Of a stretch of 64,000 bases of DNA, positions 1 through 64,000 are shown piece after piece. Under the pieces are notes generated by a model, which searched no databases, had not been told where the DNA came from, and was given only the letters and a program-made list of their open reading frames with translations. Source of the stretch: Polyangiales bacterium (lineage in GTDB: Bacteria; Myxococcota_A; Polyangia; Polyangiales; JADJQN01); the NCBI GenBank assembly GCA_964202905.1, contig CAXNJO010000002.1, positions 64,001 to 128,000 on the forward strand, read 5' to 3'. The first letter of the stretch is position 1. Each line of letters opens with the position of its first letter. The translations under genes and the position numbers were made by a program.

Positions 1-493
1 GCTTCTTCATGCCGCCCGAGAGCTCCGCGGGAAGTTTGTGCGCCGCGTGCTCGACGCCGAGCGCTTGCAGGCGCGCCATGACCTTCTCGCGGATGTCGCG
101 CTCGCGCAGCGTCGTGTGCTCGCGCAGCAGGAACGCGACGTTGTCGTAGACGTCCATCGAGTCGAAGAGCGCCGACATCTGGAAGACCATCCCGAACTTG
201 CGGCGCACCGGGACGAGCTCGACGTCGGACAGGCGGCTGATCTCGCGGCCGTCGACGATGATCTCCCCCGCGTCGGGCCGCTCGAGCCGGATGAGCTGGC
301 GGACCATGACCGTCTTGCCGGAGCCCGAGGCGCCGATGAGGATGTTGTTGAGGCCGCGGAGGACGTCGAAGCTCACGCCGCGGAGGACCTCGTGCTCGCC
401 GTAGCGCTTGCGCAGGCCGCGCACGCGCAGGTGCACCGGGTCACGCGCCGCGTCGGCCGCGCCATCGGGCGCGCCGCGTGCCGCGGCCGTCAC
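1..493 (-). CDS. mlaF: ABC transporter ATP-binding subunit, MlaF/Ttg2A family (C-terminal part runs off the window edge)
   Basis: Manual minus-strand translation gives Walker A IGASGSGKT, Q-loop GMVFQ and signature LPAELSGGMKK at the edge. The GTG start overlaps the mlaE stop (GTGA). Confidence 0.88.
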   Translation of the reverse strand, partial: MTAAARGAPDGAADAARDPVHLRVRGLRKRYGEHEVLRGVSFDVLRGLNNILIGASGSGKTVMVRQLIRLERPDAGEIIVDGREISRLSDVELVPVRRKFGMVFQMSALFDSMDVYDNVAFLLREHTTLRERDIREKVMARLQALGVEHAAHKLPAELSGGMKK

Positions 494-1353
494 AGCCCGC
501 CCTGCCCGGTGATGACCGACGTGATCACGTAGTCGAGGACGAGGATCGACACCGCGCTCTGCACGACCGCGCGCGTCGTCGCCTGCCCGACACCGGCCGC
601 GCCTCCCTGCGCGTAGAAGCCGTGCCGACACGCGATGAGCGTGACGGTGAAGCCGAAGAACACGGCCTTCACGAGGCCCTGCGTGACGTCGCGCGCGTCG
701 ACGTACCACTTCACGTTCTCGGCGAAGACCCCCGGGTCGAGGCCGAGGATCTGCACGCAGACGAGCCACGCGCCGAAGATGCCGATCAGGTTGAAGACCA
801 TCGTCAGCAGGGGGACCATCAAGGCCCCCGCGATGATCCGCGGCACGACGAGGAACTGCACGGGGTTCACGGCCATCGTCGTGAGCGCGTCGATCTGATC
901 GGTGACGCGCATCGAGCCGAGTTCGGTGCTCATCGCGCTGCCCGCGCGCGCCGAGACCATGAGCGACGCGAACACCGGCGCGAGCTCCCGCGTGAGCGCC
1001 ATGCCGACGACGGATCCGGCCTGATTCTCCGCGCCGAACTGCCGGAATCCGTCGACGAGCTGGATGCCGAAGACCATCCCGATGAAGAGCCCCGTGAGCC
1101 CGACGATGAACAGCGACTGCACGCCGACGAACTCGAGCGCCGCGAGCAGCAGCCCGACGCGGTAGGGCGGTCGCAGCCCCCAGAAGATCGCCTGGCCGAG
1201 GAGGCCCGCGAGCATGCCGATCTCCCCGAAAAAACGCAGTGGAAGCGCGACCGCGGTGCGCCCGAGGGCGACGAGCCAGCGGGGGAGCGCGCGCCGTGGC
1301 TGCGCGACGGGGGGCGGCGACGTCGGCTGCGCTGGCTGGCTCGCCTCGGACAC
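490..1353 (-). CDS. mlaE: MlaE family ABC transporter permease
   Basis: Motifs RELAPV, GSAMSTELGSMRVTDQIDAL, PRI and GGAAGVGQATTRAVV. Confidence 0.95.
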   Translation of the reverse strand: MSEASQPAQPTSPPPVAQPRRALPRWLVALGRTAVALPLRFFGEIGMLAGLLGQAIFWGLRPPYRVGLLLAALEFVGVQSLFIVGLTGLFIGMVFGIQLVDGFRQFGAENQAGSVVGMALTRELAPVFASLMVSARAGSAMSTELGSMRVTDQIDALTTMAVNPVQFLVVPRIIAGALMVPLLTMVFNLIGIFGAWLVCVQILGLDPGVFAENVKWYVDARDVTQGLVKAVFFGFTVTLIACRHGFYAQGGAAGVGQATTRAVVQSAVSILVLDYVITSVITGQGGL

Positions 1354-1401
1354 CCGCGCGGTGTACCACGCCGCCAGAGCCCGGCGCGGCGCGCGGCGGG
1401 G

Positions 1402-2565
1402 TCAGCGGTAGAAGCGGGGCACGCGGCGCGAGACGTTGGTGAGGACCTCGTACGGGATCGTGCCCGCGTCGCGCGCGATGTCCTCGGCGCCGATCACCGC
1501 CTCGCCTTGCGTGCCGAGCAGGACGACCTCGTCGCCGACGGAGACGCCGGCGATGTCCGTGACGTCGAGCGTCGTGAGGTCCATCGACACGTTGCCGACG
1601 ATGGGCACGCGCGCGCCGTGCACGAGCATCGCGCCGCGGTTCGAGACCGCGCGCAGGAGGCCGTCACCGTAGCCGACCGGCACCGTGGCGATGCGGGTCG
1701 GGCGCGGCGCGCGGAACGTGCCGCCGTAGCCGACCGGCGCGCCCACCGGCAGCTCGCGCAGCGCGATGATCTCCGTGCGCAGGCGCATCGCGGGGCGGAG
1801 CGCGGGGCCCTCGTCACGGCCGCGCGCGGGCCAGGCGCGCACGCCGAAGAGCGCGATCCCCGGGCGCACCATGTCGAAGCGCGCCGCCTCGTGGCGGAAG
1901 AGCCCGGCGCTGTTCGCCGCGTGCACGATGCGCGGCGCGTGGCCCCGGGCGGCGAGCGCGGCGCGGGCGTCCGCGAAGAGACGCAGCTGCTGGCGCGTGA
2001 AGTCGTCGTCCGCGTCCGCCGAGGCGAAGTGCGTGAGCAGGCCGTCGATGCGCGCGCCGGGCACCGCCGCGAGCCCGTCGAGGAAGGCGGCGAGCGCGTC
2101 GACCGGCACGCCGAGCCGCGCGATGCCCGTGTCGAGCTCGAGGTGAAAGCCGAACGCCGCGCCCCCCGCAGCGCGCGCGAAGGCGTGCACGGTGTCGAGA
2201 TCGCAGACGACGGGCGTGAGCCCCGCCTCGAGCACCTCGCGGTGCGCGCCCGCGTACACGCCGTTCAAGACGAGGATCGGCGCGTCGATCCCGGCCTCGC
2301 GCAGCTCGAGGCCCTCCTCGGCGAGCGCGACGCCGAAGGCCGCGACCCCCTCCGCCGCGAGGCGCGCGACCACCGGGACGACGCCATGCCCGTATGCGTC
2401 GGCCTTGACGACGGCGAGCACGCGCGCGCCGCCCGCCTCCGCGCGCACGACGCTGAGGTTGTGCACGAGGGCGTCGAGGTCGATCTCCGCGCGCGTGGGG
2501 CGAAGCGACTCCTGCGCCGTCGTGACGCGCGGTCGCAGCGTGAGGGTGCGCTCGGGGGGCTGCAT
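1402..2565 (-). CDS. alr: Alanine racemase
   Basis: AVVKADAYGHG (PLP lysine), HAANSA, VRPGI, VGYGDG, GNVSMD and GTIPYE. Confidence 0.97.
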   Translation of the reverse strand: MQPPERTLTLRPRVTTAQESLRPTRAEIDLDALVHNLSVVRAEAGGARVLAVVKADAYGHGVVPVVARLAAEGVAAFGVALAEEGLELREAGIDAPILVLNGVYAGAHREVLEAGLTPVVCDLDTVHAFARAAGGAAFGFHLELDTGIARLGVPVDALAAFLDGLAAVPGARIDGLLTHFASADADDDFTRQQLRLFADARAALAARGHAPRIVHAANSAGLFRHEAARFDMVRPGIALFGVRAWPARGRDEGPALRPAMRLRTEIIALRELPVGAPVGYGGTFRAPRPTRIATVPVGYGDGLLRAVSNRGAMLVHGARVPIVGNVSMDLTTLDVTDIAGVSVGDEVVLLGTQGEAVIGAEDIARDAGTIPYEVLTNVSRRVPRFYR

Positions 2566-2674
2566 CGCGGACCGTGAGGGCGAGGGGTAACGGCGTGCCG
2601 GCGGGGCGTCAAGGAGCGCGGGGGCGCGGTTCGCGCGCGGCCCCGCGACGGCGCGCGGCTACACTCGGCCGCGC

Positions 2675-3814
2675 ATGCGCGAGGCGACCCATCGCTACGA
2701 GGATCCGCTCGACCGCGTCTGGACGACGTGCGCGGCACGCGTCGGGCTGCGACTCGCGCGCGCGTTTAGCGTCAACGCCGCGACCGACGGCCGCGGCGCG
2801 CTCGTGCTCGCGACGGACGAGGGGCTCGACCCCGACGACTGCCTCGCGCAGATGGTCTTCCACGAGTTGTGCCACTCGCTCGTGCAGGGCGCGGCGAGCT
2901 TCGACGTGCCCGACTGGGGGCTCGACAACCTCACCGACGTCGACGCGCTCCGCGAGCACGCGTGCCTGCGCCTGCAGGCTACGCTCGCCGGGCCGCACGG
3001 GTTGCGCGCCTTCTTCGCGCCGACCACCGAGTACCGCGCGTTCTACGACGCGCTGCCCGAGGACGCGCTGCCGGACGTCGCCCTGCCCGGCGAGGCGCGC
3101 GCGGGCGAGGCGGTCGAGGTGCTGCTCGCAAGGCGCGGCGCGGCGCGGGCCGGACGCGCTCCCTGGGGACCGCACCTCGAAGAGGCCCTCGCAGCGACGT
3201 CCGCCGTGCTCGCGGCGACCGCGGGACACGCCGAGGGGCCGCCCGTCCCCGACGCGCGCGCGCTGCGTGAAGGCGCGAGCCGCCCGGGGGCCGCGCTGCC
3301 GAGCCTGCACGGCCGCGTCGCACCGCGACCGCCGCGGCATCCACGCACCCGACTCCCGCTCGCCGTGGGCGCACGCGCCGCGGAGACCTGCGGCACCTGC
3401 GCCTGGCGCGTGCCGAGCGGCGTCTGCCGACAATCCGAGCGACGACAGCGGACGCTCCCCGAGCTCCCCGCCTGCGAGCGCTGGGAGCCGGCCCTCGATT
3501 GCCTCCGCTGCGGCGCGTGCTGCCGCGAAGCGTTCGGCGCGGTGACCGTGCGCGCGGTCGAGCTCGTGCGCGGCCCGCACGCCGCGCTCGTGCGCGAAGA
3601 GTCCGACGGATTCCGCACGATGCGGCGCATGCCGGAGCGCAGCGCGATCGGCGAGCCCGACGACACCCGCTGCGTCGCGCTCGCGGGCGACGGCAGCGCC
3701 GCGCAGCCGTTTTCCTGCGCGATCTACGCCGATCGGCCGCGCACCTGCGACGCGTTCACGCTCGGCAGCGCGCACTGCCTCGTCGCGCGGCGCCGCGTCG
3801 GGCTCTCGCGCTGA
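2675..3814 (+). CDS. Fusion of an N-terminal HExxH domain (EpmC/YfcM-like) and a C-terminal YkgJ CxxCxxCC cysteine-cluster domain
   Basis: [11 protein letters not shown]...DWG at the N-terminus. [12 protein letters not shown] and [11 protein letters not shown] form the YkgJ signature. An extra CGTC..C..C cluster lies between them. Confidence 0.7.
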
Positions 3815-3867
3815 CCGCGCCCGCGGGGCACACCCGGTGCGCGGAGGCGCGTGCTAGCTTCGCCGTC

Positions 3868-4068
3868 ATGCGAATCCAGGTGAACGGCGAGCCGCGCGAA
3901 GTCGCCGAGGAGACGAGCATCCGCGCCCTCATCGAGGCGCTCGGCCTCGGCGCCGTGCCCGTCGCCGTCGAGCGCAACCACGACCTCGTCCCGCGCGCGC
4001 TCCACGAGGCCACGGCGCTCCGCGACGGCGACCAGCTCGAGGTCGTCCACTTCGTCGGAGGCGGCTGA
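3868..4068 (+). CDS. thiS: Sulfur carrier protein ThiS
   Basis: 66 aa, MRIQVNGE...VAVERN...VVHFVGGG with C-terminal GG; directly upstream of thiG. Confidence 0.95.
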
Positions 4069-4880
4069 TGTCCGAGGCCACCCCGGAGCTCCCAAGCGCC
4101 GACCTCCTGCACATCGGCGCGCACACGTTCCGCTCGCGGCTCTTCGTCGGGACGGGGAAATACAAGGATTTCGCCGAGACGTCCGCTGCGCTGCTCGCCT
4201 CCGGCGCGGAGGTCGTGACGGTCGCGGTGCGGCGGGTCGATCTGAGCGCGCGCGGCGAAGGCTCGCTGCTCGGCTTCCTGCGGGAGCGGCGCTTCACGCT
4301 CCTGCCCAACACGGCGGGCTGCTACACGGCCGAGGACGCCGTGCGCACCTGCCGCCTCGCGCGCGAGATCCTCGGCGAATCCCTCGTGAAACTCGAGGTG
4401 CTCGGCGATCCGAAGACGCTCTTCCCCGACGTCGTGCAGACGCTCGAGGCCGCGAAGATCCTCGTGAAAGAGGGCTTCACGGTGCTCCCCTACACGAGCG
4501 ACGACCCCATCACGGCCAGGAAGCTCGAGGACGTCGGCTGCGCCGCGGTCATGCCGCTCGCGGCACCGATCGGCAGCGGGCTCGGGGTGCGCAACCCCTA
4601 CAACCTCGCGATCATCCTCGACACCGTGAAGGTGCCGGTCATCGTCGACGCCGGCGTCGGCACCGCCTCGGACGCCGCCATCGCGATGGAGCTCGGCTGT
4701 CACGGCGTTTTGATGAACACGGCGATCGCGGGCGCGCGGCTCCCCCTGACGATGGCGAGCGCGATGCGCAAGGGCGTCGAGGCGGGCCGCGAGGCCTACC
4801 TCGCGGGGCGGATCGAGCGGCGGCTCTACGCCACCGCGTCGAGCCCGCTCGCCGGCGTGCTCGGCAGCAAGCACGCGTGA
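4068..4880 (+). CDS. thiG: Thiazole synthase
   Basis: [31 protein letters not shown] and VDAGVG. Confidence 0.97.
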
Positions 4881-5554
4881 CGGTGTCGCGCCCGGGCGCC
4901 ACGCCGACGCTGCCCTTCGACCTCTACCTGATCACGGATCCGTCGCTCGGCGCCGATCTGGTCGGCGCGACGGAGGCGGCCCTCGCCGCCGCCCCGCGTG
5001 GACGCGTCGCCGTGCAGCTCCGCGCGAAGCCGAGCGCGGGCTTCCGCGGCACCACGCTGGAGCTCGTCGCGCTCGCGCGCGGGCTGCGCGCCACGACCCG
5101 GGCGCACGGGGCGCTCTTCGTCGTGAACGAGCGCGCCGACGTCGCGCGCGTCGTCGAGGCCGACGGCGTGCACCTCCCCGAGGAGACGCTCACGCCCGCG
5201 GAGGCGCGGCGCGTGCTCGGCGACGACGCGCTCGTCGGCGTCTCGTGCCATGACGCGCGCGGGCTCGCGCTGGCCGCGTCGCAGGGCGCGACGTTTGCGA
5301 CCTTGAGCCCGTTCAGCGCCTCCCCCGGCAAGGGCACCCCGATCGCGCTGGCGCGCTTCGCCGACCTCGTCGCCGGTGCGTCGCTCCCGGTGCTCGCGCT
5401 CGGAGGCGTCGGCCCCGCCGAGGTGGAGCGTGCGGTCGGGGCCGGGGCCGCGGGCGTGGCGGTGATCCGCGCGATCTACGCGGCGTCCGATCCGGGCGCC
5501 GCCGCCGCGGAGCTGGTGGCGGCGCTTGACACCGCGCGCGCCGGGGCGCGATAG
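4877..5554 (+). CDS. thiE: Thiamine phosphate synthase (ThiE/TenI family)
   Basis: [29 protein letters not shown] and ALGG; overlaps the thiG stop. Confidence 0.85.
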
Positions 5555-5565
5555 CTGGCCGCGCG

Positions 5566-6210
5566 ATGAAGAACCTCACGCAAGGCTCGCTGAAGGCGCT
5601 CGGTTGGCTCGCGGCGATCGTCGCGATCGCGCTCGGCGTGCTCCGCGCGGGCTTCGTCGACGTCATCACCGTCGGCCACAACGGCATGGCGCCGACGATC
5701 GTCGCCGGCGACCAGGTCGCGCTCTGGCGCGGCGCGGAGATCGAGACGGGCGACGTCGCGCTCTGCGCACACCCGGGGCAGCAGGGGCGCTACGTGCTCG
5801 CGCGGGTGATGGCGCGCGCAGGACAGCGCCTGAACACCGAGCGCGGGCAACTCTCGATCAACAGCGAGCGCGTCCTGCGCGACGTGCACGGGACGACGCG
5901 CTTCTACGACTCGGTCAACGGCCACACGAGCCGCTACGCCCTCTCGACGGAGCGCTTCGGCAACAACCACCACCCGACGTTCGACAGCGAGCGCTCCCCG
6001 CTCGTGCTGCGCGATCAGCCCGTGCGCGCGGGGCTCTTCATGCTCGGGGACAACCGCTCGTACCGCGGTGAGGACAGCCGCACCTTCGGCGAGGTGGTCG
6101 AGGCGACGTGCAAGGGCGTCGTGTTCCTCCGGCTCGTGCCCGCGGCGCGCCCCGCGGTGGCCGATCCGGGCGACGAACTCGGACACGGATGGCTCGACCT
6201 CATCCGTTGA
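5566..6210 (+). CDS. Signal peptidase I (S26) homologue lacking the catalytic Ser and Lys
   Basis: N-terminal TM. Box B reads HNGMAPT (canonical SGSMxPT) and box D reads YVLARV (canonical YIKRV). Box E GDNR...DSR is intact. Confidence 0.8.
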   Translation: MKNLTQGSLKALGWLAAIVAIALGVLRAGFVDVITVGHNGMAPTIVAGDQVALWRGAEIETGDVALCAHPGQQGRYVLARVMARAGQRLNTERGQLSINSERVLRDVHGTTRFYDSVNGHTSRYALSTERFGNNHHPTFDSERSPLVLRDQPVRAGLFMLGDNRSYRGEDSRTFGEVVEATCKGVVFLRLVPAARPAVADPGDELGHGWLDLIR

Positions 6211-6794
6211 GCGACCGGGCCGCGCGGCGGCCCCGGACGGTGCGGCGGTCCCTGCTCGCGCTCATCGCGCTCCTCGGCGTCGCCGTGCCCGGCCGCGCGC
6301 AGCCGGTCCCCGCGCGCCCTCGCCCCCCGGTGACGGGCGCCGCCGCGCCTGCCCCGCGCACCGCACCCCGGCACGTCGCCGCGCTCGAGGTCACGCTCCG
6401 CGACCTCGCGCTCGATCCGCTCTGCGTCGCGGAGTCCCCGGTCCACGCCCGCTGCGAGGCGCGCGTGACGGCCGCGGGCGGCGAGGACGCGCTCACGCTG
6501 CGCGCGGTCGCGAGCGACGAGACGCACACCGTCTACCTCTACACGCCCGACCTCGCCCGCGCCGCGCCCGACGCGCCCAGCACGCCGGCCCTGCTGCGTC
6601 GGATCGCGGAGCTCAACCACGAGCTGCTCCTCGGCAAGCTCGAATGGGACGCGGGGACCGGCGAGATCCGCCTCTCGATGGTGCTCCCGACGCAGGGCGG
6701 GCTCGACCGCGAGGCGCTCGGCACGATGACGCGCGCGCTCCTCGCCCTCGCGGCCCGCCTCGGGCCCACGCTGCGCGGGTCGGCCACTCCCTGA
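6207..6794 (+). CDS. Secreted protein with a YbjN/T3S-chaperone-like C-terminal domain
   Basis: TTG start overlaps the upstream stop. Signal peptide RRSLLALIALLGVAVPGRA. LLRRIAELNHELLLGKLEWD...EIRLS resembles YbjN. Confidence 0.55.
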   Translation: MSDRAARRPRTVRRSLLALIALLGVAVPGRAQPVPARPRPPVTGAAAPAPRTAPRHVAALEVTLRDLALDPLCVAESPVHARCEARVTAAGGEDALTLRAVASDETHTVYLYTPDLARAAPDAPSTPALLRRIAELNHELLLGKLEWDAGTGEIRLSMVLPTQGGLDREALGTMTRALLALAARLGPTLRGSATP

Positions 6795-6930
6795 CACGCA
6801 CGGCAGCAGGCGCTCTCCGTCGAGATGCCACTTCCATCCGCGTCGCGCCATGCCGTATCCTGCGAGCTTGGAGGAGGACGTGGCTGGGGACGGCCCCATG
6901 CTGCGTAGCTCTCGTCCGCCAGGGTACCCC

Positions 6931-7791
6931 ATGCGCAATCTCTCCCGCTTCGCCTTCACGGCGCTCGCCGCCGTCCTCTGCTTCGCCGCCCTCCCCGCCG
7001 AGGCGCAACGCCGTCGGACGCCGCCCCCCGAGCAGCCCGCCGCGGGCACGAACTCCCGCGACGACGAGGCGCGCATGCTCTTCGAGGCCGGGCGCGTCGC
7101 GTACAGCGCCGGGCGCTTCGACGACGCGCTCGGGTATTTCCGGCGCGCCTACGAGATCTCCGGGCGCGCCGTCCTGCTCTACAACGTCGGCTCCGCAGCC
7201 GACAAGCTGCGCCAGGACGCCGTCGCGCTCGACGCCCTTCGCCGCTACCTCGAGGCCGTCCCGACCGCCGAGAACCGCGAAGAGGTCGAGGCCCGCATCC
7301 GCGTGCTCGCAGGCGTGGTCGCCGCCCAGCCGGCCCGAAACACCGCCACGGGTACCACCACGGCCGCCGCAAACACCACGGCCGCCGCGAGCACCACGGC
7401 CGCCGCAAACACCACGGCCGCCGTGAACTCCACGGCCGCCGTGAACTCCACGGCCGCTGCGAACGCCGCCGCCGCCAACGCGGGCGCCGCGGCGAGCACC
7501 ACGGTCTCCAACGCGGGCACCGCGTCGAGCGCCGCGCGCGCACCCGGCGATGAGGCGGCGCGCGAGGCCGCGGTCGCCGCGTCGCTCAACGCACGGGGCG
7601 CCCCTTCGGACGCGCCGCCCGAGGCGAGCAGCGGGGGCCTCGTGTCCAAGTGGTGGTTCTGGACGCTCGTCGGCGCGATGGTCGTCGGCACGACGGTCGG
7701 CGTCGTGGCTGCGACCACCGGGCCCGCGACCCTGGGCCCGCTCCAACCGGGCGATGACGGCCGCGTCTACATGACCCTGGTGACGCCATGA
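6931..7791 (+). CDS. Exported TPR protein with Thr/Ala repeat linker and C-terminal hydrophobic segment
   Basis: Signal peptide, TPR helices (ARMLFEAGRVAY...LLYNVG), and a KWWFWTLVG hydrophobic tail typical of myxobacterial TPR/PEGA-type proteins. Confidence 0.75.
   Translation: MRNLSRFAFTALAAVLCFAALPAEAQRRRTPPPEQPAAGTNSRDDEARMLFEAGRVAYSAGRFDDALGYFRRAYEISGRAVLLYNVGSAADKLRQDAVALDALRRYLEAVPTAENREEVEARIRVLAGVVAAQPARNTATGTTTAAANTTAAASTTAAANTTAAVNSTAAVNSTAAANAAAANAGAAASTTVSNAGTASSAARAPGDEAAREAAVAASLNARGAPSDAPPEASSGGLVSKWWFWTLVGAMVVGTTVGVVAATTGPATLGPLQPGDDGRVYMTLVTP
7357..7464 (+). repeat. Six tandem 18-bp units encoding (T/S)TAA(A/V)(N/S)
   Basis: Units of (A/T)CCACGGCCGCYGYRARC start at 7357, 7375, 7393, 7411, 7429 and 7447. 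Confidence 0.9.
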
Positions 7792-10700
7792 AAAACGCGC
7801 GCAAGACCATGAATTCATTGACCTTCACGCCCTCCGCCTCCCGTCTTGCGCGGGCGGCTTCGCTCCTCGCGCTGCTCACCGCGCTCGCCTCGTGCGCGGG
7901 GGAGAAGCCCCCGACGCAGGTGCTCGTCTACGTCTGGGCCGAGCCCGGCGTCGCGGCCCGCACGGCGGCCGTGGACCTACGCGTCGACAGCTTCGACGAC
8001 GCGGCGGCGACCACGCCCTCGCGCCTCGCCGTCGAGCAGGAGGTCACGGCGCCGAGCGTCGGCGCGTTCGAGTTCCCGTATCGCCTCGCCCTCGCGCCCA
8101 CGGGCGACGACGGGAGCCGCGAGTACCTCGTGACGGCCACGGCCCGCAGCGCCGCGGACGGCGTCGGCGCCGATCCGGTGGGCGACGACACCGCCTTCAT
8201 CGCGCGCACGCTCGTGCGCGCGGGCTACGAGCAGGGGCGCACGATGCGCCTCGACGTCTGGCTCCGCGACGCCTGCGCCGACGTGCCCTGCCCCGGCGCC
8301 AGCGAGGCGTGCGACCCCGCCACCGGCGCGTGCGCCCCGCCGCTGCGGGGCGAGCTCGTGCCCGTCGACACGGACACGGACACCGACGCCGGCGCACGCG
8401 ACGCGGCCTCCGACATGGCGCCCACCGACGCGTCCCTCGACCTCGCGCTCGACGCGGGTGACACCGATGCAGGCGACGGCCGGCGAGGTCGACGCGGGCG
8501 ACGTCGACGCGGGCCTCGACGCAGGCACGGACTCGGGCGTGGACGCCTTCGGGATCGACGCCGGCTGCACCAGCGATCCCGGGACGCCGTGCGATCTGCC
8601 GGACCAGCCCTGCGTCAACGCCTCGCTCCGCTGCGAGTCGGGCGCGGTCGTGTGCCGCGCGTCGATGGTCTTCAAGGCCGTAGGCACCGAGTGCCGCGCC
8701 TCCGCGGGGATCTGCGACACCGCCGAGGCCTGCGACGGGGTGAACCCCGCGTGTCCGGTCGATGCCTTCGAGCCGGCCACGACCGTGTGTCGGACGGCGA
8801 GCAGCGGCCTGCCGTGCGACGTGCCCGAGACGTGCAGCGGCACGAGCGCGGCGTGCCCGGCGAACGTCTTCGCGACCGCCGGCACGCTCTGCCGCGCGGC
8901 GGCGGGCGCGTGCGACGTGGCCGAGGTGTGCAACGGCACCGCCGGCGGCTGCCCCACGGACGCCGTGGCGTCCACGACCACGGTGTGCCGAGCCGCCGAC
9001 GGCGCCTGCGACACCGCAGAGTCGTGCAACGGCACGACCTCGGCGTGCCCGGCGGATGCCTTCCTGCCCGCAAGCACGACGTGCCGCGCGGCCGCCGGCA
9101 CGTGCGACCTCGCCGAGGCCTGCTCCGGCGCGGCAGCGGCGTGCCCCGCCGACACCTTCGTGGCCTCGACGATGACCTGCCGCATGAGCGCGGGCGCCTG
9201 CGACCTCGCCGAATCGTGCACGGGCGCGAGCGCCGTCTGTCCCGCGGACGGGCTCGCGTCCGCGACCACCGTCTGCCGCGCAGCCGCTGCGGGCGGATGC
9301 GACGTCGCCGAGTCGTGCAACGGCTCGAGCACGATGTGTCCCGCGGACGCCTTCGCGGCCGTCGGGACGGCGTGCTCGGGGGGCTTCTGCCCCGGCACGA
9401 CGTCCATGTGCACGGCGGGCTGCACGCCCGGCGTCGCGTGCGACGTACCCGGCGCTCCCTGCAGCGTCGGCGCGATCAGCTGCTCCGGGACCGGGATGCC
9501 CACGTGCGTCGCGACCGGCGTGAAGTCCGCGGGCACGAGCTGCCGCGCGGCGGTCGCCGGCGGCTGCGACGTCGCGGAACTCTGCAACGGCATCGCGACC
9601 ACCTGCCCTTCGGACACCGTGCGGCCGCTCGGCACCGGGTGCCGGGCAGCGAGCGGGGCGTGCGACGTCGCCGAGACGTGCAGCGGCACGTCGGCCACCT
9701 GCCCCGCCGACTCCGTCGCGACCGCGACGACCATCTGCCGCGCGGCCGCCGGCCCCTGCGACGTCGCCGACCGCTGCGACGGGACGGGCACGTTGTGCCC
9801 CAGCGATGTCTTCGCGTCGTCGGCCACGGGGTGCCGCAGCTCGGCCGGCGTGTGCGACGTCGCCGAGACGTGCACCGGCGCAGGCGCGATGTGCCCCATG
9901 GACACACGCGTCACGGCCGGCACCGTGTGCCGCGCTGCGTCGTTGGGCGGCTGCGACGTCGCCGAGGCGTGCACGGCCGCGAGCGTCGACTGCCCCGCCA
10001 ACACCTTCGCGCCCGCGACCACGATCTGCCGCGCGGCCCTCGAGACCGGCTGCGACATCGCCGACTTCTGCACGGGCGCGAGCGCGATGTGCCCCTTGGA
10101 CGCCGTCGCATCGGCGGGGACAGTGTGCCGCGCCGGCTCCGAGTGCGACGTGCCCGAGGTGTGCAGCGGCACGTCGAACGCGTGCCCGACGAACGCGCTC
10201 GCACCCGCGGGCACCATCTGCCGCAGCAGCACCGGCGTCTGCGACGTGGCCGAGACCTGCACGGGCGGCTCCACCGCGTGCCCGGCCCAGATCTCCACCA
10301 CCGGCACCGTCTGCCGCGCCGCCGCAGGCCCGTGCGACATCCAGGAGACGTGTTCGGCGACCGGCGCATGCCCCAGCGACACGCTCCGCCCGAACACCCA
10401 TGTGTGCAGCGCCGCGGCCGGCGCGTGCGATCTCCAGGACTTCTGCAGCGGCACCAGCGCCGCCTGCGTCGATCTGAAGCGGCCGAGCACCTTCGAGTGC
10501 CGGGCGTCGGCCGGCAAGTGCGACCTCGCGGAGGTTTGCTCGGGCACCTCGAACAACTGCCCGTCCGACGCCTTCCAGCCCGCGATGTTCGTGTGTCGCC
10601 CCGAGTGCGGGCTCTGCGACGCCCCCGAAAAATGCACCGGCACGGGCGCGACGTGCCCGACGGACACGTTCACCCCCACGGGCTTCTCATGCGATCCGGG

Positions 10701-10900
10701 GCTCGGCGGGAGTTGCGGCACCGGCCTCTGCGAACCAGCGATGGGCGGTGCAATTTCAGCGGGTCCAGCTGCGGGGGGGGTGCGTGAGCTGCACGACGGT
10801 GGGCGCCCCCTGCGGCACGACGGGCTTCTGCTTCTGCAACTCCAGCAACAAGTGCCAGTGCCCCGCGAACGCGTGCATGTTCAGCGACGGCGGCCCGTGA
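7788..10900 (+). CDS. Large Cys-rich lipoprotein with about 19 disintegrin-like repeats (three apparent frameshifts)
   Basis: Lipobox LAS-C, DAG linker, then repeats CRxxxGxCDxxExCxGxxxxCPxD. The frame changes near 8478, 10732 and the G8 run at 10773-10780. The Cys-rich tail ends at TGA 10898-10900. Confidence 0.75.
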
Positions 10901-11013
10901 CGACGACGGCGCCACGGGGCGGGGGGCCTCCATCTCCGCGTCCGCATCCCCGCCCGCATCGATAACGCACTGCGTCGAAAACGCGCCCGACCTTGCTATG
11001 CTCGGCGCTTCCG

Positions 11014-14000
11014 ATGTCGCAGCATCCGCCTTCTCCCCCGCCCGGCGCGCCTGCCCGCGCGCCACTCTCCTCGGCCGCTCACGAACATGACGCCTGCGGC
11101 GTCGGCTTCATCGCCCACCTCCGCGGCCAGCGCTCGCACGCCGTCGTCGCGCACGGCCTGACCGCGCTCGAGAAGCTCGCGCACCGCGCGGCGACGGGCG
11201 CCGAGGCCGACACGGGCGACGGCGCAGGCGTGATGATCCAGATCCCCGACGCGCTCGTGCGCGCGGAGCTGCAGCGCACCGGCGTGTTCCTGCCGCCGCC
11301 CGGCCAGTACGCGATGGGGCTCTTCTTCGGCTCGCCCGACGCGCAGGCCTGCGCCCTCGCGAAGATGCTCTTCGCGATGATCGTGCGGCAGGAGGGGCTG
11401 CAGCTCCTCGGCTGGCGCGAGGTGCCGACGGACAACCGGCACATCGGCCGGACGGCGCGCGCCGTCGAGCCGCAGATGCTCCACGTCTTCGTGGGCGCGG
11501 CGCCCTCCCCCGCGCGCGGCCCCGGCGACGACGCGCCCTTCGATCAGGAAGCGCTCGAGCGCAAGCTCTACGTCGTCCGCAAGCGCTTCCAGACGACCAT
11601 CTGGCAGAGCGGCATCGACGATCGGCAGTACTTCCACGTGCCGTCGCTCTCGAGCCGCACCACCGTCTACAAGGGCATGCTCATGCCGGAGCAGGTGCGC
11701 GCGTACTTCCCGGATCTGCGGGATCGCGCGCACCGAGAGCGCGCTGTGCATGTTCCACAGCCGCTTCTCGACCAACACCTTCCCGAGCTGGGAGCTCGCG
11801 CACCCCTACTCGATGCTCGCGCACAACGGCGAGATCAACACGCTGCGCGGCAACATCAGCTGGATGCGGGCGCGCGAGGCGATGCTCGCGTCGCCGCTCT
11901 TCCGCGACGACATCGAGAAGCTCCTCCCCATCGCGCGAGAGGGTCTCTCCGACAGCGCCGTGCTCGACGGCGTGCTCGAGCTGCTCGTGCGCGGAGGCCG
12001 CTCGCTGCCACACGCGATGATGATGCTCATCCCGGAGGCGTGGGAGGGAAACCCCGCGATGAGCCAGGAAAAGAAGGCGTTTTACGCCTATCACGGCTGC
12101 ATGATGGAGCCGTGGGACGGCCCCGCCGCGGTGATGTTCACCGACGGCCGCGACATCGGCGCGGTGCTCGATCGCAACGGTCTGCGGCCCTCGCGCTACT
12201 GGATCACGCGCGACGATCTGGTCGTCGTCGCGAGCGAGGTGGGCGTGCTCGACGTGCCGCCCGAGCAGATCGTGAAGAAGGGCCGCCTCGAGCCGGGGCG
12301 CATGTTCCTCGTCTCGCTCGAGGAGGGCCGCATCGTCGAAGACGACGAGCTCAAGCGCCGCCTCTGCGCCGAGCGGCCCTACGCCGCGTGGCTCGACGAG
12401 CACCTCATCGAGCTCGACGAGCTGCCCGCGGGCGAGCCTGCGCCGGCGCTCACCGGGGACGCGCTGCGCCGCACGCAGGCCGCGTTCGGCTACTCGGCCG
12501 AGGACCTCAAGTACCTCCTCGCGCCGATGGCCGAGACGGGTCAGGAGGCGCTCGGCTCGATGGGCCAGGACGCGGCGCTGCCCGCGCTCTCCGCGCAGCC
12601 ACAGTCGCTGTACGCGTACTTTCAACAGCTCTTCGCGCAGGTCACGAACCCGCCGCTCGACGCGATCCGCGAAGAGCTCGTGACGAGCGTGAAGACGGTC
12701 ATCGGGCCGGAGGGCAACCTCCTCGCGGAGGAGCCCGACAGCTGCCACCTCGTCACGCTCGACTCCCCGTTCCTCACGGCCGCGGACATGGCGAAGCTCA
12801 AGGGGCTCGGCGTCGAGGACCTGCCCGTCCGCACGCTCGACATGGTCTTCCCCGCGGCGGACGGCCCCGCCGGGCTCGACCCCGCGCTGCAGGCGCTCTT
12901 CGCGAAGGCCGATCACGCGATCACCGAAGGCGCGCGCGTGCTCGTGCTCTCGGACCGCGCGCAGTCCGCGGCGCTCGCGCCCATCCCGGCGCTGCTGGCG
13001 GTCGCTGGGCTGCACAACCACCTCGTCCGCGAGAAGAAGCGCACGCGCGTCACGCTCCTCGTCGAGACGGGCGACGCGCGCGAGGTGCACCACGTCGCGG
13101 CGCTCGTCGGCTACGGCGCGAGCGCGGTCTGCCCGTGGCTCGCGCTGGAGTCGATCGCGGGGCTCTGCGCGGACGGCGAGCTGCCCGCGTCGATCGACGT
13201 CGCGCGCGCGCAGAAGCAGTACCTCGCCGCCGTGAAGAAGGGCGTCGTGAAGGTGATGTCCAAGATGGGCATCAGCACGATCAACTCCTACCGCGGCGCG
13301 CAGCAGTTCGAGTGCGTCGGGCTCTCGCGCGAGCTCGTCGATCGCTACTTCACGCACACCGCGTCGCGCCTCGGCGGCATCGGCATCGTCGAGGTCGCCG
13401 CCGAGCTCCTCGCGCACCACCGCCACGCGCACGCGACGCGCCTCCCCGGGGCGCACCCCGCCCTGCGCCAGGGCGGGCTGTACCAGTGGCGGCGCGATGG
13501 CGAGGTGCACCTCTTCGACCCGGACACGGTCTTCAAGCTGCAGCACGCGACGCGCACGGGGCAGCGCCGGATCTTCTCCGAGTACACCGCGCGGGTGAAC
13601 GAGCAGGCCCGGCACGCCACGCTGCGCGGGCTCTTCGAGTTCCGCTGGGCGGACGCGCCCGTGCCGCTCGAGGAGGTCGAGCCCGTCGAGGCGATCGTGC
13701 GGCGCTTCGCGACCGGCGCGATGAGCTACGGCTCGATCAGCGAGGAGGCCCACGAGACGCTCGCCATCGCGATGAACCGCCTCGGTGGCCGCTCGAACAG
13801 CGGCGAGGGCGGCGAGGACCCGGCGCGCTACACGCCGCTGCCCGACGGCACGCGCCGCGCGAGCGCCATCCACCAGGTCGCCTCGGGCCGCTTCGGCGTG
13901 ACGAGCGAGTACCTCGTCCAGTGCACCGAGTTGCAGATCAAGATGGCGCAGGGCGCCAAGCCCGGTGAGGGCGGCCAGCTCCCGGGGAACAAGGTCTACC

Positions 14001-15625
14001 CGTGGATCGCGCGCGTGCGCTTCGCGACCGCGGGCGTCGGCCTGATCTCGCCGCCGCCGCACCACGACATCTACTCGATCGAGGACCTCGCGCAGCTCAT
14101 CCACGATCTGAAATGCGCGAATCCGAGAGCGCGTATCAGCGTGAAGCTCGTCGCCGAGGTCGGCGTCGGCACCGTCGCTGCGGGCGTCGCGAAGGCGAAG
14201 AGCGACGTCGTGCTCATCAGCGGACACGACGGCGGTACGGGCGCGTCGCCCCTCACCTCGCTCAAGCACGCGGGCGCACCGTGGGAGCTCGGCCTCGCCG
14301 AGGCGCAGCAGACGCTCGTCGACAACGGCCTGCGCGACCGCATCGTCGTGCAGGTCGACGGGCAGCTGAAGACGGGGCGTGACGTGGTCGTCGCCGCGCT
14401 GCTCGGCGCCGAGGAGTACGGCTTCGCGACCGCGCCGCTCGTCGTGATGGGCTGCGTGATGATGCGCGTCTGCCACCTCGACACCTGCCCCGTCGGCATC
14501 GCGACGCAGAGCCCGCGGCTGCGCGAGCGCTTCACGGGCCGCGCCGAGCACGTGATGAACTTCTTCCGCTTCATCGCCGAGGAGGTCCGCGAGCACCTCG
14601 CGCGGCTCGGCTTCCGCACGCTCGACGAGGCGATCGGCCGCGCCGACCTGCTCCGCGCGGGCGACGCGCTCGACGACGTGAAGACCCGCAGCCTGGATCT
14701 CGCGCCGCTCTTCGCGCGCTCGGCGCGCGCCGGCGAGGTGTCGCCGCGCTGCGTGACGACGCAGGACCACGGCCTCGAGGACAAGCTCGACCTGCAGCTC
14801 ATCGACGCCGCCGCGCCCGCGCTCGAGCGCGCCGAGCGCGTCGCGCTGACCTACCCGATCCGCAACGTCGATCGCACCGCGGGCACGATGCTCGGCAGCG
14901 AGGTCACGCGGCGCTTCGGGGCAGCGGGCCTGCCCGACGACACCATCGACCTCACCTTCCACGGCTCGGCCGGGCAGAGCTTCGGCGCGTTCATCCCACG
15001 CGGCGTGACGCTCCGTCTCGAGGGCGACGGCAACGACTACGTCGGCAAGGGGCTCTCGGGCGGCCGGATCGCCGTGCGACCGCCGCGCGCGGCGACCTTC
15101 GTACCCGAGGAGAACATCGTCATCGGCAACGTCGTGCTCTACGGCGCGACGAGCGGCGAGGCCTTCTTCCGCGGCCTCGCGGGCGAGCGCTTCTGCGTGC
15201 GCAACAGCGGCGCGCACGCGGTCGTCGAGGGCGTCGGCGACCACGGCTGCGAGTACATGACGGGCGGGCGCGTCGTCGTGCTCGGGCGCACGGGGCGGAA
15301 CTTCGCGGCCGGCATGTCGGGCGGCGTCGCCTTCGTGCTCGCGGGCGCGCCGGGCAGCCCGGAGCGCGCGGCCTTCGAGGGCCGCGTGAACCGTGAGCTC
15401 GTGCGGCTCGGCCCGGTCACGGACGCCGAGGATCGCGCGACGCTGCGCGCGCTCGTCGCCAAGCACTTCGCGGCGACGGACAGCCAGCCGGCTGGCCGGC
15501 TGCTCGCCGACTGGGAGGCCGCGCTCCCGCGCTTCGTGTGCGTGATCCCGGTCGAGTACGAGAAGGCGCGCGAGCGCGAGCGGCGGCTGCGCGCGGAGCA
15601 GGCCCGCGAACAGGCCGCGGAATAA
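11014..15625 (+). CDS. gltB: Glutamate synthase large subunit (one +1 frameshift at about 11725)
   Basis: N-terminal [56 protein letters not shown] and VRNSGA. Removing one base at about 11725 restores DLRDARTESAL. Confidence 0.95.
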
Positions 15626-15637
15626 GGCGAGGACACG

Positions 15638-17095
15638 ATGGGCAAGCCGACCGGGTTCCTCGAGCACGTCCGCGAGCTGCCGCGCAGGCGGCCCGTGGAA
15701 GAGCGCAAGCGCGATCACCTCGAGATCTACGAGGAGATGCCGCGCGACAAGCTCCGCACGCAGGCCTCGCGCTGCATGGACTGCGGGATCCCCTTCTGTC
15801 ACCAGGGGTGTCCGCTCGGGAACCTCATCCCCGACTGGAACGACCTCGTCTACCGCGATCGCTGGCGCGACGCGCTCGCGCGGCTTCACGCGACGAACAA
15901 CTTCCCCGAGTTCACCGGGCGGCTCTGCCCCGCGCCCTGCGAGGCCGCGTGCGTGCTCGGCATCGGCGACGCGCCGGTGACCATCAAGCAGGTGGAGCAA
16001 TCGATCGTCGATCACGGCTGGCAGCAGGGCTGGATCGTGCCCGAGCCCGCCGCGGAGAAGACGGGCAAGCGCGTCGCCATCGTCGGGAGCGGCCCCGCAG
16101 GGCTCGCGGCCGCGCAGCAGCTCGCGCGCGTCGGGCACGCGGTCACCGTGTACGAGCGCGCCGACCGCGTCGGCGGGCTGCTCCGCTACGGGATCCCCGA
16201 CTTCAAGATGGAGCGCATGCAGCTCGAGCGGCGGCTCGCGCAGCTCGAGGCCGAGGGGGTCGTGTTCCGCACGAACGCGGACGTCGGACGCGGCATCGAC
16301 GTCGACGTGCTGCGCTCCGAGTCGGACGCGGTGCTGCTCGCGACGGGCGCCTCCCGCGCCCGCGACCTCGACGTGCCCGGGCGGCGCGCGGGCGAGCCGC
16401 CGCTTCATGGCGTGCACCTCGCGATGGAATACCTCGAGCAGGAGAACCGCACGATCGCGGGCGAGACCATCCCCGACGCGCATCGCATCGACGCGCGCGG
16501 CAAGCGGGTGATCATCCTCGGCGGCGGCGACACGGGCGCGGACTGCCTCGGCACCGCGCACCGGCAGGGCGCGCGCGAGGTGCTCCAGTTCGAGCTGATG
16601 GACCGCCCGCCCGAGGCGCGCGGCGAGGCGGATCCGTGGCCGCTCTGGCCGCACGTGTTCCGCACCTCGGCCGCGCACGAGGAGGGCGGCGAGCGCATCT
16701 ACTCGGTGCTCACGACGCACCTCACGGGCGATCGCGGTGCCCTCACGCACCTGCACGGCGCGCAGGTCGCGTGGTCCCGCGACGCGCGCGGCCGCATGGC
16801 GCCCCGCCCCGTGCCGGGCACGGAGTTCGTCGAGGACTGCGACCTCCTGCTGCTCGCGATGGGCTTCGTCGGCCCGGAGCGCTCGCCGCTGCTCGAGGCG
16901 CTCGGCGTCGAGCTCGACCTGCGCGGCAACGTGCGCGGCGACGCGCGGTTCGGGACGAACGTGCCCGGCGTCTTCGTCGCGGGCGACGCGCACCGCGGCG
17001 CGTCGCTCATCGTGTGGGCCATCGCCGAGGGCCGCGCGGCCGCGCGCGCGATCGACGCGCAGCTCATGGGGAGCACGAGCCTGCCGGCCGTGTGA
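15638..17095 (+). CDS. gltD: Glutamate synthase small subunit
   Basis: MGKPTGF, RCMDCGIPFC, GRLCPAPCE, GSGPAGL and GGGDTG. Confidence 0.97.
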   Translation: MGKPTGFLEHVRELPRRRPVEERKRDHLEIYEEMPRDKLRTQASRCMDCGIPFCHQGCPLGNLIPDWNDLVYRDRWRDALARLHATNNFPEFTGRLCPAPCEAACVLGIGDAPVTIKQVEQSIVDHGWQQGWIVPEPAAEKTGKRVAIVGSGPAGLAAAQQLARVGHAVTVYERADRVGGLLRYGIPDFKMERMQLERRLAQLEAEGVVFRTNADVGRGIDVDVLRSESDAVLLATGASRARDLDVPGRRAGEPPLHGVHLAMEYLEQENRTIAGETIPDAHRIDARGKRVIILGGGDTGADCLGTAHRQGAREVLQFELMDRPPEARGEADPWPLWPHVFRTSAAHEEGGERIYSVLTTHLTGDRGALTHLHGAQVAWSRDARGRMAPRPVPGTEFVEDCDLLLLAMGFVGPERSPLLEALGVELDLRGNVRGDARFGTNVPGVFVAGDAHRGASLIVWAIAEGRAAARAIDAQLMGSTSLPAV

Positions 17096-17177
17096 GCGCA
17101 CGCGGGGCGTCCACGCGGGTCGACGGCACGGACCACGCGGCGTGACGGCCGCGCCGCTCCCGTGCTACCCCGCCGCG

Positions 17178-17642
17178 ATGCTCGAGCACACGGCCCTCCT
17201 CCTCCATCTCGTCGGCTTCGCGGCGTACGTCGGCGCGGGTTTCACGCAGCAGCGCCTCGTCGCGATGTCGGCCGCGCCGGGGCTCGCGCCCGCGGTGCGC
17301 GACGCCTGGGAGAAACTCGCGGCGACGGTCGTGACGAAGTTCGAGCTGCCCGCGATCTTCCTCTCGATCGCGAGCGGCATCCTCTTCCTCGTGCACGAGC
17401 CGGCGTACCTGCGGCAGGCCGCGTGGTTCCACCCGAAGCTCACGTGCGTGCTCTTGATGCTGGTGCTCTCGCACCTCGAGATGTTCAACGCGCGCCGCAT
17501 CGTGCGCGCGCGCGCCTCGGGCGCGGCGGACGCAGAGTCCGACATCGCCGCGCGCAAACGTCGGCACGGCATCATGGGCAGCTTCGGCGCGCTGCTCGTC
17601 GCCATCGTGCTCATCCTCGTGTGCTTCGTGCGCACGGCCTGA
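17178..17642 (+). CDS. Four-TM membrane protein, HemJ/CopD-like
   Basis: 154 aa with His in TM1. WFHPKLTCVLLMLVLSH resembles the HemJ WLHxKLxxV motif. Confidence 0.55.
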   Translation: MLEHTALLLHLVGFAAYVGAGFTQQRLVAMSAAPGLAPAVRDAWEKLAATVVTKFELPAIFLSIASGILFLVHEPAYLRQAAWFHPKLTCVLLMLVLSHLEMFNARRIVRARASGAADAESDIAARKRRHGIMGSFGALLVAIVLILVCFVRTA

Positions 17643-17655
17643 GCGCGGCGCGGCG

Positions 17656-18075
17656 ATGGCGTTTCGCACGCAGATCCAGGTCCGCTTCAGCGACGAGGAC
17701 CACGCGCGGATCGTGTATTTTCCGCGCTTTTTCCACTTCTTCCACGTGGCCTTCGAGGACTTCTTCGCCGCGCACGGTGTGCCCTACCGCGACGTCCTCG
17801 ACGTCGATCGCTGCGGCTGGCCGGCGGTGCGCGCCGAGGCCGATTTCGAGCGCACGCTGCGCTTCGGCGACCTCCTCGAGCTCGAGCTCGCCGTCGAGCG
17901 CCTCGGCACGAGCAGCGCGATCTTCCTCTACCGCGGACACCGTCACGGCGAGCACGAGGACGTCTGCCGCGGGCGCATCACGGTCGTGTGCGTCGACATG
18001 GACTCCTTCGAGTCGCGGCCGATCCCCGACAAATATCGGGAGATGTTCGCGCGTCACCTGCTGCAGCAGGGCTGA
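17656..18075 (+). CDS. Acyl-CoA thioesterase, 4HBT/YbgC hotdog family
   Basis: VRFSDEDHARIVYFPRF motif; 139 aa. Confidence 0.85.
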   Translation: MAFRTQIQVRFSDEDHARIVYFPRFFHFFHVAFEDFFAAHGVPYRDVLDVDRCGWPAVRAEADFERTLRFGDLLELELAVERLGTSSAIFLYRGHRHGEHEDVCRGRITVVCVDMDSFESRPIPDKYREMFARHLLQQG

Positions 18076-18120
18076 CGGCGGGCGCCGGCGCGTGCGTCCC
18101 CCCGCGCGGCGCGCGGCGCC

Positions 18121-18498
18121 TCACGCGAGCGGGAAACCCGCGACGTCGAGCGTGCAGAGCCCGACGCGGTTGCCCTCGGGGTCCTGCACGTAGAGCGTGT
18201 AGGCCGTGCGCTCGACGACCTCGACGCCGTGCGCGGCGAGGCGCGCCTCCCACGGTGCGCGCTCCCCGGGCGCGATGGCGAGCGCGAGCAGGTGCAGCCC
18301 CGCGCGCTCGCTGCGGAACGGCACCGCGGCGGGCGGGTCCGCGCAGCGCTCGAGCATGAGCACCGCGCCCTCGCCGAGCGCGAGCCAAACCGCGCCCTCG
18401 CGCGGACGCCCGAGCACGGCGAGACCGAGCACGCGCGCGTAGAAGTGTTCGGCGGCGGCGAGGTCGTGCACCCGGAGCGCGAGGTGATGAATCCGCAT
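18121..18498 (-). CDS. VOC/glyoxalase family protein
   Basis: MRIHHLALRVHDL...FYARVLG, HLLAL and YVQDPEGNRV. Confidence 0.9.
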   Translation of the reverse strand: MRIHHLALRVHDLAAAEHFYARVLGLAVLGRPREGAVWLALGEGAVLMLERCADPPAAVPFRSERAGLHLLALAIAPGERAPWEARLAAHGVEVVERTAYTLYVQDPEGNRVGLCTLDVAGFPLA

Positions 18499-18577
18499 CG
18501 ACGGCCCGCAGCGTAACGCGCGCGTACGGCTTGGCCTGCCGCGCGCGTCGCGTATCCTCGACTGCGGAGCCCACCCG

Positions 18578-19202
18578 ATGTCCAACACGACGCCCTCGAC
18601 CTCGCTGCGCAACCGCCTCGCGCTCGCTCGCTTCGCCCTCGCGCCCCTCTGCGCCCTGCTCCTCGCCGTCGTCGGCTGTGGCGACGACGCTGCGCCCGCT
18701 CCCGCGACGGACGCGAGCACCACGGACCTCGGAGGCGACGACGCGTCGCTCGATGACGGCGGCGGCGACGACGCGAGCACGTTCGATGCGGCCACAGGCG
18801 ACGCGGGCGCCGAGGACGCCGGTGCCGACGATGCAGGCGGCGGCGACGCGGGTGCGGACGACGCGGGCGGCAGCGACGCGGGCGGCGGCGACGCGGGCGG
18901 CAGCGACGCGGGCGGCGGCGACGCGGGCGGCAGCGACGCGGGCGGCCGGGATGTGCACGCTGCGGCCGCGCACGGGTTGCTGCTTCGCCGACAGCGACTG
19001 CGGTCCGCGCGAGCGCTGCGTCGGCAGCGTGTGCGACGCGAGCGGTGAGGGCGTGTGCAAGTCGGATCCGCCGGGGCCCGACACCTGCTGGGACGACAAG
19101 GACTGCCGCAGCGGCACGACGTGCATGAGCGCGAACATCTGCCCCTGCGGTGCCGCGTGCTTCGTCGCGGACAGGCCCGGCGTCTGCGTCCCCACGATCT
19201 GA
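18578..19202 (+). CDS. Lipoprotein with DAG repeat linker and Cys-rich C-terminal domain (+1 frameshift at about 18945)
   Basis: Lipobox VVG-C and DAGGS/DAGGG repeats. It continues in another frame as CCFADSDC...CWDDKDC...CPCGAAC to TGA 19202. Confidence 0.7.
18800..18946 (+). repeat. About ten tandem 15-bp units (DAGxx); the last six alternate as a 30-bp higher-order repeat
   Basis: GACGCGGGCGGCAGC alternates with GACGCGGGCGGCGGC from 18860; looser copies start at 18800. Confidence 0.9.
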
Positions 19203-19240
19203 GCGCGCCGCGCACCTGCGCCCCGCCTCCGCGTCCGACA

Positions 19241-19256
19241 CTGAATCACCATTCAG
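19241..19256. promoter_or_regulatory. Palindrome CTGAAT-CACC-ATTCAG (copy 1 of 5)
   Basis: Perfect 6-4-6 inverted repeat 4 bp upstream of the galT GTG. Confidence 0.65.
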
Positions 19257-19260
19257 CGAC

Positions 19261-20229
19261 GTGTCCGCCCACCCCCTCCGCACCGAGCCGCGCATCGATG
19301 CGCTCACTGGCACCCTGGTGCTCGTCGCGCCGCACCGTCGCGGGATCGCGCCGCCCTCGCCCGCGTCCCCCGGCCTGCCCGACGTCCCGCGCGCACGCTG
19401 CCCGTTCTGCCCCGGGCACGAGGCCGAGGCCGAGCCCACCGTGGCGCGCTGGCCCGACGAGGGCGCATGGCGTGCACGCATCGTCGGCAATCGCTACGCG
19501 CTCGCGGGCGACGCCGTCAGCGGCCTCACGGGTGCACACGAGGTCGTGATCGAGACGCCGGACCACGACCTCGATCTGCCCGACTACGCGCCCGCCCACA
19601 TGGCCGCGGTGCTCGACCTCGTCGCCGCGCGGATCGCGACGCTCGCCGCGCGCCCGGGCGTCGCCGCGGTGCTCACCTTCCGCAACCGCGGTCGTCGCGC
19701 GGGCAGCTCCCAGCCGCACGCGCACGCGCAGATCCTCGCGCTCGATCGCGTGCCCGGCGGGACGGCGGAGCGCGACGCGCGCGCACGTCGCCACTTCGTC
19801 GAAGCGGGTCACACGCTCCTCGGCGACATGCTGGCCGACGAACTGCGCGACGGTCGCCGCATCGTGCGCGACGAGGACGGCGTCGTGACGCTCTGTCCGC
19901 ACGCCTCGCAGCATCCGCACGAGCTGCGCCTCGTGCCGCGCGCCGGCGGCGCCACGCTCGCCGCGCTCTCCGTCGAGGTGCGCGCCGCGCTCGCCGCAGC
20001 GCTCGTCGATGCGACGCGGCGCCTGCGCGTGGCCGGCGCGGCCAGCGACTACAACGTGCTCTTCCACGAGCCGCCCGTCGCGAGCCGCGACGCGCCGTGG
20101 AACGCGCTCCACGTCGACGTCACGCCGCGCACGACGTCGCCCGCGGGCCTCGAGCTCGTCTCGGGCTGCACGGTACTCACGGTCCCGCCCGAAGCCGCGG
20201 CCGAGTCCCTCCGCAACGCCCGGTTTTGA
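19261..20229 (+). CDS. galT: Galactose-1-phosphate uridylyltransferase family protein
   Basis: CPFCPGHE, HEVVIETPDH, GSSQPHAHAQI (HxHxQ), AGLEL and PE.AA..LR. Confidence 0.82.
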   Translation: MSAHPLRTEPRIDALTGTLVLVAPHRRGIAPPSPASPGLPDVPRARCPFCPGHEAEAEPTVARWPDEGAWRARIVGNRYALAGDAVSGLTGAHEVVIETPDHDLDLPDYAPAHMAAVLDLVAARIATLAARPGVAAVLTFRNRGRRAGSSQPHAHAQILALDRVPGGTAERDARARRHFVEAGHTLLGDMLADELRDGRRIVRDEDGVVTLCPHASQHPHELRLVPRAGGATLAALSVEVRAALAAALVDATRRLRVAGAASDYNVLFHEPPVASRDAPWNALHVDVTPRTTSPAGLELVSGCTVLTVPPEAAAESLRNARF

Positions 20230-20241
20230 AAGAAGAATCGG

Positions 20242-20547
20242 TCAGCGCGACTTCGGGAGCACGATCGTGGGCCGCTCGGGGTGTCGGCGGTAGAGCACGA
20301 TCACGCGGCCGATCTCCTGCACCACCGCGGCGCGGAGCGTGGCCGCGAGCGCCTCGCCGCACTCGCGTCGCTCGAGCGGGGAGGTCTCGAGGACGCGCAC
20401 CTTGATCAACTCGTGGTCGAGCAGCGCGCGATCGACGGCCGCGGCGAAGCCCTCGGTGACGCCCTCCTTGCCGACCTGGACCAGCGGCGAGAGCGGGTGC
20501 GCGAGCCCCTTGAGAAACTGCTTCTGCTTGCTCGTGAGGGTCGTCAT
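20242..20547 (-). CDS. yhbY: Ribosome assembly RNA-binding protein, CRM domain
   Basis: LTSKQKQFLKGLAHPL, VGKEG, HELIKV and IGRVIVLYR. Confidence 0.93.
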   Translation of the reverse strand: MTTLTSKQKQFLKGLAHPLSPLVQVGKEGVTEGFAAAVDRALLDHELIKVRVLETSPLERRECGEALAATLRAAVVQEIGRVIVLYRRHPERPTIVLPKSR

Positions 20548-20582
20548 GCGTCGGCTCCGTGCGGCGGGCGCGCGAAGGTACG

Positions 20583-21896
20583 TCAGCCGAGCCAGCCGAG
20601 CCAGTCGAGGCCCCAGAGCAGCGCGGCCAGCGCGAGGAGCAGCGGCGCGACGAAGCGCAGCCCGTGCGCGAGATCCGCGAGGACCTCCCGGCGCTCGAGG
20701 CGCGCGAGCGTCCGCGCGCCGTACACGTCCTCGAGCTCGCGGCGTGCGTCCGCGCGCTCCTGCGCGTCGAGCGGGTCGTGGCCCGAGAGATAGTGCAGGT
20801 GGTGCTCGATCTCGTGATCGATGGTCTCGCGCACCTCGGCCTCGAGGTCGTACGGGCCCTCCTCCGCGTGCATCCGCGCGAAGGATCGGTAGTAGACCGT
20901 GACGAGGAACTCCGTCGTCGCGTTGCCCGCGGCGTCGACGGCCTCGCGCGGCTCGTAGCTGCCGAGGAGCGGCTCCCCCGCGACGTCGAGCGCGGGCACG
21001 CCGTCCTCGACGCGGAGCGCGATGTGGCGCACGCCGCGCGCCGCGTAGACCTCCGCGCCGAGGCGTGCGACGAGCGCCTCGAAGTCCGCCGCGTCGGGGA
21101 ACGCGCCCTCCCCCGGATCCCGCGCGGGCGCGCCGCCAGTGCGGCCGAGCGCGAGATCGAACTCACGCTCGAGCGGCGCGTCGACCTCGTGCAACGCGCC
21201 GCACGCGGGGCACACGAGCGGCCTCAGGGCGCGCTCGGCGTACGCGACCTCGAGAAAGCCCTGCTCGATCGCGCTCCACGCGCGATCGGGCACATGCGCG
21301 AGCACGTCCGCGAGCACGGTCGCGCGCGTCTCCCTGCCGACGGACCGGACGCCGAGCGCCCGCACGAGCGCGGGCGTCACGCGCAGCGGCGCCTCCCGTG
21401 CGAGCGCAGCCCAGAGCGGCCTGGCCGTCTCGACCGTCGGCGCGCGCAGCACGGCCTCGCGCGCACGTCCGCGTCCGACGCGCACCGTGACGCCGAGCGG
21501 GACCCGCGCCTCCCGCACCGCGGGCTCGCGCGCGAAGCGCTCTTCGAGATCGTCGAGGGGCACGCCGCGCGGCGCGGCCTCGAGCGGCGCGTCGCAGTTG
21601 CGGCACTCGCCCGCGTCCGTCGCTTCCGGCGCGACGGCGCCGAGGCGCTCGCACGCGTCCCGGAGCGCGTGAAAATCGCGCACGTCGAGCGCGAGCAGCG
21701 CCTCCCGCGTGAGCGGCGTGCGCGCGCGACCGTCCGCCGGCTCGACGCTGACCTCGCCCGCGAGCAGCGCCCCGAGCGTGCGCCCCGCGAAGAGGCGCGT
21801 GCCCTCGACGACGTCGTCGACGCGCGGCGCGCCCCGCCCGACGCGCCGCACGCGCACGCGCAGCCCGCTCGGCAGCCGGACGAGCGCGCCCGCCAC
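20583..21896 (-). CDS. Hypothetical protein: two CxxC modules (phage baseplate-chaperone-like), a zincin_1-like HExxH domain and a C-terminal TM
   Basis: ECRNC and VCPACG; LLGSY...VTVYYRSF...VRETIDHEIEHH; hydrophobic C-terminus. Confidence 0.6.
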   Translation of the reverse strand: MAGALVRLPSGLRVRVRRVGRGAPRVDDVVEGTRLFAGRTLGALLAGEVSVEPADGRARTPLTREALLALDVRDFHALRDACERLGAVAPEATDAGECRNCDAPLEAAPRGVPLDDLEERFAREPAVREARVPLGVTVRVGRGRAREAVLRAPTVETARPLWAALAREAPLRVTPALVRALGVRSVGRETRATVLADVLAHVPDRAWSAIEQGFLEVAYAERALRPLVCPACGALHEVDAPLEREFDLALGRTGGAPARDPGEGAFPDAADFEALVARLGAEVYAARGVRHIALRVEDGVPALDVAGEPLLGSYEPREAVDAAGNATTEFLVTVYYRSFARMHAEEGPYDLEAEVRETIDHEIEHHLHYLSGHDPLDAQERADARRELEDVYGARTLARLERREVLADLAHGLRFVAPLLLALAALLWGLDWLGWLG

Positions 21897-21897
21897 G

Positions 21898-22614
21898 TCA
21901 GGGACCCGCGACGCCGGCGTCGGGCTCGGCGCCGACCGCGTCGAGGATGAGCCCCGTCGCCTGCACGTAGAACGCGATGAGCACGCGCTGCTGCGCGTCG
22001 TCGAGCGAGAACGCCGTGTCGCACGCGACCAGCGTCAGGTCACGCGTGCGGGAGAGCGCCTCGACCACCTCGAGCGGCATGTCCGCGAGCGTCGCCGTGC
22101 GCGCGTCCGCGTCGAAGCGCGCCGCAGGAAAAGGCACCGGACCGCGCTCCGTCCGCGCCGAGAGCGCATGGCACGTCGGGCCGATCGCGCCCGAGACGTC
22201 GAGGAAGCGGAGCTCCACGTCCGGCGAGCCGAGCAAGAAGCGCAGCGACCACACGCCCTCTGGAAACGCGAGCTCCCAACGCAGCGCGCGCGCCGCGCCC
22301 CCGTCCGCCCCGGGCTCGAAGGCCACCGTGCCCGGCACCGCGGTCGGCGTGGGGCGCACGAGCGGCTCGAGCACATGCACGTCGGACTCGGGCAGCCGCG
22401 GCCCCGCGTCGGTGCGCGCGCCCCCATCCGCGCGGTCATCCCGGGCCGCAGCGCCGTCGCCGCGCGCCCCCTCCCCTTGCGCGGCGCGCTCCTCGCCCGC
22501 GTGCCGATGCCACGCGAGCCCGAGCCCGAGCCCGACGGCGACGACGACGGCCACGAGGCCCACGATCCCGCGTCGCCGCGCGGTGCGCGGGTCCGCCTTC
22601 GTCCGCGCGCTCAT
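21898..22614 (-). CDS. Hypothetical single-TM membrane protein
   Basis: ATG overlaps the regulator stop (ATGA). Basic N-terminus followed by the TM GIVGLVAVVVAVGLGLGLAW. Confidence 0.65.
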   Translation of the reverse strand: MSARTKADPRTARRRGIVGLVAVVVAVGLGLGLAWHRHAGEERAAQGEGARGDGAAARDDRADGGARTDAGPRLPESDVHVLEPLVRPTPTAVPGTVAFEPGADGGAARALRWELAFPEGVWSLRFLLGSPDVELRFLDVSGAIGPTCHALSARTERGPVPFPAARFDADARTATLADMPLEVVEALSRTRDLTLVACDTAFSLDDAQQRVLIAFYVQATGLILDAVGAEPDAGVAGP

Positions 22615-24176
22615 GCGCCCCTCCGGCGACCGGGCGTCACGGGGCGCCCCGCGGCTGGCGCGTCCGCGTCGTCGCTCGAGACGAGGGGCGAGAAGAAGTT
22701 GTCCTTCTTCGTGTATTCGTCGACGCGGAACGCGTACTTGTAGCTCGGCGCCGCGCGCTGGTTGCAGTCGGCGCGCTCGCAGAAACGGCACGTCGTGCCC
22801 ACGGGCACGGCCATCTTGCGCGGGTCGGCGAAGGGCATGTCGTCCGCGTACACGAGGTGGCGCGCGTTGTCCGCGTACGTGCCGAGGCCGATCGCGTAGA
22901 CGGTGCCGCGCGCGAGCGAGCCCTGCTCGGGGCTCGAGATGACCTTCGCGAAACAGAAGTACGTCGCCCCGTCGGGGAAGACGCTGTACTGCCGGGCGAG
23001 CACGTTCGGCGTGAGGAAGGCGAGGTTCGTCGCCCACTTCGGGCACGAGCCCGTGCCGGCCGGGAAGCGGATGCCCGTCTGCGAGTAGCGCTTCGAGATG
23101 TTGCCCGCGACGTCGACGCGCGAGAAGTGGAAGGGCACGCCGCGCTTGCGGGGATCGCTGAGGTTGCAGATGCGGTGCGCGACGGTCTCGTACGACGACT
23201 CGAAGAGGCTCGTCAGCAGCTCCACGTCGTAGCGCGTGCGCGTGACCTCGCGGAAGAAGTCGTCGTACGGCAGGAGGAGCGCGCCCGCGAAGTAGTTCGC
23301 GAGGTGGATCTTCAGTAGCTTCTGCGTCTCGACGTGCCGCTGCGGCGCGCCGGCCCCCGCGAGGATGCGCACGTGCAGGCGCTCGTCGTCGAGGATGCGC
23401 AGGCCCGCCGTCGCCGCGAGCTGGAACTTGAGCCGCTGCTCGAACATCGCCGACGAGAGCGTGAGCACGCCGCCGTCCGGATCCCAGCGCCGCACCACCG
23501 ACGACTCCTCGCTCGGCGCGACGAAGCGCACCTCGACGCCGAGCCGCGCGCGCAGCACCTCGGCCAGCTCGTGGCTCGACACGCGCGCACCGAGCTTCGT
23601 GTCGCGCCGCAGCTCGTCCGCGCGCTCCTCGAGCACCTTGAACCAGTTGCCGTGCTGCTCGAGGAAGTCGATGACCTCGTCGAAGGGCGAGTAGTCGAAG
23701 CGCAGCGCACCGTCCGCCGCGTCGTCCGTCGCGGGGGCCGCGGCGCCCTTCGACTGCGGGCGCCCCGCGCCGCGCGCGACCGAGTGCAGCAGGTTGTCGA
23801 GCTGCGAGCGCGTGTTCTTGAACATGTTGAAGAGCGCGGTGATCGTCGTCGCGACCTTCGGCTCGGCGCTCAGGCTCTGCAGGTCCTCCTCGGTGAGGTT
23901 CAGCGAGCGCAGCAGCGGCTCGTCGAGGAGCTTCGCGAGCCCGTCGTCGACGTGCCGCTCGCCGAGGCTCGCCATGAACTGCTCCATCGTGACGCCGTAG
24001 AGCTCGAGCGCCTTGAAGAGCAGCGGCAGCTGCACCGCGCGCTTGCCCTTCTCGATGAGCGAGAGGTACGCCGGCGAGACGCTCAGCCGCCGCGCGACCT
24101 CGCCCTGCTGCAGCCCGCGCTCGAGCCGCAGCTCGCGCAGGCGCTGGCCCATGTGGAGGTTGTAGCTGCCGTCCAT
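22611..24176 (-). CDS. Short-chain fatty acyl-CoA regulator (ScfR/RamB/PrpR family; XRE HTH + M78-like + C-terminal CxxC domain)
   Basis: LRELR...SPAYLSLIEKGKR, ANYFAGALLLPY, SYETVAHR, RVDVAGNISKR and CRFCERADCNQRAAP. Confidence 0.9.
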   Translation of the reverse strand: MDGSYNLHMGQRLRELRLERGLQQGEVARRLSVSPAYLSLIEKGKRAVQLPLLFKALELYGVTMEQFMASLGERHVDDGLAKLLDEPLLRSLNLTEEDLQSLSAEPKVATTITALFNMFKNTRSQLDNLLHSVARGAGRPQSKGAAAPATDDAADGALRFDYSPFDEVIDFLEQHGNWFKVLEERADELRRDTKLGARVSSHELAEVLRARLGVEVRFVAPSEESSVVRRWDPDGGVLTLSSAMFEQRLKFQLAATAGLRILDDERLHVRILAGAGAPQRHVETQKLLKIHLANYFAGALLLPYDDFFREVTRTRYDVELLTSLFESSYETVAHRICNLSDPRKRGVPFHFSRVDVAGNISKRYSQTGIRFPAGTGSCPKWATNLAFLTPNVLARQYSVFPDGATYFCFAKVISSPEQGSLARGTVYAIGLGTYADNARHLVYADDMPFADPRKMAVPVGTTCRFCERADCNQRAAPSYKYAFRVDEYTKKDNFFSPLVSSDDADAPAAGRPVTPGRRRGA

Positions 24177-24261
24177 GTGCTCCCTCGCAGCGCGCGGTGG
24201 CGACGTCCTGGACCTGCCGCGACCCGCCCGCACGACAGGCCCTCCGGAGGCCCACGTCCGC

Positions 24262-24407
24262 TTGACGGACGCGTTGACAAGTAAAGACGCCAGGCCAGCG
24301 TCTGTCAACGCATCAATTCGACGTTTACAGACCACTTACCCATTGAATTGGGCGTTCGCGAGCATTACGCATCGCGTCATCGTGCCGCCCTGTAAACGTG
24401 TAAACAC
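24262..24407. promoter_or_regulatory. AT-enriched promoter region with five TGT(A/C)AAC motifs in inverted and direct arrangement
   Basis: GCGTTGACA (24271) pairs with TGTCAACGC (24303). ACGTTTACAG (24321) pairs with CTGTAAACGT (24390). A fifth TGTAAAC is at 24399. Confidence 0.6.
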
Positions 24408-24411
24408 GCTT

Positions 24412-25386
24412 TCAGGCCTCGAGCCACGCGCCCAGCGCGACGGCGACGGCGACGTCCGGCAGGCCACGTCGGGCCTCGGCCTCGGCGAGCGCGCGCGCGG
24501 GCCCCTCGCCACCGAGCCGCTCGACGCCGACCTCGCCGTGACGCCGCGCGAAGAGCGCGAGCGCGCTCGCGACGGTGCCGTCGAAACGCCGCGCGGCGAG
24601 GCCCTCGGGACCGAGCGCGGCGCGGTGCGCGTCGAGCGCATCGGCGAGCGCGTCGATCCCCGTGCGGTCGCGCGCGCTCGTGCGCAGCACCGCGACCTCG
24701 TGCGCCGCGGCGACGCCCGCGCCGCGCAGCGTGCCGAGCGCGCTCCGCAGATCGGCGGCGGCACGCTCGGCGAGCGCGACCTCGTCGGCCTTGTTGACGA
24801 CGAACACGTCGGGGATCTCCATCACGCCCGCCTTCAGGAACTGCAGCGTGTCGCCGCTGCCCGGCTGCACGACGAGCGCGACGGTGTCGACGACGCGCTC
24901 GACATCCGTCTCCGTCTGACCGACGCCGGTCGTCTCGACGAGCACGACGTCGTACGCGGCCGCGAGCACCGCGACGAGCGCGTGCGCGGCGAAGGTGAGC
25001 CCGCCCGCGTCGCCGCCCGTCGCCGCGCTCCGCACGAAGAGCCCATCGTCCCCGGGGTCGAAGCCCATGCGCGCGCGGTCCCCGAGCAGCGCGCCACCGG
25101 AGCGCACGCTGGTCGGGTCGACCGCGAGGACGCCCACCGTGCGTCCGCGGGCGCGGAGCACGCGCGCGAGCGCGGCGACGAGCGTGCTCTTGCCCACGCC
25201 GGGGGGGCCCGTGATCCCCACCCGGTGCGCGTCGTGCCCGCCGGCGGCCGCGAGCGCGGAGAGCAGCGCCGCGATGCGCGCACGCGAGGCCGGGCGCCGA
25301 TCCTCGACGTGATCGAGCGCGCGGGCGACGGCGCGCTTCTCGCCCGCGGCGACGTGCGCGGCGAGCGCGGCGAGCGACCCGTCCAC
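24412..25386 (-). CDS. meaB: B12-mutase-associated GTPase MeaB
   Basis: GITGPPGVGKST, LAVDPTS, GGALLGDRARM, ETTGVGQTE and VVNKAD. Confidence 0.93.
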   Translation of the reverse strand: MDGSLAALAAHVAAGEKRAVARALDHVEDRRPASRARIAALLSALAAAGGHDAHRVGITGPPGVGKSTLVAALARVLRARGRTVGVLAVDPTSVRSGGALLGDRARMGFDPGDDGLFVRSAATGGDAGGLTFAAHALVAVLAAAYDVVLVETTGVGQTETDVERVVDTVALVVQPGSGDTLQFLKAGVMEIPDVFVVNKADEVALAERAAADLRSALGTLRGAGVAAAHEVAVLRTSARDRTGIDALADALDAHRAALGPEGLAARRFDGTVASALALFARRHGEVGVERLGGEGPARALAEAEARRGLPDVAVAVALGAWLEA

Positions 25387-27378
25387 CTAGGCCCCCGCGT
25401 CCGCGGCGTCGGCGTGTGCGGTCAGGAGCGCGACGAGATCCGCCATGATCGCGTCGAGCGCGAAGTCCTTCGGCGTGTAGACGCGCGCGACGCCCTGCGC
25501 GAGGAGCGACGCCGCGTCAGCGGGCGGGATGATGCCGCCCACGATGACGGGCGCCTCGACGCCCGCGGCCCGCAGCGCGGCCACGATCTCCGGGACGATC
25601 TGCCGGTGCGAGCCGCTCAGGATCGAGAGGCCCACGAGGTGCACGCCCTCCTCGAGCGCGCTCGTCACGAGCTGCGCGGGCGTGACGCGGATGCCCTCGT
25701 AGACGACCTCGAAGCCCACGTCGCGCGCCTTGATCGCGATCTGCTCGGCGCCGTTCGAGTGCCCGTCGAGGCCGGGCTTGCCGACGAGGAACTTCGGTCG
25801 GCGACCGAGGCGCTGCGCGAGCCGATCGAGCTCCGCGCGCAGGCGTGCCCGCTCCCCGGGCTGGCCCGCGTCGCCCGAGACGCGCGCGCCCGCGACGCCC
25901 GTCGGCGCGCGGTACTCGCCCCACAGTTCGCGGAGCACGCCGGCCCACTCGCCCGTCGTGACGCCCGCGTGCGCCGCGGCGATGCTCGGCGGCATCACGT
26001 TCTCACCGGCGCGCAGGGCCTCGCGCAGGGCGGCGAGCGCGGCCTGCGCAGCCCGTTCGTCGCGCGCGGCACGCCACGCAGCGAGCGCCTCGACGCGCTC
26101 GCGCTCGACGCCCGGATCGACGACCAGAATCGCGCCGTCGAGGTCGCGCGTGAGCGGGCTCGGCTCGCTCTCGCGGAAGGCGTTGAGGCCCACGACGATC
26201 TGCTCGCCGCGCTCGATCGCGCCGAGCCGCGCTGCGTTCGACTCGACGAGCCGCTGCTTGATGTAGCCGCTCTCGACGGCCTCGATCGCGCCGCCGCGCG
26301 CGAGCACGGCCTCCACCTCGCGCCACGCCTCGGCCTCGAGCGCCGCGACGCGCGCCCCGACGACGACGCTGCCCTCGAAGAGGTCGCCGTGCTCGAGCAG
26401 ATCCGTCTCGTACGCGAGGATCTGCTGCGCGCGCAGGCTCCACTGCTGGTCCCACGGGCGCGGCAGGCCGAGCGCCTCGTTCCACGCCGGCAGCTGCACG
26501 GCGCGCGCGCGGGCGTCCTTGCTGAGGGTGACGCTCAGCATCTCGAGCACGATGCGGAGGATGTTGTTCTCGGGCTGCTGCTCGGTGAGGCCGAGCGAGT
26601 TGACCTGCACGCCATAACGGAACCGGCGGTGCTCGGCGTCCGCGACGCCGTAGCGCTCGCGCGTGATGCGGTCCCACAGCGCGACGAACGCGCGCATCTT
26701 GCAGAGCTCGTCGACGAAGCGGATCCCCGCGTTCACGAAGAAGCTCATGCGCCCGACGACCTCGTCGAGCTCCGGCTGCGTGAGGCCGCGCGCGCGCACC
26801 GCGTCGAGCACCGCGATCGCGGTGACGAGCGCGTAGGCGAGCTCCTGCGCGGGCGTCGCCCCCGCCTCCTGCAGGTGGTAGCTGCAGATGTTGATGGGGT
26901 TCCAGCGCGGGATGGACTTCACCGTGTGGACGATGAGATCCGTCGTCAGGCGCAGGCTCTGCGCGGGGGGCAGGATGTACGTCCCGCGCGAGAGGTACTC
27001 CTTGACGAGGTCGTTCTGCGTGGTGCCCGCGAGCGACGCCGGGTCGACGCCGCGCTCCTCGGCGAGCGCGACGTAGAGCGCGAGCAGCCACGGGGCCGTC
27101 GCGTTGATGGTCATCGAGGTGTTCATCTTCTCGAGCGGCAGCGCGTCGAAGAGCGCGCGCATGTCGCCGAGGTGCGCGACCGGGACACCCACCTTCCCGA
27201 CCTCGCCGCGCGCGAGCGGATGGTCGGGGTCGTAGCCCGTCTGCGTGGGCAGATCGAAGGCGACGCTCAGCCCCGTCTGCCCCTTGCCGAGGTTCGTGCG
27301 GAAGAGCGCGTTGCTCTTCTCGGCCGTCGAGTGCCCCGCGTAGGTCCGCATGATCCACGGCCGCTCGCGCTTGGTCAT
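25387..27378 (-). CDS. ecm: Ethylmalonyl-CoA mutase (Ecm/MeaA)
   Basis: PWIMRTYAGHS (His where methylmalonyl-CoA mutase has Phe), FRYGVQVNSLGLTEQQPENN, and the B12-binding KPGLDGHSNGA. Confidence 0.93.
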   Translation of the reverse strand: MTKRERPWIMRTYAGHSTAEKSNALFRTNLGKGQTGLSVAFDLPTQTGYDPDHPLARGEVGKVGVPVAHLGDMRALFDALPLEKMNTSMTINATAPWLLALYVALAEERGVDPASLAGTTQNDLVKEYLSRGTYILPPAQSLRLTTDLIVHTVKSIPRWNPINICSYHLQEAGATPAQELAYALVTAIAVLDAVRARGLTQPELDEVVGRMSFFVNAGIRFVDELCKMRAFVALWDRITRERYGVADAEHRRFRYGVQVNSLGLTEQQPENNILRIVLEMLSVTLSKDARARAVQLPAWNEALGLPRPWDQQWSLRAQQILAYETDLLEHGDLFEGSVVVGARVAALEAEAWREVEAVLARGGAIEAVESGYIKQRLVESNAARLGAIERGEQIVVGLNAFRESEPSPLTRDLDGAILVVDPGVERERVEALAAWRAARDERAAQAALAALREALRAGENVMPPSIAAAHAGVTTGEWAGVLRELWGEYRAPTGVAGARVSGDAGQPGERARLRAELDRLAQRLGRRPKFLVGKPGLDGHSNGAEQIAIKARDVGFEVVYEGIRVTPAQLVTSALEEGVHLVGLSILSGSHRQIVPEIVAALRAAGVEAPVIVGGIIPPADAASLLAQGVARVYTPKDFALDAIMADLVALLTAHADAADAGA

Positions 27379-27448
27379 GCGTGCTTCGTACCCGCGCGCC
27401 TTTCGCCTTTCAAGAAGCCCACCAACCCCTTTCGAGGAGAGAGCCACC

Positions 27449-28750
27449 ATGTCGCCGCCATCGTCCACGAAGCGCCTCACGCCGCCTGAGAGCCCCGCCC
27501 TGCGGGTCGTCGAGACCCCGGCGATCGTGCCCATCGGTGCGCTGCCGCCGCTCGGCGTTGTGCCCGCGCGCATGCACGGCTACGCCATCCGGGCCGACCG
27601 ACAGGGCGAGCCGCTCGCGTCCTTCGTCAGCGAGGAGCTCCCGACGCCGGACCCGGGCTTCGGCGAAGTGCTGGTCCAGGTCATGGCCGCCGGCGTGAAC
27701 TACAACGGCGTGTGGGCCGGGCGCGGCAAGCCTGTGAGCGTGTTCGACATGCACGGACAGCCCTTCCACGTGCCGGGCTCGGACGCCTCGGGCGTCGTGT
27801 GGAAGGTCGGCCCCGGGGTGCGCGCGTGGAAGGTCGGCGACGAGGTCGTCCTCCACTGCAACCGCACCTGCGGGCAGTGCGCGTTCTGCAACGGCGGTGA
27901 GCCGATGTTCTGCCGCGCGCAGAAGATCTGGGGCTACGAGACCCCCGACGGATCCTTCGCGCAGTACACGATCGCGCAGGCGCAGCAGCTGCTCCCGAAG
28001 CCGCCGCAGCTCACGTGGGAGGAGGCCGGCAGCTACGCGCTCACGGCGTTCACCGCGTGGCGCATGCTGATGAACCGCGCGGCGCTGCGCCCGGGTGACG
28101 ACGTGCTCGTGTGGGGCGGCGCGGGCGGCCTCGGCGTCTTCGCGCTGCAGATCTGCAAGCTCGCGGGCGCGCGCGCCGTCGCCGTGGTGTCGAGCGACGA
28201 GAAGGCCGAGCTCGCGCTGCGCCTCGGCGCGCACGCGACGATCGATCGCCGCGCCTTCCCGCACCTCGCGTGGACGCCCGACGAGACGCCCGCGCAGACG
28301 AAGGCTCGCCTCGCGGACACCAAGGCCTTCGGCAAGCAGCTCTGGGAACACTTCGGCGAGCGCAAGGGACCGGACGTCGTCTTCGAGCACGTCGGGCAGC
28401 AGACCTTCCCGGCGAGCGTCTTCCTCGCGAACCGCGGCGGCCGCATCGTGATCTGCGGCGCGACGACGGGCTTCGCGCTGAACTTCGACGTGCGGCACCT
28501 CTGGATGCACCAGAAGTCCATCCTCGGCTCGCACTTCGCGAACGCCGGCGAGTGCGCCGCCGCGAACGCGATGTTCGTGCGCGGGCAGCTCGCCCCCGTG
28601 CTCACGGAGACCTTCACGTACGGGCAGATCCCGCTCGCGCACGACAAGATGGCGCGCAACCTGCTCCACGGGACGACCGCGTGCCTCGTCGGTGCGCCGC
28701 GCCCCGGGCTCCGCAACCTCGCGGAGACGCTCGCCGCAGGCCCCCGCTGA
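27449..28750 (+). CDS. ccrA: Crotonyl-CoA carboxylase/reductase
   Basis: AAGVNYNGVWA, GSDASG, IWGYET..GSFAQ, WGGAGGLG, LWMHQK and GSHFAN; RBS GAGGAG upstream. Confidence 0.93.
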   Translation: MSPPSSTKRLTPPESPALRVVETPAIVPIGALPPLGVVPARMHGYAIRADRQGEPLASFVSEELPTPDPGFGEVLVQVMAAGVNYNGVWAGRGKPVSVFDMHGQPFHVPGSDASGVVWKVGPGVRAWKVGDEVVLHCNRTCGQCAFCNGGEPMFCRAQKIWGYETPDGSFAQYTIAQAQQLLPKPPQLTWEEAGSYALTAFTAWRMLMNRAALRPGDDVLVWGGAGGLGVFALQICKLAGARAVAVVSSDEKAELALRLGAHATIDRRAFPHLAWTPDETPAQTKARLADTKAFGKQLWEHFGERKGPDVVFEHVGQQTFPASVFLANRGGRIVICGATTGFALNFDVRHLWMHQKSILGSHFANAGECAAANAMFVRGQLAPVLTETFTYGQIPLAHDKMARNLLHGTTACLVGAPRPGLRNLAETLAAGPR

Positions 28751-28773
28751 CCCCCCGCCCGAAGGACCGCGAC

Positions 28774-29838
28774 ATGACGATCGACCCCGCCCTCACGCAG
28801 GCCGCGCTCGCCCGCAACGAGGCCCTCGCCCTCCGCGACAAGGCCCGCCAGCTCGACCTCGACGCGCGCTACCTCGTGCAGATGGCGCACCTCACGACGC
28901 CCGCGACGGTGTGGAAGTACGTCGAGGGCGCCTGCACGAAGAGCGCCGCGAACCTCGTGATGCTCGACCTCGAGGACTCCATCCCGCGCGGCAACGACGC
29001 GCTCCTCGCGCAGGGCCGCGAGAACGTGATCCGGGCCTTCCGCGAGCTCGACTGGGGCAAGCGCCTGCGCTTCTTCCGCCCGCGCGGCCTCGAGCTCGAT
29101 CCGGGCCACGAGGACATCCAGACCATCGTCGGCGCGTGCGGCGCGCGCATCGATGGCCTCGTCTACCCGAAGACCGAGAGCGCGGACGAGGTGCGCTCGA
29201 TCGACGCCACGCTGACCGCGCTCGAGGCGCAGCACGGCCTGCCGCCCGGCGGCATCAAGATCGAGGTGCTCATCGAGAGCGCGGCCGCCGAGGAGCAGGT
29301 CTTCGAGATCGCGCGCGCGAGCCGCCGCCTCGTCGGGCTGGTCTTCGGCGCGTTCGACTACTGGGGCTCGCTCGGCATGGTGGGTGAGCCCTACACGACC
29401 GATCACCCGCTCGTGCAGCATGCGCGCGCGCGCATCGTGAAGGCCGCGGCGAGCGTGGGTGTGCCGGCCATCGCCGAGATGACGCTCAACTACCCGACGA
29501 AGGAGAAGTCGCCGTCGGAGCAGCAGGCCGCGCTCGACGAGTGCCGCGCGGACGCGCGCGTCGCGCGCCGCTTCGGCTTCGCCGGCAAGTGGACGGGCAT
29601 CCCGCAGCAGACGGCCATCGCGGTCGAGGTCTTCTCGCTGCGCGACGCGCTCATCGAGGAGGCCGTCGACGAGGCGCGCGCCTTCCTCGCCGCCGAGCGC
29701 GAGGGACGCGGCGCGGTGATGATCAAGGGCAAGATGGCCGACCGCGCGACCGACCGCATCAACCGCGTGACGCTCAAGACGGCGTACGCGCTCGGCCGCC
29801 TCGACGCGCAGACGGCCGCCGATCTCGGCATCCGCTGA
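28774..29838 (+). CDS. CitE/malyl-CoA lyase family (probable L-malyl-CoA/beta-methylmalyl-CoA lyase or thioesterase)
   Basis: MLDLEDSI, VYPK, LIES, FGAFDY, GFAGKW and GKMAD; located between ccr and mcd. Confidence 0.78.
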   Translation: MTIDPALTQAALARNEALALRDKARQLDLDARYLVQMAHLTTPATVWKYVEGACTKSAANLVMLDLEDSIPRGNDALLAQGRENVIRAFRELDWGKRLRFFRPRGLELDPGHEDIQTIVGACGARIDGLVYPKTESADEVRSIDATLTALEAQHGLPPGGIKIEVLIESAAAEEQVFEIARASRRLVGLVFGAFDYWGSLGMVGEPYTTDHPLVQHARARIVKAAASVGVPAIAEMTLNYPTKEKSPSEQQAALDECRADARVARRFGFAGKWTGIPQQTAIAVEVFSLRDALIEEAVDEARAFLAAEREGRGAVMIKGKMADRATDRINRVTLKTAYALGRLDAQTAADLGIR

Positions 29839-29852
29839 ATCGCCATTCAGCG
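29833..29852. promoter_or_regulatory. Palindrome CGCTGAAT-CGCC-ATTCAGCG (copy 2 of 5)
   Basis: Perfect 8-4-8 inverted repeat overlapping the lyase stop codon, upstream of mcd. Confidence 0.65.
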
Positions 29853-29885
29853 CCTCGATCGCCCCATTTTCACGAGGTCTTCGCG

Positions 29886-31505
29886 ATGTCCCTCTCCGCT
29901 GCGATCACCGCCCTCGACGACCTCTGCGCCCGCGCGCACGCGCGGCTCCGCGCGACGCTGCTCGTCGATGGCCGCGTCTCCGGGTCACGGCTCGACGACG
30001 CGCAGGTCGCCGCGCACGGGCTCGCCTACCTCGCGACGGAGGTCGCGACGTGCCGCGAGCTCGCCGCGTGGTCGGCCCGCACGGGCGGCGCGCAGGAGAC
30101 GCGCATCGCCGACGCCTACGTCGCCGACGTGCTCCGCGGCGCGCGCGCCGGCGTGTGGCTGGGCGCGTGCGAGACGGTCGGCACGAGCGAGCTCGGCCTC
30201 ACGCCGGGCGACCTCGACGAGACGGTGGGCACGGCTGCGCTGCGCGCGTGGGCCGACGAACACGCGAGCGCAGCGGCGTACCAGGCCATCGCGCGCGCCG
30301 CGCAGGAGGAGGGCTTCGGCGCGTGGGGCCTCGAGGACGCCACGCTCGAGGAGATCCGGAGCCAGTTCGCGAAGTTCACGAACCAGCGCGTGATCCCGCG
30401 GGCGCAGGACATTCACCGCCGCGACGTGCTCATCCCGATGGATCTCGTCGACGCGATGAGCGAGCTCGGCGTCTTCGGCCTCACCATCCCCGAGCACTAC
30501 GGTGGCCTCGGCCTCGGCAAGATCGCGATGTGCGTCGTCACCGAAGAGCTCTCGCGCGGCTACATCGGCGTCGGCTCGCTCGGCACGCGCGCGGAGATCG
30601 CCGCGGAGCTGATCCTCGGCGGCGGCACCGACGCGCAGAAGGCACGCTGGCTCCCGCGCATCGCCTCCGGCGAGGTGCTGCCGACGGCCGTCTTCACCGA
30701 GCCGAACTTCGGCTCCGACCTCGCGCACCTCGGCACGCGCGCCGAACGCCAGCCCGATGGCAGCTGGCGCGTCACGGGCGCCAAGACGTGGATCACGCAC
30801 GCCGTGCGCGCCGACCTGATGACGCTGCTCGCGCGCACCAAGCCGGACGACGCGGGCTACGGCGGGCTCTCGATGTTCCTCGCCGAAAAGACGCGCCAGA
30901 GCGGCGAGCCGGGCGTCCCCGAGTTCGTCGACGCGGGCCTCACGGGCACCGAGATCAAGGTGCTCGGCTACCGCGGGATGAAGGAGTACGAGCTCGCCTT
31001 CGACGGCTTCGCGGTCGGCGAGGACGCGCTCCTCGGCGACGCCGAGGGCCAGGGCTTCAAGCAGCTCATGCGCACCTTCGAGAGCGCGCGCATCCAGACC
31101 GCGGCGCGCGGCGTGGGCCTCGCGCAGGCCGCCCTCGACGACGCCTTCCGCTACGCGGGCGAGCGCGTCCAGTTCGGGCGCCCCATCGCCGAGTTCGGGC
31201 GCGTGCAGCGCAAGCTCGGCCGCATGATCACGCTCGTGATGGCCGCGCGGCAGCTCACCTTCTTCAGCGCGCGCATGAAGGACTCCGACAAGCGCTGCGA
31301 CCTCGAGGCGGGGATGGCGAAGCTGCTCGCGACGCGCGCCGCGTGGGAGTGCGCCGACGCGAACGTGCAGATCCACGGGGGCAACGGCTTCGCCGAGGAA
31401 TACACGGCCTCGCGCCTGCTGGTCGACGCGCGCGTGCTCTCGATCTTCGAGGGCGCAAACGAGATCCAGGCGCACGTCGTCGCGCGGCGCCTGCTCGAGG
31501 GCTGA
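29886..31505 (+). CDS. mcd: (2S)-methylsuccinyl-CoA dehydrogenase
   Basis: Acyl-CoA dehydrogenase with N-terminal extension (AAHGLAYLAT), EELSRGYIGVGSLGTR, AVFTEP, VLGYRGMKEY, FESARIQTAAR and IFEGA. Confidence 0.9.
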   Translation: MSLSAAITALDDLCARAHARLRATLLVDGRVSGSRLDDAQVAAHGLAYLATEVATCRELAAWSARTGGAQETRIADAYVADVLRGARAGVWLGACETVGTSELGLTPGDLDETVGTAALRAWADEHASAAAYQAIARAAQEEGFGAWGLEDATLEEIRSQFAKFTNQRVIPRAQDIHRRDVLIPMDLVDAMSELGVFGLTIPEHYGGLGLGKIAMCVVTEELSRGYIGVGSLGTRAEIAAELILGGGTDAQKARWLPRIASGEVLPTAVFTEPNFGSDLAHLGTRAERQPDGSWRVTGAKTWITHAVRADLMTLLARTKPDDAGYGGLSMFLAEKTRQSGEPGVPEFVDAGLTGTEIKVLGYRGMKEYELAFDGFAVGEDALLGDAEGQGFKQLMRTFESARIQTAARGVGLAQAALDDAFRYAGERVQFGRPIAEFGRVQRKLGRMITLVMAARQLTFFSARMKDSDKRCDLEAGMAKLLATRAAWECADANVQIHGGNGFAEEYTASRLLVDARVLSIFEGANEIQAHVVARRLLEG

Positions 31506-31515
31506 GCGCGCGCGA

Positions 31516-32393
31516 TCAGCGCAGCGCGTACTCGACGGGCAGGCGCAGCGCGCGTGTCTGCCAGGCGAGCGCCTCGGGCGGGGCCGGCACGTCGGCGAGC
31601 TCCTCGACGGACGCGAGCGCGGCGGCGTCGAGCGCCGCGTGCCCCGAGCTCTGGTCGACCGCGACGCGCGTGATGTGGCCGCGCGGGTCCACCGTGATCG
31701 AGATCAACACCGTGCCGCCGAGCCCCGCGCGGGCCGCCGAGCGCGGGTAGTTGCGGCTCGCGCGCTCGTGGACGAGGCGCTCGATCCGGGCCTTCCAGGC
31801 GAGCGCGAGCGCCCGGCGATCGACCGCGGGCGCCTGCCCGCCCGGCGCGCTGCCCGCCCCGCCCGGTCCCACGCCCGAACCACCGCGGCCGCCGCCGCCG
31901 AGCGGACCGCTGCGCGCCCAGCGCCGGTGCGCATCGCGCGGCTGCCGCCCGCGTCGCCGGCAACGCGCCGGCCGCGCCGGCCGCATCGGCCACGGGAGGA
32001 GACGATGCAGGCGCCTCGACGGCCGCCGCGGGCGCGGCACTCCGGGGCCGCCGGCGCGCTCGAGGGCGCGGGCGTGACGGCTCCGCGGCGCGGGGCGCGC
32101 GGGCCGCCGGGCGCGGCGCTTCGGCCACGGGCGCGCGCCTGCGGCTCGGCTGAAGAGGCCGGCCTCTCGCGCGGCGGCGGGGCCATCACGACGACCTCGA
32201 ACGACTCGTCCGCCGCGAGGCGCACTGCAGGCGCGCCGCCCGTGCCGCGCAGGACCAGAAAGAGCGCCGCATGCGCGACCGCGGAGACACCGACGAACCA
32301 CGCCCCGCGCGCCGCACGCGCAGCGTCGCGCGCGACCGCCGACGCGGGGCCGGACGCGAAGCGGGCGTTGTCGTTGGTGAAAGTCGTTTTCAA
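31516..32393 (-). CDS. tonB: Energy transducer TonB (two apparent frameshifts)
   Basis: N-terminal TM with SAVAHA (SxxxH), a Pro/Ala linker in a second frame, and C-terminal YPRSAARAGLGGTV...SSGHAALD in a third frame. Confidence 0.72.
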
Positions 32394-32530
32394 GAGCGTG
32401 AGCCGAAGGATGCCCTCGCCGTGCGCTCCGTCAAGGGGATCAACCCCTGGAAATGCCTGCTCCCGTGCGCTCGCGCAGGGGCCGCAGGGGCCGCTTGCCG
32501 ACGAGCCCGATCAACAAGCGCGGCCCGGGC

Positions 32531-34991
32531 TCAGAGCGTGTACGCGAAGCCGATCTGCGCCTGGAACGGCCGCACGGGACGCGCGCCGAACGGGCGCCGC
32601 GAACCGACGGACTCCTGGAGCAGCACGTTCTCGAACCGCAGCGTGAGATCCGCGTGCCGGAACACGCGCACGCGCCCCGTGAGGTCGAGCAGGTACTGCG
32701 CGTCGGTGCGCAGATCCGCGTCGCCCTGCCCCGCCTCCTCGCGCATCGCCGACACGACGCTCAGCGATGCCGCGGCCTGCCACGCGTCCTGCCGCTCGAC
32801 GCCCGCCTGCACGCTGAGCTGGTGCTCGGGGACGTACGGCAGCGCATCCCCGAGCTCGACCGCGCCGAACTGCGGGTTCTCGCTCTCGAAGGCGGTGCGG
32901 AACGACGAGCCCGTGTACGTGTACGCCGCACGCAGCGGCACCTCGACGTGCGCCCCTGCGCGCAGCGTGTGCGAGGCCGCGACCTCCGCGCCCCACACGA
33001 GGACGCGCCCGCCGTTGAACTGCCGATCGACGTCCATGCAGCCCGCGGCGAAGGAGCACTCGCCCGTGAGGTTCGAGTAGTCGTTGAAGAAGCCGATCGC
33101 CTCGAGCAACGAGCCGCGCGCCTCGTCCCGCCAGCGGACGCCGGCCTCGTAGTTGACGCTGTACTCGGGCCGGACTCGCCGCCGGCTGTCCGGGCGCGAC
33201 GGGGCTGAAGCCGCGGTTCACGCCGGCGAGGATCGAGACGTCGGCGCCGAGCGCGTACGACAGGCCGAGCCCCGGCAGCACCGCGACCTGCGTGCTGCGC
33301 GTGAAGGTCCCCGCGAGCCGCTCCCGCTCCGCGCCGTCGATGACCTCGAGCCGCGCGCCGGGCGTGACCCGCAGGCCCTTCCACTCGAGCGCCCAGCCCG
33401 CGTGCACGGCGAGCGCGAGCGCGAAGCGCCGCACGAGCGAGTAGCGCTCGGCCGCGTCGCCCGTCGGCACGAGCCGCCGCGCCTCCATCCAGTACGGCGT
33501 CACGGTCTGGTCGTAGTCGGCCTCGTCGTAGTGCAGCCGCGCGCCGAAGCGCACGTCGTGCGAGACCGACCCCGTGCGCGCCCGCACCCGGCCCAGCGAC
33601 TGCACGCCCTGCGAGACGAAGTCGCGCGCGTTGTTCGCGAGGTAGATGGCCTGCTGGGGGTCGGTGCGATCGGAGTCACTCGCGCCGGTGAGCACGTCGA
33701 ACGAGATGCGCCGCGCGCCGACGGGCGAGCGCAGCACGCCGAGGGTGTCGATGTCGTTCCCGATCCGATCGAAACGCTGCCAGGTGCGCGACATGCCGTG
33801 GCGGTAGCCCGTCGTCGTCAGCTCGAACCGATCCCCGACGAGCAGGCGGTGGACGAGCTGCACCTGCGTCCGGTTCCACGCCATGCGGTCGAGCTGCGTG
33901 GCCGCGTAACGGCGCCAGGAATCGGCGCGGAAATCCGCGTCGGAGAGGCCGAGGTACGTCTCGCTCGAGATCTCGCGCCCGTAGCCGAAGCGCACGTCGA
34001 GGCGCTGCGCGACGCGCGCGTCCTGATCGGTCTGCACGCGTCCGCGCAGCACGAACTCGGTGCGGGAGAAGCCCGTGGGATCGTCGCTCCCGTCGATGCG
34101 CTTGAAGCCCTCGCTCTGCACGTGCGCGAGCTCCGCGAGGAAACCGCCCCACGCGTTGCTCGCGCCGTAGTGCAGGTGCGCGCGGCCGTATCCGAACGTG
34201 CCCCCCGTCAGCTCGAGCGCACCCGCCGGCGCGTCGGGGATGTCGCGCGAGGTCAGGTCGAGCGCACCGCCGACGGTGTTCGGGCCGTAGAGCACGGCCG
34301 CCGGGCCCTTGAAGACCTCGACGCCGGTCATGCGCATCATCAGCGGGAAGTAGTAGGCCGCGGGCGCGCTGTACGGCGCAGGACCGAAGAGCACACCATC
34401 TTCCATGAGGGTGATTTTTTTCGAACGCTCGGCGCTGCCGCCGCGGATGCCGATGTTGGGACGCAGCCCGAAGCCGTCCTCCGTGCGCACGTAGACGCCC
34501 GGTGCCTGCGTGACGACCGTCGTCGGGTCGTCGTAACCGAAGCGGCGGAGCTGCCGCTCGTCGAGGCGCGTGACGGCGCCGCTCGTGCGGAAGCGGTCTT
34601 CGTCGTCGTACTCGATCCGCAGCCCGCGCAGCGCGAGGTCGTCGTCCGCGAGCGACGCGTCGCCCGGTGCCGGTGGCGTGGTCGCGGCGTCCTCCCCGGC
34701 CGCGCCGCCCGCGGGCGACGCGCCCCCACCGAGCAACGAACGACCGTCGTCGAAGATGTCGCCGAGGCCCTCGCCGCCGCCGGCGTCGGGCTCCGCCTCG
34801 ACCGTGCCTTCGGCGGGAGGCGCGGCCTCCGTCCCGGGTACGCCTGCGTCCGCCGGTGCGACGACCCCCGCGTCCTGCGCGCGGGCGCCGCGCGGCGCGG
34901 CGAGCAGACCGGCGAGCGCACCAACGAGCGCGAGCGCGAGGGGACGCGCGGGCCGCGGACATGAACGATCATTCAGCGACGGCGCGGTCAT
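32531..34991 (-). CDS. TonB-dependent receptor, FecA-like (+1 frameshift at about 33175)
   Basis: Signal peptide, plug EDGFGLRPNIGIRG, EVFKGP..YGP..VGG, and a C-terminal beta-strand IGFAYTL. Confidence 0.88.
34961..34976. promoter_or_regulatory. Palindrome ATGAAC-GATC-ATTCAG (copy 3 of 5), inside the receptor 5' end
   Basis: Coincides with the rare A/T-ending codons AAT GAT CGT TCA TGT on the coding strand. Confidence 0.55.
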
Positions 34992-36488
34992 TCGCGTTCT
35001 CCGAGGGCGACGGGGATGGACGTCAGGGTGGACGGGGGCGCCGCGCGCAGGCCGCGCGGACGCCGGAGCCGGATGGGGGGATCGGGCGGCGCCGGGAGGA
35101 TCCACGACGCGGGCGCGAGGGAGTCCTCGACGCGCGTGAGATCGACGTCCGGGTCGATGAGGCGCGCCGCGGCACGGCCGTTGAGCGACGCGAGCGCATC
35201 CGCCCGCACCTCGACGTCACGGTGCCCCGCCGCGCGCAGCTCGGTCGCGACGTGGTGCGCGAGCTGCAAGACGAGGTCGGGCTGCGTGCCCATCTCGCGC
35301 TCCTGCGCGCTCGTCAGGTACCGCCGCGGCGACACGATGCGCTCGCGCGCGTCGCCGTCCATGCGCACGCGGAACGACACGCTGCCGTTCTTCTCGCGCA
35401 CCATCACGCGCCACGACCAGCGCATGCCCTGCTCGTGCCAGAGCACGTCGCCGCCGTAGAGCGTGCTCCGCAGCGGCAGCGCGACCTGCACAACGCAGTA
35501 CGCCGCGAGCAGCCCCTGCGCCGCCGCGCGCAGCGCCGGATGCGCGAGCGGCGACACCCCGGGGCCGCGCACGTCGAAGGCGTCGAGCGCGCGCGGCGCG
35601 AGGCGCTGCAACCACCGGCGGGGCCACGAGGGCTCGAAGAACACGCTCGCGGCGACGACCATGATCAGCGGGAACATCCCTATCTGGAAGAGCACGCCGA
35701 CCGCTCCGTGGAAGAGCAGCGCCGCGAGGTACGCGAGGCCGCGCGTGCGACGGATCGAGAGCCACAGCGGCAGCGTGAGGTCGTAGAAAAAGCCGCCCCA
35801 GCTCATCGCGAGCGCGACGGCCGGCACGTCGAGCCACGCCCCCACGAGCGGCAGATCCGTGCGCGCCGCGAGCCAGATGCCGAGCGGCTGGCCGTGGATC
35901 AACCAGTCGGGCTGGAGCTTCGCGAGTCCCGCGCCGACGTAGACGACGCCGACCTGGAAGCGCAGCAGCCACAGCATCCACCGTGGGAACGACGCGACGC
36001 GCAGCGCGGGCCGCAGCCCGCGCATCGAGCGAGCCCGCGCGGTGCAGCGGCAGCACGGTGAGCAGCAACGCGAGCAGGCTGACGAGGTAGTAGTGGTTGA
36101 GGTAGTTCGTGACGTCGACGAGCTCGAGATACGTAAAAAGCAGGAAATACAGCGGCGCGGCGAGCCGGTACGCGAAGCCCAGCGCGACGCAGGCAGCGAG
36201 CACGGCGAGCACGACGAAGGCCGTCGTCGTCCACGGCTCGGGCAGCGCCTGCACCCAGCCGAACCCGAAGTAGCGGAAATGGAAGGTCGGCTCGACGTAC
36301 ATGCGCGCGACCCAGCCGCTCGCGAGAAAGCGCACCGCCGCGACGACCCCGAGTACGCCGAACATCACGCGGAAGGCGACGAGCGACGCCGGATCGATCG
36401 GCGTCGCGGCGTGCGTCGCGAGCGCGCGCCACCGCGCGCCCCACGGGCCCGTCGTCTCGCTGCGCGGCGCTCCGACGCTCGTCCGCAT
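34988..36488 (-). CDS. HTTM/vitamin K-dependent gamma-carboxylase-like membrane protein (+1 frameshift at about 36018)
   Basis: LVAFRVMFG, YLNHYYL, VYVGAGLAKLQPDW, FH...LFQIGMFP, WHEQGMRWSWRVMVREK and SLNGR. Confidence 0.88.
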
Positions 36489-36500
36489 CGCGACCGCGCG

Positions 36501-37727
36501 TCAGTCGTTGTCGGCGTCGAGCCGGTTCGGCAGCTCGAGGTCGAGCACCGTGAGGAACTGCGTCTTCTGCGCGTCCGTGAGCGCCTTGACCGCGTCGTAC
36601 GCCGCGACGAAGGCCGCCTGCCCCGCCGCGTTGCCGGGCGCGAGCGCCTCGTCGAAGGTGCCCGGCACCGCGTCGACGGCCGCGAGCGCCGCGGCGAGCG
36701 CGGCGCGCATCGTGGCCGCGAGCGCGCCCGCGCCCACCTCGACGAGGAGATCGTCGAAGCCGTACGCCTCCGTGCCGGCCGGCGCGCCGAGGAAGAGCGC
36801 CTCGAAGCCGCGCAAGTTCGCGCGCACGCTCTCCTTCGACGCGTGCGCGACAGGCGCCTCGAGGAGCTCGGGACACGTCATCGCGACGCAGTCCGTCGAG
36901 AGCCCGCCCGGCGCCGCGAGCTTCATGTCCTTCACGGCCTCCTCGAGGTAGAGCATCGCGTCGGACACCGCGTTGAGCCCCGCCTGACTCGAGGAGAAGA
37001 GCGCACTCGTCGTGCCCGCGCTCGAGAGCTGCGTGACGAAGCCGCCCTGCGACGGCTCCCACGCGGCGACGAGCGCATCGGCCGCTTCACGGACGAGCCG
37101 CGCAGCCTCACGCGCATACGCCGCGCGCCGCGACGCGACCTCCGCGTCCCCGAGCGCCGCCCAGCTGCCATCCGTATTGAGGGTGCTGAGCGGCGCGCAC
37201 GCGTTGCCAGCATCGGCGCGGAAGAGCAGATATTCGAGCGCGCCGAGGCCACGCGCGTTGACCGCCTCGGCCGCGAGCGCGCCGGGCGTCTCCCACACGC
37301 GCGCGACCGTCTCCTGGTCGACGCGGCACCGGTTCACGAGCGGCCACGCGTAGATCTCGTCGCGCAGGTCCAGGCCGCCCGCGACGCTGAGGTTCATCCC
37401 CGCGGGCCCGAGGCTGTGCAGCTCCGCGCGCTGCCAGACCTCGTTCGCGGCGCGCCAGGCCGCCTGCGCCGCGGCGCGCTCCGCCTCGCTACCGCTGCCC
37501 GCCCACTGCGCGCTCGCTGCCTCGAGCGCCGCGGCACGCGCCGCGAACTCGCGGTAATTCGGGAGCATGACGCGCTCGGCGAGGCCCGCGACGAGCATGC
37601 GCCGGGCTGGGTCGTCGACGGGCGCCGGAGCCGCCGAATCACACCCTGCAATCTGCACGATCGACCATGAAAACAGGCCGATCCGCGAGATCATCCGCGC
37701 GCTGCGCCAGTTCATCGCGGCGGCCAT
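36501..37727 (-). CDS. Imelysin family lipoprotein
   Basis: Lipobox IAG-C, AQAAWRAA...WQ, IYAWP, RGLGALEYLLF, KDMKLAAP and C-terminal DADND. Confidence 0.85.
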   Translation of the reverse strand: MAAAMNWRSARMISRIGLFSWSIVQIAGCDSAAPAPVDDPARRMLVAGLAERVMLPNYREFAARAAALEAASAQWAGSGSEAERAAAQAAWRAANEVWQRAELHSLGPAGMNLSVAGGLDLRDEIYAWPLVNRCRVDQETVARVWETPGALAAEAVNARGLGALEYLLFRADAGNACAPLSTLNTDGSWAALGDAEVASRRAAYAREAARLVREAADALVAAWEPSQGGFVTQLSSAGTTSALFSSSQAGLNAVSDAMLYLEEAVKDMKLAAPGGLSTDCVAMTCPELLEAPVAHASKESVRANLRGFEALFLGAPAGTEAYGFDDLLVEVGAGALAATMRAALAAALAAVDAVPGTFDEALAPGNAAGQAAFVAAYDAVKALTDAQKTQFLTVLDLELPNRLDADND

Positions 37728-39237
37728 CACCAGCCTCCCGTGCCGTCGTCCGCGCCGAGATTCGCGGCGTCGAAGCCATACGCCGCGCCGAGCAGCGCGC
37801 GCGCCTCGAGGAGCTTCGTGCGATACCCGTCCCGCTCGGCGGGTGTCGCCGTCGCGAGCACGGGCGCGTCGCCGAGCAGCGTGTGCAGCTGTGCGAAGCG
37901 CGCACCGTCGAGCGGCGAGCGTGGATTGAACTGAAAGCCGAGTGCGAGGCCCTTCAGCTCCGACCAGTGCGCCGCGTGATCCGCGAAGACGTACTCCGGC
38001 GCATCGAATCGTCGCATGTCGACGAGCACCTCGTTCAGATAGTGGACGGCGCTCGCCGCGAGCGCGCGCTCCCACGCACCGACGATGCGGTCCCGCTCGA
38101 CGACGAGCGCGGCGAACTCCTCGTCCGTGAGCGTCTCGCCTGCGGCCGCGATGAGCGCGCGCCCGCGCTTGAAGGCGTCGAAGGCCTCGCCCGAGAAGTC
38201 CGTGCGCGCCGCCGTCACGCTGCCGTGATCGCGCTTGCCGGCGTACACCGCGGCGCCGCAGTTCGCCTCGCGCGTGAGGTCGATGCGCCCGTCGCCGTCC
38301 GTGTCGTGGTAGCCGGACGCATACCCCGCGCGGCCGCCCTCGCCGCCGAGTTCCTCGGCGCTGTAGTCGCCGAGGTCGTGCGCGCCGCCCCAGTAGCCGA
38401 AGCCCTCGTCCCACGCGTGCTCGAGCACCGTGTACGGCGCGTCGCCGTCGCGCGTGTTGGGTGAACGAAGCCCCTTCCCTGCGACGTCCGAGTCGAGGTA
38501 GTCGTCCGCGCCCTGCGAGAACGACACCGCGCCGAGCAACAGCTTCTGCACGAGCTCCTCGAGGTCGAGCCCGCTCTCGGTGAGGTGCGCCGGGAGCGGC
38601 GCGCCGCTCGGATCCGCAGCCGCGACGCGCTCCATGCCGTTCGCCTGCTCGACCGCCTGCGCCGCGAGCGTCGCGAAGAACGCGGTGAGCAGCCCCTCGG
38701 GGCTCGTCGTTGCGCCACCGGGCGCCGCGATCGCGGGGTCCGACCAGCCACGGAAGGCCGTGGACCAATCGACGTGATCCGTGACCGTGTCGTTGCCGGC
38801 GAGTTTGTCGCGCAGCGGCTTGTTCGGCGCGAGGTCGTTCCACGTCTCCTGGAGCGCGGGCGGCGTCGTCGCGAGCGCGAAGCGGTCGTCGCCGTTCGAG
38901 GCGCCGTCGAAGCGGTAGTAGTAGTCGAGCGTTGCGAGCACTTCGGCCTCGGTGCCCGGCGTGAAGGTGCCCGCGTCGATGCGCGCGGAGATCCCGCCGA
39001 TGAACGCGCGCGAGGTCGGCAATGAGCACCTGCCGCGCGGCCTGGCCCGCGTAATCGACGCTGCTCCGCGTCGGGCGCGAAGCGGCTCTCGAACGCGTAG
39101 CGCGTGGGCACCGTGGGCGGCCCGGCGTCCGGCGTGACCGGCGGCGCATCGCCCTCGCCGCACGCCCCGAGCACGAGCGCGCATCCGGTGAAGAAGACCA
39201 CCGGGCGAGCCATCGCGAACCGACGATGTGACTGCAT
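37727..39237 (-). CDS. DUF4856-like acidic lipoprotein (two +1 frameshifts at about 39067 and 39010)
   Basis: Lipobox LGA-C, PTRYAFESR, SSVDYAGQAAR, QKLLLGAV and YTVLEHAWDEGFGYWG. The start codon is uncertain (39237 or 39213). Confidence 0.75.
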
Positions 39238-39283
39238 GCCGCCTCTCCCGGCTCCTTCCATGGGAGCCCGTCCACTATCGTTC

Positions 39284-39300
39284 CTGAAAATCATTTTCAG
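39284..39300. promoter_or_regulatory. Fur box-like operator
   Basis: Perfect 8-1-8 palindrome CTGAAAAT-C-ATTTTCAG, close to the Fur 7-1-7 consensus TGATAAT-N-ATTATCA, about 45 bp upstream of the uptake operon. Confidence 0.8.
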
Positions 39301-39440
39301 TAAGGGCCCTCGGAGAATTAGCGGGCGCCCCGCGGGGTGTCAAGCGCGCGCCCGCGCACGGCGCCGCTGCATGCGCCAGCGTCGTCGACGCAGTGCGTCG
39401 AAACCCATGCGAACATGGGCTCCGCGCGCTCCGCGCGGTG

Positions 39441-39468
39441 TTGCCGCCTCGGAATGCGGGCGTATGAT
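39441..39468 (+). promoter_or_regulatory. Sigma70-like promoter for pckG
   Basis: TTGCCG-16 nt-TATGAT, about 60 bp upstream of the ATG. Confidence 0.5.
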
Positions 39469-39529
39469 CGCGCCCACGAGCGCCCCCGGTAAGGTCCGCG
39501 CGCGGCGCTCTCCGAGGAAGGATCCCCGC

Positions 39530-41341
39530 ATGACGACGGCTCCCACGACCGCTCCCTCCCCTGCGCCTGCGACGAGCAACCAAGCCCTGCTCGACTGGGT
39601 GAGCACCACGGCGAAGCTCACGAAGCCCGACCACATCGTGTGGTGCGACGGCTCGGAGGAAGAGCGCCGCCGCCTCACGGAGCTCGCGGTGTCGACGGGG
39701 GTGCTGCGGCCCCTCGACCCGAAGAAGCGCCCCGGCTGCTTCCTCAGCTATTCGAACCCGAACGACGTCGCGCGCGTCGAGCACCTCACCTTCATTTGCA
39801 CGCCGACCAAGGCCGAGGCCGGCCCGACCAACAACTGGATGGCGCCCGCGGACGCCTACGCGAAGCTGACGCCCCTCTTCGACGGCGCGATGAAGGGCCG
39901 CACGATGTACGTGGTCCCCTACGTGATGGGGCCGCTCGGCTCGCCGTTCTCGAAGGTCGGCGTCGAGATCACCGACAGCGTCTACGTCGCGTTGAACATG
40001 CGGATCATGACCCGCATGGGCCGCGCCGCGCTCGACATGCTCGGCGAGTCCAACGACTTCAACCGCGGCCTGCACTCGACGCTCGACCTCGATCCGGAGA
40101 AGCGCTTCATCTGCCACTTCCCCGAGGACAACACGATCTGGAGCGTCGGCTCGGGCTACGGCGGGAACGTGCTGCTCGGCAAGAAGTGCCTCGCGCTCCG
40201 CATCGGCAGCTACCTCGGCAAGAAGGAGGGCTGGCTCGCCGAGCACATGCTGATCCTCGGCGTCGAGTCGCCCGAGGGCCAGGTCAGCTACGTCGCCGCC
40301 GCCTTCCCGAGCGCGTGCGGCAAGACGAACTTCGCGATGATGATCCCGCCGCGCCGCTTCGAGGGTTGGAAGATCTGGACGGTCGGCGACGACATCGCGT
40401 GGATGCGCGTCGGCGAGGACGGCCGCCTCTGGGCCGTGAACCCCGAGCACGGCTACTTCGGCGTCGCGCCAGGGACGAGCATGTCCTCCAACGCGAACGC
40501 CATGAAGACGGTCGCGAAGGACACGCTCTTCACGAACGTCGCGCTCACGAGGGACAACGACGTGTGGTGGGAGGGCGTCGACGGCGAGGTCCCCGACGAG
40601 CTCATCGACTGGAAAGGCCAGCCCTGGAAGAAGGGCTCGACCGAGAAGGCCGCGCACCCGAACTCGCGCTTCACATCCCCCATCACCAACAACCCGATGC
40701 TCTCGCGCGAGTGGGACAACCCCGCCGGCGTGCCGATCAGCGCGATCATCTTCGGCGGCCGCCGCGAGGGCACCGTGCCGCTCGTGCTGCAGAGCTTCAA
40801 CTGGGTGCACGGCGTCTACCTCGGCGCGACGCTCGGCTCGGAGACGACCGCGGCCGCGACGGGCAAAGTCGGCGTGCTCCGCCGCGACCCGATGGCGATG
40901 TTGCCGTTCTGTGGCTACGACATGGGCACGTACTTCGGCCACTGGCTCGCGATGCGGCACCGCATCCAGAACCCGCCGAAGATCTTCCTCGTCAACTGGT
41001 TCCGCAAGGACGAAGACGGCAAGTTCGTCTGGCCGGGCTTCGGCGAGAACATGCGCGTCCTCAAGTGGATCGTCGACCGCGCGCGCGTGCGCATCGGCGG
41101 ACTCGAGACGCCGGTCGGCTGGATCCCGCGGCAGGGCGACGTCGACCTCTCCGGGCTCGACATCTCCGCGGAGCGCTTCGAGCTCGCGACGCGCGTCTCG
41201 CCGAAGGAGTGGATGGCCGAGCTCGACAACCACGGCGCGTGGTTCGACTCGCTCGGGCCCACCGTGCCCGACGCGCTCCGCAAGCAGCGCGAGTTGTTGA
41301 TGGCGGCGATGGCGACGCACCCGGACGTCGCGGGCGCCTGA
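39530..41341 (+). CDS. pckG: Phosphoenolpyruvate carboxykinase (GTP)
   Basis: DVARVE, GSGYGGN, LLGKKC, WLAEHM, FPSACGKTN, VGDDIAW, AHPNSRF and DPMAMLPF. Confidence 0.97.
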   Translation: MTTAPTTAPSPAPATSNQALLDWVSTTAKLTKPDHIVWCDGSEEERRRLTELAVSTGVLRPLDPKKRPGCFLSYSNPNDVARVEHLTFICTPTKAEAGPTNNWMAPADAYAKLTPLFDGAMKGRTMYVVPYVMGPLGSPFSKVGVEITDSVYVALNMRIMTRMGRAALDMLGESNDFNRGLHSTLDLDPEKRFICHFPEDNTIWSVGSGYGGNVLLGKKCLALRIGSYLGKKEGWLAEHMLILGVESPEGQVSYVAAAFPSACGKTNFAMMIPPRRFEGWKIWTVGDDIAWMRVGEDGRLWAVNPEHGYFGVAPGTSMSSNANAMKTVAKDTLFTNVALTRDNDVWWEGVDGEVPDELIDWKGQPWKKGSTEKAAHPNSRFTSPITNNPMLSREWDNPAGVPISAIIFGGRREGTVPLVLQSFNWVHGVYLGATLGSETTAAATGKVGVLRRDPMAMLPFCGYDMGTYFGHWLAMRHRIQNPPKIFLVNWFRKDEDGKFVWPGFGENMRVLKWIVDRARVRIGGLETPVGWIPRQGDVDLSGLDISAERFELATRVSPKEWMAELDNHGAWFDSLGPTVPDALRKQRELLMAAMATHPDVAGA

Positions 41342-41456
41342 TCGACGGGCCCCCTCGGCGCGGCCGGGGGGGCAACATCCGCGCGCGGACCGCGAGCGCC
41401 GGCGCGGGACGGGCCTGCGGCGGCCCGTCTCCTCGCCCCGGCTGCGGGGGGAGCCC

Positions 41457-43100
41457 TCAGCCCGCGGCGACGCCGTGTTCGCGGACGAGCGCGCGGGCGT
41501 AGGCGGCGATGCGGGTCCGGTTCACACGGACGTAGCGGGCGCGCGGATTGGCCGCGGCACAGGCGCGCGCGAGCGCCGTGTCCGTCGCGTGATCCTGGAA
41601 GCTGGTCGCGCCGAGCACGAGGTCGTGGGCGCCCCGCTGGATCGCCTTGACGGCCTCGGCCACGGCCCGCGGGTCCGCGACGCACCACGCGACCTCGAGA
41701 TCGAGGGCCGCGTGCAGGCGGTCGCGCAACTCCGGGTCTTCGCGGTTCGCGACGACGAGCGCACGCTGCGCGGTGAGGCGCGGGCGCACGAGGCCGAGGA
41801 GCCGCGCGGCCACCGCCTCGAGCGTACCGTCCGCGGGGTCGGCCGGGCCCGTCTCCGCGCCGCGCTGGAAGAACTCGTGCCAGGTACCCCGCGGCCGAAA
41901 CCCGGGATCGAGCGCGGCCTTGAGGGCCTGCCCGCGGTCACCGAGCCCCGTGACGAGGAAGCGGATCCGGCCGACGGCGGCACCCCAGTGTTCGGCGTCC
42001 GGCGCGCTCGCACGGAGCCAGCGCAGGCGCTGCGCGACCTCCACGAGCTCCAGGATGTCGGCGTCGCTCACGCGGACGCTGTCCGCCCGGTCCACCGGCG
42101 GGTGCGCCAGCGAGCCGCCCACGCGCTCCACCGCGGCGCGCAGACGCGCGAAGAGCGCGGCGCGCTCGGGCGGCGCCGGGAACTGCGCGGCCCCGTCGAG
42201 CCAGCCGTCGTCGAATCCGGGCTGGCTCACGAGGGCTTCGAGGCGGCTCTCGAGAATGTCCGCGAGCTCGCCCCAGCGGCGCGGCATCGGGCGCGGCGCA
42301 GGCTCGACGCTGCGCGACGCCTGCTCGACCGTCGTGTGCAACTGCAGCGCGCGCACGGTGCCCGGCCACCAGATCTTGCAGAGGTGCGTGAGGCGACGCG
42401 CGATGTTCTGCGTCGTGTGCTGCACCTGGCGCTCGGTCGGGTACTGCTCCTCGATGCTGCGGGCGCGCGCGATCCACGCGAGCACGTGCGCGCGCTGCAG
42501 GCCCGGGGCCATCAGCGATACCTCGCTCACCGCATCCTCGACGCGCGCACGCACGACGCCGAGATCCGCGAGCGCGTCCTCGACGGAGAAGAAGGTTCGC
42601 CCCGACTCGCCCTCCGAAAACGGCGGCGTCAGCGGGGGCGCTGGACGCAGGATCGGCGGCGAGCCGCTGCCGATGGTCGTGACCACCATGCGCGAGGGTG
42701 TCCGAGGCGGCGGCGTTCCCCAGCCCTCGTTCACGTGAACGACCTGCGGCCGCAGACGCTCGCGCGCCATCGTCGGCGGCGGGGTCGGCGCAGGCGCGAG
42801 GCGAGGCGGGGCGAGGCGGGGCGGCGCGGTGTCGCCCGAGAGCGCGGACTCGCGGCGCTCGACCTGCGCGTCGAACGCGGCGCGCGCGATGCGGGTCGGG
42901 AGCATCGCGCGGAGGGCGTCGCGGAGCGCGTCGGCGCCGTCGGCGCCCGCGCCCTCGAAGCGCTCCTCCTCGCCGCGGACCGTGCAACCGGCCCCTCCCT
43001 CCGACCACGCCACCGCGTAGCCGAGTTCGCGCAAGATCTCTACGGTGGCACGCGAGCGGAGGTCACTCGGCGTGCTGGTTGCTGTCGGTCGTTCAGCCAT
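41457..43100 (-). CDS. Hypothetical protein with a C-terminal DUF2325-like domain
   Basis: Long ORF with a plausible composition. DLVLGATSFQDH resembles the DUF2325 D...T.F..H motif. Confidence 0.55.
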   Translation of the reverse strand: MAERPTATSTPSDLRSRATVEILRELGYAVAWSEGGAGCTVRGEEERFEGAGADGADALRDALRAMLPTRIARAAFDAQVERRESALSGDTAPPRLAPPRLAPAPTPPPTMARERLRPQVVHVNEGWGTPPPRTPSRMVVTTIGSGSPPILRPAPPLTPPFSEGESGRTFFSVEDALADLGVVRARVEDAVSEVSLMAPGLQRAHVLAWIARARSIEEQYPTERQVQHTTQNIARRLTHLCKIWWPGTVRALQLHTTVEQASRSVEPAPRPMPRRWGELADILESRLEALVSQPGFDDGWLDGAAQFPAPPERAALFARLRAAVERVGGSLAHPPVDRADSVRVSDADILELVEVAQRLRWLRASAPDAEHWGAAVGRIRFLVTGLGDRGQALKAALDPGFRPRGTWHEFFQRGAETGPADPADGTLEAVAARLLGLVRPRLTAQRALVVANREDPELRDRLHAALDLEVAWCVADPRAVAEAVKAIQRGAHDLVLGATSFQDHATDTALARACAAANPRARYVRVNRTRIAAYARALVREHGVAAG

Positions 43101-43214
43101 CGGTTCCCGGAGGATGACGCATCCCATGTCGGAACAGCCGCCTGACCACAAACTCCAGCTTCTCCCGATTTCGTCCCCGCCCCGCGATGCGGCACGTGCG
43201 CAGCGTCCGGAGTC

Positions 43215-44561
43215 TCAGGGGCGTGCCGGTGCGCGGCGCGCGATCCCCCGCTCCACCTGCCTCAGCAGCCAGGGTACGCACGCCGCGAGGAAGATCGACG
43301 TCCCGGCGACGCGCGGCATCCCCACGAGCATCCCGTCGGGGCCGTCGCGCAGCAGGAGTGACGAGAGCAGCGCCCCGGCCGCCGACGCGAAATGCTGCAC
43401 GGCCGACTGCAGGCTCATGAAGGCGGCGCGCTGCTGCGGACGCGGCACCTTGGTCATGGTCGCGCCCTGCGCGACGTTGCGGATCGACATCGAGAACATG
43501 AAGCCGACGAAGAGCACGACCATCGGGGCGAGCGCCGCGAGCGGCAGCGACGCCCCCCCGACGCGCACGGTGATGTCGAACGGTCCCCCCGCGGCCGCGT
43601 GCACGAGCGCCGCGGTGTCCGCGCGGTCGTAGACCACGAAACCGAACCAGATGACGCTGCAGAGCACGAGCGTTCCGACGACCGACACCGGGAACGCGCC
43701 CAGCCGATCGACGATGCGCCCGGCGCGCCGGATCGTGAAGATCGTGACGAGCCCGCCCGCGAAGTAGAGCAGCTTCAGCATCGCCTTCGGGAACTCGAGG
43801 TTCGCGTCGAGGTACCCGGCGATGGTCGGGATGAGCGCGAAGCTGCCCATCATCACGAGCGCCGTCGTCGAGAGCGCGAGCCACGCGAGCCGATCGCCGA
43901 AGAGCGCCCCGAGCCCGCCGAGGCGCGGTGTCGGCGCGCCCGCGAGGATGTGGCCGCGCAGCGACGGGAGGCGGAGGTGCGTGTACCCGAACGCCAGCAC
44001 GCCGAGCGCCGCGACCCCGAAGAAGGGCGCGCGCCATCCGCCGAGGTCCGCGAGCGTCAGGCCGAACGGGACCCCGAGCACGGAGGCCACCGAGAAGGCG
44101 GTCATCACGGTGCCGAGGGCGCGGCCACGGCGCTCGGGCGGCACGATGTCGGCCACGATCGCGAGCGCGACCGAGGTCGCGGGCCCCCCGAAGAGCCCTG
44201 CGAGCACGCGTGCGAGCAGGAGCGTCGGCAGATCGACCGCGAAGCCGCCGAGCGCCGTCGCGGCGGTGAGCCCGAGCATCGACACCAGCAGCGCGCGCCG
44301 ACGGTCGAAGCGGTCGAGGAAGAGCGCGCCGACGAGCCCGCTCAACCCCGCGGCCGCGGTGTACGCCGTGCCGACGTAACCGACCTCGGACCGCGGGAAG
44401 TGAAGCGCCTCCGCGAAGTACGGCCCGAGCGGCATCACCATCATGAAATCGAGGATGTTGACGAGCTGCACGAGCGCGACGAGCAGGACGACGCGCTGCT
44501 CGTCTGGTCCGGGCAGCCGCGGAACGGGCGCTGCGCTGCCCGAGCGATCCGGATCGTTCAT
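43215..44561 (-). CDS. MFS transporter
   Basis: ILDFMMVMPLG, motif A DRFDRRRAL, ERRGRALG and GWRAPF; about 12 hydrophobic segments. Confidence 0.9.
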   Translation of the reverse strand: MNDPDRSGSAAPVPRLPGPDEQRVVLLVALVQLVNILDFMMVMPLGPYFAEALHFPRSEVGYVGTAYTAAAGLSGLVGALFLDRFDRRRALLVSMLGLTAATALGGFAVDLPTLLLARVLAGLFGGPATSVALAIVADIVPPERRGRALGTVMTAFSVASVLGVPFGLTLADLGGWRAPFFGVAALGVLAFGYTHLRLPSLRGHILAGAPTPRLGGLGALFGDRLAWLALSTTALVMMGSFALIPTIAGYLDANLEFPKAMLKLLYFAGGLVTIFTIRRAGRIVDRLGAFPVSVVGTLVLCSVIWFGFVVYDRADTAALVHAAAGGPFDITVRVGGASLPLAALAPMVVLFVGFMFSMSIRNVAQGATMTKVPRPQQRAAFMSLQSAVQHFASAAGALLSSLLLRDGPDGMLVGMPRVAGTSIFLAACVPWLLRQVERGIARRAPARP

Positions 44562-44637
44562 CGACGCACCGTAGACGTCGCCCGGCCCCCTGAGAAGCAC
44601 CGCGCGCGGCGGCGCGGGGCTGCTACGCTCGGCGCGC

Positions 44638-45840
44638 ATGTCGGCACGCCCCCACGCGCTCGGGCTCCGCGCGAGCGACGCCGACGAGCCCGCGACCGCG
44701 GACGATTGGCGCTGGCAGGTTCGCCACGCGGTCACGGATCTGGCCGGTCTCGAGGCGCGCCTGCACCTCACCGAACGCGAGCGCGAGGGCGTGCGCCGCG
44801 CGTTGGCGGACGGCTTCCCGATGTCGATCACGCCGCACTATCTGGGGCTCTGCGACCCTCACGATCCCGCGTGTCCCGTGCGCGTGCAGTGCGTGCCCGT
44901 CGCCGACGAGGCCCGCAGCGTGCCCGGCGATCTGCGCGATCCGCTTGGCGAGGAGGCGCACGAGGTCGCGCCACATCTCGTGCAGCGCTATCCAGACCGC
45001 GCGCTGCTTCTCGCGACCGATCGCTGCAGCGTCTATTGCCGTTTCTGCACGCGCTCGCGCATGGTCGGCGCGGGCGGCGGCGCCCGCAGCATGGAGCGGC
45101 TCGCGCCCGCGTTCGCCTGGCTGCGCGCGCACCCCGAGGTGCGCGACGTCATCGTCTCCGGCGGTGATCCGCTGGTGATGCGCACCGAGCGCCTCGCCGA
45201 GATCCTCGGCGCGCTCGCGGCGATCGAGAGCCTCGACACGGTGCGCGTCGCGACCCGCGCGCCGGTCACGCTCCCACAGCGCATCACGGGCGAGCTCTGC
45301 GCGGCGCTCCGCACGCACCCGGCGGTGTGGCTCATGACGCACTTCAACCACCCGAAGGAGCTCGCCCCCGCGGCCCTCCGCGCGTGCGGGCGGCTCATCG
45401 ACGCGGGCATCCCCGTGATGAACCAGACGGTGCTGCTCCGCGGCGTGAACGACGACGCCGACGTGCTCGAGCGGCTCTTTCGCGGGCTCGTCCGCACGCG
45501 CGTTCGGCCCTACTACCTACTCCAGGCCGACCCGGTGCGCGGCACCGGGCACCTGCGGACGCCGATCGCGACGGGCCTCGCGATCATGGAGCGCCTGCAG
45601 GGCCGGCTCACGGGGATCGCGGTGCCGAAGTTCATCGTCGACACGCCGGGCGGCCGCGGGAAGGTCCCGCTCCTGCCCGACTACGTCGCGGCGCGCGGCG
45701 CGGGGACGACGACGCTCCGCACCTTCCGCGGCGAGCTCGTCGACTACATCGATCCGCCCTCCCCGTGCGCACCCTCCGCGCCGGTCGACGACGCACGAAC
45801 CCCCGACGCGAACGGGCAAAACGCCGCGACGAACGCGTGA
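44638..45840 (+). CDS. kamA: KamA family radical SAM lysine 2,3-aminomutase
   Basis: DWRWQ, DPLGE, QRYPDR, CSVYCRFC, SGGDPL, HFNHPKE, NQTVLLRGVND and GGRGKVP. Confidence 0.9.
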   Translation: MSARPHALGLRASDADEPATADDWRWQVRHAVTDLAGLEARLHLTEREREGVRRALADGFPMSITPHYLGLCDPHDPACPVRVQCVPVADEARSVPGDLRDPLGEEAHEVAPHLVQRYPDRALLLATDRCSVYCRFCTRSRMVGAGGGARSMERLAPAFAWLRAHPEVRDVIVSGGDPLVMRTERLAEILGALAAIESLDTVRVATRAPVTLPQRITGELCAALRTHPAVWLMTHFNHPKELAPAALRACGRLIDAGIPVMNQTVLLRGVNDDADVLERLFRGLVRTRVRPYYLLQADPVRGTGHLRTPIATGLAIMERLQGRLTGIAVPKFIVDTPGGRGKVPLLPDYVAARGAGTTTLRTFRGELVDYIDPPSPCAPSAPVDDARTPDANGQNAATNA

Positions 45841-45904
45841 CTTTCCCGTTGGCGCGATCGACCCCACGGTGTATAGGCGCGCGGGACTCCAACGAGGTCT
45901 AGAG

Positions 45905-46627
45905 ATGCAACGAGCGCGGCTCCTCCATCAGACGTCCATCGGGAAGAAGGCCATCGTGGCCGTCACCGGCGTCGTGATGTTCGGCTTTCTCGTCGGACAC
46001 ATGGCCGGGAACCTCCAGGTGTTCCTCGGCCCCGAGAAGATCAACGCGTACGCCGCCTTCTTGAAGGCCACGCTGCCCCTGCTCTGGGGCACGCGCGCGG
46101 TGCTGCTCGTCTCGGTCGCGGCCCACATCTACTATTCGCTGTCCCTCGCCGCCGAGGCCGGCGACGCGCGGCCGAGGGCCTACGCGAAGCGCGTGAACAA
46201 CGCGACCAACCTCGCCGCGATCTCGATGCGCCTGAGCGGCCCGACGGTCGCGCTCTTCATCGTCTATCACCTGCTGCACCTCACCCTCGGCTACTCGCCG
46301 ACGGGCACGCACAGCGAGACGAACGTCTACGCGAACGTGATCGGCAGCTTCCAGATCCCATGGCTCGCGGCGGTGTACGTCGTCGCCCAGCTGCTGCTCG
46401 GGGTGCACCTCTTCCACGGCGCGTGGAGCTTCTTCCAGACGCTCGGCCTCAGCCACCCGCGCTACGACGGCTTCCGCCGCACCTTCGCCGTGGGCCTCAC
46501 GGTCCTCATCGTGGGCGGCAACGTCAGCATCCCCGTCGCCATCGCCTCCGGGCTCTTCCCGGGCGAGGCGCAGGTCGGCGCCGCCGACGGCGAGCCGATC
46601 GAGGCGAACAACCTCGTCGTCGAATGA
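45905..46627 (+). CDS. sdhC: Succinate dehydrogenase cytochrome b subunit
   Basis: [17 protein letters not shown], and conserved His residues (AHI, YHL, HLFHG). Confidence 0.92.
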
Positions 46628-46655
46628 CGCGCATCCACTCCCCGGAGACAACGCG

Positions 46656-48602
46656 ATGGAGCTGAAGTCGAACGCCCCCGATGGCCCTATCGAGACGCGC
46701 TGGGACCGCCACCGCTTCTCGATGAAGCTCGTGAACCCGGCGAACAAGCGGAAGTACAAAGTCATCGTCGTGGGCACCGGCCTCGCCGGGGCGAGCGCGT
46801 CCGCGACGCTGGCCGAGCTCGGCTACCACGTCGACGCCTTCTGCTATCAAGACTCGCCGCGCCGCGCGCACTCCATCGCGGCCCAGGGCGGCATCAACGG
46901 CGCGAAGAACTACCAGAACGACGGCGACAGCGTCTATCGCCTCTTCTACGACACCGTGAAAGGCGGCGACTTCCGCGCCCGCGAGTCGAACGTCTACCGC
47001 CTCGCGCAGATCAGCGTGCAGATCATCGATCAGTGCGTCGCGCAGGGCGTCCCGTTCGCGCGCGAGTACGGCGGCCTGCTCGCGAACCGCAGCTTCGGTG
47101 GCGCACAGGTCTCGCGCACGTTCTACGCGCGCGGCCAGACGGGGCAGCAGCTCCTGCTCGGCGCGTACCAGGCGCTCGAGAAGATGATCGACGCCGGCGG
47201 CGTGACGATGCACCCGCGCTGCGAGATGCTCGACCTCATCGTCATCGACGGGCGCGCGCGCGGGATCATCACGCGCAGCCTCGTCGACGGCAAACTCGAG
47301 GTCCACATGGCGGACGCCGTGTGTCTCGCGACGGGCGGTTACGGCAACGTCTTCTACCTCTCGACCAACGCCAAGGGTTGCAACGTCACCGCGACGTGGC
47401 GCGCACACCGCCGCGGCGCCCTCTTCGCGAACCCCTGCTACACGCAGATCCACCCGACCTGCATCCCCGTGAAGGGCGACTACCAGTCGAAGCTCACGCT
47501 GATGAGCGAGTCGCTCCGCAACGACGGCCGCGTCTGGGTCCCGAAGCGGCGCGAGGACGTGGACAAGAAGCCCGGCGAGATCCCCGAGTCGGATCGCGAC
47601 TACTACCTCGAGCGGATGTATCCGAGCTTCGGCAACCTCGCCCCGCGCGACATCGCCTCGCGCGGTGCGAAGACGGTCTGCGACGAGGGGCGCGGCGTCG
47701 GCCCCGGCGGGCTCGGCGTCTACCTCGACTTCGCCGACGCGATCAAGCGGCTCGGCCAAGCGCAGATCGCGGAGCGCTACGGCAACCTCTTCGAGATGTA
47801 CCAGCGCATCACCGACGAGAACCCCTACGAGGTTCCGATGCGCATCTACCCGGCCGTCCACTACACGATGGGCGGGCTCTGGGTCGACTACAACCTCCAG
47901 AGCACGATCCCCGGGCTCTTCGTGCTCGGCGAGGCGAACTTCTCCGACCACGGCGCGAACCGCCTCGGCGCGAGCGCGCTCATGCAGGGCCTCGCGGACG
48001 GCTACTTCGTCATCCCCGCGACGCTCGGCAACTACCTCGCGAGCGAATCGGGCGGGAAACTCTTCGAGAAGCGGCCCGACGAGACGCACCCAGAGGCCGT
48101 GAAGGTCCGCGACGAGGTCGCCGCGCGGCTCGACAAACTCCTCCACAGCAAGACCCCGAAGCGGACGCCCGCCTCCTTCCACCGCGAGCTCGGCAAGCTC
48201 GTCTGGGACCAGTGCGGCATGGCCCGCACGCGCAAGGGGCTGGAGGAGGCGCTCACGCGCATCCCGCAGCTGCGCGAAGAGTTCTGGGAGACCGTCTCCG
48301 TGCCGGGCAGCGGCGAGGAGCTCAACCAGACGCTCGAGCACGCCGGGCGCGTCGCCGACTTCCTCGAGTTCGCCGAGCTGCTCTGCAAGGACGCCCTCGA
48401 CCGCGAGGAGTCGTGCGGCGGGCATTTCCGCGAGGAGCACCAGGTCGAGAGCGGCCCTGAAAAGGGCGAGGCCAAGCGCAACGACGAGGCGTTCCAGTAC
48501 GCGGCGGCCTGGGAGTGGAAGGGCTTCGGCGCGGCGCCCGCGCTCCACAAGGAGCCGCTGGCCTTCGATTACGTCAAACCTTCGCAGCGCAGCTACAAGT
48601 GA
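46656..48602 (+). CDS. sdhA: Succinate dehydrogenase/fumarate reductase flavoprotein
   Basis: [37 protein letters not shown] and REESCGGH. Confidence 0.97.
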
Positions 48603-48619
48603 GCAGGGGAGAGACGACC

Positions 48620-49435
48620 ATGGCAGGCAACGGTCAGTCCGCTTCGCAGAAGGCTTCGATGAAGCTCAGGCTCCACGTCTGGCGGCAGCAGAACGCCGGC
48701 GACGCCGGGCGCTTCGAGGAGTACGCCGCCGAGGGCATCAGCCCGGACATGTCGTTCCTCGAGATGCTCGATGTCGTGAACGAGGGGCTGATCACCTCGG
48801 GCAAGACGCCGATCGCCTTCGATCACGACTGCCGCGAGGGGATCTGCGGCAGCTGCGGCCTGATGATCAACGGCATCGCGCACGGGCCGCAGGGCGCGAC
48901 GACGACCTGCCAGTTGCACATGCGCTCGTTCGCGGATGGCGACGAGCTCTGGATCGAGCCGTGGCGTGCGCGGGCGTTCCCCGTCGTCCGCGACCTCGTC
49001 GTCAACCGCGGCGCGCTCGACCGCATCGTCGCGAAGGGCGGCTACGTGTCGGTGCGCACCGGCTCGGCGCGCGACGCGAACGAGATCCTGGTGCCGAAGC
49101 AGCAGTCGGATGCCGCGATGGACAACGCCGCGTGCATCGGCTGCGGCGCGTGCGTCGCCGCCTGCCCCAACGCGAGCGCGTCGCTCTTCACCGCCGCGAA
49201 GGTCACGCACCTCGCCGAGCTCCCCCAGGGCCAGCCCGAGCGCTTCCGCCGCGTGCGGCGCATGGTCGAGCAGATGGATGTCGAGGGCTTCGGCCACTGC
49301 ACGAACCACCGCGAGTGCGAAGCCGTCTGCCCGAAGGGCATCCGCATCGGGTCGATCGCGCAGATGAACCGTGACTACCTGCGCGCCGTGCTGACGAAGC
49401 CCGAGGACAAGGAGTCTTCGGGCGGCGCGGGCTGA
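48620..49435 (+). CDS. sdhB: Succinate dehydrogenase iron-sulfur subunit
   Basis: [18 protein letters not shown] and C.....C...CP. Confidence 0.96.
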
Positions 49436-49473
49436 ACCTCGCATCACGCAGCGACGCGACGAGCGTCGATCCA

Positions 49474-49507
49474 CGGCCCCGACTGAATGACGATTCAGCC
49501 GGGGCCG
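49474..49507. terminator. Hairpin between convergent genes containing palindrome copy 4 (CTGAAT-GACG-ATTCAG, 49483-49498)
   Basis: CGGCCCCG-A-CTGAAT-GACG-ATTCAG-C-CGGGGCCG; no U tract. Confidence 0.55.
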
Positions 49508-49513
49508 CGTCGT

Positions 49514-50812
<1,299 letters not shown>

Positions 50813-50861
50813 CGCGGGATCCTAGTCCCGCGGCGCGCGGGGCAACACCCCTCGCCGCGCG

Positions 50862-51476
50862 TCAGCGCTTCTCGAGCTCGCGGAGCCGCGCCCGCACGAT
50901 GAGCGCGAGCGGGACGACGACGAGGAACGCGACGCCGAGGGCGACCCACGCGTACACCGAGGCGAGCGCGGCGAGGCGCTGCCAGCTCCCGCCGAGCGCC
51001 CACCCGACGCCGAGCAGGAGCGCGTTCCACGCGCTCGCGCTGACCGCCCCCCAGACCGCGACGCGCGACACCGGGACCCGCGCGAGCCCGGCGCCGACGA
51101 AGAAGAAGGCGCGCAGCGCCGGCACGAAGCGGTTGATGGCGAGGTATGCGGCGCCGTGCCGCTCGAAGCGCAGCCGCACCTCGTCGAGCGCCGCGCGCGA
51201 GCGCCTCCCCGCGAGCAGGCGCGGCGGCGCGTCGGGATCGATCGCGCGGCCGAACGCGTACGCGACGAGGCCGCCCGCCACGGCTCCCACGTCGAGCGCC
51301 AGGTAGACGAGCCAGGGCGAGTAGCCCGCGCTCCCGCCGAGGAACACGCCGAAGAGCGTGATCGTGTCGCCCGGGAACGGCGGGAAGACATACTCGAGCG
51401 CGGCCGCGAGCCCGAGCACGAGGTAGGCGAGCGGGCCTTCGTGCGACGTCAGCCACCCGAGGAGGAGATCCGTCAT
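50862..51476 (-). CDS. DedA family membrane protein
   Basis: EYVFPPFPGD, YAFGR, FERHG and RFVPALR. Confidence 0.88.
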   Translation of the reverse strand: MTDLLLGWLTSHEGPLAYLVLGLAAALEYVFPPFPGDTITLFGVFLGGSAGYSPWLVYLALDVGAVAGGLVAYAFGRAIDPDAPPRLLAGRRSRAALDEVRLRFERHGAAYLAINRFVPALRAFFFVGAGLARVPVSRVAVWGAVSASAWNALLLGVGWALGGSWQRLAALASVYAWVALGVAFLVVVPLALIVRARLRELEKR

Positions 51477-51510
51477 GTCCGCGCAGTCGTCCTCTGACGC
51501 AGTCCGGCCG

Positions 51511-52413
51511 ATGCTGCCACCACTCCGCCTCGGGCCCGGCGCGCGCGTCGCGGTCATCGCCCCCTCGAGCCCCTTCGACGTGGCGGCCTTCGAGGTCGGT
51601 GTCGCGCGGCTGCGCACGCGGTACGACGTGACGTTCCGCGACGATCTGCTCTCGAAAAGCGGCTACTTCGCCGGGGACGATGCGCGGCGACACGCGGAGC
51701 TCGACGCCGCGCTCGCCGACCCCGACGTGCGCGCGATCGTCGCGGCGCGTGGCGGGTACGGCGCGGCGCGGCTCCTCGCGCGGCTCGACGTCGCGGCCGT
51801 GCGCGCGGCGCGCAAGCTGCTCGTCGGCTTCAGCGACGTGACCGCGCTGCACGCGCTCTGGGCGCGCGCGGGCGTGCGCAGCCTGCACGCGACGATGGTG
51901 TGCGGCCTCGGCGCAGACGGGCGGACCGATCGGGAGCTCGCGCGCTGGATCGGCGCGGCGGAGGGCGAAATACCCCCTGAAATCCGAGGTCTACAGCCTC
52001 TGACGCGCGCCGTGCGGCGAGCGACGGGGCCGCTGCTCGGCGGCAACCTCGCCGTGCTCGCGGCGCTGGTCGGCACACCGCATCTGCCGCCGCTCGACGG
52101 CGCCGTGCTCTTCCTCGAGGACGTGGGCGAGCGGCCCTACCGCGTCGATCGGATGCTCACGCACCTGCGCCTCGCGGGGGTGCTCGAGCGCGTCGCGGCC
52201 GTGGTCCTCGGCACGTTCACGGACGCGGCGCCGGGCCGGGACGGCGTGACCGTCGACGACGCGATCGCCGGCTGCCTCGCGGGGCTCGACGTGCCCGTGC
52301 TCGCGGGCGTCCCTGCGGGGCACGTCGCCGACAACCTGGAGCTGCCGCTCGGCGCGCGCGTGGTCGTCGATCCCGAGGCCGGCACGCTCACCTTCACCGA
52401 AGGGCTCGCGTAG
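51511..52413 (+). CDS. ldcA: LD-carboxypeptidase (S66 family)
   Basis: VIAPSS, ARGGYG, GFSD, GGNL, FLEDVGE and AGH. An alternative start is at 51475. Confidence 0.88.
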   Translation: MLPPLRLGPGARVAVIAPSSPFDVAAFEVGVARLRTRYDVTFRDDLLSKSGYFAGDDARRHAELDAALADPDVRAIVAARGGYGAARLLARLDVAAVRAARKLLVGFSDVTALHALWARAGVRSLHATMVCGLGADGRTDRELARWIGAAEGEIPPEIRGLQPLTRAVRRATGPLLGGNLAVLAALVGTPHLPPLDGAVLFLEDVGERPYRVDRMLTHLRLAGVLERVAAVVLGTFTDAAPGRDGVTVDDAIAGCLAGLDVPVLAGVPAGHVADNLELPLGARVVVDPEAGTLTFTEGLA

Positions 52414-52429
52414 CGCGCACGCGGCGCTG

Positions 52430-53340
52430 AGCGCGGGTAGGACAGCGTCATACCGAGTACGGTCACGAGCACCAGGACGAGCGGCGTGAGCACGAGGAAG
52501 ACGAGCAGCGTGAAGCCCATCACGTCGCGCGCGCGCAGCCGGAAGAGGCCGACGACGGGCAACATCCAGAAGGGTTGCACGAGGTTCGCGAGCGCCTCGC
52601 CGAGGTCGTCGCAGGCGACCATCCAGCCGAGATGCACGCGCAGCTCGTGCGCGGCCTGCATCACGTACGGCGCCTCGAACACCCACTTGGAGCCGCCGCT
52701 CGGCACGAAGACCCCGAGCAGCATGGAGTACGCGGCGATGAGCGCCGGGAAGCTCGCGGCGCTCGAGACGCCGACGAACCAGCCGGCGATGAGCGCGTTG
52801 AGGTGCGTCTTCGCGATGACGGCCGCGATCCCCGCGTAGATCGGGAACTGCAGGGGGATGCCCCAACACCGCGAGCGTCGCCTCGCGCAGCGCCCGCATG
52901 AGCCGCGCCGGGGGGCCGTGCAGCGCGACGCCGAGCGTGAGGAAATTCAGGTGCACCGTGTCGAGGTCGATGGCGGTGAGCACGCTCGGGGCGCGCGCGA
53001 AGTAGCGGACGAGGTACACGCCCGCGAGCGCGACGAACGCGATCGAGAGCAGCGGCGAGCGCTCGAGCCAGTCACCCACCGTCGCGCGCGGGGCGGCGAG
53101 CGGCGCCTCCGCGTCGGGTTCGTCGAGCGCGATGCCGAGGTCCGCGGCGCTCTTCGCGCGGGCGCCCGCGGCGCCGCGAGCCAGACGACGAGCGTGACGA
53201 CCGCGATCTCGAGCGGCGGCGTCGGCGTCGCGACCGCTGCGCCTGCGACCACGAGCACGGTCCCGATCAGCGCAAACACGAACGCATCGGGGACGAAGCG
53301 CGCGGCGGCGCGCGTGAGGAACGACGCGAGGCGCTCGAGC
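52430..53340 (-). pseudogene. atoE: Degraded AtoE/TIGR00366 short-chain fatty acid transporter
   Basis: Retains RFVPDAFVFA, LQFPIYAGI, FVPSGG and NLVQPFW. It has no evident start, a large internal gap after TPPLEI, frameshifts near 53168 and 52862, and its frame reads through into ldcA. Confidence 0.75.
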
Positions 53341-53450
53341 GGCGGCTGCGCGGCGGTTGCGCGGCGGCTGCGGAGATGCGTCGCGACCCTACAATCCGGG
53401 GCGCGCGGCGCGCTTGCGCCCCGATCGGGGCCAGCCCACGCTCGCGCGCG

Positions 53451-54740
53451 ATGTCGATCGGCCTCTACGTCGCGGGCGCCCGCACCGCGCGCGCGGACGA
53501 CCTGCTCGGCGAGGTGCTCGCGTGGCTGCGCGCCGAGCACGCGCAGACGCTCTGCGCGAGCGAGCGCGCGCACGACGACCACGGCCGTGCATGCCTGCTC
53601 GTCTCGCTGCACCCGGGCGCAGAGGACGTCGTGCTCACGCTGCGGGGGGACGGGGGCCTCGAGGCGTCCGCGGTGACGAGCACGGCCGGGCCCGGCTACC
53701 ACGCGCACGTCTGCGACGTGCTGCACGCGCTCGGCGCGCGCTTCGACGTCGCGTGGGCCCCCGAGGATCCCGGCGGCGACACGGGCGACGAGACGGGCTA
53801 TTTCCACACGAAGAACCGCCCCGCCCTCGAGGACGCGATGGCGCGCTGGCTCGCGGGGCTCGCCGGCCACGCACGCGCGCTGCTCGCGGAGGGCCGCGAG
53901 TCGATCGCGTTCTCGCTGCCCGAGGGGCACGAATACGCGCTCCCGGGCGCGGTCGCGACGCCGCTCGGGCCGCGCGACGCCGCGTGGCTCGAGGCCACAC
54001 ACCGCGACGGCCGCGCGGGGTTCGACGTGTTCCCGTGGGCCGAGCCGGGCGTCGGCGCAGGCTACCTGCTCGGCCGCGCGCTCGTGCGGATGTGGCGCGA
54101 CGTGCGCTGGCGCAGGCCCGGTGACGACGACGAGCAGGAGACGCTCGAGGAGGTCGTCGCGCTCCTCGAGGCCGCGCACCGCGCGGATCCGCAGCGCCGC
54201 TATCCGTGGCGCGAGTGGGCGGAGGCGCTCGCGCTGCTCGAGCGCGAGTCCCTGCTCGCGACGCGCGCCCAGCTCCGCGCAGAGACCGCGCCGGCCGCGC
54301 CGCCGATCGGCTACCGCCGCGGCGAGGTGCGCGCGCTGCTCTCGGGCGGGTGGTCGCTCGCGATCCCGGGGAGCCTCGCGGAGCGGTGGGACGACGCGCG
54401 CACCTGGTGCGCATTAGAGCGCGGGCGGACCGTCTGGTTCACCTCGCTGAGCACCGAGCCCACGGACGGGGGCGTGTCCGTGACGGCCGAGGAGACGCTC
54501 GCCGGGCTGCCACCGCTCGAGGGCGCGCTGACGCACCACCGCGACGGGCCGCTGGTCGGCATCGCCGCCTTGGGACGCAGCCTCGCGGACGGGGTCGAGC
54601 TCGCGCAGCTGCGCGCCTACACCGCGGCGCCCGGACAGGCCGCGGTGCTGACCGTGTGCGTCGAGGACGACGCGGATCGCGACTGGGCGCTCGCGCTGTG
54701 GCGTTCGCTGCGCTTCGCGCCCGCACGCGGCGGCAGCTGA
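53451..54740 (+). CDS. Hypothetical protein
   Basis: 429 aa with globular composition (LHPGAE, TSTAGPGYH, IGYRRG); no family recognised. Confidence 0.7.
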   Translation: MSIGLYVAGARTARADDLLGEVLAWLRAEHAQTLCASERAHDDHGRACLLVSLHPGAEDVVLTLRGDGGLEASAVTSTAGPGYHAHVCDVLHALGARFDVAWAPEDPGGDTGDETGYFHTKNRPALEDAMARWLAGLAGHARALLAEGRESIAFSLPEGHEYALPGAVATPLGPRDAAWLEATHRDGRAGFDVFPWAEPGVGAGYLLGRALVRMWRDVRWRRPGDDDEQETLEEVVALLEAAHRADPQRRYPWREWAEALALLERESLLATRAQLRAETAPAAPPIGYRRGEVRALLSGGWSLAIPGSLAERWDDARTWCALERGRTVWFTSLSTEPTDGGVSVTAEETLAGLPPLEGALTHHRDGPLVGIAALGRSLADGVELAQLRAYTAAPGQAAVLTVCVEDDADRDWALALWRSLRFAPARGGS

Positions 54741-54823
54741 AGGCGCGTTTCCCACGGCAGTCGGACACCGCGCGGTGCAGACTCCCCCGCAACGTCTCTG
54801 ACCCAGCGACCAAGGCCCCCGCG

Positions 54824-55951
54824 ATGAGCCAAGACCCGACGCGCGATCCCGCCCCGCACCTGACCGACCCGGAGGGCGCGCTGCGCGCGCTGGTGCGCCC
54901 CGAGCTGACGCAGCTCCGCGCCTACGCGGCGCCGTCGGGCACGCCGCCGATCAAACTCGACGCGAACGAGAGCCCGTGGCCGCTGCCCGCCGCGCTCCGC
55001 GCGCGCATCGCCGCCGACCTCGCCGAGCTCCCGCTCCACCGCTATCCGGACCCGCGGGCCGAGCGCGTGCGCGCGCCGCTCGCCGCGCAGCTCGGCGCTC
55101 ACCCCGACCAACTCGTGCTCGGCTCCGGCTCCGACGAGGTCATCGCCCTCCTTTGCACGGCGCTCGCCCGCCCGCGCGAAGGCCGCGCGCGCGCGGTCGT
55201 GCTGTACCCCACGCCGACGTTCGTGATGTACCGGATCACGGCGCTCGCCCACGGGCTCGAGCCCGTCGAGGTGCCGCTGCGCGCGGACTTCTCGCTCGAC
55301 GTGCCCGCGATGCTGGCCGCGATCGCCGCGCATCGCCCTTCCCTCGTCTTCCTCGCGACGCCCAACAACCCGACGGGGAACGCCTTCGCGGACGACGCGC
55401 TGCGGGCCGTCGTCGAGGGCGCGCGCGACGCGCTGGTGGTGATCGACGAAGCGTACGCGGCGTTCGCGGGGCGCTCGCTCTCCGCGTGGTGCGACGCGTA
55501 CCCGCACGTCGCGCTCCTCGGGACGCTCTCCAAGGTCGGCCTCGCTGCCGCGCGCCTCGGCTGGGCGCGGCTGCCCTCGGCCCTCGCCGCGGAGGTCGAG
55601 AAGGCGCGCCAGCCCTTCAACGTCAACGCGCTCTCGCAAGCCGTCGCCGCCCTCGCGCTCGGTGCGCTGCGCCCCGAGTTCGACGCCCACGTCGCCGCGA
55701 TCGTGGCGGAGCGCACGCGCCTCGGCGCCGCGCTCTCGGAGCTGCCTGGGGTGCACGTCGCGCCGAGCGACGCGAACTTCTTCCTGCTGCGCTTCGACGC
55801 GGACCCCGCCCCGCGGGTCGCGCGGCTCGCCGCCGACGGCATCGCCGTGCGCCACTTCACCGGACACGGCGCGGCCCTCGAGCGCTGTGTGCGCGTCACG
55901 GTCGGAACACCGCGCGAGAACGACGCGCTGCTCGCGGCGCTCGCTCGCTGA
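54824..55951 (+). CDS. hisC: Histidinol-phosphate aminotransferase
   Basis: KLDANESP, RYPD, GSDE, PTFVMY, PNNPTG, DEAY, TLSK and RVTVGT. Confidence 0.92.
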   Translation: MSQDPTRDPAPHLTDPEGALRALVRPELTQLRAYAAPSGTPPIKLDANESPWPLPAALRARIAADLAELPLHRYPDPRAERVRAPLAAQLGAHPDQLVLGSGSDEVIALLCTALARPREGRARAVVLYPTPTFVMYRITALAHGLEPVEVPLRADFSLDVPAMLAAIAAHRPSLVFLATPNNPTGNAFADDALRAVVEGARDALVVIDEAYAAFAGRSLSAWCDAYPHVALLGTLSKVGLAAARLGWARLPSALAAEVEKARQPFNVNALSQAVAALALGALRPEFDAHVAAIVAERTRLGAALSELPGVHVAPSDANFFLLRFDADPAPRVARLAADGIAVRHFTGHGAALERCVRVTVGTPRENDALLAALAR

Positions 55952-55999
55952 GCGCGGCGCCCGGACGCGCGACGGGCACGCGCACCGCGACGCCCGACG

Positions 56000-57616
56000 C
56001 TACTGGCCCACCCCGTCCGGCACGCCGGGGACGGCGATGGGCGGCACGGACGCGAGCAGCGACGGACGCGGCGGCAGCACGTCGCCGAACCAGTCGAAGA
56101 ACACGAGCATCCGCGCCTTCCGTTCGGGCGTCAGGTAGTCGAAGTTCTGGCCGCGATCGGAGATCTCCCAGAACTCGCGCGACTGGATCGCGAGCAGCTC
56201 GTCGCGGATCGACGCGAGGCGCTCGGGCTTCTCGTGGAGCATGTCGCCGTGCACCTCGCGCGCCGCGGCCTCGTCGCCCTTGAGCAGGTAGTACGTGGCG
56301 AGTTTGAGCTGCGCCTTGCGCACGCCGCGCAGCGAGGCCTCCTGGATCTCGGTCTCGCTCTCCTTGTCGACCTCGAGGAAGATCCGGAGGATGTCGCGGC
56401 GCACGCGGCTGTTCTTGTCGAACGCAATCTCGTTGAGCGTGCAGAGGTCGTACGCGACCGTCTCGAGGACGAAGGGCTGCTTCTGATCGAAGGAGAGGCG
56501 CCCGTAGTACTTGAAGTAGCGCGCGACCTCGACGGCGCGTGAGCCGTCCCCGAAGTCGAGCAACGCCTCGCCGAAGAGTCGGTATTGGTTGAGGACGTTG
56601 TACGCCGTGCGCACGTCGCGGGCGTTGATCGTCGCGCGCAGGAAGGTGTTGAAGAACTTCACGACGAGATCGACGAGCTCCTCGTGCCCCTGCCGCGCCG
56701 CGAGCTCCCCGATGCGGCGCGTGCTGATGGCGACGACGTAGTTGATGTCGCGCATCTTGTTGAGCGCTTCGTTGTAGAGCGTCTGGTACTGGCGCAGCAC
56801 CTTCATCTCGACCCAGTAGCGGCGCGCGGTCACGTCCTGCAGCACCTCGGGCGCCATCGACACGAAGTCCGGATTCCGCGCGAGATCCCCATCGACCTGG
56901 AACCACTCGGGCGCGAGGCCGCCGCGCAGCGCCTGGTACTCCTCGGTGAGCTGGCGCAGGGCCTCGACGCTCATCATCGACACGCCCTTGTCCTTGCTCT
57001 CCATCGCGTTGAGCGCGACGTCCGCGAGCTGCTCGATGCCGCGGATCGCCTCCGCCTTCGCGCGGGGGGCGCCCCGCGACGCGCGCACCACGTCGAGCGT
57101 GTGCGTGCGGATCCGCGCGAGGATCGTGTCGGGCTGCAGGAAGTGAAAGATGAAGGCGAAATACGGGATCAGGATCAGCAGCGAGATGGTGAGCAACACC
57201 ATCGCGAGCGCGATCCCCCAGTGCGGGACGAAGTCGACGCTCGGGTCGAACGTCAGCGTGACCCAGAGCCCCTGCAGCGCGGCGACGACGAAGAAGCCAG
57301 TGACGAGGAAGTTGGTCGGCTCGGCGATGAACAGCTCCGTGATGCGGTGCGTGTAGCGGGTGCTCGCGAGCTCGACGACGATGGCCGCCACGGTGATGGC
57401 CATCGCGAGCACACCGGCCACGATCTCGCCCGCGTTCGCGAGCGTGCTCGCCGCCGACACCGGGTTCGGCGCGATGAAGAGCGCCCAGAGCGACGCCGCG
57501 TCAGGGCGTCCGTGCGTGTCCGCGAGGAAGGTGAGCACGAGGAGCGCGGCCGCGACCCCGAGCAGCAACGAGAAAGGCAGCAGCCAGATACGGACCCGGT
57601 TCGCGCGCGCGTTCAT
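56000..57616 (-). CDS. DUF2254-like membrane protein with a long cytoplasmic helical domain
   Basis: Four N-terminal TMs, VVELASTRYT and QLADVALNAM. Confidence 0.65.
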   Translation of the reverse strand: MNARANRVRIWLLPFSLLLGVAAALLVLTFLADTHGRPDAASLWALFIAPNPVSAASTLANAGEIVAGVLAMAITVAAIVVELASTRYTHRITELFIAEPTNFLVTGFFVVAALQGLWVTLTFDPSVDFVPHWGIALAMVLLTISLLILIPYFAFIFHFLQPDTILARIRTHTLDVVRASRGAPRAKAEAIRGIEQLADVALNAMESKDKGVSMMSVEALRQLTEEYQALRGGLAPEWFQVDGDLARNPDFVSMAPEVLQDVTARRYWVEMKVLRQYQTLYNEALNKMRDINYVVAISTRRIGELAARQGHEELVDLVVKFFNTFLRATINARDVRTAYNVLNQYRLFGEALLDFGDGSRAVEVARYFKYYGRLSFDQKQPFVLETVAYDLCTLNEIAFDKNSRVRRDILRIFLEVDKESETEIQEASLRGVRKAQLKLATYYLLKGDEAAAREVHGDMLHEKPERLASIRDELLAIQSREFWEISDRGQNFDYLTPERKARMLVFFDWFGDVLPPRPSLLASVPPIAVPGVPDGVGQ

Positions 57617-57696
57617 CGGTCGCGGAGCGTATCGCAGCCGCGGGGCGGGGGGTGTCGTGGCGCGCGCCGGGGTCGTGGTACCGTTGTCGAAGGCAC

Positions 57697-58258
57697 ATGG
57701 CGCGGGTGAAAGGCAGCGCGGTGACGTCACGCGTCCGCTACGTGCGCGAGCGCTTCGGTGAGGCCGCGTACCGCCGCCTGCGCGACGCGCTCCTGCCCGC
57801 CGAGAGCGAGCTGCTCGACGGCCGCGTGCTGCCGAGCGGCTGGGTGCCCTACAGCCTCTTCCTCTCCGTGAACGTCGAGGCCGACCGCCTCTTCGGCAAG
57901 GGCGATCTGGCGCTCTGCTTCGAGATGGCGAAGTTCGGCGCGGAGGTGAACCTCCCGACGCTCTATCGCCTCTTCTACCGCTTCAACAAGCCGCGCTTCA
58001 TCTTCGAGCAGGCCGCGCGTTTGTGGGACGTGCACTACGACACGGGACGGCTCGTGCCCGTCCTCCGAGGCCGATCCATCGACGATGTGCATCCGCATCG
58101 AGGCCTTCGAACAACCGCACCCCGCGCACTGCCTCAGCGTGCTCGGCTGGGCGGTGCGCTCGGTGGAGCTCTCGGGCGCGACGGTCACGGGCTACGCGGA
58201 AGAGCGCTGCCGAACCCGGGGGGACGACGCATGCGAGCTGCGCATCCGCTGGCGCTGA
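57697..58258 (+). CDS. DUF2378/V4R-like myxobacterial protein (+1 frameshift at about 58063)
   Basis: MARVKG, LPSGWVP and W..HYDTG. It continues in a shifted frame as HCLSVLGW...CRTRGDDACELRIRW-stop. Confidence 0.65.
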
Positions 58259-59136
58259 CCGCGGCGCTCGCGCTCGCGGTGGGTGCCTGGCCGCGCGCCG
58301 CCGCACGCGCGGACGACGTCGCACCCACACCATCTTCCGTGATGCCATCAACAAACGCAGCCCAGGCGCCTGCGGGAGCGCCGGCGCACGCCGCACCCGC
58401 GGAACCATCGCTCGTGATTCCGACGCCGGATGCAGCACCGGCACCCACGGCAGCCCGGGCGCCCGCGGCGACGCTCGTCTCGGGCGCAAGCGCGCAGCCC
58501 GCGTGGTCGCCGCCCACGCCGATCGTGCCCGTGTTCGGATCCGGCCCCGTCGTGGCGCCCGCGCCGCCCGCGCCGCCCGCGCCGCCCGACCGGCGCCTCG
58601 ACGCGTCGGACGTCGCGCTCCGCGCCACGCTGGGCGCGCGCTTTGCCCCGAGCGACACGCTCGACGGCGCGCTCTCGGCGCGGGGCTACGGCACGAGCAC
58701 GCCCGCGCTGGGGCTCGACCTCGCGCTCACGGTGCGCGCGATCTGGTGGCTGTTTCTCGGCGCGCGCGTGGGTGCGCGCTGGCGCCCGCTCGAGCCGCCG
58801 AACGGCGCTGCCGCGAGCGAGCGCGTGGACGCAGCCGGCGTGGATGCGCTCGCGGTCGCGGAGCTGCGCGTGCCGCTCGGCCCGGTGGAGCTCGCGCCGG
58901 ACGTCGCGGTCGGCATCGCGTACGCGGAGGTGCAGCAGGGCGGCTTCACGGTCGCGCGCGCGGCGCCTCGGCTCGCGCTCGGGGCGACCGCGTCGTTCTG
59001 GATCGTGGACCCGCTGCGGATCGCGGCGCGGCTCGGCTGGGATCTCTATCGCATCGCCGACGTGAACGACTTCGGGCACGACCTCTCGCTCGGCGGCCCG
59101 AGCCTCGAGCTCGCGCTCGAGTGGAGGCCCCGTTGA
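58231..59136 (+). CDS. Secreted protein with Pro/Ala linker and probable small outer-membrane beta-barrel
   Basis: Signal peptide ending AARA, amphipathic strands, and C-terminal LELALEWR. Confidence 0.6.
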   Translation: MRAAHPLALTAALALAVGAWPRAAARADDVAPTPSSVMPSTNAAQAPAGAPAHAAPAEPSLVIPTPDAAPAPTAARAPAATLVSGASAQPAWSPPTPIVPVFGSGPVVAPAPPAPPAPPDRRLDASDVALRATLGARFAPSDTLDGALSARGYGTSTPALGLDLALTVRAIWWLFLGARVGARWRPLEPPNGAAASERVDAAGVDALAVAELRVPLGPVELAPDVAVGIAYAEVQQGGFTVARAAPRLALGATASFWIVDPLRIAARLGWDLYRIADVNDFGHDLSLGGPSLELALEWRPR

Positions 59137-59777
59137 TCGACCCCATCGTGCAGCGCGCCGGGGCACGGCGCGTCCCGCTCCTCGTCGCGCTGATCGGGGC
59201 GCTCCACGCCTGTGGCCCACGCGATGCGGAGCCGCGCATCGCGAGCGTCTACGAGGAGAACTTCTCCGCGACGTGCGCCGGCGTCCCGTGCGGTTGGACG
59301 CAGCGCGCGGGCGCACCCGGCGCGGCCCACACGACTGCGACCCTGCTCCCCGGCCTGCGCGGCCTCGCGCTCGAAGGAGACGGTGTGCTCGTCGACGGCC
59401 CCGGCGCGGCCGCCCCGCTCTTCGGCATCTCCCCCACGGCGCTCCGCGTCGCGCTCACCGCGCGCTGCGACGCGGACGCCTCGCTCACCGTGCGCGTCGG
59501 GCTCACGGGCGACGGGGCCGCGGACGGCGGCGTGGACCCCGGGGCGGCGCTCCTCGAGGCGCAGCTACGCCCGCCCGCGACCTGGCCCACGGCCCCCACG
59601 GCGAGCGCCGAGGTGACCGCGCCGCTCGTCCCCGGCGGCAGCCCCGACTTCCGCGGCGAGGCGCGCATCGTCAGCGTCAGCCTCGAGAAGCGCGGCGCGG
59701 GCCGCTGCGAAATCGACGCGCTGCGCATCGATCCGCAGGTCTTCGACACCCCGTTCTTCGAGGGGGGCTGTCTGTGA
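59133..59777 (+). CDS. Hypothetical lipoprotein (beta-rich, possibly carbohydrate-binding-like)
   Basis: TTG start overlapping the upstream stop, lipobox LHA-C, and CAGVPCGW. Confidence 0.6.
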   Translation: MIDPIVQRAGARRVPLLVALIGALHACGPRDAEPRIASVYEENFSATCAGVPCGWTQRAGAPGAAHTTATLLPGLRGLALEGDGVLVDGPGAAAPLFGISPTALRVALTARCDADASLTVRVGLTGDGAADGGVDPGAALLEAQLRPPATWPTAPTASAEVTAPLVPGGSPDFRGEARIVSVSLEKRGAGRCEIDALRIDPQVFDTPFFEGGCL

Positions 59778-59811
59778 CGTCCGCGGCTGCGTCCGCGCGG
59801 GTCGGCTGCTA

Positions 59812-60762
59812 GTGTCGGCCGTGGACACGAATCCAGTGGAGATCCCACGCGAGCCCGTCGACGGTGCGCGGGCGCTCGCGTCCCTCAATTGGGCCGCTGA
59901 CATCGCGACGGGCGTCATCGAGGCGGGCCTCGCGTCTCCCTCGCGCGCGACACCCGCCGAACACCGCGCCGTGACGCTCGAGGACGCGCGCGCCGCGTTC
60001 GATCGGCTGCTGCTCGGCAAGAAGCCCGACGAAGGCCTCGAAGCCCTGCGCCTCACCGGCGCGCTCGACGTGTGGATGCCCGAGGTCGCCGCGCTCGTCG
60101 GCTTCGGCGACGGCGAGTGGCGCCACAAGGACGTCTGGAAGCACACGCGCCAGGTCGTCCTGCAGAGCGTGCCGCGCCTCCCCGTGCGCTGGGGTGCCCT
60201 GCTCCACGACATCGGCAAGGTGAAGACCCGCTCGATCGAGCCGAACGGCGAAGTGCACTTCTTCGGCCACAGCGAGGTCGGGGCCGCGATGTTCCGCAAG
60301 CGCGTCGGTCGCCGCCTCGGCTTCGAGGGCGCCGTCTTCGACCGCATCCACTTCCTCATCCTGCAGCACCTGCGCGCGAGCCAGTACGACGCCTCCTGGA
60401 CGGACAGCGCCGTGCGCCGCTTCGCGAAGGAGATGGACGACGGCCTCATCGACCTGCTCGACCTCTCGCGCGCCGACATCACGACGAAGCGCCCCGAGAA
60501 GCGCAAGCGCGGCCTCCGCCAGATCAGCGAGCTCGGCGCGCGCATCCGCAAGTTGCAAGAGGAGGACGCGCGTCAGGCGCCGCTGCCGAAGGGCCTCGGG
60601 CTCGAGGTGATGGCGGCGTTCGGGCTCCCGCCGAGCAAGCGCATCGGCGACCTGTTCAAGGCCCTCGAGGCCTGCGTGGAGGCGGGCGAGCTCGAGGGCG
60701 GCCACGACGCCGCGCACTACATCGCCTTCCTCGAGGCGAACCGCGCGCGCTTCGCCCTCTAG
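59812..60762 (+). CDS. HD-domain protein resembling the body/HD/tail of a CCA-adding enzyme, without the nucleotidyltransferase head
   Basis: FDRLLL..KP..GL..L..TG.L...PE, HKDVWKHT, LLHDIGK, FFGH..VGA, ADIT and G.EVM..FGLPP...IG. Confidence 0.8.
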   Translation: MSAVDTNPVEIPREPVDGARALASLNWAADIATGVIEAGLASPSRATPAEHRAVTLEDARAAFDRLLLGKKPDEGLEALRLTGALDVWMPEVAALVGFGDGEWRHKDVWKHTRQVVLQSVPRLPVRWGALLHDIGKVKTRSIEPNGEVHFFGHSEVGAAMFRKRVGRRLGFEGAVFDRIHFLILQHLRASQYDASWTDSAVRRFAKEMDDGLIDLLDLSRADITTKRPEKRKRGLRQISELGARIRKLQEEDARQAPLPKGLGLEVMAAFGLPPSKRIGDLFKALEACVEAGELEGGHDAAHYIAFLEANRARFAL

Positions 60763-60866
60763 CGGCCCGCGTCACGCACGCCGCGGGCGCGCGTCGCTGC
60801 CGCCGTGGGAGCGCGACGCGAACGGACGCCCTGCCCCCATCGCGGCGCTGCTAGACTGGTCTCGCC

Positions 60867-62180
60867 GTGAGCGCCCCCCCGCAAGACGCCGCGCCCGCAC
60901 GGCGCCCCGAGCCGCGCCGGCACTTCGAGGTGCAGCTCGGGCACATGTGCAACAACCGTTGCGTCTTCTGCGTGAGCGGTCAGCGCACCGCGCTCGGCGA
61001 GGCTGGCCCGACGCCGACCGAGCCGCTGCTCGAGGTCGTCCGCGCCGCGCGCGCGAACGGCCACACGCGCATCACGCTCCTCGGCGGCGAGCCCACGCTG
61101 CAGCCCGGCTTCCTCGACGTCGTGCGCGAGTGCGCGCGGCTCGGCTTCGACGAGGTCGTCGTCTTCACCAACGGCGCGAAGACCGCGCGGGCAGCGCTCA
61201 TCGACGAGGTGCTCGCGACGGGCGCGCCGGTCACGTGGCGCATCTCGATCCAGGGCGCGACGCGCGAAGCGCACGAGCGCACGACCCACAAGGAAGGCTC
61301 CTTCGACCGCATCCTCCGCACGCTCGAGGCGCTCCGTGCGCGCGGGCAGCGCGTCACCGTGAACATGTGCGTGGTCGCCTCGAACCACGAGAGCGTCGAC
61401 GCCTTCCCCGCGCTCGTGCGCACGTACGGCATCGCGCAGCTGCACCTCGACCTCGTGCGGCCGCTCGACGCGGGTGTGCGCTCCGAGGACGAGCTGCGCG
61501 CGATGATGAACCGCTATTCAGCGATGAGCGCCGCGCTCGAGCGGATGGTCGCGGCCCTGCCGCGCGGCTTCGACGTCAACCTCGGCAACCTCCCCTACTG
61601 CATCGCGCCGCGGCTCGCGTCGGTCATCCACCACGACGGCGAGGCGACCGAGACGGTGTCCATCGACGCGCGCGACCAGCTCAGCCGCCCCTGGAACAAG
61701 TACCTCGTGAAGCGCCGCGACAAGGGCAAGCCCGCGTCGTGCCGCGCGTGCGTCTTCGACGCCCGCTGCAGCGGCGTCTTCGAGCACTACGCGCGCTTCC
61801 ACGGCACGGACGAGCTCGTGCCCGTGACACCCGCGCGCCTCGCGGCGCTCGACGCGGACGGCTCAGTCGCAGCGCAGCTCGTCGACGACGCGCTCGCGCG
61901 GGGCGGTCCCCTCGCGCCGAGCCTCGCCGTGCGGGTCGCCCGGCTGCGCGCGGCGCGCCCCTTCGCCGGCGTGACCTGGTACGACGCGCGCGTGAGCGAA
62001 GGCGGGCAGCGCGCGGAGCTCTCCCTCGTCGACGCCGACGGCGCGCGGGCCGTGCTGTGGCTCGCCGAAGACGCGACCGGCCGCGCGCGCGGCGGCTACA
62101 CGCTCGACGACGCGCCCACACCCGCCCTCCGCGAGGGCCTCGGGGCCATGTTGCACGCCCTGCGCGCGCCGGCGGGTTGA
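60867..62180 (+). CDS. Radical SAM protein with a C-terminal Cys cluster and an extra C-terminal domain
   Basis: CNNRCVFC, GGEPT, TNG, NLPYC and CRACVFDARCSG...Y. Confidence 0.88.
   Translation: MSAPPQDAAPARRPEPRRHFEVQLGHMCNNRCVFCVSGQRTALGEAGPTPTEPLLEVVRAARANGHTRITLLGGEPTLQPGFLDVVRECARLGFDEVVVFTNGAKTARAALIDEVLATGAPVTWRISIQGATREAHERTTHKEGSFDRILRTLEALRARGQRVTVNMCVVASNHESVDAFPALVRTYGIAQLHLDLVRPLDAGVRSEDELRAMMNRYSAMSAALERMVAALPRGFDVNLGNLPYCIAPRLASVIHHDGEATETVSIDARDQLSRPWNKYLVKRRDKGKPASCRACVFDARCSGVFEHYARFHGTDELVPVTPARLAALDADGSVAAQLVDDALARGGPLAPSLAVRVARLRAARPFAGVTWYDARVSEGGQRAELSLVDADGARAVLWLAEDATGRARGGYTLDDAPTPALREGLGAMLHALRAPAG
61506..61521. promoter_or_regulatory. Palindrome ATGAAC-CGCT-ATTCAG (copy 5 of 5), intragenic
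   Basis: Coincides with the rare codons TAT TCA in an otherwise GC3-rich gene. Confidence 0.55.
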
Positions 62181-62196
62181 CGAGGCACCGCGGCAT

Positions 62197-62276
62197 ACAC
62201 GGCCGCGCGAACCACACGGCCGCGCGAACCACACGGCCGCGCGAACCACACGGCCGCGCGAACCACACGGCCGCGC
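62197..62276. repeat. Intergenic minisatellite, 4.7 perfect copies of ACACGGCCGCGCGAACC (17 bp)
   Basis: Units start at 62197, 62214, 62231 and 62248, with a partial unit at 62265; no spacers. Confidence 0.93.
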
Positions 62277-62335
62277 AAGCGCTTCCGTGGACGCGCGTCG
62301 TCGCCGCCCGCGGGCCTGACCCGGGGCGCGCGCCC

Positions 62336-63160
62336 TCAGCCGCGCGTCGGACGGCCGACGAAGACCGGCATGGGGTCGCGGTAGCGCGCGCCGCTGCGCC
62401 ACTCGAAGTGCAGGTGCGCGCCACGCGCGAGCCCCGTCGCGCCGACCTCCGCGATGATCTCGCCGCGGCGCACGCGCTGGCCCGCGACGACGAAGGTCGC
62501 GCTGCAGTGCGCGTAGTGCGTCGACGTGCCGTCCGCGTGCACGAGCACGACGAGGTTCCCGTAGCCGTGGATGCCGTTGTCGCTGTACGCGACGACGCCG
62601 TCGTTGACCGCGCGGATGCTCGAGCCCTGCGGCGCGACGATGTCGACGCCCTGGTGCGGGATGCGGCGGATGCGGCGCTCGCGGGTGCGGCCGACACCGC
62701 GGCCAAAGCGCCCCTCGTGCACGGGCCAGAGGAGGTCGGCGGCTGGGGCCGCCTGCACCGCCTGCACCCACTCGGTGCGCGGCGGCGCGGCGAGCAGCGT
62801 GCGCGCGCTGTGGTCGTCACCGAGACCGAGCGCGGCGGCGCGCTCGACGTCCTTCGCGGAAGGGCGCGGCACGCGGCGGCTCGCGTTGCAGCGCGCGGTG
62901 CGCAGGCAGCCACGACGGCTCGGCGGCATCCACGCGACCGGCGCGTGCGCGACCTCGGGCGCCTCGGCGGACGCGGGCTTCACGACGACGACATCGACGG
63001 GCGACGGCGACGGCGCGGGCGTCGCGGGCAGGCTGAGCGTCGAGTGCGCGAACGCGAGGTGCGTCGAGCAGCCGAGGAGCAGCAGCGCGACGACGACGCC
63101 GCGCAGCTCGCGCCGCGACCGGCGTGCCTTGCTCGTGATGGCTTCGATCTCGAATCGCAT
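62336..63160 (-). CDS. M23 family metallopeptidase
   Basis: WPV, HQGVD (HxxxD), YGNLV, YAH and HLHFE; N-terminal hydrophobic segment. Confidence 0.9.
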   Translation of the reverse strand: MRFEIEAITSKARRSRRELRGVVVALLLLGCSTHLAFAHSTLSLPATPAPSPSPVDVVVVKPASAEAPEVAHAPVAWMPPSRRGCLRTARCNASRRVPRPSAKDVERAAALGLGDDHSARTLLAAPPRTEWVQAVQAAPAADLLWPVHEGRFGRGVGRTRERRIRRIPHQGVDIVAPQGSSIRAVNDGVVAYSDNGIHGYGNLVVLVHADGTSTHYAHCSATFVVAGQRVRRGEIIAEVGATGLARGAHLHFEWRSGARYRDPMPVFVGRPTRG

Positions 63161-63392
63161 CGTCACCCCAAGAAAACCGCGCGAGAGCGGTCGGGTCAAG
63201 AATTCGTTGCTGCTCAAACGAAAATGAGTGCGACACGGTGCGTGTGATCGCACAGCGCCCCCGGGTCACCGACGCGCCCCGAGATCGGGGAGAACGCGCC
63301 GCTTTTTCGGGCAGAAACGCGAACGGCGGCGCGAGCACGAGGCCCGCACCGCCGCATCGACGCTTCGCTGCGCGGTGCGCGCCGAGGCAACG

Positions 63393-64000
<608 letters not shown>

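Follow-up and report, generated by a model that had tools for sequence, protein, structure and literature searches.

The window, a 64,000-nucleotide stretch of DNA from a Polyangiales bacterium, carries an operon in which a homologue of human gamma-glutamyl carboxylase (GGCX), which depends on vitamin K, is encoded next to an imelysin lipoprotein, with the order Fur-type box, DUF4856, imelysin, HTTM/VKGC enzyme, receptor, second box and tonB (Table 1). This arrangement very probably represents a Fur-repressed iron-uptake module with the imelysin as the functional partner of the enzyme. As to the chemistry of the enzyme, a menaquinol/O2-driven carboxylation of the Asp-x-Asp tail of the imelysin is proposed tentatively.

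Table 1. Features of the operon in window coordinates
Feature	Coordinates	Strand	Basis or remark
Fur-type operator, perfect 8-1-8 palindrome CTGAAAAT-G-ATTTTCAG	39284..39300	none	Sequence scan
Candidate promoter TTGACA-17-TAATTC, immediately 5' of operator	39315..39342	-	By eye
DUF4856 lipoprotein	37727..39237	-	Lipobox LGAC; conserved EHxWDE and HxxSE motifs; frameshift ~39063
IPPA/PA4372-type imelysin lipoprotein (GLGALE)	36501..37727	-	C-terminus DADND; reading frame intact
HTTM + VKGC lumenal domain protein, GGCX homologue	34988..36488	-	~465 aa; frameshift ~36030
TonB-dependent receptor	32531..34991	-	Frameshift ~33150; FecA match weak, plug-level only
Second Fur-type operator, 5' of tonB	32377..32393	none	2 mismatches to core
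TonB	31516..32393	-	Frameshifted; start uncertain

Organization of the operon and its operators

Pfam matches (DUF4856, imelysin, HTTM with VKGC_lumenal_dom, TonB plug with barrel, and TonB_C) agree with the gene content proposed in the first-pass annotation, and by the same means neither a permease or ABC transporter nor a DHOR protein was found among the operon genes. The overlapping or near-abutting gene ends described there are seen as TGATG (position 37727), 12 bp of spacing ahead of 36488 and ATGA (position 34991). A tonB gene does follow the receptor as claimed; its assignment to a TTG start about 140 bp downstream is doubtful, because this start falls within the second box. Genes for PEP carboxykinase, an MFS transporter and acyl-CoA enzymes lie in the scanned flanks.

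The perfect Fur-type palindrome was correctly recognized earlier, while the second box had been overlooked. Genome-wide (5.68 Mb), the 15-bp operator core with at most two mismatches occurs only at these two sites, and it corresponds to the deltaproteobacterial dFUR consensus WTGAAAATNATTTTCAW (PMC545781). A fur gene was found in the genome and, with such a box 5' of the operon, Fur is its putative repressor. The candidate promoter adjoining the operator was not selected by a consensus promoter scan.

In this assembly, frameshifts interrupt four of the five genes, and the imelysin gene alone is intact. Short-read contigs span the breaks in the HTTM gene (35882-36137; 0 substitutions, 1 gap), the DUF4856 gene (39032-39312; 0 substitutions, 1 gap) and the receptor gene (32951-33638; 5 substitutions, 1 gap), which indicates that the frameshifts in these three genes are assembly errors. 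These bridges, covering three of the four broken genes but not tonB, have a depth of ~4-5 and derive from a single study that is possibly the source of the assembly itself.

Predicted fold and active site of the HTTM/VKGC enzyme

The three segments YLNHYYL, AGLAKLQPDW and WSWRVM, earlier matched by eye to GGCX, are all present and align with human GGCX using phmmer (E 7e-18 and 5e-14), the first two lying in different frames of the assembly due to the frameshift in the gene. The suggested structure prediction against GGCX was run on the intact homologue L054, whose AF2 model (pLDDT 94) has the GGCX fold across the whole bacterial protein (Foldseek E 1.5e-21; TM 0.79-0.83 to GGCX structures such as PDB 9bvq and 9l21 in the top 14 matches). 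In the clade of imelysin-linked enzymes, N159, H160, K218, W223, D263, F286 and F294 (GGCX numbering) are conserved in 85/85 members and F299 in 84/85; all are shared by the window enzyme, and their roles in GGCX have been described (PMC12647623, bioRxiv 2025.02.09.637231), N159/H160 belonging to the carboxylate pocket and F294/F299 to that for CO2. In the window enzyme, AGLAKLQPDW and FFYD represent the quinol-activating K218/W223/D263 segments, with K174 as the equivalent of K218, and the corresponding numbering of the pocket is N115/H116 and F256. The model and the alignment thus support the assignment of the HTTM protein as a true GGCX homologue with catalytic residues. Bacterial homologues of this kind are widespread and keep the catalytic residues (PMC12647623). 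Since these residues are also conserved outside the imelysin-linked clade, they do not name a substrate.

Differences from GGCX concern the length and the substrate pocket. The match stops at residue 508 of 758, homologues having ~430-505 aa, and hence the C-terminal propeptide-binding domain is absent. Besides K217A and G396R, the window enzyme carries M, V, L and M, according to the sequence alignment, in place of Y395, M401, N158 and R436, which anchor the Glu dipeptide in GGCX. V401 is found in 85/85 clade members as compared to M in 30/31 homologues outside, and residue 395 is Y, F or M in 83/85 as compared to H in 25/31 outside. These changes suggest, at the level of the alignment, a distinct substrate. 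Y395, which is required for the carboxylase activity of GGCX, is retained in 32/85 clade members and lost in 53/85. The region 374-418 is kept, and viral epoxidase-type homologues lack it. The genome further carries MqnA/MqnD-family and VKOR genes.

The imelysin as the constant partner of the enzyme

All 85 imelysin-linked enzymes and one short contig fall into one clade (FastTree, SH 99, 86 rows), in which none of the 31 imelysin-free homologues is found. Both trees were built with FastTree with SH support only and leave out the distant second HTTM gene of the genome (C9), loci with a match <380 aa and one duplicate (L074). What stays constant next to the enzyme is a GxxxxE imelysin, with an Asp-x-Asp terminus in 79/80 cases. 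Hence, of the neighbourhood comprising HTTM, imelysin, DUF4856 and receptor that the first-pass annotation expected, the HTTM-imelysin pair held, whereas DUF4856 (37/85 imelysin-linked loci) and the TonB-dependent receptor (52/79 paired loci) are not constant. This pairing, seen in two operon types, spans Myxococcota, Bacteroidota, Spirochaetota, Actinomycetota and one gammaproteobacterium, and in a Bacteroidota sample 29/29 imelysins matching through the tail adjoin the enzyme. A search for natural fusions gave two long matches in 8000 candidates; the HTTM-receptor one, a single contig with an internal receptor signal peptide, is likely a read-through.

It is quite unlikely that the enzyme is merely cargo under common regulation, or that it serves the imelysin as a non-catalytic dock in the membrane, given this pairing across phyla and operon types, the invariant catalytic set and the cofitness of DUF1513, which takes the same slot elsewhere, with its own operon. 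Cargo would nevertheless account for some DUF4856 operons lacking the enzyme and for its position outside the operon in 12 Leptospira-type genomes. For these 12 members, no imelysin lies within 1.5 kb; the distance, measured in two of the genomes, is 35-40 kb.

The window imelysin (Peptidase_M75, E 2e-34), the one copy found in the genome, has GxxxxE instead of GxHxxE, as in the IPPA/PA4372 family defined in PMC3143127, and His occupies the GxHxxE position in 4/80 aligned imelysins. Among the acidic positions of the imelysin alignment, only its two terminal Asp are invariant (80/80 aligned). Of the Glu/Asp carboxylation proposed earlier, this favours Asp over Glu. An additional Asp at -5 is present in 48/79 HTTM-linked tails vs 0/24 listed Pseudomonadota tails and in 2/11 myxobacterial DUF4856-type operons, these counts being drawn from related, not independent, sequences. 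In the IPPA crystal the C-terminal tail is disordered, and IPPA did not bind ferric ion by thermofluor (PMC3143127), a result that is compatible with an absent modification, as the protein was recombinant.

The original suggestion that the enzyme carboxylates Glu/Asp on the two lipoproteins, here extended to the receptor and read in the manner of a Gla domain, is now very unlikely, because the imelysin is constant and DUF4856 is not; the receptor is likewise variable, and some DUF4856 operons lack the enzyme. Both lipoproteins are indeed acidic (D+E vs K+R, 49 vs 28 and 66 vs 33), and DUF4856 conserves E236, D240, E241 and E390, but these acids sit within helices of a well-folded, all-helical homologue model (pLDDT 93). 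As to the origin of DUF4856, a PDB sequence search and Foldseek gave no match, and comparison with VIA returned a generic four-helix bundle only (best Z 10.6, rmsd 2.4, 102 aligned); imelysins are not among the entries listed, although kinship may exist. Its reading as a remote imelysin gained no support from hhalign, the match comprising the signal peptide only (prob 24.8). A language-model lead to Fea1 (0.84-0.86, below 0.9) found no support in Pfam (36 members) or in a family search (5 genomes).

Related operons and replacement of the enzyme

The iron module itself is upheld by a like-ordered, iron-responsive cluster of Riemerella anatipestifer, RAYM_09794-09779 (PMC5609570, Table 4), whose consecutive tags denote a hypothetical protein, an imelysin, a vitamin K-dependent carboxylase and a receptor, with expression 2.1-3.1 up without iron and fur-mutant ratios of 1.36-1.93. 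It is an entry in an expression table with no mechanism, and from gene order RAYM_09794 is presumably DUF4856. The genes B739_0173-0176, induced in PMC5429918, were considered as the same operon and set aside, as their names give no tie. Full-text literature outside subscription journals and supplements yielded nothing joining HTTM with imelysin and nothing on DUF4856; imelysin and vitamin K-dependent co-occur in a table, DUF1513 appears in a preprint, and imelysin is mentioned in passing in PMC9478572. Against the NCBIfam equivalog for the ferric-citrate receptor FecA, the receptor homologue L038 scores 80.8 bits, below the cut-off of 1100.

Imelysin-DHOR operons of the Pseudomonas aeruginosa PA4370-PA4373 type (PMC3143127, bioRxiv 072470) share Fur control, the GxxxxE imelysin and a DGD-type tail with the window operon, in which DUF4856 and the receptor replace the HxxE imelysin and DHOR, and HTTM replaces DUF1513. 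Many HTTM homologues belong to imelysin-DHOR-imelysin-HTTM operons, with HTTM at the DUF1513 position. In Pseudomonadota, DUF1513 directly follows 24/25 tailed imelysins, and it was not found in genome G000 (94.5% complete) or in the HTTM-imelysin loci L034-L203. In three of four gammaproteobacterial DUF4856 operons and one myxobacterial locus, a gene of the di-iron fatty-acid-hydroxylase family occupies the place of the enzyme. Having DUF1513 or the hydroxylase in the slot makes no difference to the conservation of the tail, and carboxylation is therefore not the sole route to a working system. A substrate shared with the hydroxylase is awkward, since the active site of that family is described as facing the cytoplasm.

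Because three unrelated proteins fill the slot, their shared job may be redox. The main rival to tail carboxylation is a quinol-linked redox step with no CO2 fixation, in which the tail would bring Fe(III) to the quinol site for reduction and release to FeoB, or oxygenation of the quinol would yield an oxidant or base; this is conceivable but doubtful. It fits an operon without permease or ABC transporter in a genome with FeoB, and the frequent loss of Y395. It does not explain why the N159/H160 carboxylate pair, F299, which stacks CO2, and the lumenal loop are retained, and DUF1513 is an exported propeller without a membrane quinone site. Epoxide turnover would moreover deplete menaquinone, since epoxide reductase activity is missing from most bacterial VKORs. 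The Leptospira enzyme is reportedly a vitamin K epoxidase only, Glu substrates not being carboxylated, which would favour redox if the assayed protein is one of the Leptospira-type enzymes (LipL41 gene nearby) that nest in the imelysin clade.

MloH of malonomycin biosynthesis, the one bacterial GGCX homologue with a substrate in the literature covered, is described by papers citing Law et al. 2018 as a vitamin K-dependent carboxylase acting on Asp of a PKS-NRPS intermediate. It is likened here by description and differs in being a PKS/NRPS cluster gene, whereas the scanned flanks hold no such cluster. Its action on a metabolite intermediate gives some room to carboxylation or oxygenation of a small molecule or lipid head group (an Asp/Glu chelator or an amino-lipid) handled by the imelysin and the receptor. 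Such a substrate would suit the missing propeptide domain, the viral epoxidase-desaturase fusions that tie both families to lipids, and the weak match of the replacing hydroxylase to the ornithine-lipid hydroxylase OlsE (54.6 bits, cut-off 475). It is unlikely, as it leaves the invariant protein tail unexplained and no recurring biosynthetic gene was found in the neighbour clusters of imelysin-linked loci.

Proposed mechanism and its implications

What the analysis shows is the order of the genes, the operator-like boxes, the fold with its catalytic residues, the clade-wide pairing with the tailed imelysin and the menaquinone genes of the genome; carboxylation of the imelysin tail is a possible reading. 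Upon iron starvation, Fur would be released from the operator, the receptor and TonB would bring iron across the outer membrane, and DUF4856 would act as an optional capture protein. K174 would deprotonate the quinol, with O2 generating a strong base, N115/H116 may bind the Asp carboxylate and F256 the CO2, and the carboxylated tail Asp would constitute a malonate-type iron ligand. In the most speculative part, DUF1513 or the di-iron hydroxylase would give the same tail another ligand, e.g. hydroxy-Asp. In at least five phyla, a menaquinol-dependent carboxylase might thus turn the Asp-x-Asp terminus into a tethered iron ligand resembling a siderophore, with convergent solutions by the other two proteins, although this too is put forward with reserve. 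A comparable logic is known from MbnP/MbnH, where a neighbouring oxidative enzyme generates the ligand of a receptor-linked metal-binding protein; that system differs in copper, Trp-to-kynurenine conversion and a di-heme enzyme.

On the side of tail carboxylation are the retained N159/H160/F299 and region 374-418, the enrichment of Asp at -5 and the Asp precedent of MloH. Against it are the tail kept without the enzyme, the loss of Y395, N158 and R436, the displaced Leptospira-type genes with their reported epoxidase-only activity, the negative thermofluor result of IPPA and the scarcity of the -5 Asp in myxobacterial DUF4856 operons (2/11).

The swap of HTTM, DUF1513 and di-iron hydroxylase indicates that common imelysin iron operons include a step that has no explanation yet. 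If tail carboxylation is true, it would establish a vitamin K-driven protein modification in bacteria, an iron-related counterpart of Gla chemistry, and would give the Leptospira enzyme its natural substrate. For a large clade, the choice is reduced to a single constant partner with two residues as candidates, and therefore bacterial vitamin K-dependent protein carboxylation, also by the Leptospira enzyme, becomes testable by a single MS experiment.

Conservation and arrangement of the operon

The operon belongs with the imelysin iron operons but carries a GGCX-like enzyme (HTTM/VKGC) in the slot held elsewhere by DUF1513, and the module is real and widespread. The five genes and the palindrome lie where the first-pass annotation had placed them. 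In this assembly four of the five genes carry frameshifts, read as assembly errors because short-read contigs span three of the four breaks, each with a single gap, and the genes are intact in close homologues. Going by the labels on its nearest homologues, the host is probably a myxobacterium.

Coordinates of the operon, its surroundings and related loci (window positions unless a genome or locus is named)
Location	Strand	Feature	Observation
31516..39300	minus	Operon	DUF4856, imelysin, HTTM/VKGC enzyme, receptor, tonB
39284-39300		Fur-type box	Operon head, in the intergenic region shared with the PEP carboxykinase gene
34988..36488	minus	GGCX-like enzyme	
32377-32393		Second box	
39531-41341		GTP-dependent PEP carboxykinase gene	Divergent from the operon
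25387-31505		Methylmalonyl-CoA mutase family, zinc dehydrogenase family, HpcH/citrate-lyase family and acyl-CoA dehydrogenase genes	Set resembling an ethylmalonyl-CoA pathway cluster
G000:C14:28145-28161 (host genome)		AT-rich perfect 8-1-8 palindrome	GATTGAGAATCTCAATC
G000:C9:29527-30294 (L070)		Second, distant HTTM gene	No VKGC lumenal domain, no imelysin
L054:1693-3090		DUF4856 of the intact homologue locus	Resembles algal Fea1 low-iron proteins by language model (0.84-0.86), with one cluster holding both families
L102:1-10329		One myxobacterial contig	Two perfect Fur-type boxes separate a tailed imelysin and di-iron hydroxylase from a back-to-back imelysin-DHOR-DHOR-imelysin-HTTM operon
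L208:2578-3690		DUF1513	Exported propeller; five invariant His-containing motifs across 12 aligned members
L130:8983-13700; also L132, L136		HTTM-VKGC proteins, 760-840 aa	Lumenal domain split by a large insertion; tandem pair in L130

Within the host's order, 25 of 61 genomes carry PF22777, and among 36 relative loci fetched the imelysin lies directly upstream of the enzyme in 31, nearby in another arrangement in three and is lacking in two, one being a 3-kb contig. In Bacteroidota (PF22777 in 32/151 genomes) the order imelysin-HTTM-receptor was observed in 28 of 36 fetched loci with DUF4856 ahead in 25 of the 28. All 29 imelysins of this sample that match the profile through the tail are beside the enzyme; six other genomes have imelysins without a tail match, and the four of these fetched are all beside DHOR. 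In a tree of 127 proteins, all 85 imelysin-linked enzymes fall in one clade (SH 99), which contains none of 31 imelysin-free enzymes. The enzyme is common to two operon types, DUF4856-imelysin-HTTM-receptor, as in the window, and HxxE-imelysin-DHOR-imelysin-HTTM, with DUF4856 present in 37/85 imelysin-linked loci and DHOR in 26/79 paired loci.

DUF4856 yields a confident fold model (pLDDT 93), and its conserved EHxWDE and HxxSE motifs suggest metal binding. HMMs gave no confirmation of kinship between DUF4856 and Fea1. A 1117-aa protein, P0123, has two DUF4856-like stretches.

An imelysin-free HTTM-VKGC sister group (L080, L083, L087, L100, L104, L113, L117, L200 and others; hosts include Nannocystis, Planctomycetota and Saprospiraceae) mostly carries H395, M401 and K402 (human GGCX numbering) and may represent a different substrate class. 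Several of its genes adjoin, by eye, DUF1559-like prepilin-type genes.

Iron-responsive control

The operon-head box matches the core of the Fur consensus of deltaproteobacteria, WTGAAAATNATTTTCAW (PMC545781), at every position. Only two sites within two mismatches of the box core occur in the whole genome (5.68 Mb, 73% GC), the second being ahead of tonB, and two Fur-family genes are present. Fur-like boxes, mostly at operon heads, were found in 32/57 imelysin-linked loci versus 0/34 others (loci L034-L136), two matches in AT-rich loci possibly being due to chance. A run of four adjacent Riemerella genes, named as hypothetical, imelysin, vitamin K-dependent gamma-carboxylase and receptor, is listed as upregulated 2.1-3.1 without iron (PMC5609570, Table 4). 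The module is likely an iron module under Fur control. The palindrome on host contig C14 is possibly an operator of a second Fur-family regulator.

Structural features of the enzyme

Both halves of the window's enzyme match human GGCX in sequence searches, and the AF2 model of the intact L054 homologue (pLDDT 94) superposes on GGCX with TM 0.79-0.83 over the top 14 matches, upholding the first-pass likening to GGCX. The alignment stops at GGCX residue 508, and hence the propeptide-binding domain is absent. In GGCX, K218 is described as deprotonating the quinol, N159, H160 and Y395 as holding the Glu carboxylate and F299 as stacking CO2, with K217 non-catalytic (PMC12647623; bioRxiv 2025.02.09.637231). 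N159, H160, K218, W223, D263, F286 and F294 do not vary among 85 imelysin-linked homologues, F299 is conserved in 84 and position 401 is always V, while position 395 varies (Y 32, F 27, M 24), N158 is replaced by L and R436 mostly by M. By inference the quinol chemistry would be GGCX-like, but by alignment the enzyme lacks the Glu-peptide recognition features of GGCX. The pocket loop is kept, the same loop being missing from epoxidase-type viral homologues (PMC13486548). Futalosine-pathway and VKOR genes were found in the genome.

In Spirochaetota, HTTM occurs in 15/121 genomes, all 15 proteins falling within the imelysin-linked clade, and the operon is retained in three. In 12 Leptospira-type genomes no imelysin lies within 1.5 kb of HTTM, the distance being 35-40 kb in the two measured. 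The Leptospira enzyme is reported to epoxidise vitamin K and not to carboxylate Glu substrates; if so, the clade retains O2 chemistry, and it was probably never offered its natural acceptor.

The imelysin tail and exchange of its neighbour

The imelysin beside the enzyme belongs to the His-less IPPA type described in PMC3143127 (His in only 4 of 80 aligned), Asp-x-Asp being its exact C-terminal end in 79/80 and the two tail Asp its sole invariant acidic columns (n=80). The IPPA crystal shows disorder over the final six residues, and the recombinant protein is reported not to be stabilised by ferric ion (PMC3143127). A flexible acidic tail is compatible both with a membrane-pocket substrate and with a plain metal site. 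An extra Asp at -5 occurs in 48 of 79 HTTM-linked tails, including that of the window, and in none of 24 Pseudomonadota tails printed; it is rare among myxobacterial DUF4856-type operons.

In the Pseudomonadota sample, imelysins occur in 26/121 genomes and PF22777 in one, its protein lying outside the clade; 25 of 30 fetched loci contain a tailed imelysin (ending Asp-x-Asp), followed by DUF1513 in 24 of the 25. In two myxobacteria DUF1513 adjoins DHOR and a tailed imelysin, and cofitness of DUF1513 with its own operon is described (bioRxiv 072470). Among 250 Gammaproteobacteria the DUF4856 operon occurs in four, one with HTTM and three with a fatty-acid-hydroxylase-family gene, whose His boxes are intact and which once directly follows imelysin. 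With the myxobacterial contig L102, the exchange for a hydroxylase was seen in four loci, none of them flavobacterial. One slot is thus open to three unrelated proteins (HTTM, DUF1513 and the hydroxylase), and the tail, found also without HTTM, does not depend on it. Weak feature similarity of L208 DUF1513 to methanethiol oxidase/SBP56 (0.86) suggests a metalloenzyme.

Proposed role of the enzyme

Tentatively, the enzyme would use menaquinol, O2 and CO2 to carboxylate tail Asp of the imelysin, and the product would serve as a malonate-type iron ligand. That Asp can serve as an acceptor is shown by MloH (cited in bioRxiv 2026.08.19.745780 and PMC12647623). Nearly as likely, and equally tentative, is a quinol-linked redox or release step, in keeping with the lack of a permease in the operon and with FeoB elsewhere in the genome. 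Epoxide recycling is problematic for any high-turnover role (PMC4555120). Alongside tail carboxylation, DUF1513 and the hydroxylase might, speculatively, arm the same tail by other means such as hydroxylation, which would explain the slot swap.

No mechanistic description of such a module was found in the literature searched, supplements and subscription journals, which may bear on the point, lying outside it. The module makes the role of bacterial and Leptospira GGCX homologues directly testable.
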